Shown: positions 1-64,000 of the stretch, in pieces | How the letters are laid out: each line of letters starts with the position of its first letter | Position numbering within the stretch: the first letter of the stretch is position 1 | NCBI GenBank assembly: GCA_951406725.2 | Contig: OX597815.1 | Location: 97,402,001-97,466,000, forward strand | Source of the DNA: Octopus vulgaris | Taxonomy: Eukaryota | Length of the DNA: 64,000 bases | Direction: 5' to 3' | Program-made: the position numbers and the translations under genes | The notes under the pieces: model-generated | Seen by the model: only the letters and a program-made list of their open reading frames with translations | Database searches by the model: none | Told to the model about the DNA's origin: nothing

Positions 1-128
1 TAGGAATGTCATCCAGTCGTAAAAACCACGGCAATACAGACATTGCAGCTCAATACGCTCCTTGGACACATCGTTTTCTCTCATTACCGTCCATTTCATG
101 CTAGCATGGAACGTGGACGTTAAATAAG
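1..128 (+). mobile_element. 3' part of a SINE (RTE-type tail)
   Basis: ggaatgtcatccagtcgtaaaaacc...gctagcatggaacgtggacgttaaa resembles common cephalopod SINE tails (recalled, not searched). Confidence 0.5.
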
Positions 129-2469
129 GATACACACACATACATATGTATGGATGCATACACAGATGAATGTGTTGATATATCTGTATGTGCACATAAT
201 CTGGAAATTGCGAAGAAAACCGATGCAAACTAAGCACGGAAATTTTCAAAAGATGTATGTATTTTGGGGTAGTTCTCAGTATAAAAAAATTTTGCAACTG
301 TTTCAACTTGGAACTTTTGTAGTGTGCTGTATAGAAATAAATGGTAGAGTATGCCATGAATTTTACTTCTTTCTTTCTTATATTTTTATTCGTTAGTAGA
401 GTAGTAAAACTGAAACTGCTTCGGCAGAAAATCGGTAAATTGATTGCGATATCTGCTCACCAAAAATTTACTTCTTGCTCAAATCACAAGAAGTTATTTA
501 TTGATTCCAAGAAGGTTCAGTTACAGTGCAAAATGACGAGGAAAATGATTTCAAATCCTTTAAGGTTTGAATAATAACGATAGTAGGAACAGCAGTCGTC
601 CCAGCTCGATATTTGCTTTTAGACATGCCTACCCATGCATGTTGCTTTGTGTGTGTGTGTATGTGTGCGTGTGCGTGTGTTTGTGTGCGTGCATGTGCGT
701 ATTTGTGTGTGTGTGTCTGTGTGTGTGTGTATCTCACTGTTTTTAGCAATAAACGATAGCATGTGATTTGGTGCATTTAAAATCTCTTTCATCCTTGAAA
801 AAATCTGAAAGCACAATCCAAGTAATTCTTCAAGGTTCGTGAAGATCCGATGGCAGCTGGATTTTTTTTTAATTAAAATTATTATATTTACTAAACTTTT
901 CGAGCAATAAGAAAAGGAGTGATATGCGAAATAAATTATGTTTTTTTTTTTACTTTTATATGTACTACCTAATGGAACATCCTTTAATGTTTGTCACAAA
1001 TATCGAATACATTACTAGAAGTTTTAGTTTGAATAACTGCATGCGTTTGTTGATTTCTTTTGCTTCATATTTCAATATTTATATGCTCTACACACATCTA
1101 TTTTCTTTTTAAGAACGTAGTAGCTTTCCGTATTGCTGCCGTTGCTGTTGTTGTTTTATCGATCTATATAAACATTTTTTCTGGATGCTGTACAATCCGA
1201 AAAAAATATAGAAATGCGTTCACATTTCCACATAAAAGCAGGCTGGGTTGTAGAACTGCCAGCTCATATGACTAGCTAAAGAATAAATTTGCATCTCTGC
1301 ACACAAAGATAAACTGGCAACATATGGCTTCAGATAACAAATCTTTATATTTCAGATTTACTAACAAATGTGGGTGCATCTACACATGCTTAGATTTACT
1401 CATTTGCATATATATGTGTACGTGAGTGTATATATATATGTGTGTGTGCGTGTGTGTGTATGTCTATATATGTATGTATATATATATACCTATACACACA
1501 CACACACACACACACACATACATGCACATAGTTATATGTATGTATATATTTATCTATGTATAATCCATATTGTGTCAGGTTTAAATTTTCAGTTCAGTAC
1601 TTGTACGTTAACGTTTTCCTTTCGGAAGATCTTTTTGTATACGTTCGTTTCAGATCGAGCTATACACTTTCTTGTATGTATTTACATACCAACCTACTCA
1701 GGGCTTAATGTCGTCTGTTTTAAATGATTACAGTTTTTGTTTAAAATAAGATGTCATTGTATTTATTCTAAAAATGAAAAACAGTAGAGAATCACTCGTG
1801 ATATATTATATTTTTATGAATCTTACTAGATATTTTTTTTTATTTTCCTTTAATTCTAAAAGTTAGAAGTTATTTATATTTTTTTATCTTCGGAATGCTG
1901 CAATAACGTATTTTCCAATAATAGTTATTCCAGTTTTTTTTTCCTACTCAATTTTTTTAAAGCATTAAAGAGAAAAGAATTCAAGCGATTCTCACAGAAT
2001 GAGTTAGGGCAAACTTGTGATATGTATTTTAATACATGTTTTCTTTTTTTAAATATTCATGATATTCACAAGGAAAATGTACACAAATACTTTTTTCAGC
2101 CATGAAATTCTAAAACAACTTATTTTACAATAAGAGGTTTCTTTTTTCCATTTCTATCGAAGGTGAGAAAAAAAAAAAGCGAATTAAAATAAAGAATCGA
2201 TTTAGCTTTACACACACAAAAAAGGAATAAAAATATTACAAATAAGTTAAGGATGCACATTTATTGTTGAAAGATTAATGCATTAAGCAGTAACCAGATA
2301 AATGAGAATAACGTGACTGATTATTAAGTTTCCTTCACTGTAACACAGTTAAATACAAAGGACACTTCTTTCCAATTAAGTGAATATAAATGTTGCAGTT
2401 CTAAATACCTCGGCGCGTTCAGATAAACACACGCACACAAAACACGCGCACAATACACGCACACAGAGG

Positions 2470-2500
<31 letters not shown>

Positions 2501-3714
2501 ATACACACACAAACACACGCACACACACGCTATAGTTGCAGTTTACAATATATCTTCTACCATTTTGTGTAACTATAAGTGGAAAGAATAGCGATGCTTC
2601 AAGCTGCCATTTCCTGGATAAAACTTTATCACCAAATTGCATTGTTTGTTTTTAAAAGGTTACTCATTTACTAACGAACGAGTTTGTTTAATGTCTTCGT
2701 ACAAAATACTCGCGTGTACTCGAACACACATTCATTTGTACATACACATGCACAATATACATGTATATACATACGTGCATACATACTAGCACACACATTA
2801 ACACTCACAAACAACGTCTGTCATGTATGTGTAAGTGTGTGTGTGCGTGTGTGTGAGTGTGTGTGTGTGTGTGTTTGCATGAGTGTGAACTAATGCAGCT
2901 GTCTATTTATGGCATTTTCAATAGAATTCTTTCATGTGATTATATGTATCAATACGTGAGGAAAAAAAGAAAAGGCAGAAAACAGAGCTTGAAATGGGAT
3001 CAGATCAATGTTGATTGTGGTTGATCACTTGGCTTTGTAGCAATTATTATGAAGTTTGCATTGTTCTGTGTAAATTTCTGAATATAAGCGTAGAAATGTC
3101 TTGCGTCATCCCACTGCTGAAATATCATGCGTACGAATACGTAGGTCTCCATTAAATAACGTTTTATAAACATATGCAAACTCGTGCCTGTATCCATCAT
3201 TTCAAAGATAGTATCACACTTGTATAGATTGTCTCTTACGAAGCGAAGCTGGAATTGTAACCCCTACGGGTGTTTAATTCATTCAATACTTGATTCATTA
3301 TTTCACACCATTGAACACTTAATTCTTAAAGAAAACCGGTAAGAACCGTATCGACTCTTAAGGCTAATGAAAATTATTAAGCATACACGAATGAGTATTG
3401 CAAATGTAGCTAAATAAGCAATGATAGGGTGAAACGAAATGTAATCTAATTTGAAATTCTACCCTTATAATACGTTTCTCGTAGCAGTGATCTGTAACAT
3501 TTCATTCAAATGTTATCATTTAGAAGGGACAGTAGCAAGACACAAACCAGGAAATAAAGCAGTGGTGATATCACACAGTGTACCTATAGTATGAAACGTA
3601 TATTACATAAAGCCTACTTGTAGTATAAAACATAGAGATGGTGAATAATACATTAGAATAATACACTTCACTGCAAAATAGAGTTACTGTATTTATATAC
3701 TTTCTATTGTAAAA

Positions 3715-3913
3715 GAGGCGAGCTAGCATAATCGCTAGTACGCCAGGCGAAATGCATAGCAGCATTTCGCCCGTCGTTATCCTCTGAGTTCAAATTCCGC
3801 CGAGGTCGATTTTGCCATTCGGAGTCGATAAAATGAGTACTAGTTGGCAACTGGGGTGGTTGTAATGGATGTAGCTCCTCCCCTAGAATTGCTGTCATTG
3901 TGCCAAACTTTGG
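3715..3913 (+). mobile_element. tRNA-derived SINE (same family as the 18.3-kb array)
   Basis: ggcgagctagcataatcgctag...gagttcaaattccgccgaggtcga...gtcgataaaatgagtac...gtgccaaactt. Confidence 0.85.
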
Positions 3914-4515
3914 GAACAATACTTTCTTACATAAATTAACTACGGTCGTCACGTTCAATCTATTTTTACTGGGCGTCGTAAAGATATTTTCACTAAACAT
4001 TATATGCCTATGCAAGTGCGAGTAAACCAACACTTTCTCTGCCTTTCCATTATTAACCAATCAGAATATCAAGGTTGTGACAGATCACTGGATAACGTGA
4101 TACACCAACACGCAGCTGGTACTTTATTCATCGATCTTTAAATGTTAGCTTTATTAACTTCAATCCCTGCTCAGTAGGAATTCACTTCATAGCGCAATGT
4201 GACGGAGCAAATATCTTGACGTATTTTATAAGTTATGTAATGAAGTGGTCCTTTTGAACTCATTAGTACAATGTATAGTGAATATGTTGCAATATTTGTG
4301 CTTGCTCTTTGTGTTGTGAATTCAAATAGCACAAAGATCAATTTTCCTTTTCATCTGTCATCTATGCTGGTGCATCCCTCAATCACCCAGTGTTTCGCAT
4401 CCGGTTTGAAAAATATGTCGTGTGCAAATGTCAAGATTATGTTCATCTACTGCGCAATGAATCGGTATAAATAACATTAAGCGAAAACACTTTATGTTCG
4501 ACGAACACACACACT

Positions 4516-4676
<161 letters not shown>

Positions 4677-4707
4677 CGTATATATATATATATATGTATA
4701 TATACAC

Positions 4708-4766
<59 letters not shown>

Positions 4767-4783
4767 CATGTATATATATATAT

Positions 4784-5425
4784 GAAAAGCAATGTTTATC
4801 GTTACTTCAACATGACTATTCCGTAGGAACCGACTTGAAATACGTTTTTTTTTTACCTTAGGAGGACGTGTTCTCCAGCTGTCTATCGATGCAGTCTGCA
4901 CCTGATAAATATTGCAAGCAGGGTAGCGAACATCCAGCACATTCCGCCGATGACCGGGTCACCGATTTAGATCTATTTGTGCTCATACCTAGAGGTGGAC
5001 ACCCATCCGCTTGAGATAGCAGCAGTTTGCTCCAGCTCGCAATATACAGAAAAATAAGTGACAACTAGTCACTGTCTTGCAACAAGCAACGTAGCGAGAA
5101 AGAAATTCTCTATACGAGAAGTAAGTTGTAACCACACTTAGAAGTAATGTTGACCGCCCTTTCAGCATGGCTGTACCGTACAAACCGACGTTACTACCGT
5201 TTTTATCCCAGGAAGATGAGCGCATATAGCTCGAAATATAAGACTGTCTGGTGGTCTCGATGTCACTGGAAGTTCCTGAGGGTTCGCTACTCTACCTGCA
5301 AAATAATTGGGGAGCAGATTACTTCGATAACCAGCTGAAGGAGGTGTCCACCTGGAGTGAAAAGCAGTAGTAACGCGGGTTCCTACTGAAAAGCCATATT
5401 GAAGTGGGGATAAACGTGACTTCTC
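4784..5425. repeat. ~640-bp imperfect inverted-repeat (rod-like) element at (TA)n
   Basis: Left-arm blocks (tgtttatcgttacttcaacatgactattccgtaggaacc, ctccagctgtctatcga, gtagcgaac, tatttgtgctcat) are complementary, in order, to right-arm blocks. Confidence 0.8.
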
Positions 5426-5762
5426 AGTATAGTTACTACATTATCTTGTATAATGATTTTCTAATAAGTTACTGTGCGTACATATGTACATATCTATATA
5501 GACACATATATACATGTGTATGATTATAGATACTTGCGTATATATATACATACACATACATACATATATGTTTGTATATATATAGGTGTGTGTGTGTGAG
5601 TGTGTGTCTATGTATATATATATATATATATATATGCGTGTGTGTGTATATATATACGTGTGTATGTGTATATATATATATGCATATGTACGTGTATATG
5701 TGTATGTATGTATTTATACATACATGTGTGTGTGTGCGTGCGTGTGTGTGAGTGTATATATG

Positions 5763-5829
<67 letters not shown>

Positions 5830-5846
5830 GTATATATTTAGATATA

Positions 5847-7027
5847 TTGGATTGTCCTGAAAGTTCATGCCGATTTATAGTGACTTACCTTTCGCCTTTT
5901 TTTAGAACATGGTTGAGTTCATAAGCTAGGATTTGACTACACCTCCATTTAGATCACAGTTTAAGATATCTTTTCGTGGAAGAAGGTTTATGTTCCTATA
6001 AACTGTGCTAATTATGTAACCCTTTAAATTCGAAGATAAGAATATTCATTTTCGGCACTTGATGCTTTTCTTTTTCAGTAAAGGGGAAAATGCCTCACAA
6101 GCAACCAAAGAAATTGTAGCCTTATTGATAAAGAGCGATCAAGCAGACCATCTTTTACAGATAATAATGAAATCAAGTCATTAATTGAGAATAACCCACA
6201 TTGCACGACCCGAGAAATGGTAGAAAGCCTCAACCTATCAAAATCTGTCGTTCATGAGCACCTGGTAAAGATTGGGTACGCAAATCGCTACGATGTTTGC
6301 TTACCACATGAGTTGAGTGAGAAGAATGATTTGGATCGCATTTCTATATGTGATTCGCTTTATAAACGAAATGAAAACGCGCCATTTTTAAAGCAAATTG
6401 TGACAGGTGATGAGAAATGGATTATCTCCCGAAATGTTCAGAGAAAGCGATCCTGGAGTAAGCGACATGAGCCACCCTTTGACATCCCAAAAACGGGTCT
6501 TCACCCTAAAAATGTCTTACTTTGTGTCTAGTGGGTTTGGAAAGGAATTCTGTACTATGAGCTTCTCCCAAGTAACTAGACAAAACTGGATGAGTTAAGA
6601 ACAACAATTAAGAGAAGCGTCCAGAATTGGCTAACAGGAAGGTTATTGTTTTTCAATATGATAATGCAATACCGTACGTTTCTTTGGGAACCAGACAAAA
6701 ATTGCTGCAGCTCGGCCGGGATGTGTTACCCTACACTCTATATTTACCAGATATTGCTCCTTCGGATTTCCACTTATTCAGGTCTCTGAAGAATAGTCTT
6801 AATGGTAAAAATTTCAATTCCTTGGATGACGTAAAAAGATACATTGATGAATTATTTGCCACGAAAACCTCAATTCTGGGAAGAGGATATTTTCAAGTTA
6901 AAGGAAAGACGGAGACGCATTGTGCAACAAAATGGTTCATATTCGATTGATTAAAAATGTGATGGCAATTGTTTATTGACCTTTTTCTTTCCTTTAAAAC
7001 TCGGCACGAACTTTCCGGACAACCCAA
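5847..7027 (+). mobile_element. Decayed mariner (Tc1/mariner) DNA transposon
   Basis: TA-flanked imperfect TIRs: ttggattgtcctgaaagttcatgccga and tcggcacgaactttccggacaacccaa. Transposase fragments carry CLPHEL (WVPHEL-like), IVTGDEKWI, HPK, QYDNA.PY and LYLPDIAPSDFHLF (YSPDLAPSD-like), interrupted by stops and frameshifts. Confidence 0.95.
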
Positions 7028-7034
7028 TATATAT

Positions 7035-7408
7035 AGCTATTCTTTTATTTTAGTCATTTGTATGTTGCCATGCTGGAGCTCCGCCTTTAGTCGAGCAAAT
7101 CGACATCCAGGACTTATTGTTTGTAAGCCTAGTACTTATTATCTCGGTCTCTTTTGCCGAAGTGCTAATTTACGGGGACGTAAACACACCAGCATCGGTT
7201 GTCAAACGATGTTTTGTGGGGTAGGGGGAAAGCTCACACATATATATCAATATGACGGGCTTCTTTCAGTTTCCGTTTACCAAATCCACAAGACTTTGGT
7301 CGGCCCGAGAATTTAGTAGAAGACACTTGCTCAAGATGACACGCAATGGGACTGAACCTGGAACCATGTTGTTCGTAAGCAATCGACTTGCCACACAGCC
7401 ACTCCTGC
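7035..7408 (-). mobile_element. Composite tRNA-derived SINE sequence (second family)
   Basis: Minus-strand head aggagtggctgtgtgg...ggttcagtccc (A/B-box-like) followed by cttgagcaagtgtcttctac. The remainder is SINE-like body. Confidence 0.65.
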
Positions 7409-7903
7409 GCCAATGTTTGTGTATATGTGTGTGTGTGTGTGCGTGTGTGCGAGTGTGTGGGTATAGATGTATTTGTGTGTGTATGTATATAAATATGCAT
7501 ATATGTGTGTGCGTGTGTGTGAGTGTGTATAGATAGATAGTTAGTAATAAGCATGTATAGAGGTATAGATTTAAATAATTAACATTTCCAGCTATTCTAT
7601 AGAAATAATTATTTACTTTATTGACTGCATTAGGTCAAGACATATTTTCTCGGCCACATTTATTCTACAAAATAGATTACTCAAAACAAAAGCAATTGTA
7701 ATTAAATGGAAATTATTTTTGGCTTCACTACATTAAATTACTTGTTAAACAACTATATTTATGGTTTGCAAGAATAGGTTCTGGGCTTCTTGCACCAACC
7801 GCACATTTATAAGTGCATATACATGCCCACACACACACACGCGCGGATATATATATAGCGAGAGGAGAGAGGGAGAGAGTGACATACATAATTAAATACA
7901 TGC

Positions 7904-7942
<39 letters not shown>

Positions 7943-8050
7943 CGGTGAAACTTTACTGTAGCGTCGTATATTATCGACTGCTATTTCCAGTAAATATTGG
8001 TGCATTGTTGTACCATTATCTCATATATATATATATATATATATATACAT

Positions 8051-8110
<60 letters not shown>

Positions 8111-8146
8111 GAAAGAATGGAGTCGAACGAAGATGTTAACAAAATT

Positions 8147-8239
8147 CCTTTACTCTCGACACATGTTTCGAAGACACCATGTTTTCATTCCAAAGGAATA
8201 AAGGGTGCATTGTGCAATCTTCTCATCAGGAAATGAAGG
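8147..8239 (-). ncRNA. Type I hammerhead-like ribozyme with extended stem II
   Basis: Minus strand reads ccttcatttc CTGATGA GAAGA...TCTTC GAAA CATGT GTC^gagagtaaagg, with an intact core and imperfect stem I. The inverted + copy at 8263-8334 has TTGATGA. Confidence 0.7.
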
Positions 8240-8642
8240 CAATCATCGAAATGTTTTTTGTCTTGATGAGAAGATTGCATAATGCACCCTGTATTCCTTT
8301 GGAATGAAAACATGCTGTCTTCGAAACATGTGTCGAGAGTAAAGGAATTTTGTTAACATCTTCATTCGACTCCATTCTTTCATTTATTCATATACAACAC
8401 ACACATTTCTGCACATGAACCCGGAGTTTCTACCATTGACAGGTCGCTTCAACCGTGTTTCTGATGTGAATTTGCTACCCAGGTTTCGGTTAAACGAATG
8501 TTTCATGCTGACGATTAACATAGGATAATTCATTCACCTACTTATATATATATATATATATATATAACCAGGTGGTGCTATTAAGTTAGACATGGCCTGG
8601 GCCAATAATGCCCGAAACCTATCAAAGTATCAAAGTATCAAA

Positions 8643-8692
<50 letters not shown>

Positions 8693-8853
8693 GACGCATA
8701 TTTGCCATTTGAATATGGCTAACCCCTAAGGGTTGATGCTACTGTAGTTTGTAGCCCTAGTAAGATATCTCCTCCAGCTGGCTATAGACACACTATCTGT
8801 GTCCTCTCAGTATTTGTGAAGGAAGTCATCCTCCCCGTCTTCAACTCATGATA

Positions 8854-8898
8854 CACACGGACCCGAGTTTCAAGGTGTTTACCTTTCATCAGCGTGTG
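8854..8898 (-). ncRNA. Minimal type I hammerhead ribozyme, canonical core
   Basis: Minus strand reads CACACG CTGATGA AAGGT-AAAC-ACCTT GAAA C-TCGG-GTC^CGTGTG: perfect 6-bp stem I, 5-bp stem II, short quasi-palindromic stem III and a GUC cleavage triplet. Confidence 0.88.
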
Positions 8899-9228
8899 AC
8901 AATCATGGTTGTCGACGTGTGTATCATGAGTTGAAGACGGGGAGGATGACTTCCCTTCACAAATACTGAGAGGACATATATAGTGTGTCTATAGCCAACT
9001 GGAGGAGATATCTTCCTGGGGCTTCAAACTACAGTAGCATCCACCCTTAGGGGTTAGCCATATTCAAATGGGAAATATGCGTCATGATGTGTTACCGCTA
9101 TTGTTTATAACTCACTCTGAGATTTATCATTGTTTGATTTCACTTTTTCAATATCAGTGTCAATCGACACTGGAAAAAGTATATGAATTTGTGAAGGGAG
9201 CTGACTCCTCGTCGACAACCATGATTGT

Positions 9229-9273
9229 CACACGCTGATGAAAGGTAAACACCTTGAAACTCGGGGCCGTGTG
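9229..9273 (+). ncRNA. Type I hammerhead ribozyme copy with mutated cleavage triplet (GGC)
   Basis: CACACG CTGATGA AAGGTAAACACCTT GAAA CTCGG GGC CGTGTG. Identical to the 8854-8898 copy except GTC>GGC, so probably inactive. Confidence 0.8.
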
Positions 9274-10222
9274 TATCATGAGTTGAAGACGGGGAGGATG
9301 ACTTCCCTTCACAAATACTGAGAGGACACAGATAGTGTGTCTAAAGCCAGCTGGAGGAGATATCTTCCTGGGGCTACAAACTACAGTAGCATCCACCCTT
9401 AGGGCTTAGCCATATTCAAATGGCAAATATGCGTCACGATGTGTTACCGCTACTGTTTATAACTCACTCTGAGATTTATCATTATATATATAATTCTTAA
9501 ACGAAAATGTTGTTGTCAGTGACGTCGAAGTATCAGCCAACTAATCCATCATTTGTACTGAGATGCGATATATTCATTAATAATTTTACATAGTCTGTCG
9601 ATTAAAATGTTTCCTTGGTTGTGTAGGTTTGAGTGTAGAATTTAAGCACTCGACGGAGAGTGTTTAAATGTAAACCGAATTCTAATGCATCGCAGTTCCA
9701 CAATGGCTTAGCTTCGAAGTCACTGTCGATAAAAATTTATCTTTAAGTGTATTATACTGCACTATATAGGTGTATAGAATAACCCATCAGAATAACATAA
9801 AACTAACCTAATGCTTAAGGTGGTGCACTCATGAGCTAACGTTCGTGATTTCAATTCCTTGACTGAGTGGTGCTTTGTTTTCTCATCTTACATTGCTCTT
9901 CGATCAGTTAACACCTGATGCATGGCACACCATGATCCTGTTAAGACCCATCGATTTGATGGACTGACTGAACTAATGTGTGGAGAAATATGTGCTCACT
10001 ATAAACATATTATTTGTGCTGTTCATTCGACTGAATGAACTGAACACTCATACATCATCTTCTGCGAGAGGATCCACACACGCACACACACATACATATA
10101 TATACATATACACATACATATATATGCATACATACACACACACACGCACACACACTTATATATATATGTATATATGTATATATATACATATATGTATACA
10201 TGTAAATGTATATATATGTGTA

Positions 10223-10262
<40 letters not shown>

Positions 10263-10263
<1 letters not shown>

Positions 10264-11432
10264 TAGCAGCTAACCCCGGTTTCACCCGGTCTGTTTGGAT
10301 GATGTGGTTGTGATCATTTCCGGTTAGGCATAATCTATAACAGCTTTTCTCAATCTTCTCATTTCGGGTCCCCAATTTTTATTAGAATCTCCAGCTGTAT
10401 GAACCCCCCCCACACACACACACTTATCAGAAAATCGCTTCCGGAGTTCTGAAGAACGAATTTGTACATAGTGTGTTTCTGAGAGCTATCCTATTGGACC
10501 TCTGTCTAGTTATTAAAACATTGGGCGATCTTTCGATATGGGAACACCCGACTGTCACTTACAAACCACTTATAAACCACGTGTGTTTATTTACATTTTT
10601 GCAGATGATCGTCCTTTTCGATATAATTTTTTTTTTTTTTATTATTGGGTTAGGTGTAAAGGAGATCTTTTGAAGTCGGTGTGAAAGCGAAAGAGATACA
10701 GAGAGAGCGTGATTGTATAAGTGAAGATCTTTTGAAGTTGGCGCAAAGTGGAAGAATAGATGTGCGTACATGCGTGTGTGTGAGTGTGTGTCTGTGTTTC
10801 ATGGGGTGTGCGAGACAGAATGTGTGGTGTGTACAGGAATTGCTTTTGTTAGTGTGTGTGAAAGCACAGAGAGGGTAATTTTGCTGGTGTGTGTGTATGT
10901 GTGTGAGAGGAAGAGAGAGAGAGAAAGAAAGAGTGAGAGATTAGAGAAATTTTTTATTCACTTTTTGTAGTGAGTTAATGTGTGGGTGATTGACAGAGAA
11001 AAAGCGCGCACGCGCCTGAGAGAGAGACGTTACGTATGTATGCATGAATGGCTTCAGTGGTACACACACACCCAGGTTGTTATGTATGTATGTATCTATG
11101 TATGGCCGAGAGAGAGTTAACTGAAATTTTGTTATTCCCTTTTTGTAGTGAGTGAATATGTGAGTGACTGACAGAGAAAAGAAGAGAGAGGTTATGTATG
11201 TATGTGTGTATGCATGTACGTATGTATGTATGGCTTTGGCTGACTGTCATCGTGTATTCCCCTTTTTTGCTAGTTTTAATCTATTTTCTCGGTAACTACA
11301 AACCGCATTCAAAGCTATGCACTCGTCTGCACATGTGCGCCATTTTTCTCACGAATCCACCCAGCCGTTTGGCTGTGAACCCCAAGACAAGAAAGAATAC
11401 AACGATCCCCCGAGTCCAATTTATATTATAGA
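10263..11432 (-). mobile_element. Non-autonomous Helitron
   Basis: On the minus strand it starts A|TCTATAATAT and ends with the subterminal hairpin CCGGGTGAAACCGG followed by GCTGCTAG|T. It is inserted in an AT site with no TSD, which are canonical Helitron termini. Internal microsatellites, no Rep/Hel ORF. Confidence 0.8.
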
Positions 11433-11469
11433 TTACATATATATATGTATATATATATATATATATATA

Positions 11470-11745
11470 TCACCATGATCACCGTGACCGACCAGTCTAT
11501 CAGATGTTGCTACACCTCACTGGTCACAATGCGCTGGCTAAGCGAGCAGGCCAACAGAAGAAAGAGTGAGAAAAAGTTGTGGCGAAAGAGTACAGCAGGG
11601 ATCACCACCCACTACTGTCGGAGCCTCGTGGAGATTTAGGTGTTTCCGCTCAATAAACACTCACAACGCCCTGTCTGGGAATCGAAACCAAGATCCTACA
11701 ACCGCGAGTCCGCTGCCCTAACCAATGGGTCGTTGCGCCTCCACT
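11470..11745 (-). mobile_element. tRNA-derived SINE (third family)
   Basis: Minus-strand head gtggaggcgcaacgacccattggttagggcagcggactcgcgg...ggtttcgattccc, a tRNA-like sequence with a B box. Confidence 0.65.
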
Positions 11746-13707
11746 ATAACTATTTGTTAAAATATGTACGATAGGAAATATACCCATGCAAACCGCTATA
11801 GCGTTCTATCATTCAGAATCCCCCAGAATATTTCTGATGTATTACCAAATAAAAGACAATAAGCTCTACGGAATCGGGCATTGGCTGTAATAATATATAT
11901 TAAAGAATATCAATCATAAAATTTGGAAAACCTCTTACTTTTCCCTCTGGTATATATATATATTGTGAGAGGAGGTCATATTTGGCATCAACTGTATCAG
12001 CGATAGCAGAAAACTTAACTAAATTTGATAATGTAGATTATTATCCATCGATATTCACGTAATCATGATGCAAAGTATTATATTTTACTTTGAGTTTACA
12101 TTGAAATAACTTATAGCAATGTAAAGGTCATTTATGCACGCAGGGGTAAGATCTTCTTTGATGAAAGTGCATCATGTGTCAAGCAAACTGACTGAAATTC
12201 TGTACTATTTGTATGCTGATGTGGACGTTGTCGTTGTTCTGTAATAGTATATAATCAGATACTGCAAATAAGAAGTTCTTTGGCTAGCTCTGTCTAAAAA
12301 CATTAGCTATATCCATTGGTGCCAACAGATACACAGGATAAACTATGGAAGCAATCATACAATCAGCCAATTCATATAGAATCAAATATAGGCACACATA
12401 AATTATAGTTAACTTCTTAGATTAAACAAAAGATTTAGGTACTAGATTATGCAAGCATTTCAGAAAGCGGAACAAATATATAACTGACTTAAGCACAGGG
12501 TCTTGCCACCAGAAATCAATGTTGTAAATATGAATCTCTAAGGAAATATACGAAGGAAATATTTTATTGCAACTATACCCTAACGGAGTACGAATATGAG
12601 TACAACTAACCGTAATAATTTCAGCTTTCTTGGTGATATCAATGCTTTATTGATTTGTGCTGACTCCTGTATCCCATTTGGATTAGGAAAATGTGTACAG
12701 TAATAGAATTCATGAGAAATTTTAAGTTTCAATAGAAATATTTGGGGAAATATTTGTATGGTAATTATTGCACAGTAGCGACTGGAAAACAAAGGGTGCT
12801 AAGATATATTTGATTCGTATACAAACATGTATATGCAAAGCATCTTTCTATTTAAATTGAGAAGGATTTCTTGAAATTAGTGTAGAACAGACACAAATAA
12901 GGGACAGAATAAATGTGAACCGATGATTTTATCCAATTGCTCCAACCATCTACACCAAATATGTGAATTCACTTTTAGAGGGTTAGATCGCATAAAGGTA
13001 TATACGTAGCAAAGCAAATACGTGAGGTATATTCCAATAGTAGTTGTACTTCGGGTTTGCCATGTCCTCATCCGATTACTGTGCGAGTTCGGGAGTTTGA
13101 ATGAGTAATATTTTGTAAAGTTAGGTGAGAGTTATGACAGTATACTGTAAATGGACTGCACAGTCCATTACCAGTAGAGGAATTAATGGAATGAAATATA
13201 TATGTATATATATATAATACTGAAAGAATTATTGTGATTGGACTAATACAATGTACAAAATAGGATACATACGAAAGAGAGGAAAAATCAATTCTGATAT
13301 CTGCTGAAAAAAAATGTAATCCTCTTAAAATTTTCAGCACACATTGAGTATTTAAAGGGCTCAGCATACTTCCTATCATATTTGTAACCATGCACGTGTG
13401 TAATGCAGCAAAGATTATTTGCGATAGCTTTTCTAAATTATGATACAAAAGAATTGCATAATTTTGCAAAGACGTCAGTGATAAAGGATATGAAAAACTC
13501 TTGAATGTAATAAGAATACAGAAATGAAAAAAAATAAGTAAAATTAAATAAGTTGTATTGTATAACGTTATATTATTATTATTACTTCATTTTCTAGAAA
13601 GGAATCTCATTGAATAAAACGATGAAAAATTGCAAAGGTTTAATTTTACAGCGCAGTAAACAAACTTTCTTACTGAAAAGATTAATTCCCTCGAGAAGGA
13701 AATTGAA

Positions 13708-13711
<4 letters not shown>

Positions 13712-13748
<37 letters not shown>

Positions 13749-13781
13749 TGTATATATATATATATATATATGTATGTATAT

Positions 13782-13815
<34 letters not shown>

Positions 13816-13847
13816 GTATGTATATATATATATGTATGTATATATAT

Positions 13848-13881
<34 letters not shown>

Positions 13882-13913
13882 GTATGTATATATATATATG
13901 TATGTATATATAT

Positions 13914-13961
<48 letters not shown>

Positions 13962-14126
13962 GTATATATATATATTTATATATATATATATTTATATATA
14001 TATATGTATATATATATATGTGTGTATATATATATATATGCATATATATATATGTATATATATATTTATATATATATATATATATATGTATATATTTATA
14101 TATATATATATGTGTGTATATATATT

Positions 14127-14158
<32 letters not shown>

Positions 14159-14393
14159 CATATGTATATATTTATATATACATATATGTATATATATACA
14201 CATATATATACATATATATATTTATATATATATACGCATGTATATGTTTATATATATATGATATATGTATGTGTATATGTATATATATATGTGTGTGTGT
14301 GTATATGTATATATGTATATATATGTGTGCATATGTATAAGTATATATATGTATGTGTATATGTATATATATATGTGTGTGTGTATGTATAAG

Positions 14394-14426
<33 letters not shown>

Positions 14427-14485
14427 GTGTGTGTGTGTGTGTGTGTGTGTGTATGCGTACCTGTATGTATGTATGTATATATATT
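13712..14485. repeat. Long compound (TA)n/(TATG)n/(TG)n microsatellite
   Basis: Read directly. It is the source of the spurious YIYI ORFs. Similar tracts lie at about 4518-4783, 5540-5840, 22918-22994, 35563-35633 and 38198-38360. Confidence 0.95.
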
Positions 14486-14806
14486 TATCTGTGTGCAATA
14501 TGAAACAAGAATCGGATCTGCTTCCACAGAAATTCAAGAAACAATAAAACATTACAAAATTTTATAGTATAAGATATAGAAGACTACAGTAAGAAAAAGG
14601 GCGCGTTCAAATCATATGTAATATTATGCAATACAAAAGATGATTACGATTCTATTTTAATAAAATATGAAATATCTTACTGAAAGGATGTGTATAGCTC
14701 AGACTGCACTATATATTGTAAAATGTTAGGCTTCAGAAGTCACTGATTTATATACGTAGTAGTAAAAAGTAAACTCTTTTAACATTTGTTTTAACACGAG
14801 TTGATA

Positions 14807-14917
<111 letters not shown>

Positions 14918-14937
14918 TGTAAATATTGATTTATTGA

Positions 14938-15196
14938 TTGAAGTGTACAGTATTATATCCTTTACAGCTGATTTTACTAATCGGTTTCGCACTAGGGGTT
15001 TAAGGAATTGTTAGATAACAGTCTGATTATATAAACCTTCGCTCTTTAGAGGTCACCATATTTCATTAGATAGCAGCTACCTCAGAAGAGCCTAGAGTTA
15101 CATAATCAGACTATTAACTAACACTCCATTGAACCTCTAGTGTGAAAATGATTGGTAAGATCGTCTGGAGCGGATATATAATACTGTATATTTCAA
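14938..15196. repeat. ~260-bp imperfect hairpin element next to (GATA)n/(TA)n
   Basis: Arms share tacagtattatat, cactag.ggtt.aa, tgttag, agtctgattat and gctctt..gaggt. Confidence 0.8.
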
Positions 15197-18100
15197 TTAA
15201 CATACCTACACTACTGACAAATATACGAGTGCATTTTCCCTGACTTATGGACTGTTAGACTGCTTACACACATACACACAAGCACACACTCAGTATATAG
15301 TGAAGGCGCGTGGCTTAATGGTTAGGGCGAGTGCGGTGACTGTTTTGCGAATATATATATGTGTGTGTGTTTAACGTATATGTGATTGTAATTCTCTGAA
15401 CATTCTATAAACCTGTAAATCACGATTAAGCAATACTAAGGTTAGGTTAGATCTACTGAAGCTTTTGTTTCTTCTGTCAGCAAGTAGTAAAACTATTTGC
15501 TTAAGATTTTTGTTCCTCTGTAACTCTTTGTCGAGATATTAAAAGATTAGGATTCTAAGCTATAGAATATCTCATTATGATAATATATGGTATTCGATAA
15601 ATGCACCTAGAGGAAATGAGAATATTGTTCAATGAGAAACGCATTACATATAAGCTCACTGAACAAATTCTATCTGAAACTACGTGAGAATGTTCATATC
15701 TTAACAACAAAGCCGCGGCATAATAGAGGAATCCTTAGAATGATTATAAATATTATAATTACCATATTAATATGTGAATATCATGGCACAAAGACTCAGC
15801 ATCAGACAACAAGCCTGACAAAGATTATAAATACTATAATTAACATATTCTATCCTGTGAAGTGTTTCAGAATCTCAAATTATATTGTCAGATATACGAA
15901 AGTTGTGCAAGATCTGAAACGAAAATATTATTATTCATCCCTGGTTATTTAAACGTTGTCGAATTTGCAAGTAATGAAGAATTAACTATTTGACAACACG
16001 AAGCATATAATAGACCTTCTTTTATTGTTTGTACTTTTCTGCTGGATATGCTGTGATTACTGTGATTCAAAATCCACGAGTATTATAAACACTTCAGAAA
16101 ACAGAATGTTTTCAGGTTTAGATACTTTAGACAGAATTGAATGATATTCAGAGTGAGCAATTTCCAATTTTGGCACGACCATTGTAATTCCACAAAACCC
16201 CATGGTGTTGCATTTTGAAATATGTATGAATCCACTTTCACATTCCTATGTTATCTAAATGCATTAGAGAAATAAGTAAAATTTGATTCATGTTCAGTTC
16301 GAAACCCCGTTGAAAGTAGTTTCAAGCTATGCCTATATTTTACACGTTTACTTTGAATAAGATATATTTCTATATCATTAATGGAAATTATATTTCATAT
16401 ATAAATCGACTAAAATTAAACTCTTCGTCCCTCTTTCTAGATATTTATCTATTTGTCTATCTATCTGTCTGTCTATCTATCACAATGTGTGTGACTGTTT
16501 GTCGGTGTGTGTGTGCGTGTGTGGATATACTGAGTAGAAAGATATTTAAGAGATCAAATACACTACATCAGTAAAACAGTAAGCAAAATCCAAGCAGATA
16601 GAACAGATGCAACGAAATATTAGAATTTGCATTCAGTTTAATCGAACAAAAGAGAGTCCAGACAAACTGTAAATACAGGAAAATGTGCGATTATAAAGTT
16701 GAGGCATCGCACCACAATTCAAATATCACAGCAGGCCGATTTTGCTTTTCATCGCCTACAGTCAAAGAAATAAGTAACTGTCATATCCTAGAGTCGATTT
16801 TATAGACTATAAGCACTCCTTAAAATGTATGACCTTGTGCCTACTCTAGACATCATTAATCCTATTTCCTCTCCCTCTTATGATAGCTTCCTTAACTGAA
16901 ATGTTTATTACATTTTGTATAGAAATTGATCCTTCCCTCTACTAATCTGCTCATTTTTCGAGTTTCTCAGATATCCCTTATACATCTTAATAAATTCACT
17001 CACTCATTTTTGTGGCGATTGCAATCGACACCAATTGATGTTAAAATCGTTAAGATATTGTGTATAATTTTTAGTGGTGATAACATTCTTGGATCAAAGC
17101 CTGTTAACTGTTAGAATATCTCTTAGTGAGTTTGCTAATATATTTGTCCTGCTGTCTATCTTATTCGAATGTTTAGTGTATAAGTTAATTTTCTTGTTAT
17201 TATGGTTTTCGATATTACCTAGGTTACATGGCAAATTTATACAGTTTAGCAATAAATTAGTAATACTTTTTGGAGTAGTTTTTCTTTAAATTTGAACTAT
17301 GTTTTACAACGTTAGACTTGAATAAGTTATACCTGTGATGTGTACGAAACTTATAATCAATAAATTTAGTAAATATTTTACGTATAGCTATTAATGCAAT
17401 AACATAAAATTCCTGACATCAAATTCAATTAGATTTTAAATAACCTACAAACTGAAAGAATAATAGAAAGCTTCAGTCTTATGCATGTTCAGAAAAAATC
17501 CAAGACAAACGTTGTTGTGTGTATTGTAAGCACTTTGTTGAAGTTATAAAAATAATTAAGAGAAATTGTATAATATTGATTCTATAATATAATTATATTT
17601 CAATAACTGACATGTTCAAGGAAAAAATAACCCACCTTTAAAATTAATTTGCTCAAAATGTCTAAATTTTCACCCCCAAGATATTAATCTCCGTTGGTTG
17701 TCATGAATATATTTCTATTTCAGTACATTAAATATAATTAATGTTTCAAGAGGAATTTTCTTCAATTGCTAAACAGTGATAATAGTAATATATCACCTAA
17801 GGTTACTCTTGAAGAAAACGTACAGAAAGGAAAATGCATTTACTTAATAGCATATAGTTGACTGAATTGAACATAAACGGGATTAATTCGTGTTCTAAAC
17901 TTCTATGACTATTTTGATATACTCGTATTGTTAACAAATCGAACAAAAAGAGTGTTTGAAATATATTGTAAATATCATTGACGAAAGGGAATTCTCTTTC
18001 TTTAACGCAAATTTAAATATTGAGTGTAGGGAACCTAAAAATCAATATATTCTTATTATAGTGTACATCGAGTGAGTTATTACGTTGATAGTTTAGTTTT

Positions 18101-18326
18101 ATTGCATACCAATCAACATTATATATAATCCCATAGGTTAACTTATGCCAAACTCACTTGCACACACTTGCAAAACATATAATTGTTTTGACATATTCTT
18201 AAAACGACAACATGCCTGAAAAAGTATGTAAATATATTACGCCTATGGAACTAAGTAAAATCGACAACGCCAACAAACATCTAATTGTTAAAATAGATTT
18301 CTCGAACCAATATAGGTGTGTTTAGG

Positions 18327-19268
18327 TTGGCGAGCTGGCAAAATTGTTAGCACGCCGGGCGAAATGCTTAGGGGTATTTCGTCTGCCGCTACGTTCTGAG
18401 TTCAAATTCCGCCGAGGTCGACTTTGCCTTTCATCCTTTCGGGGTCGATTAAATAGGTACCAGTTATGCACTGGGGTCGATATAATCGACTTAATCCGTT
18501 TGTCTGTCCTTGTTTGTTCCCTTTGTGTTTGGTCCCTTGTGGGTAGTAAAGAAATAGGTATTTCGTCTCTCTGTAAGTTCTGAGCATAAACTCCGCCGAG
18601 GTCGACTTTGCATTTTATCCTTTCGAGTCGATTAAATAAGTACCAGTTAGGCACTGGGGTCGATCTAATCGAGTTAATCCGTTTGTCTGTCCTCGTTTGT
18701 CCTCTGTGTTTAGCCCCTTGTGGGTAGTAAAGAAATATAAATAGGCATTTCGTCTGCCGCTACGTTCTGAGTTCAAATTCCGCCGAGGTCGACTTTGCCT
18801 TTCATCATTTCGGGGTCGATAAATTAAGTACCAGTTACGCACTGGGGTCGATGTAATCGACTTAATCCGTTTGTCTGTCCTTGTTTGTCCCCTTTGTGTT
18901 TGGTCCCTTGTGGGTAGTAAAGAAATAGGTATTTCGTCTCTCTGTACGTTCTGAGTACAAATTCCGCCGAGGTCGACTTTGCCTTTCATCCTTTCGGGTC
19001 GATTAGATAAGTACCAGTTACGCACTGGGGTCGATGTAATCGAGTTAATCCATTTGTCTGTCCTTGCATGTCCTCTCTGTGTTTAGCCCCTTGTGGGTAG
19101 TAAAGAAATAGGTATTTCATCTACTCTTCATTCTTAGCAAATTCCGCCGTGGTCGACTTTGCCTTTCATCATTTCGGGGTCAATTAAATAAGTACCAGTT
19201 ACGCACTGGGGTTGTTGTAATCAACTTAATCCCTTTGTCATTGTTTGTCCCCTCTATGTTTAGCCCTC
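18327..19268 (+). repeat. SINE-derived tandem array (one tRNA-like head + five ~180-188 bp units)
   Basis: ccgccg(a/t)ggtcgactttgc recurs at about 18409, 18593, 18780, 18964 and 19144. The head ggcgagctggcaaaattgttagc occurs only once. Confidence 0.92.
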
Positions 19269-19456
19269 TAAACATAGAAATAAAATGTGTTTAGGTGCAA
19301 ATAAACTTTACGGTTGTGGCTTATTTCAACTCGTAAAGGCAAATTTACTGCAATTTCACCTTTTACCATCAAAGAGAATCTTTCTCCACGGTAACTGCAG
19401 TGGCTTTGGAAGTTGAAATATGTCAAAAGTATTTGAACTAAACTAAAGGTCGCTGA

Positions 19457-20584
19457 TATATATAAGTTGTTAACTCTATATCCGGTCATACAGAGGCCAG
19501 TGGTTTCGCATCCACAAAGGGTTTAGTTCAGTGGACATCTTTCAAACTCTAAAGCAAGAGACAAATGTAACTCTTCACCTCTGGGAGGCAAGAATCCGTT
19601 ACAGTCATTTGGTCAGTAAGTCACAAAAGACTGAATATTCCGGGGTTAATGAGGACGGGTTGTGCCCTTAGACTAGTTTGTGGAGGTGGGGCTAAAACAG
19701 TGGCAACATGCGATGTTTCCCTTGGGGTATTTTTAGATCGTCAGGACCTATTTGCAGCAGGTAGCGCTTGAAATAGATGCAAAGACTATAAATTTCCTGA
19801 TGAGTGTTCAGTGATCCAGGTTTCAGAGAATCTTTGAGCATCCTTGCTCGCTCAGCTATACAGAGCTTGCAGTGTTCGCTCCTATTAATGAAGGCTCCCG
19901 GTGGTTGTAAGATCCTCCACTTGATATCTTATACAATATCTTCATCTTTGAAGCACCACACGTGACAGGGCAGGGTTGTGACGAATTGTCTTTCCAGAAT
20001 CCTTGAAGTGAGAGGGCCTGTATTTGTACAGGCGTCGTTTGATTGTCGTCCCGGCTGACCCGAACTATTTCTAGGCTTGGGTATTGGTTGTGCACACATC
20101 ACTGGCGCATCTTCGCTTGGCTCTTGGACCGAAGATCTTGTTGTTTCCGCCGGTGTTATTGGAGCTACAATCGATGCTTTTATCATTACGAAACGTAGGT
20201 CCGGCGATATCACTGCGGCTGTCATCATTGTGATGGTCATCCCTGGCCGTGATGTTGACGCTATAGTCTTCACATTTCAAACGCTACCTGCTGCAAGCAT
20301 AGGATTCCCCTTACTCCAATTAGACCCGGAACGGTCCTCACGATCTAAAACAAGCTGAAGCGGAGAATCCTTTGCTCCACTTCTTTTTCTCCTCAAAAAT
20401 TGGTCTAAGGGACTATTTACTTTTTGGTGACTTAATAAGAAAATGGCCATAAGGTATCCCTACCTCCCAGAGGTAGGAATCCCATTTTGGAGTTTGACAA
20501 GACGACCACGGGTTTAAACCCTTTGTGGATGCGAAATCATCGGTCGCTCATTAACTGGACATAGACTTAATTACTTATATATAT
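19457..20584. repeat. ~1.1-kb imperfect inverted-repeat (rod-like) element flanked by short TA runs
   Basis: Ordered complementary blocks: tttcgcatccacaaagggttta, tcaaactc, acctctgggagg, taagtcac, cccttagac, ttttagatcgt.aggacc, ttgcagcaggtagcg.ttgaaat and aagactata. Confidence 0.88.
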
Positions 20585-20957
20585 AAGATATAGGAATCGA
20601 GGGGTAGGAAGAAAGTTATCTTCAAACAATGCATAGTAAATATGAAAAACAACTTTCCGGGACAAAATAGTGTTTTATTAAAACGGATGGTTGTGGAATT
20701 TTTTTGTATCTAAATGCAATAAACTGAAAAAAGTTTTTTTTATATTTCACGGTAGATGATCAGAGTCGCCGCGTGTGCGAATTAGAATACAAGAGTTAAG
20801 GAATGGAGTAGATAAGATCTGAGCTACAGATGTTTCATAGCGAGCGAAAACTCACTTGAATATTTACTACTTCTGTGGTTCTAAATACATATGTATGTAT
20901 GTATGTATGTATGCATTTATTTATGCATGTATGTATGTATTCACTTATGAATTGATT

Positions 20958-20988
<31 letters not shown>

Positions 20989-22914
20989 ATGTATGTATAT
21001 ATATATATATATATTTGTGTATGTGTGTGTTTGTGTACCTGTGTGTATGTTTGTGTGTGTGAGTCTGTGTGTATGTGCGTGTGTGTAAGTATGTTATAAC
21101 CATCTACATGAAAACGTTTACTGCTGAAAACGGAGATGATCAGTAGTTCCTATTCCTTCAGGGTGATGGGGAATGTGTTTTCTAGTCTGAAATAACGGAA
21201 AGTCGCTAGATGTAGGATAAATATTCTCACTCATAAGGAATATTGTAAATTTAGTTTCCTTACTAGAGTCGAATCCTTATCTTAAATTTTAACCAGCCAC
21301 AATTAATTAGTGTGTTATGGAGCCACTGACCAACTTGAAGAGAATTATCGATGTTAAAATTTCCTGATTTCACTAAAAGTGGACACAGCTGAATGATGAG
21401 AATAATACTCTATTCAATGTTGAATTCCAATTTCTAAAGCAGAATTTGTCCTGTGTCTTTCGGTAATTGTATATATGCGTGACATTTCATATTTCAGCGT
21501 TGTTATGCAAAATATGGCATTATTTGACAGAATCTCAAAAACAAATTAAAATAAAACATAATATATAAATCAATAAAATTTTAAAATAGAAGACCAAAAG
21601 TTATTTAACTTTAATCCAATTTGCATTTCAACAAAAACAACTTGAATATCCAAAACTAAATCAGTTGGATAGTATTCTTGTATAGTGGAAAAGTGTAGTA
21701 GTGGATTAACAGAAAGGATAAAATGGCGCACGTATTTTTTATTCTGTAGTGTTTAAATTATGCCAAACACGACTTTACCATCACAACACCCAGAATCGGT
21801 AAAATACGTGTTAAACAAATACTAACATAAATATCATCGTCTGCATGTTATTCTTCAAACGTTATATATTTTTCAAGCATTATATAGAGTCGATCATCAT
21901 ACGTGCGATTTCTATTTCGTCTTGAGCTTATTATGCTCTCTCGCATTGTAAATTACTAAATTGTTATAATTTCTTAGAAATTTTCATTCATAATTTACCC
22001 AGAAAAATCTCCTTGTCAAAGAGAAATAGCTGATATGATATTTGACTGTGAAATTACTACGACAGCAAATTTGGATTTTAGCCGTGTGATACATACTTCG
22101 GGCGATATGTTAAACAATGTTATCCACAAATTTGCAGAAGAAACACAAGCTAAGAATTATTTCGGCAAAAATTAGTTCTGCAAAATTTCATTAACTACTT
22201 AATAAATAACGTGAGAGTCTATGTTGGGTAATTTGGCCAGAAAGAGTAATAAATTTCCTTGCACTCAACTGTTCCGTTTAAAGAATACTTGTAAAGAGAA
22301 AGGTCGAAGTTGAACATAAATGTCCTTTCAACTAATATGTTCCCGGTCTAGATGTGAAATTTCAAACTGTTCAAGAACGAAATTGAGATTTGAAACTATT
22401 CATCTGATGCGTTATTACTTGTGTACTAAATTCATATGAATTATGTATGGACTGTAGCTAAACATGCGTATACATATAGTATACACAACGTACTGAGAGA
22501 AACCGGATTGAATAAACAAAGAAATCAAATTTTTACTACAAGGGCTTTGTTTCCAAAGGATCCTGTTTTTCCTTTCACTGTTGAGATATGATTTCTGCTG
22601 AAAATTAGAAATATACCAACTGGCCGCTTACTTCCCGTTACCATCTGCTCAGGCCGAGTATTAGATTGACAAAAAATGGATTACTATTGCGATGAATGTG
22701 TTCATAACTATAGGGTATCAAAGTTAAAGAGAGATGAAAATCACCAATAACAACTAGTCTTAATATTGCTACTTAAACCCATTACATTGAACTACGTTTT
22801 TAATAGCGGAAGGAAGCATTGGGTAATGTCGTCCAAGATTTTAAAAATCTATAATCAATAGAATAAGATAAATATTTAATTACTTTATAAAAAGTATTAA
22901 AAGCGCAGATTAAA

Positions 22915-22996
<82 letters not shown>

Positions 22997-23889
22997 CGAA
23001 TATATTTCAAAAGTTACTGGAAGATGCGGGAATTCTATGAAACAGTTAATGGTTATACATCCCCAGAAATATTAAATACTACTAATTCGTTATATATACA
23101 TATTTGTTTGGGAGAGTTTTGGTTGGCGAATTTCATGGCCGCTTCCTGGTATTCTTCCAGAATACCAAATAAACCTGGTGATTAAAAACAGGACACAAAT
23201 GAAACTCTGTTTGTTTTGAAAATTGACATTTAAGACAAAGCAAACACAAATGCAAATAATTCAAACAATGGAAAACATTTTATTTTGAAGGAATCAAGAG
23301 ACGTCTAAAGTTTCGTGTTGAGCCCTCCAGCGAAAACTTCAACCTCAAAACTTGCACAGCATCCGTTCCACTATTTGAACATTTTACCTTGCTATTCTTC
23401 CAACGTAATATTTAAATTTTTTCAGATTCTAAAGCTAAAACAATCTATTTCAAAGACATTGTTCCTTACCAATTTATTTGTAGCAAACTATTCTTATCCA
23501 TATTTGTATTTTCACGTAGAATATTTTCATTAACACTTTCACTAATCAGGTAATTATCATTTTGTTGAACAGCAGTTATCAGTCGAAAGGTCAGACGTGC
23601 TTTGTAAATAGTAACCGATGTTCACGCACAACACGCAGCTATAGATTGTGTCCGAGATACACATGCAATCTTTAGCTAAACAATATACAGATATAAAGCA
23701 AATTATAAAACCATAGATTAAAAAATGTAAAATATGTTACAGAATTACAGAAAGAAAACTATACCGCTCAAAGAGAGGCATTCTTACACATATACATAAG
23801 ATTACTGATCATATAATTGCATATATATAAAGTCTTTCTCACCTTCCCGAGCGTTAAAGTGATACACCTTTTGTTTTTCTGTCAATTTC

Positions 23890-23939
<50 letters not shown>

Positions 23940-25469
23940 TGTGGCATGCTATCATCTGATGAAGCCGTGTGGTCTATTTAAACATGGTGGAACCAATTCC
24001 TCTCCAATTATTTTCCATAAACACAAGCAAGCACGCATATACGCACCCATATGTAAGCGTGAGTGAGGTTTCCACAAGGTATCCGTGAATTTGTGTGACA
24101 GTTATCTACAAATAATGCAGCTAGTCTGACCCAATTTTGAGACATCCCTTAGAAAGGAAAGGTCGGAATATACAATTATGATCCGAGAAAATATCTTTTT
24201 TTTTCCAAAAGTTTTTACTGCAATATAGTCCTGAAGTTCATAAAATTTAATGTTTCGAATGATGCATAAAAAGTGAAAAAGATTGCACGTTCGCACTGGA
24301 AATTGTTATGCTATTTATTCTAAAAGTACTTTAGTTTTTTTTTAGCAACAACAGTGTCGTTACTTTTATATTGAATGGCCTATAATTTATCTGGTGTATG
24401 GGAGATGTTTATATAAAAGGTTCAGCAATGTGTTTATGAATATAAGTGTTCTGAATGCAATGTAATATTTCTTTGAAGCCAGCTCTTTTAATGTGTCACT
24501 ATAATTGTGTAGTATGTCTGAAATGCTCTTTATAATCTTAACACATAAGTTATATGTGCGCTAACGGATGTTACTAAGGATTTTTGGCGTTATTGATGGA
24601 TGGCTTAAATTTATGTTATTGGACAGCATGTTCTCCTTACACTTACTATAATTACAATATGTATCGATATATAGATCTAAAGACACAGTGAGCAAACTTA
24701 GATTTGTGACCACTATAATCTTTTCATCTAAGTTTTTTTTTTGCATAGTTCAATAGCCTACTTTGAGAATCCATTGTAAGAGCTTTTCATATGTCTTTAA
24801 ACATGGTGGAACCAATTCCTCTCTACTTTTAGAATAAATAACCATTACCACAGCTGAATATAACTTTGTAGAAAATAATCTTTTAATAAGTTTTAAACAA
24901 TTAGATCATGTAGGTTTACAAATCTCACTAATGTTGCAAGATCCCGTGACAGAGTGTTCTGTTTAACCAATGACAATGTAGCTTCAAAGAAATAACATTC
25001 CCTAGCATAGACAGTAAGGATATTGTAAGCCCAGTAATTGAGAGAAAACATCCACCGAATAAACAGCATTCTGGATTTGAGGTTACAGATGCACGGAGAT
25101 CTACTATATCGTAAATTTGCAATCATGTATGGAAGATATATATACATACTATCAATGCTGCTGGACTACACCATGAAAGATACCCTATCAACCCACAACC
25201 GAACAAATTATCTTTATAACGAAGATAAGAATTACGGTGATCATGCATTTCCATCACCATTAGCTATATAGGTAATTAAATATTACTCAAATAAATTTAT
25301 TAAAATCCTTTCTATATATTTATGAATGTTCTTATGTTACAAGCAGACACATACACCCACGCAAAAATACATGCGCGCGCACACACACACATATATATAT
25401 ATTAAAGAAAATAGGATAACAAGGCCAAGACAATTTGATATTCCTAGGGCATTTATAAATAGAAAGGTG

Positions 25470-25517
25470 GTCTTATAGCTTTTTCAAGGAAATAAATGAT
25501 ATTCCATCATCAGAGAC
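25470..25517 (-). ncRNA. Decayed type I hammerhead motif
   Basis: Minus strand reads GTCT CTGATGA tggaa...ttcctt GAAA aagcta TA^AGAC, with stem I GTCT/AGAC. Related to 55217-55264. Confidence 0.55.
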
Positions 25518-27926
25518 GAGTTAAATGAGCTTCAATAGAAGGAATTTTTAAAGTTCATTTTCTCGGAATTTATTCTAAAATACTCGGTGTATTTTGAAGG
25601 CAAAAGTTATGGATATTCGCATCAGATTAATTATATAATCATCTAAGTCAACAACTGCGTTAGTACGTTTTTTATTTATAAATATACTATCTCAGTTCGT
25701 TATTCATTTTGTTCCAAGTACTCTTAAAGAGTGAAATATTTATGTTGTATGGGAACTATAGATTCAATCACAACATGTTATTTACTACACTTTCATTATT
25801 TCCTTGGATATATAACTTCGACTAAATTTGGAGAAAGTCAAGTTTATTGCAAAGATTTTCTTTCGTTTCTCACAATCAATTTTGTATTGTATTAGAACAG
25901 ATTTTATCGATATAACATTAATTCTTAAACTGATGTAGCCATCTATACGCATTTTCGTATACTCAATAATCTGAAATATAATTTTCAAGTTTAGATTCCC
26001 GAGATTTTTTTAACAGTTTCAGTAATATTTGCAGTCTAAAATCAATTAGGACTGAAACGAAAGAATCGGTTACAACTTTATCGTATTTTAGTACCAAGTT
26101 CAAGAATTAGTATTCGAAATATATATCCTTACCACACGCACAAACTGAAACAAAAAAATCCATCGTATTTTTTTTCTCTTTTCTTCTATTGTTTCTATGG
26201 CATACAAAAATCACCGGACATTATTCCTGGACAATTCCCAAGAATGAGGCCTAAACATTCATAGAAGTTTTACATGAAAATGTGGTGAAAGAAAGTGAAA
26301 GTATATGTGCCATTTATGACAAAATTAAGTGATATTCTCCATCCAAATCAGTGTTAATATTTAGGTAAAGCCGACCTCAACTTAACTTAATGTATATAAT
26401 TGCTCATAACATTTATTTAACTTCAGCTAAAAGGAAAGAATAATTATTTCGTGAGAATATGTACTTTAAATACCCTCTATTTTCTAAATTCTATTTTGAT
26501 TTTTAGTGCGAATGCATTCTTAAACGTCCATTCCAATTTTTTGCTGTTGGGTAAAATTTCAGCATTCGTATCCAATAAGTTTATAATCAAATATGCTATA
26601 ATCAAATAAGTGTGGTACATCGTCAGGGATCGTAAAGTGCTCAAATACATTCTTTACATTATTTAGTCAAGTAGTAATCGGAATTCAAATCATATAGATC
26701 AGAGTTTTGCTTATACAAATCTTGGTTTTGCAAAATCGGTGCCAATAATAAATTGTGGCCGAAGTCATCTACAGTAGCCCTGACGAATGTTTGGCTTTAT
26801 TTCAAATTTAGACATCAAGAATTTCAGCTAATATATTTGGTTGGCATTTTCTCTAATATTAATAACGTCCATTCACTATGTATCAAAACATATCTGAAAA
26901 TACACTTTTCTTCTTTTTAATGTGTGATCGTATCTTTAATACAATGGTGTTACAGTTTTGTAAATATCTAGATTGTCCTAACTTATCTTTACGTGGATTT
27001 TTTCTTTTATGACAGCGTTTCTTAAGGTCATGAGATTTATTTAATTCTAAATGCAATATCATTTCATATAATCTTCAAACTGATAATTTCTTAATTTTTT
27101 AAAAATCTTTTTCGTTTACTAACACATGAGGTAGAATAATAGGAAAGTTGCTATGGAGGCTTCACAAAAAGGTCAGCGCATATAACCGAAACAAAGAAGT
27201 CTTTAGTTCTTAATGACTGAAAATGTATACACCTGTTACAAAACGTCTGCATCATGTTTCAACTGAAATGTTCTCCATTTTAGAACATTATTATCTCTTC
27301 ATACTCAGTTAAAATATCAGTGCTTGACATATAGCGAACATCTTAGTTAACACAATTATTTTGATTTTGATGCGAGGGCGGTTTTACTCAAAAATGAACT
27401 CAATTTACAATAACAAGTTTAAAAAATCGAAAACATTATCGTGACACTTCCAATTCCATTATTCATGGAAGCTTCACATAAATTAGCATTTATATTTAAC
27501 GTGCGTAGTCTGGCGTTGTAATTTGTAATGCTTTTACTGCCAAGAAAGATATCAATAATCACCTGTTCAATATCACAGCTATTTTATCCGAATTTGAACA
27601 AGCGAAGGCTCATTAAAATGGTATAATATTGAATTCTAATATCCGGTTTTATCAAGATTATATATACAGCTATGTATTTTCAAGTCAAATCCTGAATAAG
27701 GTATGGTATTCTATTCTGATTGCAAAATCTTTTATATAAAAGTTTATAAAATATTTGGTGAATATACAATTAAAATATATTTGGAAAATCATATTTTTCG
27801 GATCATATTCGAATGAGTTTGGGCTAGTTTTCTTGAATGAGAACTGTGTTAGTCCGCATGCAAGAAATATCAGTTAATCTCATTCAAATCACACTCTAGT
27901 GTCTGAAAATCGACGTTTTAATTGAT

Positions 27927-27986
<60 letters not shown>

Positions 27987-28415
27987 CTATACTATATAGA
28001 ATGATAGGTTAGATAACCACACACAGAATACATTTAATTATAACGTCTGTGGCATCAAGGTTATATAGAAACAAATCAATAATTGAAATTACAATATTTT
28101 TAGTGAAATCAGAACTACATTGCATGTAGTTCTTTTTTTCCTTTCTCTCTCTCTCTTCCTCTCTCTCTCTCATGTTTGTATCATCTAATTATACAACAAA
28201 TTTAAAAATGTAACACAATCTCTAATTAAAGAAATGTGAAACAGTAAGGGTTATAACAAAAATGAAATATCAGAATCAATCTAAATTAGAATTAATAGGT
28301 TAATAATTGGCTGGTTGTTTTTGACCATGAAAGGAAGGGAAGAAATATATTGCACTAAGTATTAAATTTTATATATAAAATGAAAAATAAAAATTGAGTA
28401 TAACGTGTCTCATAC

Positions 28416-28535
28416 GGCGGAGAACTAGCAGAATCGTTAGTACGTCGGACAAAATGGTTAGTGGTATTTCGCCCATCTTTACATTCTGAGTTCAAATTCT
28501 GCGGAGATCGACTTTCATTTACATCCTTTCCAGGA
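28416..28535 (+). mobile_element. SINE fragment, same family
   Basis: ggcggagaactagcagaatcgttag...gagttcaaattctgcggagatcgacttt. Confidence 0.75.
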
Positions 28536-28619
28536 TACTGCCAACTCGCCGTTTTAATGATAATTATAATAATTCACATAGAAGCTACAAGTCACATTGC
28601 ATGTTAATGTATTTATTTG

Positions 28620-28928
28620 GCATAGATTTGAAGCATGAGATAGCAAGTTTGTGAGAACAGAGGAAGTATAGGTTATTACCTGTTGTGATAAGGGCACTTG
28701 GAACCGTAACAATCTGTTTTCAGAAGTGGGTTGCCAAGCATGGACTCATTATCAAGTCTGAGATGTTCCAGAAAGCAGCACTACTTGGGACCAGCCATGA
28801 TTTTGAGAAGTTGTGTAACTGAAATAATGAAGTTGACAGAACCCATGGTAATTCGTTATGACACGCCCCTCATCAAAAGATATTGACATGCAATCAGTCT
28901 GAGAAGTGTGATGATGATGATGTTGATG
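28620..28928 (+). mobile_element. R4/Dong-like non-LTR retrotransposon 3' end
   Basis: Frame from 28625 reads DLKHEIASL*...LLPVVIRALGTV...KW...QKAALLGTSH, the RLE C-terminal PVVIGALG and QKA.LLGT motifs, followed by a short UTR and a (TGA)n tail. Confidence 0.75.
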
Positions 28929-28929
28929 A

Positions 28930-29128
28930 ATTCGAAGCTTAGCACAAAGGCAGCAGGTTTGGGGAGGAGATAAATCGATTACATCTACCCCAGTGTTCAA
29001 CAGGTACTTACTTTATCGACCCCGAAAAAAATTAAAGGCAAAGTAGACCACGGTGGAACTTAAACTCAGAACGTGAAGACAGACGACATCCTGCTAAACA
29101 TTTTGCCCGGTGTGCTAACGATTCTGCT
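28930..29128 (-). mobile_element. SINE, same family
   Basis: Reverse complement of the family body: gtacttactttatcgaccccgaaa...aaggcaaagtagacc...aactcagaacg...tgctaacgattctgc. Confidence 0.8.
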
Positions 29129-29167
<39 letters not shown>

Positions 29168-29168
29168 G

Positions 29169-29199
<31 letters not shown>

Positions 29200-29359
29200 T
29201 ATCATCATCATCATTATTATCATTATCATTATTATCATTATTATCATTATTATCATTATTATCATTATCATTATTATCATTATCATTATTATCATTATTA
29301 CCATTATCATTATTATTGTTATCATTATTAATATTTTTATTATCATTATTATTATTATT
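29129..29359. repeat. (ATC)n grading into (ATT)n trinucleotide microsatellite
   Basis: Read directly. It produces the poly-M, poly-D and poly-S ORFs. Confidence 0.95.
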
Positions 29360-29586
29360 GTTCAGGTCACAGCTTGGAATCGAACTCGGAATCACAGGGT
29401 TAGTAGCCCGCGCTCTTAACCACTACGCCATATATCCGTTGGAATATGGCATAGTGTCTAAGAGCGTGGGCTACTAACCCCAAGATTCCGAGTTCGATTC
29501 AAACAGTAACCTGAACAATAATAATAATAATAATAACATCGAAAAATACCTTAGGAATGAGAACCCAGGTTCGAAATTACCCCAAG

Positions 29587-29630
29587 ACATCTGAAGAAGC
29601 CTGGAGGGTATATCAGCCGAAACGTTATGT
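29587..29630 (+). ncRNA. Type I hammerhead-like ribozyme
   Basis: ACAT CTGAAGA AGCCTG-gagggtatat-CAGCC GAAA CGTT ATGT: stem I ACAT/ATGT, stem II with one mismatch and palindromic AACGTT at stem III. Confidence 0.6.
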
Positions 29631-29749
29631 AAACAACAAACAAGACGAGGACGAATATCCGTCGAATGTAAATAACGTAGATAATTCACCTCTTAAATAT
29701 AGAATTGTAAATATCAACGAAATTTGAATGTTTAATGCTTCATATTAGT

Positions 29750-29943
29750 TTCAAACTTTAGCATAGCACCAGCAGGATATGAGGGGAGGGGAGGTTGATT
29801 AAATCTATGTCAGCGTTCAAATTGTACTTATTTTATCTCCTAGAAAGTATGACAAGCAAAGCCAACTCGACAGAATTTTAACTCAGAAAGTAAAATCGAA
29901 CAAAAAGCATTTTGCCCGGCGTGCTATCAATTTTGCCAGCTCG
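29750..29943 (-). mobile_element. SINE, same family (diverged)
   Basis: gtacttattttatc...actcagaaagt...ttttgcccggcgtgcta...tgccagctcg. Confidence 0.7.
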
Positions 29944-31388
29944 TGAAAGCGTGTGAATAAATAACTTTTTTGTGTTCTTAGTTTATATTATGATGACGCC
30001 AAATATGATTGGCATATTTTCACGGACGATAATTGTTAGCCCAGTACTGGTTCATCTGTTTTTTTTCTTTTTCTTTTCGTTGTTCCCTCGCTCTCTAGAT
30101 ATCAAATTGGTTGCATCCAGACCTGGTGAAACGAGCTCCAATCTAGGTTTATTATGCCACGATCGCATTCTACATATCCAAAACTAAGTGGGGCAAAGTA
30201 TGAAGGAAAAACAATATCAGCAATAATACTAAGTACAACATACATTCCATTGTAAATACATATATACACGCGCAAATATTCACGCGTGCGCATAGTTAGT
30301 GCATATTTAGATACACAACTAATTATCTATACTTAATGTATTTTCCGCTCATGGACGTATCGGTGGGTGTTTGCATGTGTGCATTTCTCTCTATACGAGT
30401 GTGCATTTATTTCTTCCTTCGCTTAGCGTATTTCAATGTATTCAATAGGAAAATTGAAGTTTGCAACAACAGTGGAAACAATTTAATTTGCATTTCAATT
30501 CACATTTCAGAGTAGATGCATACATTTTACATGTAGCCATTTCTCTTTAACAACAGTTGGCTTTCCTCCGGGAATTACTACTGACTACTGACTCAAACTG
30601 ACAAGGGATCCTCTACAAATGTGTAGTAGTCTTTTATCAATTAAATAATTTTTTTTTATATACCATTTCAAATGAAATGTCTCTTACCTCAATACTCTCT
30701 TACATGCATGATGTCAATTTTCTTCATTCCAAGCTGTGTCATTCAAATATCAAACCAACTTCCTCAAGCGTTATGAAATAACATTTGTGTATATTCCTTT
30801 AAATACACACAGACATATCGTACGAAACATATGTATATATTTAATATCTTCAGTCAAGTTAATGCTAATAATTTACACGAAATGTGATATAATTAATACA
30901 CCCAGATACATACATATATTACAACTTTTTTCCCTCTCATTTTCAAATTGATAGCTGAAGATGAGTTCGGCAGTGCCACTAATTTTACTTCAATCGTTTG
31001 ATGTGAATAGCTATATTATTTGTGGAATACGCTGCTCTGTGTATGTTCTCTGTAATTGAAAATTTCCTCTTTTGAAATTTAGTCTCTCCGATTATGTGTT
31101 GGAGACTTTCGGATTATTTGTTTGGGGGAGTATGCGTCAGTTTATGTGTGTGTATGCACTTCCTGATTTCAAAATGTTAAGCTGGCGTCTTTCTAGGCTA
31201 TTTACAAAGTGTTGTGTAAAATCCATTTAATATTCATAGCTATATGAATTCTTTACATAATTCTCTGTAATTAGTTTGTCTTTATGAATGAAGCTATTAA
31301 ACAGAGTGTGTTGAAATTATACTAAAACGTTGCGTAACCAAGAATTTATAATTTATGCTATTTAGTTTTAATCTTTCATGTTTTCCAG

Positions 31389-31556
31389 GATATACGCTAC
31401 GATGAGCTAAAAGAATTTACGCACCACGGAGTCAACATATCGTCATTCCGCTTGGTCGATCCTACAAAACCTCAGGTCGTTCGTGTTTTAAGTGACTGGC
31501 GATTGGATCAAAGTCGAAGAGGAAAATCTCCACTAATGGGAGGCACAGAAGTAACG
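31389..31556 (+). CDS. Internal exon of a kainate-like ionotropic glutamate receptor, amino-terminal (LIVBP-like) domain
   Basis: Acceptor ttttccAG (31387-31388) and donor ACG|GTgggt (31557), phase 0/0. Translation DIRYDELKEFTHHGVNISSFRLVDPTKPQVVRVLSDWRLDQSRRGKSPLMGGTEVT resembles the GluK segment 'DL..LD.EPYRYSGVNMTGFRILN......IEKW' (recalled, not searched). It joins in frame to the 57655 exon. Confidence 0.88.
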
Positions 31557-34500
31557 GTGGGTCCCACCAGAAGTGATACCACACTTTTGGATTTCTTCAT
31601 ATTTCTTCTAATTCAACTACTAACTTTCACTCAGATATATCATATGCTAACCCAGGAATTACGCACATAAATGCATTATTATTGCTGCATTATTATTGTA
31701 ATAGTCAATGCGGTGGACTGGTAGAATCGAATGCAGGCTGAACAGAATCATTAGCGGCATTTTGTGCGGCACAAAATTTTGTCAATGAACAGGTCGTGGT
31801 TTCAAAGTGACGAATTCAGCAAGCGATCTCAGATCAAGTCACTTGCTATGCAAGTACATCTCCACAATATATATATATATATATATATATAACTGTCCTA
31901 CAGCTGTATAATCAGTGTTGTGTGTGATATATTTGTTGTATTTCTCAGTCAGTAAAGCAGGCAATTACCACGCGATTCTTTCTAAAGCAACCGATGTTTT
32001 GTGAGGAAGGAATCCTTAGGCTGCAAATTTGACTCAAATGGTTATAATAGATTGGAACTTTCTAAAGTAAGCTAAGATGCCACGTTGGTGTATTATACTG
32101 ACCGATGTGTTAAATCTACCACTCAAGTCAGTCAGCATGGGGTTTTAACCGGAAAACAGCCTCAGTGTCCCGCTACTCTACCGCTCTAAATTTGTACTTT
32201 AAATCGCCCTCGGAAAGATAAACAGTAATCTTGGTGCCTGCAGGATTTGAACTCAAAACACTAAGAAGCGAAAGTCATGCTGCATGGCATTACATCTAGT
32301 TCTGTTAACTTGTCACTGCAATGAACCTTAGTAACATAATTATTTCTAGGATAGTGTTCTATTTTGGACAGTTTTCGTAGAAGCAATGCAAAGATTTCAT
32401 TATCATGTAATGTACCATGGTATGTAGCCCTGTTACCGAGCCTATATTGAGCAGTTAGAAGTCGAACTTAAATAAAATGACCTCTTCATATATTGGTTAT
32501 TCATATAAAAGACTGTAGCGTTAATAATTGCACCCAAGTCTGTTTACACACACAGACATACATACATACATGTATGTTTACATATAAAATGTGCTTATAA
32601 ATATTTATATTTATGTGTAGGTATATGTATAATCGTATACAAACACGCACATGCATATATATATTTGCATATGTGCACACAAAATATACACACTCACATA
32701 TACGATTGGGTGTGCGTGTATGTGTTTGAGTATTAAAGATTGTCTAAGTGTTTCAGATGAGTTATTGGTAAAAAAAAAATATGATTATATAGGTTAACTC
32801 GACTTTAGAGATGAAATATTCATGTTTAATATTTATATATATCCCGTGTTTCGGTTGGTTTAATCTCCATTCTTCATCGGTTGTCTTCGTCCAAGTTATT
32901 TGCATTGCACTGAATCCAATCAAAGCCAGCGACTATCCTGTCCGATACGACGTACATATCCAAAAATAAGACTTCGGATGTCGATCGAAGATCAAACCGA
33001 TTCCAAGTATTATCAAACAATAGAGATTCTTTTATAAATCAGCTCAATTTCCTTTGTTACATAAGATGCACATGTCACTTAATAATAATATAAAATGAAT
33101 ATATAAGTACTCTCCTATCTTCTGTTGTTTCATGCGACCCTATAATCCAAATTGTTTATTAACCTTCTTGTTGCATTATACAAAATAGCATTATTAGCAG
33201 TGACATTGTTTTTACTTTTAATGGTATAATATCAATACATGTATATTTATCATCTTAACGTATCCATTGTATTACATACCGCCATAAGCCTCTTGTCAAC
33301 ACTGTTCTATCTTCATCTGAGTTTTCTCTTTGTTGTATATTGTATCATGCTCGAGGCTCATCTTTATGCGTTCAGATCTGTAATGAGTGCATGCTGCCTT
33401 TTATGTGTAAGCTTCTTTTCTTTATTGTAAACCTTTACGAACTGATTTTATGTGTATAATCTCCTATGTGTGCTATTCAATGCGTTGCGTACGCGCTTCT
33501 GAGAGTATCGATTTTGCTTTGAGGGTGTATGATCAAAAACTACGATAATGCATGACTTTTTGACTTTCTTCAAATGAATGGTTGAATTCTTAATTTAACC
33601 CTACTGTCAAACGTCGGAGCGACCTTTCTGGTAATAAATGTAACCACAAAGAGAAAGGTGTATCAGAATACTTTAGATATTTATTCTCTGGGTTTTACAA
33701 AAATAAAATTACCACTTGTGATGTGAATAATTCCTTTATATATTTATACCCATTCATGCAAAATTTGTTTAAGAATAGGTTTGCTACGTTTTTGCCTTCA
33801 TAAATGATATTGCAGCAGCAAGATTCTCTGCATTTTTTCTCAAGTGCTACTTGACGTTTTAGAATGCTTTTCAACCTTCGTGTTTATAAATCAATCATAA
33901 AGACTACATTAGATAAAATATAGTTTTCTAAAGTGATCTTTTTGTTATAATTGACCGATTTCCTTATAAAACGAATGTAAATTAATATATTTCTTTAAAA
34001 AAGTGCCATTACGCATTATATTTTTTCTAAAATCATTCCTGAAAAAAATAATGGGAACGTTTATTAAATGTTAGAATCGTTATACTCATCAACTTGTATA
34101 TCATCACTTCCACCAATATCATCGTGATCCACACCATCATTATCGTTACAACATCCATTGTCAGCTCTGGTTTAATAATTCAGGTCATTATGTCCCAATA
34201 AGAGAAGAAATATTTGAAAATACTCATCTATAATCAAGGCTCAATATAACATCTATAGTTTGGAGTAGCTGATTATATGGATTCCAGGATTTGATTGACA
34301 TTTATTTACTGACCACATTAGGTTACGCTATGAGGTTCGAACTCGTAAACGTTTAAACGACGAAAATAAAATATTCATGGCGGAAAAGTAAAACTAATAC
34401 ACACCAATCTGATGGATGTGCTGTCTTCTTACTCTACAGTTTTTACTGTTGCTATTGAAACAAACTAAGCATATATCAACCATGCTTGCTCACTCCTTTC

Positions 34501-35560
34501 ACTTGTATTTCATCTCATCGTGAACCATATAATAACCGTGAATTTAAACTACTTCCTTAACTAAATTGACGAAACAATTTTCCCCAGAACATCACTTTTT
34601 AAGACTTGCTCCAGAGTCATTTCTTTTGCCTAATTGCCCTTACTCAATTGAAGCATAAACGGCATCGAACTCATTTGATATCGGAGCAACTTAAGTTAAA
34701 TCTGGGGGAACATCCAGCCATCCTTGTCGATCCATAATATAATATTAAAACTAAAGAAATACATAGTTACGAAACATCAAAAATATATAATTTCCCTTAA
34801 TATGCAAGGGTAAAAAACTTAATTTTTCATAAGTTTCACGTACTTTCTGTTGCATTCATGAATATTACAATACGGAATTCTTGATATTTGTGTCATATAG
34901 ATGTTGTCATATCATATGTCGTAGACAATAGCATATTTTCTATAAAATCAAATCATTCATATTCCATTATTTGCTAAGTAGATCTCTACCTCCAGTTTGA
35001 CTATTCCACATAATGCCTGCCAGATTTTATTCTGGCTTTCTGCACTTCCGGTCCAAGTGGTACAAAAGTCTAGTCTACTTTGCATGTCTTCCAGATGCTT
35101 TTCTAGTATTGTATACACGTTTACGTCAACATCAATACTCAACTGGTATTTATATATGTCACCAATCTTATGAGGATTAAAAGCAAACTTCAACAGCACC
35201 AGATTTGGAACTCGGTAAGTGCTAGGCGATGAAAATAAAGTATTGATAACTTATGCTAATATACCAGCACACATTAACTCTTTGAGTCTGTAACACCAGT
35301 TCACCGGTGGATGGTCTATTTTTATGTATATTGTAGTACCGCTCTACCGATGAAGTGCATCTGGGAACCAGGTATATGGTCAAATAAGTTTCAGGGGTCC
35401 AGGGTTCAAAGGGTTAATATGAAGCAGCAGTGAGATTGTGGATTGATATATTACTCAGTGCTTAGGACCAGTTATGACGCATATGTATATGTGCGCACGT
35501 GCATTCGTGTAATCTGTTAGCATATTTTGTCAATATTAATCACAAAACCTATCGGATCCG

Positions 35561-35635
<75 letters not shown>

Positions 35636-35801
35636 ACAAAGTTTTATCAATTACTTTTTTTAATTAGTTATTTCTCTTTTCAGTTTCGTGTGTGCGTTTT
35701 AAATTCTGCCGAGCATATACGATAACTCCTATTCACATTCAAAAGGGGAAATTTTCAAGGCACTCTTAATGGAAATTCATCCCCTCTCTCTCTCTCTCTC
35801 T

Positions 35802-35843
<42 letters not shown>

Positions 35844-36710
35844 GAGAGAGAGAGAGAGAGATGCCTTGTGAGAGGATTTTGTGCACAGAACTGAAAGAAG
35901 ACCATCGCTTATATCTATATAAAAGTGACTTTGTTCTGCTTGACAATCAGTGTTGATGTATTTAATTACCCGTAACATTGCGATTCAGTAAAAGAGGTCA
36001 ATAGAATACGTCCCACACTTTAAAAAAGATAAGAATTGGGGTCGATTTGTTCGACTAAAATTCATCAAGATTGTACTTCAGCATGGCCGTTGTCGGATGA
36101 CTGAAACAAGTATATGGATATATACACACATGGACACACCCATATATGTATGAATGTGTGTATCTATATATGTATATATATGGTTGAGTACCATTCTATA
36201 CCTCTATAGCCCTCATTATAAAATTAAATGTTGATTTAAAATTAAATAACTTAACGAAAACCTCTAAAAAATGAAAATAAATCGTGTTATTTTATAAGCT
36301 TAAATCTCCTCTGATTCGATATGGATTTGATTAAATAAAAAATGACAGGTTAATCTCTTTCACCTCTAAGATTGATACGATTTTCGACGATCTTGGTTGC
36401 AATCTTCTATCAAGAACTCCCATTGCGTGTTCTAGCCAATGAAATCTGTGCTTTGAGCCAATAATTTCAGAGATTTAATAAGCTTGTGGTACTTTCGTTT
36501 GGGGATCAGAGTTGCATATATCCCAAAAGTAGCGATTTTCTTTTCAATTACTAGAATGGAATTGAAATATTCTGATCTAAGAATACACCTGGATGGACAC
36601 AATTTTCAAATGTATGAAAGCATTTTGAGCTCTAATCTGCCCGTCGTCTATATTAAAACAATTACCAGAAATCCAAATTTTCCAGAGGTTTACCTATAAC
36701 TTGGAAACAG

Positions 36711-36937
36711 TAGGAGGTGCTGAAAAGTACCTGGTTTTCAGTAAAAGAAAATAGTGGAGGATCAATTAATTATGATTTTATTGAATATATTCCCCTCTCA
36801 GATTCATACATTTATTACCGCGTGCTTCAATTTTTCTTAGCTCCGTCAAAAAAAAAAAAGAAAAAACTCGGAAGATTGGTCTTCCAAGCAAGTTTTTCGC
36901 GATACCGTTAAAGCCAGGAATTTTTCAGCATCCCCTA
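36711..36937. mobile_element. Mariner-type MITE
   Basis: About 225 bp, non-coding, with imperfect TIRs ggaggtgctgaaaagtacctggtttt and aaagccaggaatttttcagcatcccc, and TA at both ends. Confidence 0.7.
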
Positions 36938-37017
36938 ATATGCCATGTATAATAAAGTCTTAATTCAACGCATGCATTTATAAAACTTCCAGATTCATTA
37001 AAGCTTATATAATAATG

Positions 37018-37200
37018 GTTTCAAATTTTGGCACAAGGCCTGGATTTCATGGCAGGGCTAAGTTAATTACATTGATCCCGGCGCTCAACTAGTACTTATT
37101 TGATCGAACTCGAAAGGATGGAAGGCAAAGTCTACCTCGGCGGAATTTGGACTCAGAATGTAAAGACGGGCTAGCTAACGCTTCTTCCGGGTCGTCGCTC
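37018..37200 (-). mobile_element. SINE, same family
   Basis: ttttggcacaaggcc...tagtacttatttgatcgaactcgaaaggatggaaggcaaagtctacctcggcggaattt. Confidence 0.8.
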
Positions 37201-37478
37201 AAAAGTTTATATAATATTAACGAATAAAACCTCTCCTTACTGAAGAAAACTTTAACCATTTGAACATTTTGATTTTATTATCTTTTGATATCAGTCAATT
37301 CGTGCTTCCGCATAATAATTCTAATCTAAGATTGTAAATTCTGTTCAAATGCAATGAGGTGACGAACACAGACTTTACAACTTTACAGTTGAACTTCGAT
37401 GTTTCACACACTTTCTACATGTATTCATCACTTGGCAGTACTCTTCTGCAATTCATACATACATACATACACACACAC

Positions 37479-37553
<75 letters not shown>

Positions 37554-38229
37554 CATACTTACGTAAATTTACACATACGTACATTTATATATTCATGCAT
37601 TCATTTGTGTGTGTGTGCGTATTCAAAAGTCACACACGTTTAGTAATAATCAAATGTACGGTAAAAAGATAAAAATCGTCAAGTTGAAAAGCATATACTA
37701 AATGCAGCGACGAACGGAAAAGAAACACAAGAAGGTCACCAGCTTTTCATCAGCTATGACAAGGGTGTCAAACGCAATTTTGTGTCATTATTGATAATAT
37801 TGCTTCAATTCTGGAGGCAACCAGTAAGAAAACTTGCTTTGAATGCGACCAGAATATAACAAAACAAAACGGGACGGACAAACATTGTATGAACAAAAAA
37901 TACAGAAATAGACATAACCATATATCCTTAGGGCCAGATGAAGGCGACAAAAAATAATAATAATACATATACAACAAAAAATGACATGACAACCTGGCCG
38001 TTAACTGACGAGAAGTTGGTGAACTTCTGTGTTTGTTTTCACTTCGTCTGTGCATCTAATTGACGTTCTGTGTCTTTTTTTCCGTCCGTTTCTTTTTACC
38101 TACATATGTTGGACTTCTGAAAACATTATTTATAGAACGCAACACATTCCTTAAGTTTTTGCCTGCACAAACACACACACACACACACACGCACACGTAT
38201 GTATGTATAGATGTATGTATGTATGTATG

Positions 38230-38261
<32 letters not shown>

Positions 38262-38293
38262 CATGGATGGATGGATGGATGTAGGTATGCATG

Positions 38294-38363
<70 letters not shown>

Positions 38364-38742
38364 TATACATGCCCGCGGACATATGTAGAAATATATTTGA
38401 ATTTTTGCTTATTCATAAGGGTCACTGTATATCTAAATTATGTTTGTATATAATATATTTCAGAATAATTGCACATGTAATATTTACATACTGATATTTA
38501 TTCTGGCAATGATTTTGCCACAACTTTAAGGGGTTTGGTTTATTTTGTAATACTCTTCCATGTTCTGCTAAATATTCTATTTTGTGAGAAGCAGGCGAAA
38601 TCTGGTGTCGACAGAAAAAATTGTCTATCTCCTCTCTCCTCCAATTTTTATTATATTAAAGAAACTTGTGTATATGCCAACAGCATTTCTACATCAGCAG
38701 TCGCTTTTTCCTTTAGTTATTCTATCTGGTTAGATACATACA

Positions 38743-38776
<34 letters not shown>

Positions 38777-39240
38777 CATACATACATACATATATATATA
38801 CATACATACATGCATACATATAAGCCGTTGCATTGAATTATGGCATTTTTGTGCCAAATATATTTCTTATCTTTAAAAAAATTACTGAATAAGCTTTGGC
38901 AATCTCTGTAAAATCCATTATATTTATATATTTTTGCACTTCGCATCTCATAATCGTCTAATGAAGACAAACTACATCCATCAATAAGGACTACATATAA
39001 CAGGAACAGCTCTTCAATATGAAATAGCAAAATGAACTGCATAAATGCGATGTGGGAGCAAAAATGCACCAAGCATATCACTAACTTGTGAAAACTGCAG
39101 ATTAATGCTTCATTGCATGATGCATCAATTCCTTCCGATCTTGTACTGTTCTGAAAACCATAGAGGGTTTTCACTATCGAATGTAACTAAATATTTTTTA
39201 ATGACACTGGATTACGCAACTAAATAATTGCTTTCTCATC

Positions 39241-39298
<58 letters not shown>

Positions 39299-40949
39299 CA
39301 CATACATTCGTATATCAAAATAGCGATGAAGGACGTGAACCACAGTTTGCTAAAAGGCAGTGTTACTCATTTCATCTGCCAACATTCTATCCAAATTGAT
39401 TTCGAGGGTTTGAATACCTCAGTATCATTCATCTCAAAAGTTCCGGATGTAGATATAATAACACAAGTCTTACAACTCAGTATATATATAGAGACAGAGC
39501 GGATATATAAAACTGGGATGAAAATCATAAATGAACGGATGTAGAATGTAAGATTTGAAATCATTTTCGCGATGAGGCAAAGATGAACTGAGAAAATGTG
39601 AGCATAGAGGGAAAATATAATATAACTTTCATGGGAATACAAGTGAATAGAGATATACATTGCATACGTATGGCAAATGCGATATTCACAAAAGAAAAGG
39701 GTCTGAATAACTATGTTTTTGACGCAGAGTTCCTTGATTACAATGAAGTTTTAGCAGCCATCGAGTTTAAGGACCTTATCTCATATATGCTTGGCTTTAA
39801 CGCGTCGCCATACAGTCATCTCGTTTCCTATTCCCTGCTCACGCATCGCGAAAACATGCATGGGATGGGTTTTCCTTTAATTAGTGTATAAACGTATCAC
39901 AAAGTCTCAACTGCATTTGTGTAAACCTAGCGCTAGTATCCTTATTATAACGTATATATTTGTCATCCTGAAGCATATATTTTGCGTTGAGATCTATGAA
40001 TACAAATTTATAATAGCTTCACCAGAAAGATTTCACTAGCTCTACTCACCAAATATGTTGCTTTTCAAATACACAGTGTTTTGCTTTATGTATACATATG
40101 TATACATATTAGGTGTATATCCTCTTGTATACATATTAGGTGTATATCCTCTTGTATACAAATTGATAACTTTCATGCCTTTTTTCTGAAATATTTATTC
40201 TAGTATATTGTGAATATTAATTAGTTGCGAACTGAACCCCACCTCTAATCAAACCTGGAACATAACTATTATCCTGTCAATAACGCGTTCACCTACTTCG
40301 ATATATATGGAACTGTCTCCTGACTTGTGACGTATCAATAAAAAGCCATTGTTATTCAATTTTTTTTCAGATTTCCATACAATAACAGTTGCTGTTTATA
40401 TACTTTCGAGTGGCTGTGACTGCGTCACCTATATGCTAATGATTTATACTCATTCATAGTTATTGTGGCCGATAAAAAAATAGAGAAACTATTATGCAGC
40501 AAATTTAACTTCTGCGTTCATTGCTTCCACGAAATATTTTCTAGTTGAATACTAGTAGGACTTAAAACTTTGTCTCATTCAAAGTGCTGTTTCAATTTTC
40601 TTGTTTATGCTTCCGTGATATATTCCATTACTATGATGAATTTAATCTCCTACATATGTGTGTGTCTTTCTGCGTTTGTATCTGTGTGTGTGTGTATGCG
40701 TGCGTGTTTGTTTGTAAGTCTGTGCGTGATTATACAATTATTCGCTTATTCCCGAAATGACTAACCATGCTACTCTTCGAAAGTAGGTATTATTATACCC
40801 ATTGCATCATTATTCTATTCCAGGTAGATAATTCAAACAATCAAAAACTTTTATTTTTAGTAGTTTATTTCGATAAGCAAAATAACTTATTTTCTCATTC
40901 ACTTTTATTGTTCTACAACTGAACAAAATTATGAACAAAAGTACAGTGA

Positions 40950-41235
40950 TGGCATATTAGGATAGCTGCTAATTACAAGTGTAATGTCTTCCACAGAAAC
41001 ATAACATAACCTACACATGCGGTTGCACTTTGGTATTGCAAGAGCGCCACTGTCTCTTGTTCGCCAGGTATTTTGTGGTAATCTCCTCTTCCTGGATTGC
41101 AAACGCATAGCCTTCAAAATGAGATGTGAGGTAGCGGTCTTGTGACCAAGAGAGGCTGCACTTTGTGTCAATTCTACTGTCTTCTTCAAGCTTCCTGGCG
41201 AGATACCCATGCACGGTCTTTTTTTGCAAGCTTAG
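40950..41235 (-). mobile_element. R4/Dong-like (RLE-type) non-LTR retrotransposon fragment
   Basis: HGYL...IDTKCSLSW...LTSHFEGYAFAIQEEEITTKY, then after a frameshift CRLCYVSVEDITLVISS, a degenerate CCHC knuckle preceding the RLE domain. Confidence 0.75.
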
Positions 41236-44200
41236 TGCTTTCTATCCAGATCTTTTCTGGGATAAATGAAACCGGCTGTTTTGGGGGTAGTATAAGAGTT
41301 AATCAGGAAGAGAGTGTTACTTGAGGTCACTGCCCACACATACACTGTTACTTCACTTTTCAGCACTGCATTAATATATTTATTTTTGCTGCTGTTTTTA
41401 TCAGGTTTGCCTGAATGATACCATACGGCCTGCATACATGTATGTATGTATGTATGTATGTATGTATGTATGTATGTATGTATGTATCAAAGTGTAAAAT
41501 AAAGTGTAACCCTGATCATATGCTATTATATACAAGGTTTCGGAAACAACTTGTTTTCTTTCTGATTTCTTAAAAAACATCACTTACTATAAGAATCGCC
41601 ACACTTTTACTGACGTAAAACATAATACGAGTCGCGTTTGCAGTTATGGCGTACATTCAAAAGTTAAAATATGTTTAGTTAGGCTTCACAGCGGGTGAAG
41701 ATGAATCACCCAGTTCTGAATAAATGTGATCTCATGCTACGTTAAATACATAAATATTTCCATCAAACGTTGTAATGTATTTGGTCTTCTTCTGAGATAT
41801 ATTTCCTTTGCTCAGCGACCAACCTACTTTTTCTTCATTAGTTATTTATTATTTATTTCTGTATCTATTGTTTGTATCCACAAGGAAAGTTTTTTTATCG
41901 AAGAAAATTAATAATGATGTGTACGCCTTATTTGAAATGCTACAATTAACTCTTCCTATGGCAATAGTGCGTTTTCTATTCATGAATTTTCTTCTCTATA
42001 ATAAACTATCGTTTGTCTTTTCCCGATATTTCATGTACATTTCTCTTACCTTAATCGATTTCTTACTCTACATAATAGAATAAGTAATCTCATTCTTCTT
42101 TACATGTCGCGTATATGCGTCTATACTTACATGCATTTTTATTTATATATATACATACACACACACACACACACACACACATTTATATATATATATATAT
42201 ATATAAACATATAGTGTGTGTGTATTTGTATAAGTATGTGTAAGTATGTACTAAATATGTATAATAATATGTACTTTTCAATCGTATCGCATGGGTTACT
42301 GATCCACATGTTTCGATGCAGAAGTGAATATCTGTATTGAATAAGAAGCACATGATTAAGAACTAAAGCTATACTAAACGCTTATAAAATCAAATACATG
42401 CAAAATATATATAAGCGTACAAGAACAAGGCGGGTTGAGGATTGCAAACGCGGCTACAAATTATTTATAGTGTCTATGATCAAGTTACTAGATTCCGGAA
42501 AATATGAGGAAAGGTACTCTAAATAAACACGGTAGCAGATTAAATCCGCGTTGTCTTCCCCAGAAAGATTTAAGATGTCGCTACTAGAATTCAAATGCTT
42601 TATTTGACTGTGAAAACCAATCGTGAGATTTTGGAGTAATATATCTACCTCCAGAAACGTCTTGCCAGCAGGCTGTATAAGACTTCTAGCTGTATGCTAT
42701 AATATACTATTATATATAGTTCTTCAGGCTTCCTTCCTTATGATTCAGAGTATACATTCATTAATCGTAAGACATAATAACTCTTATCATTACTAGATGA
42801 TAAGCGCACTTATATACACTATTTGCATACACTAATTATTATACACTAATTATTATACACTATTATAACATACTAATTTTAAAGATATGCTTATGTGTGA
42901 TGGGAGAGGTTACTGTGCCTGTATTCCGCCATGCATACGTATAGGTACGTTTATATAATTAAATGCAACATATTTACAATGAATGCATATTTTAAGAAAT
43001 AAATCGGCGAGATACATTACTTCGAAAACAAAAATGTCTTCAATGCAATATATCATATTATATAGAAAATTTGAAGTTATAAGTTATCTACAAGTTTCAA
43101 GCACAGTGCAAGGGTACGTTACACAATTGAGCATGCAGAGTGGTATCGATAAATATAGGGAATATTTATACCTATACAGTGAAGAAATATACTATGTTTC
43201 ATTAAGAACTATGTATTAATATAAGTAACCAAGGCATTTAGTGAAATAGCAAAATCCTTATAAGGAAGAAAAAATGCTTATGTGTGATGGGAGAGGTTAC
43301 TTTTTAAATACCAAGACCAAAAATCCTTTCTTTAAACATTTCGGTGGCGATAAAAAGAGGTATCATTCACATACTGGTGCAGATGCAATCAAGTTTAACC
43401 CATTACAAATTTATGACTTCGCTCCAATTTCAGATATGAATATTTAATCACAATCGGAGTAGTTTATTCTATAATTGCTAGTCATGGAGAAAATGTTTTC
43501 AGATATTTAGTTGCACTACTATATGAGTGGACTTCAAATCCCATACGTGCTTGAATTCCTTCGTCATTCTTCATAGAACAATTACCTACGAGCTGATTAG
43601 TAATAGGGATCGATGTCTCGACCTAAACCCACTTTGAAAGAATGCTTCCATCTACCTCAGTTAGGGACCAGAGTGTAACATATTACATCATTTAATGGGA
43701 AGATTCTTGACTTCATTAGAAATATGCAAAACACCTGTCATGATGACATTATGCCTAGACTACAAAAATACGCTTCGAAATATTTTTTTTACATGAAGCA
43801 CATTTTGAAAAGCGTATCCTACGAAACTATAGCTAGTGGTTTGGAGATACAACTTTTAAAATAACTGGAAAATAAACCCCTTAACAGATCCTACGCTCTT
43901 AAAATACAAGTCACACATAAATTAAAGTAACATGATACAAATTGAAATATAAATGCTTAAGACTGAAATAGATTTGAACAAATTGTATACTTCTTCATGA
44001 TGACAAAAGGGCTGGAAAGCAAAAAAGAAAATCACTCAGATATCTTTCTATCACGAGTATATGCGTTTGTGATGACATGTTTTTTTGAAAATTAGTGTCC
44101 TCGTGTTGCTGCACCGTATGAACATCATTTAGCAAGGTATTAATTCAAAGGCGTCCCACACTAGAGTACAGCGTATTTTCAGGCATTACATTACCAAAGG

Positions 44201-45399
44201 GAAAGATACATTAGATATGTCACATTTGTATTATAATAAACCTGGTGCACTGAAAGATACAGAACACAGCAAAATATGACAATAAAATACACTAAAATAT
44301 CAATAGTTAGAATCAGAAAGATTATACGAAATGATGCCAATATATAGGAACAGTATAGATCATAAACAACGTATTACTATGTAGCCACGAGAGAGTATAT
44401 CGAATTGTCTAGTTAAGTCCTATATTCTAATCAAAAAAGTGTTATAAATTTCACTTTGTCAGATGGTATGCTCCTAGCAATGCTCAAATTACGTTTGTGG
44501 ATGACAACTTCTAAACTGCAGACTATTAAGTTGAAGGATAAAGGTAATGTTAATAAAAATGTTAAATGTTAAATGTTAAATAATCTATCTGTGTGTGTGT
44601 GTGTGTGTGTGCGAGTACTTGCACACACGTGTACTATTATATTAGACTAAAGTGGGAAAAGATTCGCAAACAAATACTTAGTTTCAAGTTACCGTTCATC
44701 AGAATGTTGTGATCATGATAATAAAGATTATTAAAGAAACGTTTAGAAGCTGTGGATACCTTTGCAACTACTATTTTTATATACGGTGTACAGTAAAGAT
44801 TCAACGTAACGTGCATACATACATGCATACATACAAATCCCATTTATGAGCATGTCTAAATATGTACATATGCATACATACAAACAAACAAAAATACCTT
44901 GGTGTTGATGTTGAAATTCAACCTCAATCTAGGTTGGAAACCGGCACTTTTTCTATTGGCAAGAAACCTTGAAATAAAACTGAACGATGACACATACATA
45001 CTAGGATAGGTTTTTATTTTCACGCAATCTTTTGGAAAATTATGTGAATTTGCGCATAAGGAAAATTTATTTAGAATTACATTATTGGTTTCACATATTT
45101 TTTTTTTCCGTGTAGTGTAATACGGAGAGACTTGGTGCTATACCCTGTTTGTCTGACCAAAGATTTCAGTTGCTGCCCATGATATTCGGTTTATGTAGCA
45201 GTTCTTCAGAAGTGATCGATAGCACTAGCTTTTTAAAGCTGGCTGACTTGCATTAATTTTGTTGAACAGTGTTGAATAAAATTGATTGATTAGTAGCCAC
45301 ATGACGTCAGCAAATCAATTTCTTTTACTGGTTTCAGGCCGTGAGCTGCGACTATTCTGGGGCACCACCGTTATCTTTGCTAAACTTGCACTACTTGAT

Positions 45400-46440
45400 A
45401 TGTGGCATTTAGTGAATTAGCGAGTCTGATGTTGCTGCTTTCAGTTGCGTTTCTTGCTGCAAGATATATTCATTTGAAACTCTTGTCAGGAGTAGATCCA
45501 GATTTGTTTTGAAGATACCTGCATCAACTTGATGTCGGTCTCTCAAAATTTTCGGGGTGGTATTGAAGAGCTGTGGGCACTTGAAACTCAAGCTGTTGCC
45601 GAATCTTACCCTGTATTCTGCTGGCAATGTTGGAATTTTTGACAATATGCAGTGGCGCCCCGTTCTGCTGTTTGTTTAACTTTCAATGCCAAAGTTTGGT
45701 ACATGTCATTCCAGAATCTTCCAGATGTATCTCACTGCATATCTTTCATGCCTTAGTTTTGGGGAGTAGAATTTTAACATTTTCAGTCTCTCCCAGTTGC
45801 TGACATGTTCCATTGTGACGACCTTCTTTGTGTAGATTCACTAAATTGCTTCGACTTCCGCCTTAATTTTACCCTGTGAGGTAACCATAGTTGTAGTCTA
45901 AATGGATGATGACATACGTCCTCCAGAGGACCAACATGGTTTCCTGTTCTCCCGTGCTGACAGTTCTAAAAATACATCCGACCACCCGTTCGTGTTATTG
46001 CCAAGTCAGTAATATTCACCTGGAAAAATGCACCGCTAATCATGTTAATGTCCAAGTTGCTCCCTGGTTTTGATTCTAGGATTGAAATCCTCCATGGGCT
46101 AGTGTACTCTGTCTTTGTTTCATTTAGCCTCGTGTGCTGGTAGCGCAGGGCTTGGGAATTTTCAACATTACACTGTAAAGTTATTGTTTTCAGCCCACCT
46201 GTTTATTACATCTAAATCCTGTTGCTTGTGCCCGACATCTCTGGCGTTCTGTACACTCTGGGAGACTTTTGTATCATCTGCATAGCTACCAAGGGTGACT
46301 ATCTGCGAAGCTGAAGGCATGTCTGAGAGGGCCACTCATGAATAGCAGTAACTTTAAAACATTGTAGGACACTACTCATTATTTACGTTTCCTTGTAGGT
46401 AGCTTCGTTGGTTATTACTACATAATATGTATCTTTTAGA
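45400..46440 (-). mobile_element. CR1/L2-group LINE 3' fragment
   Basis: Minus strand gives SYADDTKV (RT catalytic motif, about 46265-46290), QQDLD.I.RWAENN, ERY...YIWKILE and NSLSFKCPQLFN..PK.LRD....FKT.LD.LL. Confidence 0.85.
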
Positions 46441-46835
46441 TGGTTGTGTTCCACATTTAGGGATTCTACTTGTTTATTTTTTACTGACACTAATTAGTTT
46501 GCTGACACTAATTAGCTTGCTGTTAGTTAATAATTATAAATTATGAAAGATTTCACAACTGCCTTCGTGGCATTTAATTGGTCAACATTCTACTGTCGCA
46601 AGTCGCTCACTTGATATGTTTGTTCTAAGAAGGCTGATACCAGTACTTGATTTCGAAGGAACGTTTGTTGTTAATAAAAGATATCTTCACGATTGTTTCC
46701 AATTTAGAATCAGCAGATAAACTTCAATTATGCTAAACATTTATCAAACATGTTTGATAAAGGAAAAAGAAATTAGCAATGCTTTATACATAAGTATACG
46801 AGTATGTATGTAATATATATATATATATACCCAAA

Positions 46836-47164
46836 CGAGTGAATCATGTAAAATCCAGGCTACGTATGTTTCCTAGGCAGCAGATCCGCTGAATTTATAA
46901 TTACTCAACGTGGGGTACCTGCTCTATTAGCTACTCATCGGGTAGACGATGCTTTAAGCATATGAAGGTTACAATATCATTTGGGAATCCCAAGCTAATT
47001 CACCGTAAATGTAATTTGAAATGTCATTTCAAGTAAACTTCATGTTATTAAATTATCCTTTGCTTGATGAGCAACTAGCTGGGTACCCCTGGTTATGTAA
47101 CTATTTCATTAGTGTATCAGTTAACTAGAAATCATACGTAGCCTCGATATTACCTGCTCCGCTC
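46836..47164. repeat. ~330-bp imperfect hairpin element after (TA)n
   Basis: Complementary blocks aggctacgtatg/catacgtagcct, ggggtacc/ggtacccc, ctcatc/gatgag and atgaag.ttac/gtaa.cttcat. Confidence 0.75.
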
Positions 47165-47339
47165 CTTCAATTTTGATTTTTATTCGAATTCTTAGCAACT
47201 CCAGTTGCTAACCGCGATCTATACAGAAATTTTCAGCGTACCGAATTTCTTCGTAACTTCGATGTAGGAAAAACTATGTAACATTCGAGTCGAGTAAATG
47301 CTCATTGTTCTGAACGTACACGGTCCAATTTTTGTTCTG

Positions 47340-47400
47340 TATACCTGTCATGAACTGCTTGAAGTTTACAATCTCTCTACACTTGCATCCTTTGATCTAT

Positions 47401-47476
<76 letters not shown>

Positions 47477-47477
47477 A

Positions 47478-47517
<40 letters not shown>

Positions 47518-47663
47518 GTTCTATCTATCTATCTAGCTATCTATCTGTCTGTCTGTCTGTCTTTCTATGTATCTATACGGATGGATGTATATATATACAT
47601 CCATCCGTATAGATAGATAGAAAGACAGACAGACAGACAGATAGATAGCTAGATAGATAGAAC

Positions 47664-47694
<31 letters not shown>

Positions 47695-47744
47695 CAAAGA
47701 ATGCAAGTGTAGAGAGATTGTAAACTTCAAGCAGTTCATGACAG

Positions 47745-47749
<5 letters not shown>
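47340..47749. repeat. Near-perfect spacerless palindrome centred on (TA)5
   Basis: tatacctgtcatgaactgcttgaagtttacaatctctctacacttgca...(ATCT)n...cggatggatg TATATATATA catccatccg...(AGAT)n...tgcaagtgtagagagattgtaaacttcaagcagttcatgacaggtata. Confidence 0.95.
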
Positions 47750-47790
<41 letters not shown>

Positions 47791-49509
47791 ATAAGAAAAT
47801 CAAAAACAAGAAAAGCAACAAAGCTCCAAGCAAGCTTTACAGTAAAAATTGTTACGTAGGTTGTCGCTCAGAGAAAGAAAAACAAGGAGTGTAAAATTTA
47901 CAAAGGATCTATAAATATATATACCTATATCTTTATATATACACCCTCATTGGAGGATTCGAATTGTTAATGAGACGCTCGACACTATAGTTTATCTCTT
48001 GCTCAACACTTATTTATCATATTTGCGTTGAAGTATGCTGAGTTTGTTTGAATTAATTTCGAAATTTATGATGAATTAAATAAAATATCATTCTCATTAT
48101 AAAGCTGGTGTTTGACACATAAATCATCATGAAATTTTAATATATGGTTTTAATTTAGATCATTCTAATGCACGAAGTTAGTATCACAGAACCAAAGGCT
48201 GTTTCAGACGGATGCATATCAAAAGGGTTAATAGATTTTTGGTTTCACAAAATCAAATCACGAAATAAATTTTGTTGGAATGAATTATCTTTTGTCTTAA
48301 CTTGGAGACGGTATTTCGAGTGAGTCTCTAAAAGTTCTATATTTCACATGAACTCTGACATGTTCGTTTTCGCTGAAATATCTTTTTGCGGATGAATGTT
48401 TGCAATAAATTGGTCACTTAAAATATTGAAGCAGACAGTAATAATTCCCGAAATTCCAAAATGTGAATTTCATGCTGCATCTCAATAAATCTTTAATATT
48501 AAAAAGTAACAAATATAAAAACATTCATATTTACGCTCTTGCCGGCCGATAGACATTTATCGAGAATGTCCGTATAGATGGCAAAAAGATTACCTAACAC
48601 ATGCTGGAGATCTTATTCGTTTGAAACTGCTTATTTATTCAGTCGTTTCACATTCTTTCTTTGCTACTAGAAACTCGAATTCTCATGACATTTACAATAT
48701 GAACAACAAATCTGTAAAGATATAGTGTTTCACTTTCAAACAATACAGCGGACGTAAAACTTACAGATGACATGTTTATCCTTATGTCTTAAATACGTAA
48801 GCAGAAGTTCCTGTAGCCTGTAGGAACATTAACTGAGGAGGTCATGGAATTAATTCTCCAGTAAGTACAAGGTTTTATCTCCATAATATCGTTAAAATAC
48901 AAGTGTTAACATAAGGAATGATATCTCTAAATTTAAGTTCTTCCAGAGGAACAACGTAATAGGTTGAATATGTATGGAGAAAACATCAATAAAAGGTATA
49001 ATAATTTTCCATAGATGCGAGAGAATTTAAAATTCTACTAATAAACAAAATCTCACGTTGTAATCCTGACCTATTTACGTGAGCAATATACTACTCCTAT
49101 TTTAATCCAAGTCAAATAACACTGACTGACATGAATGACACTATTTTCAAGCTTTAACTGTAGCAGTTTCAATATGTGACGAACCATGCATTTACATATA
49201 TTCTAGTTGTTACTGATATTTCAAAAATACTTCAACTATACATGATTACCTGCGAAGGATGGCATCAAATTCGTTCCTAAATATGGATGTATCACTAAGT
49301 TGTAATGGAGAGCGGGTAAGCTCTTTTCTGTTCTTGTGTCTTAGATTTTACAGATAGGGATACAAAAAAGTTAGCAAAAAGAAAACAAATCTACGTTATT
49401 TTAAAAAGAACGGAGGAAGCGTTAATAGAACATAAAATACTTAGGTACATCTGACAGATAAAAACGAAAACCATGAAAAAGCAAAATAGTTTTAAATACA
49501 CAATAATTA

Positions 49510-49718
49510 TTCTTTTCTACTCTAGACACAAGGCACGAACTTTTGGGGGAGGGGGAGTCGATTAGATCGATCCCAGTAGGCAACTGTTACTTATTTTGTC
49601 GACTCCGAAAGGATGAAAGGCAAAGACGACTTCGGCGGAATTTGAACACAGAACGTAACGACAGACGAAATAACGCTAGGCATTTCGCCCGGCGTGTTAA
49701 TGTTTCTGCCAGCTCGGT
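49510..49718 (-). mobile_element. SINE, same family
   Basis: tacttattttgtcgactccgaaaggatgaaaggcaaagacgacttcggcggaatttgaac...tctgccagctcg. Confidence 0.82.
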
Positions 49719-50999
49719 GCTTTAAATACGCAATAATTATTGATAAATGCACTTCCCTAGTCAAAAACTGAATGTATCGGGTTAAAATATGTTCTGCTCC
49801 AAAATGTTCCAATTTGTTACTTTAAACTGACTTTGACAGCATTCATTTAAAATTCAGTTGTATATAACAACGGTGACAGAAATGTTGGCTTGTGTCGTGG
49901 TTATAGAGTTATTTTGGGGAATGTGAGTGCTGTACCGAAAGTATTTGTGATGCTATATGGTACTTGAAGACAACCAAACATTATGAAATCTCTATTGTTC
50001 ACAATTTTCGTTAACACACTTGACTGCATGATGTACACTATAAAGGCGGCGGATTTTAAACCGCTACTTATCTTTAGAGAAAAGGCAAATTAACTGTGTA
50101 TCATTTTATAAAGGTATCCAAAAGTGGAATTATTACTTTAAAATGGGCATCTCGGAGATTAGAAGCGCTTTTAACAGTCTTGTGCAAACCACTTTAAGTT
50201 AAAATCCAATTCGCTAAGCAGATAAGTAGCGAAAGAAATCTGCTTTACCATGGACTCACCGGGCATTTTAACTGGTCGAATTTATTACGTATCTCGGATA
50301 AACGCGTCACCCACAAAACCAGAAGACATGTTCTGTGAGCTGAAAATCCGATTTTAATGAATAGGTTTATTCACTCTTGAGTGGGGTTACTTTATTTACT
50401 CTACATTTGTCAATACCTTAACGCTTCAACACGCTGGTGCGTTATGGGCTCTAAGGAAATTATGCTCAGGAAATTATGTTATGGACAGTGAATTCACTCA
50501 CTATTTAAAAGTGATTAGATTTATAATTCTCGGTTTATTTTCTAATTTTGGCATAAAGATAGCAATTTTGAAGGTGAGCTACTTGTCGCGCTCCCTCAAA
50601 GTGATCACTAGTACTTACTGCGGGAAATATTACTACCTTGCCAATACTTATTTTCTTGGGAGATCACAGTCTCAATAGCTACGAGGAAAACATATATTAT
50701 GATGTACTTAAAGCTGAAACACTGGTCATGGGACTGAAAGTATTTCTTTTTAGACAACATGAAACTGGTGCCAATATTAGAGTAATGAACGAAATTCTAC
50801 TGGGATTGAATTTGCCATTCATCTTTTCATTATCGATAAAAGAAGTACCAGGTGAACACGCGTCAATTTTCATTGTCTTACACCTTCCCCGAAATTGCAG
50901 GCCTTGAGCCAAAATTTGAAGCCTATACGAGAGCAAAGAATAAATATTTTTTCTTAACTCTTCTAGATTCAGACATATTTTTTTACTTTGGCGCCATAA

Positions 51000-51905
51000 A
51001 CAAACAGCATTCGATTAAACTTTTCCTGCAATCGGACACACTGAAGCAATGGATCACGGACTGACAACTCAAGCTGGCTGTGGACAAGTGTACAACCATG
51101 CAATTTGGGAGGAAAAAACCCAGCATCCTAACATTCCCTCGACAGCTCTAATATCATGAAATCTTCTTGTGAACGTGACCTGGACAATTACTGTCAGCAG
51201 CGATTTGCTCTGGACAAAGCACATCTTTAAAATTTTCAAGAAGACCGAGGGTGTATATCATGGCATGACTCAACAAGACATTCGTCAGCTTCTCTCCAGC
51301 TATCTATTTAAAGCTGTATATGACTATGGTGCGACCACACTTGGTATTTACACCACCAGTCTAGTACCCTTTTCTTGTTCAGAACATTGAGCTCCTGGAA
51401 TCTATTCAGAGACGTGCAACGAAGCGAATACTCTCCATCAGGCATCTACCATACTCTGAGCGCCTTGAAACATTGAAGCTCCGGCGTTTGGAAAATAACT
51501 TGGTAAAAACACTCAGAAAATTATTAACCGTCATTCCAACAACCACCTTGAGCACCTTTTTGAATTTCATGTGACTAACACGCGTGGGTTTGCTTACCAA
51601 GTCAGAAAACATAACAGCTCCCGTAACTTTCATAAACATTCTTTCAAACTCAAACTTGCTGAAGCATGGAACAAACTACCTGCATCGGTTGTTAGCTGCC
51701 GAGACATTCCAACCTTTAAGACGTCCATGCTTTCTGAAATTCACCAACACCACACTTGATATCCTCCACTCCATACGCATGCACATATGCATATCAAGAC
51801 TCATACACTGTTCATTTTCCTGACTTTTCAATCTACTATACATGCATCTTTGATAAGTTGAAGTGCATCTGAGCACTATACACTATAATTTTATTGTAAT
51901 TATCA
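51000..51905 (+). mobile_element. CR1-type LINE 3' fragment
   Basis: Fragments LQSD.LKQW..D.QLKLAVDKC, ERDL, VRPHL, LESIQRRATKRI, LPYSERL, NTRG, AWNKLPASVV...FK are typical of the CR1 ORF2 C-terminus. Multiple frameshifts. Confidence 0.88.
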
Positions 51906-52402
51906 TTACATCTTAGATTTTCATAATACAGTTCTGCTTCATTCTCGTGATCATTTTCCATTTACCTCAATCCCGACAATGCTTTGCACACACACAAGCA
52001 CTCACGCACACACATATACACATGTACGCACGCACGCGCACACCCTCCTTTTCTTTCTCTTTTTTTTCTCTCTCTCTCTCTCTACTGTAATTGTCCTGCT
52101 CTAATAGTACAATAGTTAGCTGAGCATGTATATTTGGACTTGTACGTTCGTGCTATCTTCTTGCTACAGACCACAATATGGTTAATTTCTGGGAAAAAGT
52201 AAAGAACAACGCAAGTACAAAACGTTGATGAGATAAGGAAACGAGGTAAAAAGCGTAGAGGTTATATAAGAGTCGCATCTCTTCCATGTGTTAGATTAAA
52301 ATAAACACTGGTTGATGTGGTTAATTGGACGGGATTTGTGAGACTGCATACTTGAGTCGAAAAGTATGACATTTGAAATGTCTGAGCGGACTGAGGTGAC
52401 AT

Positions 52403-53392
52403 TTGAGATATCTCGATGACTGCTTCATCTTTTGGAACCGATCAGAAGAAGATCTATAATCATTCCACAACATCCTCAACATACTGCACCCGTCTATCAA
52501 CTTCACGATAGATATCAGCCACAACGAACTTCCCTTCCTAGACATCAACACCAAGATACACAACTCCATCGTCACAACAGACATCTACTACAAAAAAACT
52601 GACACGCACCAATATTTAAATTTCTACGCCTGCCACCCATCCCACATAAAAAGAAACATCCCATATAGTATGGCAAGACGCATATGCAGCATAGTAACCG
52701 ACTCACAAACACGCCAAATAAGAATAAATGAACTTAAAATCTTCCTACTAGAACAAAAATACCCACTCAAATAAATAAGAAATGGAATCTCAAGAGCAAT
52801 GAAACTGGACATCACCCAACTCAGAACTCCAAAAACGAAAAACAAAGAAAGCATCATCCCTGGAATTACCAACATGTTTCAAATCATACATTCAAACTCA
52901 TCAATAGTCCTACAAAGCCCCGAAATAGAAAACATATTAAACAAATATTGCATAAAAAACAGTAAACGCCAAGACAAAAACTTCTTTGTAAAAGAGTGTG
53001 GAGATGGTAGATGTGGGATCTGCAGTAACCCCACCTACAAATATCTAGAGGTAGACAAACAAATAAAATTTAAGACTGGTCACATATTCAAAGTAAATGT
53101 AGACATGAACTGCAAGACGCAGGACGTAATATACTGCATAACCTGCCCCACATCCAAGGAGTATTATATACGCGAAAGTGGAAATTCTTTATGCCAACGA
53201 GCCAGAATTCACTGACAACATGTCCGACAGGAGGAACTGCGAAATATCCCACTGAGTAAATACTTAGATACATGTGGAGAAAGAAAATTTAAGATCTTTT
53301 CCTTCTATAAATGCCCAAGGAATGACACCTCCTTCAGGAAAAATATTCACAAATACATCATAACAAAGTTCTCCCACAAACTGAATGGCTGA
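52403..53392 (+). mobile_element. 5'-truncated Penelope-like retroelement relic (RT C-terminal part + GIY-YIG endonuclease), Neptune-like
   Basis: One frame with a few stops: LRYLDDCFIFW, HPSINFT, LPFLDI, TDIYYKKTDTHQYL, CHPSHIKRNIPYS, a Cys linker (CGDGRCGIC), then VIYCITC..KEYYIRES..L.QR..H and a terminal KLNG*. The Cys linker between RT and EN is typical of the Neptune group. Confidence 0.92.
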
Positions 53393-53769
53393 AAATATTC
53401 ATTTAATAATTTGTACTAGATGAAGGACCAATTTCGTAAAGTAAATTGTATTAAACATACACACACATAATACTATACATATGTGCATATACATAAATAA
53501 AAACAATCTTACATCCACAGTTTCCAACCCATTGCGGCATAGGAATCAAACATTTTATTGAAAGAACTGAACAGCGGTATGAATGTCAACACAATAATTT
53601 CTTCTTCCTATCCTCCTTCTTTCCTCCCTTCTCCTTTCAGATACACAGGCACCCACATACACACTCTCAAAAGACAATGATAAAAAGAAATCTAGACAAG
53701 TTTTTGAAAAATAACATTTACCCCCCTTGGAGTGGTCATGTGGGTTTGCCATTTCTAAAAGCCAAGAAT

Positions 53770-55080
53770 CACTTCCTATTGTTAAATCGTTGGTTTTACT
53801 ATACATAGAAGCTGCTTCACTGTAGCCATTGGTAAACACTTCCATTGTTTCAGCCGAAAAAAAGGGTGGTTCCACTGTTTCTTCTGCCGACAGGATCTGC
53901 ACGGATAGCCGTAAAATTCTTCACTCTCACTTCAGCTTCCAAGTAGAGATTATTGAGATGGATCTCTGTCAGGGCGAAGAAAAGCATATGGTTGTGATGG
54001 TCATTAACTTAGTCATCAATAAATTGTATTTTCCATTTTGGAACATTGGTGGAAGGGCTGATACCTTGTGCATTGAGCAAAAATGTTGAGGCGATAGTAG
54101 TGACTGATTTTGACTGTCTTGGTGATTTGCTTGTTAATGGCAGCAATGGAAGTTTGTGCAATAGGATGGTGGTGGCGGTGGCATTGCGTGATGGTTAGAA
54201 TGCTCTTTTGTAGCTCTTTTGCCAGATTCATTATGGATAAAAAAGAGTTCTGTTAGGGGAACTGAAACTGTTTGTGGTTGTGGGGTGTGTATTTTTTTTT
54301 GTGCGACAAGTCCCCGGGAGATAGATAAAGGGACAATTATGCTATATACATAATCCGTCACGTTGGAAATAGCGGCAGATTTCAAGGATCAGTGTAACAT
54401 GAGTGGGTTTTTTAAAATTTGATTTAGTATTTAGTGGTGGTGGTGGCGGCGGCGTCGGCGGCGACGGAGGTGGTGGCGGCAGCGTTGTTTTAGATTGTGT
54501 ACTTTGGTGGTAGTGGCTGTTATGAGTATGAATTGAGCTTCTAGTCCCTGGTAAATGAGTGAATTTCCAATCAGTGTCAGTGCACAACCACTTGCGTATT
54601 GAATACCGACATGTTTTGGGGTTTCGTGTGCAGGCTGTGAAAGGCATAGATTTTAATTTGTGTACATGTGTGTTTGGCTGATTCATTAAGGGGTCTTCGA
54701 GTAGGCATTTAATTGGTTGATCACAAATTGGGATGGTAGTAGGTTGAAGCTGTGTCTGTTGATGTTTTTGAGGTGGTTGCTGTATCTGTAACTTTTGATG
54801 CTGTTGTTGTGATTCTTGTTGTTGTAATTGTTGCTGCTGTTGAAGATTTGAGGAGTGGGTAACAAACTCTGGCTCAATGGGCTGTGAACAGCTGGGATCT
54901 GCGAACTTGACCGCTTCATTAAGTAGGTCATCAGTTGTGGTTGAATTCAGGAGTGTTAAAGATTTAGGCTGGGTCAGGTGTTCCAGCTGTGATAGTTGTT
55001 GTTGCTGTCGTGGTGGTTGCTGTTGTTGTTTTTGAAGTGATCATCGATGTTGCTGGGATTGTTGTTGAACGGTATTTGAA
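53770..55080 (-). mobile_element. 5' part of an APE-type non-LTR retrotransposon: Q/P-rich region with two CCCH-like fingers, then the APE endonuclease N-terminus (decayed)
   Basis: One minus frame gives a poly-Q tract, CRYSIRKWLCTDTDWKFTHLPG (54611-54555), poly-P, CRYFQRDGLCI*HNCPFIYLPG (54377-54321), then LLNAQG..K.K...FFALTEIHL...EAEV.VKNFTAIRAD..GR..G, which are APE motifs. Confidence 0.75.
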
Positions 55081-55216
55081 AAGACCTTGGAGTTTTTTCA
55101 AAATGTCTATTAATTAAAATGCCACTTCAGTCTGTTTAAGTTCGATTTGAATCGGCTTCTCGAAGCGATTTCGTATCTTATCTAAACTAGCTATTGCGAG
55201 GCCATTTTCTCACACC

Positions 55217-55264
55217 GTCCCCGATGAAGGGATATAATAAATATCATGGAAAAAGCTGTAAGAC
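55217..55264 (+). ncRNA. Decayed type I hammerhead motif
   Basis: GTCC CCGATGA agggata..tatcatg GAAA aagctg TA^AGAC, followed by a ctatttata.atg.. tail shared with the 25.4-kb copy and then (TA)n. Confidence 0.5.
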
Positions 55265-55319
55265 CTATTTATATATGTTCTAAAATCTTAACATCTTTGG
55301 TTTTTTATCTCATTGTAAA

Positions 55320-55372
<53 letters not shown>

Positions 55373-55585
55373 TGTGTGTGTGTGTGTGTGTAAAGATGGA
55401 TGGAGAGATATGTGTGCATGTATGTGTGTATCTATAATCTATCTGCGATATGTGTGTGTATACGCATACAGAAGTATATGAACATACGTACATATATATG
55501 TATATGCAAATATTTATACATATATATATATATACATACGAGTGTGTGTGCGTCTGTAATTTCTATATCGCTCTCTATCTCTCTC

Positions 55586-55617
<32 letters not shown>

Positions 55618-57155
55618 TGTATGTATGTATGTATGTATGTATGTATGTATGTATCTATGTATGTATGTATCTATGTATGTTTGTATATACAACTCATCAC
55701 TTTCTTTCAAAGATCGTACGTTCGAAACGGCAAGGACGACAAACTAATACACCCCCTTTTTGTTTCCTCACCTGCCTCTATCTTTTGTTTTCGGGACATT
55801 TGAACCACCAGCAAATCTATCCCTCTACAATGGAGGCATAAAATGAGGGAGGGAAGTCATAACAGCACTATGTGTTGAGAAATGTGTAAATGGACTTGAT
55901 ACATTCTATTGCAGCTATATGGCATGTGTTTGCGACTAAGTGACATGTGATGACTATTCTCTCCTGCACTGAAATAGGCTCCCAACCTCTGCCTCGTGAA
56001 TAGTTATATGGATCACTCCTAACGAAAGCTAGAGCTTCCTTCGAATACTACACAAAAAGTATTAAGACAAGCTGTTATTTAGATATACTATTATTTTAGT
56101 TGTTTACCCTATTTTACGCTTGTTTATACTCTTATACATTCAAAATTCTCAAATTTCATTATTTATTTTATCAATCATATTCCTTTCGATAATATCAATA
56201 TGATCACAAAACTTCTTTGTAAACGATACCTTCTGTTTGGTCGACACTAATTTTCAAATTACTGGAGCCCGTTGCTCTACTCATAGTGACATATAAATGG
56301 TTGTGTGTAAACCTCTGAGTGGGTAAGTATACGCCTACACGGTCTAAAGTCTGGTCCAGTGCCTTGTTTGCTGTGAATGCGCGAGTGGAATCTTTAGGGC
56401 TGCAAAAAGATCTAATACTTATCTCTCACTATTCTATGTGAATAATGTCTGGATGTTCTGGTACCATGGGTTACTTTGATTGACAAAACTGAGACGTAAA
56501 CAACAACCGCTTCGATTAGCCGTCTCAAATACTGCGCGAAACTGACACACTTCAATAATCATTAAGTAATCACACACACTATATACTGACACACACTTTT
56601 TCCATTTTATCTTCGCTGTTAACCCCGTCCTCGTGACCCCCTTCGTATCTACGATGGAGCCACAAACTATACAATGAAAATCCAGAGTTACTCGTGGTCG
56701 GTGAATTTTGAACAAAAATGCGAAGGTAGTTTATTAATTCAAAAATCGATATCCTCGAAATAATCATACTTTTTCAATTTTAATTGTAAAAACCTTCCTG
56801 GCAACCGTCTTTATATTCCCGAAATGTATCGTAACTGTTGGTTCAGCAGTCTGGCCGCGAAGAGAGAAGAGACAAAGAGGCAGTCAGACAGACGGAAAGT
56901 CAGACGGACATAATAGACATTTTAATAAGATATGTGTGTGAGAGTGTGTGTGTGTTTCCCTTTTTGACTGTTTGTCCCCAACGACAGCTTCGCAAACGGT
57001 GTTGGTGTGTTTACGTCCCCCCAACTTCATGGTTCGACAAAAGATACTGATATAATAAGTACCAAGTTTTAAAAAGTAAATATTGAGGTTGAATCATTCT
57101 GAAAAGGAAGACAAAATTCAAGGTGGTGCAAAAATATACATTCATATATACATAT

Positions 57156-57188
<33 letters not shown>

Positions 57189-57654
57189 CATATGCACACA
57201 CATATCTATCTATTTATCTATATATGTGTGTGTGTGTGTGTAAAGTTGGTGAGAGACAGCAAAACGGACGAACGAACGGAACATGTCTTACAAGCATTCT
57301 TTCAGTATTGGTGACGTGGAGCAGACAAAAAGCAAATGAATTTTCGAAAACTAAAATATATGACTTTCATTACATTTTACGATATATTTTAAAGCATACT
57401 TTTCATATCTCTGCGGCATACGCTTTGTATTTATGGAAGATAGAATAATGTAAATGTTATTGTTAAACTGCACTGTGTAGCCTCATTGGGATTAAATATA
57501 GATGAATGTATATTATCTTCGCAAGATATCTGTCATTTACGTATATTTTTTATTGTATCTTAACTAATGATTTTGAAAGTTTTGCATTTATTTTACCTAT
57601 ACTTTGTCAACAAAAATTTAACAGATCTTTCTGACAATGTTTCGTTTGTTTTAG

Positions 57655-57807
57655 ACAGAAACCGCGTTGATGTACGATGCTGTCCTCCTGTTTGCCGCAG
57701 CGCTACAGGAATTAGCTAAAGCTCAAGATGTGGATACCAGTGAACTGAACTGCGCCCATTCAAATACATGGAAGTATGGCACAAGTCTTATAAACTATAT
57801 GAGGAGG
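57655..57807 (+). CDS. Next internal exon of the kainate-like ionotropic glutamate receptor (ATD)
   Basis: Acceptor tttgttttAG (57653-57654) and donor AGG|GTaatt (57808), phase 0/0. Translation TETALMYDAVLLFAAALQELAKAQDVDTSELNCAHSNTWKYGTSLINYMRR matches the iGluR ATD motif T.AALMYDAV...L.C....PW..G..(L/F). Confidence 0.92.
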
Positions 57808-60334
57808 GTAATTATTACATTTTTATGTATTTGTTTTACATTTTTATCACATTTTTATTACATTTTTATGCATTTCCATCTATTTCATTTAATACTGGTA
57901 AAGGCGTCTTGTGCGAATAATGTTTCAAAAATTTCATATATGTATTTCAAATTTAAGTGTAGTTTTAATTTAGTTACTCTACAATCTCAAAAACCTTTCA
58001 CTATGGCAAATGAACATTTAAACATTCTCCAATAAGCACAATATTACATATGATTCTTGTTGTTCCTTTTGTTACGCGATTTGGGATAATTCGTTTGTTA
58101 TTTGGCTAGGCACCCATAGAACCCGTTCTAAATTTCTTTGTATTCTAGTAAAGTTTTAATGCAATATTTACGTGAAATAATATGCCGTCTTCTTCGTTGG
58201 TTTTAACATCAACGAGAAAGATAACTCCAATCATATTGAATAGACATCTACCATTTAAATGTTGATCATCTACAGCTGAATATATTCCTCAGCATTATAA
58301 TTGACATTGGTATGTGAGCAGGAATGTATGGTTCCTATAACAGCATCTCAACAGGGGCTCCATAGTTTTTGAATTTTTTCTGCTATACTTGATATAACTA
58401 GAGAAGCTACCTCTCCATTTGTTGAGTGACAACTTCGAACTGTCAAAACCTGTTCGCGGTGAATTAAGGTATTTCTAAGTTACTCAGCTTCCAATCCCAC
58501 CACTTGGTAGATGTTCCCTTTGTAGCATTTCCTGTCTCGAAATAAAAACTTTGATGCTTTCTCCTTCCCTTAAAGTATATATTTCATTTCTTTTGGTGCT
58601 GGTGCCTGTCTCAAACTGAATGACACATTTTCAGATAATTTTTCCATAACTGTAGTTCAGTATCACATATATTTGCTCATGCTAACATACAATATCCGAT
58701 ATAAGAAGATATTTTATGAAAATTGTATAATGCGCAGTGATATATAAGTACAAGCTTGGTTCTGTCAACGACTGTTTTCTTTAATCTAATTTAAAGTTAA
58801 GTTGTTGGTCATAATGACATGAAATATTGCATTACTCCCATTTTATCAGGTTTTTCAAAATAAAAATCAATATATTGAAGATTGATAGCGTCGTATACAA
58901 CTTTAATACTGGATATATTGTTGCGCTACAAGTGTGTAGATGCTGAATGAATTTATTCATGTGTATATTAAACAGGGAGAGCAATTTGAATGATGGTTTC
59001 TGGGAATCGGTTTTGTGATCGACTGTACACATCAACGAAGAGAGAAGACTAATTTCTTCTCAATGAAATGATGTGTTCAGTTGAACAAAGGTGAAATGAT
59101 CGAAACTGAGATTCGCAAAAATATGGTCAGTTTGGCTTCCACCCGAAAAACATACACAGTGACATATATATATTCAGCCACAAACACATGCATGTTCTTA
59201 ACTACAACCATCGATGTGCGTATTTATATCAGTAGGCATCTATCTATCAATCTATACATAATACATACACACATATATATACATATATATATATCACTAT
59301 GCATATATATGTATAATGTTTTATCCTGATGTAAGTAATACGGCGATGGATACTGACGTTTTATTATACCATATAAACTTTCTTTTGAAGGTGTCAGTGC
59401 GATCTTAATCTTCCCAAATCTGTTTCCTGGTATATGCTGATTACTTCTTTATTCTAGATTTTTGCTGGAACTGTTGAATGTACGGGCATTTTTTTCTAAT
59501 TCTATTCATCCGCCACATTCCTCTATAACATGTTGAATTGTATGTTTCTTACAATTTACAGTAATCATTCCAACGTAAAGAGATATAGAAAGAGTGCCGC
59601 GAACTTTCCTTCTCTAGCTACCTTAATTTACTATCTAACCACCTCCAGAACTTTCTGTATAGTTTTGTTATAATATATATTTTAAAAAGAAGTGCCATAC
59701 TTTCGACAAGTACAACAATATCGAATGCAGCAAGAGGGCTCTTTTATACAGCTTTGCAAAACACATGCAAAAGTTATATAGGTGAAGTCATTGTTGTGTG
59801 TCTAAAAAGATAATGTTATTACAGCTTTCAGATTCAGTGCCAAAGACTTGCACCGTAACTAAATGCTTTGAACCATAGATTTGAGCCGGTAAATATCTGA
59901 TGAGAGAATTTGGTGGACAGAAACGGCGGGGAAGCCCATCACATCTGTCTCTCTTTCTCTCTCTTTCCTATCTCTACATCCCTCTCTCTCTCTCTCTAGA
60001 TATATGTATGTATATGTGTGTGTATTTGCATGCGCCTGTGTGTATATATATATATGCATATGTGCGTGTGTATCTTTCAGCTTAGTGTTTCATACATAAA
60101 CATTTTACTTCCGTAAACGCCAATAAATCATGCTTCACAGAAACATGAAAATACGCTTTAGCCTTTCATCAGTTGTCGTTTGGGATCAAGATCCCGAACG
60201 AACTAGTGCATTTTTCTTAATTTAAAAAAAGTTTAAGTTATGCAGTCCTACACTAAATGCTAAAAGAAATACATAGTCCAGAGAGCATACTTCGTGATCT
60301 TTCCTACATTTTAAGTTGTAATTCTCTCTGTGTG

Positions 60335-60396
<62 letters not shown>

Positions 60397-60569
60397 TCTC
60401 TTATATATATTTTATTCTATTTCTATTTATTTATTTTTATTTTCATTTTTACTCTCATATTTTGCTTTATACTTCTTATAATTCTGTCTTTCCAAAATAC
60501 ATTCTTAAATTGAACTCTACTAGTTCCTTATAGTTAACTCTTTCATATCGTCTCTGATGAAATGATATC

Positions 60570-60641
<72 letters not shown>

Positions 60642-60889
60642 GTATGTATGTATCTTAGAAAAAATAAGGTACTTAGAAATCTGGATAGTTGTACATTTAC
60701 AGATTTTTATTAGTACGTCAAATGTTTTTATAAATCATATATTAGCGCTTGTATCAACTCTAGTAGATTTTTCAGATTTGAATTATTTTGAGGGGATTCG
60801 TCTCTTTTTATAGCATCATTTAGCGTGTAGGGGTGGTAAGAGATATCGGATAGTAAAAGAGGGTGAGGAATGGGGAGAAAATGAGAGAG

Positions 60890-60936
<47 letters not shown>

Positions 60937-61942
60937 CTGTGTATCTGAAATGAATGTCTATCGAAAAGAGAAGGAAAGAAAGAAGGAAGAGAGAAAGGAG
61001 AAAAATTGTGTTTACATTTACACAACTGGTCAGTTCTTTCAATATAAAGCGATGAGTTGATTCTTGACCTTTAAAAACGGCAAATCCAGGTGGCTACTCT
61101 TAAGGGGTGGGAGTCTTGTTTTGATAAAAGTTATTTTTCAAAAAATTGTCTGGATTTAATATCATCGTCATCATCACTGTCCAGTGAGAGAGAGTGTGTG
61201 TGTGCCTGTGTATCTGAAATGAGTGTCAATGTAAAAGAGGAGGAAAGAAAGGAAGAAGAAAAAATTGGGTTTACATCTATACAGCTGCTCAATATTTTAA
61301 TGCCATTTAAAGTTATTTTCAAGTGAAAACCATTACAAAAATTAGTTAGGTATATTCAAAAAAGCATTTAAAAAACATTTCGTAAAAGATACGTTCGTAA
61401 CCTCGGTGAGAAACAGTTTTTTTTCCATAGATCTTTTTCGAGCGCATTCCTTGTATCTCACTTCCAAAAATGTGGCTGCTATTTCTAGCACGCCCTGCTA
61501 CCACGTAACAGCTATTTGCAGTAAAGGACCCGAAATACCTGTAAAGTGGTAGCAGGGCGTGCAAGAAAGAGCAACCAGATCTTTCCATTTGGAGGAAAGG
61601 AGCCTTTTACACGTTTTTATCGATATCACATTCGTTAAAAGCATGCGGAATAACCTTGAAAAGAAAAAAAAATTAACCAACGGCACAAAACTCCGTTGCT
61701 GGGAAACTCAGTTTCCCGGTGACCCAACAGTTCACGGTTAGTCTAGTATACATATATATTTTTTTCCTAATTTTCCAAATGTTAAGTGAGATAGAAAGAC
61801 GTGGAGGTATGCCGCAACCGCCTTACTTCTCTTACTGGAATTCGAAAATTCTCTTGCATTTATGTGGAGAACGTGGCTGTTTCTAGTATTTGTTTAAGGG
61901 ACAATTTGATTGAGAGATGATGATCTTTGACCATCCATTCCT

Positions 61943-61994
<52 letters not shown>

Positions 61995-61996
<2 letters not shown>

Positions 61997-62554
61997 CTCA
62001 ACGGGGATTACATGGAGTCGCTGACGATGTATCGGGATGATCAAAAATCCGGCCTGCTAAAATTTGGTTAAAGTGATTCAAGCTGCAGACTCAACGCAAA
62101 ATGGTCACATTTAATTCAAGGCGTTAAAGATGTTATGAAAACAATTGGTATGTGTTCACAAAGTCCAAACGATTAATACGAAAAAAACCTCCAGGCTACA
62201 TCCCGAAAATTCATTTCTTTGCCGAATTTCTACAATGTTTACGGCGATTCGTTTTTATATCTTGATCTTTTATTTTTCATGCAATTTACGCATGCTTGCA
62301 CGCGTGGTGAACACGGTTCACGTCAAACATCTGACTGAGTAAAGTTCACTATTCAATGCATGGGATAAGGCCTAAACAAACACATTATCGATTTTTGCCC
62401 TTGCGAGATGAATTTCGAAACAGAATTTGCGCAGTTCAATTTTCGTTCGCCTAAACTTTAAGTGACCCATTTTTGGTGGTTCTACGATTTGTTGGCTAGG
62501 AGGAGATGTGCCGAGAAGTTCAACACACAGACACACGAGTTTTATATATATAGA
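61995..62554 (-). mobile_element. Probable Helitron-like fragment (5' end)
   Basis: Ends ...acagacacacgagttttatatatatagat, the same terminus style as the 10263-11432 element. No CTAG end was found; it runs into (TA)n. Confidence 0.4.
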
Positions 62555-64000
62555 TATCACCTTAACTGTTCTATTCTTATAATGTTTATTTAATTATGTT
62601 GTACTCTCGTATGGATTAATACTCCTTCTCCATACACCGTTTTATGCTAGTCAAATATGTAAGTTATACCAACTCAAAGAACAAAAATTCTCTCAGTGAG
62701 GACGTGTTGAAGATGTTACACCTTTCATTTCCAATTGTACCGGAATAACTCTTCCGTTGTAAGAAAACATTGAGATTCATGTAATATCATGTCACCGGTT
62801 TTACTTTTGTTTGGACCCTGTCGAAGAAATTTCTAATATTGTTCGCTTTAACAAGTACATGTAGACTCAATCAGCACACGATCCGTAAATTCGTGCTAGG
62901 AGACAAGAAAGAAAGATTTATATTATCTCTTGGAAAAATAACAAAAAGCATGTTAAAGACAAGGAAGACACCTATGATCCGAGATGAAATGAAATAAAGA
63001 TGTGTTATCATGATCTATACCAGCGGGGTTTCTTCGGAGAAAGAATTGAAATAGTATATGTAATATGTACATAGATATGATCTTTGTTGAGAGTCACATG
63101 AATATTAGCTCTTGTGTGTGTGAGTGTGTGTGTGCGTGTGTGTAAGTGTTTGTGTGCAAACATAGATAAGCAGACAAGTCATATTCATGCACCCTTCGTA
63201 CATTGTATACATACGTAGATTCGCGCGCGCGCACACACGCACACATACATACCGACATACATACACACACACGCACAAATATATGCACACATACAAGCAC
63301 TTGTACACGCATTAATATATTTGTGCAGGATGTTACGTGCGTGTATACATATTTGTCTTCATTGTTCTTCATTGCCTTTAAAATGAAGCAAAGGAAGCCA
63401 ATAAAATAACTATTCTTGTCAAGATCGTATAGGATATGTTAGTTATTTGAAGCTTATAAAAAGAGCACTGCATGTTCTAATTTTTGATAAGCACACCTAC
63501 GTTGGGTTTGTGATTTGATGTATTCCTAAGTATTCACAAGCGAAATAGCATTCATTGTACTGGCGGTATTAAGATAAGACAGTTTTGAATAAATAACTGA
63601 GTAGTTATGTCACAGACTGATCGATAGAAAATTTTAGGTTTTATACAAATAGTATTCTTCAAGTACTTACTTAAGTGCATAGAATGTGACGGCAATGTTT
63701 GCTGATTTTCTTTATGTTGTTTTTTTTTTCTATGCCAGGTTGTGATCATTAAGATATTTTCGTTATGACCATCCTAAGTTTTTTGTTTGGTCAGCATGTC
63801 CAGAGAGTAACTTATCAAACCTGCTCTTTCCTTAAATTGTGTATTGACTGCTATTTCTAAAATAAAATATTAATTGGATGAGTTCTTTTGTACATAGAGA
63901 CTGAAATAAATGAAATTTGTTATAACTTAGCCTTGGTGTTTCTGTACTGGTCAAGGTATCCGCCGACATAAGACCCGATTCCGCTTATATGTTACACAGG

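What the first reader, a model, noticed from the sequence alone, without database searches (positions are those of the whole stretch)
19457..20584. ~1.1-kb rod-folding element with strongly diverged arms and HHR-like motifs on opposite strands
Seen: complementarity extends at least 340 nt from each end, as perfect blocks interrupted by mismatches and one-sided insertions, with weaker pairing further in (gctcc/ggagc, aagatc/gatctt). It is more GC-rich than its flanks. Near each outer end is a degenerate hammerhead-like motif: on +, GAGT TTGACAA ..CCAC...GTGG.. GAAA TCATCGGTC GCTC, with a counterpart on -. An internal CTGATGAG (19797) and CGAAACGTAGGTC (20189) face each other across the rod. Short ORFs (114 aa at 19929-20273) are unrecognised. 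Inference: either an old PLE-type inverted duplication, or an element that propagates as a whole rod with ribozymes in both polarities, reminiscent of viroid-like circular RNAs.
Basis: partly seen in the sequence, partly recalled or inferred. Interest (0 to 1): 0.75.

Follow-up and report, generated by a model that had tools for sequence, protein, structure and literature searches.

The report
Decayed Penelope retrotransposon with inverted end
The 1.1-kb hairpin is real, but it is an old, truncated copy of a protein-coding jumping gene (Penelope-like, Hydra group) with a second copy of its tail end joined head to head, a known insertion layout, and it is likely a dead fossil rather than a viroid-like RNA that copies itself.

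Summary
The rod is real: the arms at 19457-19790 and 20262-20584 are 73% identical over 280 aligned columns, GC is 45% against 29-34% in the flanks, and each arm has a hammerhead motif. It is not a replicating unit. The minus strand 19457-20268 is the 3' end of a dispersed Penelope-like retrotransposon. Its middle encodes the C-terminal half of a GIY-YIG endonuclease (E 1.5e-11), and longer copies run into a reverse transcriptase. It carries Hydra-clade motifs (DKT, CxCX5C, CxxC/CxH, TA target). The right arm is a second, shorter 3'-end copy joined head to head through a 7-nt overlap. 11 of 69 other loci examined have head-to-head joins, each at its own breakpoint, and none repeats this rod. 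Arm-to-arm divergence (K2P 0.33) is close to the sum of each arm's distance to the family majority (0.16 + 0.22) and lies within the copy-to-copy range. The inner 470 nt folds no better than shuffles. The two 'internal ribozyme' words are private mutations of this copy. The left hammerhead core is broken. The right one reads as the U3-A8 variant but is broken in another haplotype. Verdict: a known layout, in a family not found in the one Hydra catalogue I checked.

The parts
19457..20268 (-). 5'-truncated copy (last ~810 nt) of a Hydra-clade Penelope-like retrotransposon: end of ORF, 3' UTR, hammerhead, ending in (TA)n
   Evidence: Matches 39 other genomic places at 68-77% over query 17-830. 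84% identical to the family majority. Longer copies run into RT.
19752..19982 (-). C-terminal half of the GIY-YIG endonuclease, with CxxC...E...N...CxH motifs and one in-frame stop
   Evidence: Six-frame hmmsearch with a profile of 32 related proteins: i-E 1.5e-11. tblastn E 1e-5 to 4e-5 to P0009, P0010 and P0017. P0017 passes Pfam GIY-YIG.
19983..20268 (-). Decayed YIG motif (about 20062-20073, with stops and a frameshift after it) and the 3' part of a ~140-residue Ser/Asn/Thr/Asp-rich in-frame insert between the GIY and YIG motifs
   Evidence: Frame translations, majority translation, composition
19490..19550 (-). Type I minimal hammerhead of the left arm; core broken (one base lost in the CUGANGA box, U16.1 changed to C)
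   Evidence: Alignment of 39 rows
20262..20584 (+). Inverted second copy (last ~320 nt of the element: last codons, 3' UTR, hammerhead), i.e. an inverted pseudo-LTR
   Evidence: 81% identical to the family majority over columns 1103-1456. Best other copy 71%.
20262..20268 (.). Head-to-head junction: a 7-nt overlap that reads as either copy; 6 of 7 bases also match between the two majority segments
   Evidence: Local alignments of both sides to the majority
20489..20550 (+). Type I minimal hammerhead of the right arm. Reads as the U3-A8 core variant with weakened stems; G5 (20496) is changed in another haplotype.
   Evidence: polymorphism
19457..19464 (.). (TA)n at the left end, the likely target
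   Evidence: Sequence. Most of the 46 family ends listed run into TA-type repeats.
20577..20586 (.). (TA)n at the right end, the likely target
   Evidence: Sequence

Best explanation
This is a 5'-truncated copy of a Penelope-like retrotransposon with Hydra-clade motifs, joined head to head to a shorter copy of its own 3' end between TA repeats, likely written in one reverse-transcription event and likely decaying neutrally since. Shown: the coding remnant, the dispersed family, the two inverted 3' ends, the 7-nt junction overlap, the TA ends and the divergence values. Inferred: the element's own RT and endonuclease cut a (TA)n site and made two cDNAs from the RNA 3' end. One stopped after ~810 nt and the other after ~320 nt, and their 5' ends were joined through the short overlap. 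Each cDNA carries the 3' UTR, so each carries the hammerhead, which explains ribozymes on opposite strands facing outward. The arms were likely identical or nearly so at insertion; their mismatches and deletions are later mutations.
For: (1) Copies share a fixed 3' end and vary in 5' extent. (2) The window's middle matches the C-terminal GIY-YIG of ~700-aa RT+EN proteins at E 1.5e-11, and copy L094 covers RT from the DKT motif onward. (3) 12 of 70 loci with a family hit, including this one, show head-to-head joins, each at a different breakpoint; 8 of the 12 duplicate the 3' end outward. (4) A shared extension of about 50 nt lies beyond the 3' end in 16 of 46 ends by eye, and at one end only in L006, L015, L042, L047 and L053. 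This is the PLE 'tail' of PMC8557442 Fig. 2 legend. (5) K2P without CpG: left-majority 0.161, right-majority 0.224, left-right 0.330; 47 other rows average 0.139. CpG columns changed at 31% against 12.5% elsewhere. (6) Mismatches show no strand bias: 22 G-U on +, 17 G-U on -, 37 other. (7) The majority hammerhead has the published PLE minimal form: 5-bp helix I, 8-bp helix II with an unpaired base, and a palindromic helix III (PMC4209133, which also reports opposite-strand pairs 100-700 bp apart). (8) DNA contigs of other samples carry the locus joined to its flank at flat depth. Of 6 listed arm substitutions, 3 break a pair, 2 weaken one, 1 is the majority base, and none has a listed partner change.
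Against: 4 of the 5 derived changes shared by the arms fall inside the hammerhead. Only 18 of 662 unrelated pairs share 4 or more there (noticed after the fact). All four changes are also common among other copies (6-15 of about 37). Non-CpG core positions changed less (25 of 325, 7.7%) than the UTR (12.5%) across copies; this may reflect selection on parent lineages or bias in how loci were picked. The window body has fewer second-position changes (7 of 110, against 16 of 104 and 18 of 110). The tree does not resolve the two arms as sisters (p-AU 0.41, neither shown nor rejected), so a single template is not shown for this locus, whereas it is for L006 (96/92). Neither end of this copy has a clear tail or a resolvable target-site duplication. 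Pfam did not recognise the decayed pieces directly.
Confidence: 0.95

Rival explanations
1. The rod is an autonomous or parasitic unit, like a viroid, a deltavirus or an obelisk, that replicates as a circular RNA with hammerheads in both polarities and was integrated whole.
For: Length of about 1.1 kb, rod fold on both strands, hammerheads on opposite strands.
Against: No second copy of the rod: 40 of 483 candidates scored, best 68-77% and ending at query 830; right arm best 71%. The middle is PLE endonuclease sequence. Inner pairing is at chance level. The left core is broken. No wobble bias. Other inverted loci have other junctions.
Confidence: 0.01
2. The two arms come from two separate events: a second copy of the family inserted later at the 5' end of the first, or two different template RNAs were used in one event.
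For: The arms differ in distance to the majority (0.16 against 0.22), are not resolved as sisters, and share no overall excess of derived changes.
Against: The join is exact, with a 7-nt overlap and no TA repeat between the arms, although this family's 3' ends sit in TA repeats. The same geometry recurs at 11 of 69 other loci. A star-like family gives little signal to unite two arms, and one clade is not rejected (p-AU 0.41).
Confidence: 0.12
3. The origin is as in the best explanation, but the host has since co-opted the hairpin or the right-arm U3-A8 hammerhead as a regulatory RNA element in the intron of a glutamate-receptor gene.
For: The element likely lies in an intron of a kainate-type receptor gene transcribed on +: exons for residues 267-322 and 323-374 lie downstream, and none for residues 1-266 is in the window. 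The right-arm core fits the U3-A8 variant reported in PMC4209133.
Against: G5 is changed in the haplotype of runs X3 and X4 (one study), with the partner base unchanged. C3U and G8A are each frequent decay changes (9 and 8 of 37 rows, both in 1). No exact U3-A8 21-mer exists in the genome, against 6 for the C3-G8 form. The isolated right-arm motif does not fold as a hammerhead in its predicted minimum-energy structure.
Confidence: 0.03
4. A foldback or MITE-type DNA transposon with 330-bp terminal inverted repeats and a TA target.
For: Inverted ends flanked by TA.
Against: Most copies have only one arm, the arm is the 3' UTR of an RT+GIY-YIG gene, and junctions differ between loci.
Confidence: 0.01

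Closest known systems
Hydra clade of C-terminal EN+ Penelope-like elements, closest listed member Hydra-1_Obim (Craig et al. 2021, PMC8557442 section 11 and supplement)
   Same: RT followed by GIY-YIG, DKT motif, CxCX5C linker, CxxC and CxH around the conserved E and N, no CxxC between GIY and YIG, hammerhead with an ACCA-n-TGGT palindromic stem III, (TA)n target. Read by eye, copy L094 and Hydra-1_Obim share an identical run of more than 20 residues in the RT N-terminal part.
   Different: A different family. Three diagnostic words of this family had 0 hits in that supplement. The listed hammerhead has other stems I and II. The GIY-to-YIG spacer is ~140 residues here, about 28 in Hydra-1_Obim (by eye) and 9-16 in the 13 of 33 database relatives where it could be measured. 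All copies I saw are old and broken.
Inverted 5'-truncated pLTR insertions of EN+ PLEs (PMC8557442 Fig. 2 legend; Adineta Pen2 on scaffold 304 and Pen2a, PMC3846280)
   Same: Truncated body with an adjacent inverted truncated copy at its 5' end, head to head, with a short overlap and an optional tail at one end.
   Different: No direct upstream pLTR, no clear tail and no resolvable target-site duplication in this copy.
Minimal hammerheads of metazoan PLEs (Cervera and de la Pena 2014, PMC4209133)
   Same: Helix I of 4-5 bp, helix II of 7-8 bp with an unpaired 5' base, short palindromic helix III; opposite-strand pairs and U3-A8 variants are both reported there.
   Different: Here the pair is ~1 kb apart (100-700 bp in the paper), and one core is broken.
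Viroid-like, deltavirus-like and obelisk rod RNAs (recalled, not tested against any database)
   Same: Size, predicted rod fold and ribozyme motifs in both polarities.
   Different: The pairing comes from a DNA-level duplication of one segment, the middle is unpaired transposon coding sequence, and the unit is not repeated.

Membership tests
EN+ Penelope-like element | Single ORF with PLE-type RT followed by a C-terminal GIY-YIG endonuclease | tested here: met
   Window middle matches the EN C-terminal half (E 1.5e-11). L094, L088 and L093 match RT regions of the same ~700-aa proteins. P0017 passes Pfam GIY-YIG. The majority is one open frame from thumb to EN. No intact full-length copy was found.
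EN+ Penelope-like element | 5' truncation with direct or inverted pseudo-LTRs | tested here: met
   12 of 70 loci head to head; L092 has a partial direct copy upstream
EN+ Penelope-like element | Optional 3' tail at one end | tested here: met
   Met for the family (16 of 46 ends by eye, one end only in five paired loci), not clear in the window copy
EN+ Penelope-like element | Minimal type I hammerhead in the pLTR | tested here: met
   Majority core intact; 5 of 39 rows keep the full core. Cleavage not tested.
Hydra clade | CxCX5C linker | tested here: met
   Majority translation and L007, L094
Hydra clade | DKT in place of DKG | tested here: met
   L094, one copy only
Hydra clade | RWK motif at the N-terminus | tested here: inconclusive
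   Not reached in any genomic copy examined; present in 12 of 33 database relatives
Hydra clade | CCHH motif absent; CxxC and CxH flank the conserved E and N | tested here: met
Hydra clade | Insertion into (TA)n | tested here: met
Hydra clade | Placement in the RT phylogeny with reference clades | not tested
   Reference sequences were seen only as paper text; compared by eye
Viroid-like circular RNA | The whole rod is the repeated unit, copies closer to each other than arm to arm | tested here: not met
Viroid-like circular RNA | Pairing along the whole length kept by covariation | tested here: not met
   Inner z -0.43 and -0.45; shared derived changes at background; no compensated polymorphism listed
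Viroid-like circular RNA | Intact ribozymes in both polarities | tested here: not met
   Left core broken
Viroid-like circular RNA | Circular, both-strand RNA in cells | not testable with these tools
   Only assembled contigs were served, none on record as RNA
Non-LTR retrozyme | Non-coding 150-450 nt unit in head-to-tail tandem (definition partly recalled; abstract) | tested here: not met
   Coding remnant and no tandem array here

The most novel reading that the evidence does not exclude
The right arm has drifted into a working U3-A8 hammerhead on the sense strand of a glutamate-receptor intron and cuts the pre-mRNA before the left arm can trap it or when it is released, with a natural G5 null allele in other individuals. 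That would be a polymorphic, transposon-born ribozyme switch in an octopus neural gene.
Probability: 0.03. Interest if true: 0.6.

Novelty: new member of a known kind. Interest (0 to 1): 0.12.

Why it matters
As it stands, little. It is one aged copy of a common kind of retrotransposon in its textbook layout. Two modest points have value. First, it shows how PLE inverted ends mimic viroid-like rods with ribozymes in both polarities, a false positive that screens for such RNAs in animal genomes should filter. Second, the family is a Hydra-clade PLE distinct from the one octopus member listed in PMC8557442, with a ~140-residue low-complexity insert inside its GIY-YIG motif. Asn-rich in-frame inserts are known from rotifer PLEs at other positions (PMC3846280).

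Tried and rejected
Rfam scan of the window at gathering thresholds: 0 hits. Pfam on four window pieces and four L007 pieces: no relevant family. Pfam on six relatives: GIY-YIG in 1 of 6; the precomputed accessions PF26215 and PF28514 listed were not returned, so I could not name them. Protein search with the L007 linker piece: 0 of 43 candidates. ESM Atlas: no usable hit. tblastn with the window's other PLE remnant (52460-53215) against the first 30 loci: no hit below E 1, so it is another family. The first profile included the window's own right arm and was rebuilt without the window. Eleven duplicate or near-duplicate loci were dropped before (49 of 60 kept). For one search, 21 of loci L062-L095 were used, leaving out those already covered. 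Loci were picked by similarity and most have 1.5-kb flanks, so 12 of 70 is not a genome-wide rate. Two inner words (aagatc, gatctt) were looked up at slightly shifted coordinates; I do not use those two rows. RNA: no RNA holder listed. Runs guessed to be RNA gave only short low-depth contigs (X1 20204-20426; X2 19371-19524 and 19980-20152) or nothing on the element (X6-X8), and no go-back joint among the joints shown; this is no evidence either way on expression or circularity. A U3-A8 subfamily was sought with one exact 21-mer and not found; this is a weak test. Arm tree: star-like, unresolved for the window pair. Look-ups of earlier findings near this place and by sequence returned nothing. 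Three literature searches and one supplement did not show this family. Repbase and Dfam were not available, so 'undescribed' is not established. R-scape was not available.

Full report
Observation. The inverted arms are in the sequence and both strands fold as a rod. The element is 44.7% GC against 28.5-34.2% in three flank stretches. The paired part is only the outer ~330 nt. The inner 469 nt (19792-20260) folds no better than its shuffles (z -0.43 and -0.45). Rfam found nothing at gathering score in the window.

Copies. The window lies in a 2.8-Gb genome; a downstream exon is 100% identical to a kainate-type glutamate receptor named from Octopus sinensis. A search with the whole rod scored 40 of 483 candidates. 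The 39 places other than the window match at 68-77%, only over query 17-830; the right arm matches the same places on the other strand. With the right arm as query the best other copy is 71%. Copies share a fixed end at the left and extend to different lengths on the right, the pattern of a 5'-truncated element on the minus strand.

Identity. Longer copies translate on that strand to an RT thumb, a Cys linker and a GIY-YIG domain. The RT piece of L007 finds 33 proteins at E <= 0.001, including ~700-residue RT+EN proteins; one of six scanned passes Pfam GIY-YIG. A profile of 32 of them matches the window's minus strand at 19752-19982 with E 1.5e-11, and copy L094 covers residues ~94-586 and 653-704 of these proteins. 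The column majority of the family is one open frame from thumb to endonuclease end. The motifs given for the Hydra clade in PMC8557442 section 11 are met: DKT, CxCX5C, CxxC and CxH around E and N, no CxxC between GIY and YIG, hammerhead, TA target. RWK was not reached. That paper's supplement lists Hydra-1_Obim, a clear relative by eye but with another hammerhead and a short spacer; three words from this family had no hit in the file.

Architecture. The body runs from 20268 down to 19457 on -. The right arm starts at 20262 on + and covers the last codons, the 3' UTR and the hammerhead. The two overlap by 7 nt. Both outer ends run into TA repeats. Of 70 loci with a family hit, 12 have a head-to-head join, each at its own breakpoint; 8 of these duplicate the 3' end as here. 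A shared extension of about 50 nt follows the 3' end in 16 of 46 ends, by eye, and at one end only in five paired loci; the window copy has no clear tail. This is the layout described for PLEs in PMC8557442 (Fig. 2 legend) and PMC3846280.

Over 280 columns the arms are 72.9% identical. The left arm averages 75.5% and the right arm 71.5% to 30 rows from other loci; unrelated copies average 75.7% (sd 3.8, 699 pairs). The arms share 5 derived changes (1.8%; background 1.6-1.9%). K2P distances without CpG are 0.161 and 0.224 to the majority and 0.330 between arms; 47 other rows average 0.139. Mismatches favour neither strand (22, 17, 37). The three one-sided indels are deletions relative to the majority. 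The internal CTGATGAG and CGAAACGTAGGTC occur in 0 of 40 and 0 of 22 other rows. DNA contigs from two other studies hold the same locus; one contig spans 19595-20817 at flat depth (X3 and X4 are one study). Of 6 listed arm substitutions none has a listed partner change and 3 break a pair; a few differences may be hidden under the depth of other copies.

Hammerheads. The majority motif is a type I minimal hammerhead as in PMC4209133: 5-bp helix I, CUGACGA, 8-bp helix II with an unpaired A, GAAA, palindromic helix III, GUC. 5 of 39 rows keep the full core. The left arm has lost a core base and U16.1. The right arm has C3U and G8A, the U3-A8 variant of that paper, but each change is common decay (9 and 8 of 37 rows), no exact U3-A8 word was found in the genome, and G5 is changed in another haplotype.

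Results against my reading. 4 of the 5 shared changes cluster in the hammerhead (18 of 662 unrelated pairs do as much). Core positions changed less than the UTR across copies. The window body shows fewer second-position changes. The tree neither joins nor separates the two arms (p-AU 0.41), while it joins those of L006. So one event from one template is inferred, not shown.

Mechanism. Likely: endonuclease cut at (TA)n, two cDNAs from the 3' end of the element RNA, both truncated, joined at their 5' ends through the short overlap, then neutral decay. In-vitro work on a Poseidon PLE shows cleavage and extension of both DNA strands, which fits two-ended products, and finds hammerhead cleavage not needed for insertion (PMC11167929 passages). 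PMC3846280 offers self-priming on an antisense template as another route to head-to-head joins. I cannot tell these routes apart here.

Context. The element likely sits in a long intron of the glutamate-receptor gene, since exons for residues 267-322 and 323-374 lie at 31389 and 57655 on + and none for residues 1-266 is in the window. The pre-mRNA would then hold an imperfect 330-bp duplex; nothing here shows a function.

Papers seen: PMC8557442 (passages, section 11 whole, three supplement look-ups); PMC4209133 (part 1 of 4 of the text); PMC11167929 and PMC3846280 (passages); bioRxiv 10.64898/2026.07.22.740005 (abstract and outline only; its supplements were not seen). Comparisons with viroids, deltaviruses and obelisks are recalled. 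Earlier scan notes on other loci of this genome reach the same kind of verdict; they are not independent support.

Verdict. Real hairpin, ordinary origin: a new member of a known kind, interest 0.12.

Noticed in passing
Family-wide; window 20075-20268 (-), L007:2032-2592: A ~140-residue Ser/Asn/Thr/Asp/Gly-rich in-frame insert separates the GIY and YIG motifs, against 9-16 residues in 13 database relatives. The majority frame is open across it.
   Followed up: partly
window 19559-19602: A ~44-nt block upstream of the hammerhead draws far higher contig depth than the rest of the element and is 96% identical in L012. It may be a cis-element shared with younger related families.
   Followed up: no
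L033, L037, L080, L087, L088: Head-to-head joins in which the inverted piece is the upstream, non-overlapping part of the element, resembling twin-priming inversions rather than duplicated ends.
   Followed up: partly
L006:1025-1374 and 1345-2302: The two arms share 22 of 325 derived changes and group together (96/92), the clearest case of both arms from one template or later conversion.
   Followed up: partly
window 18373-19266: Tandem array of ~183-nt units (4.9 copies, alternating 183/188, dimer period 371) 190 nt left of the element. No canonical hammerhead core matched in it. Short related stretches appear near 3704-4060 and 29036 (ORF translations).
   Followed up: partly
window 31389-31556 and 57655-57810 (+): Two exons of a kainate-type ionotropic glutamate receptor gene, 26 kb apart.
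   Followed up: yes
window 52460-53215 (+): Remnant of a second Penelope-like family (RT thumb and a GIY-YIG with CxxC; recognised from recalled motifs), unrelated to this family by tblastn.
   Followed up: partly
window 6082-6950 (+): Mariner-type transposase remnant (Pfam Transposase_1, E 3e-4, below the curated cut-off).
   Followed up: partly
window 8870-8892 (-) and 9235-9260 (+): Another pair of near-identical hammerhead-like cores on opposite strands about 350 nt apart, facing outward; probably another inverted PLE end.
   Followed up: no
window 20770-20850: A very high-copy short repeat just right of the element (contig depth in the thousands).
   Followed up: no
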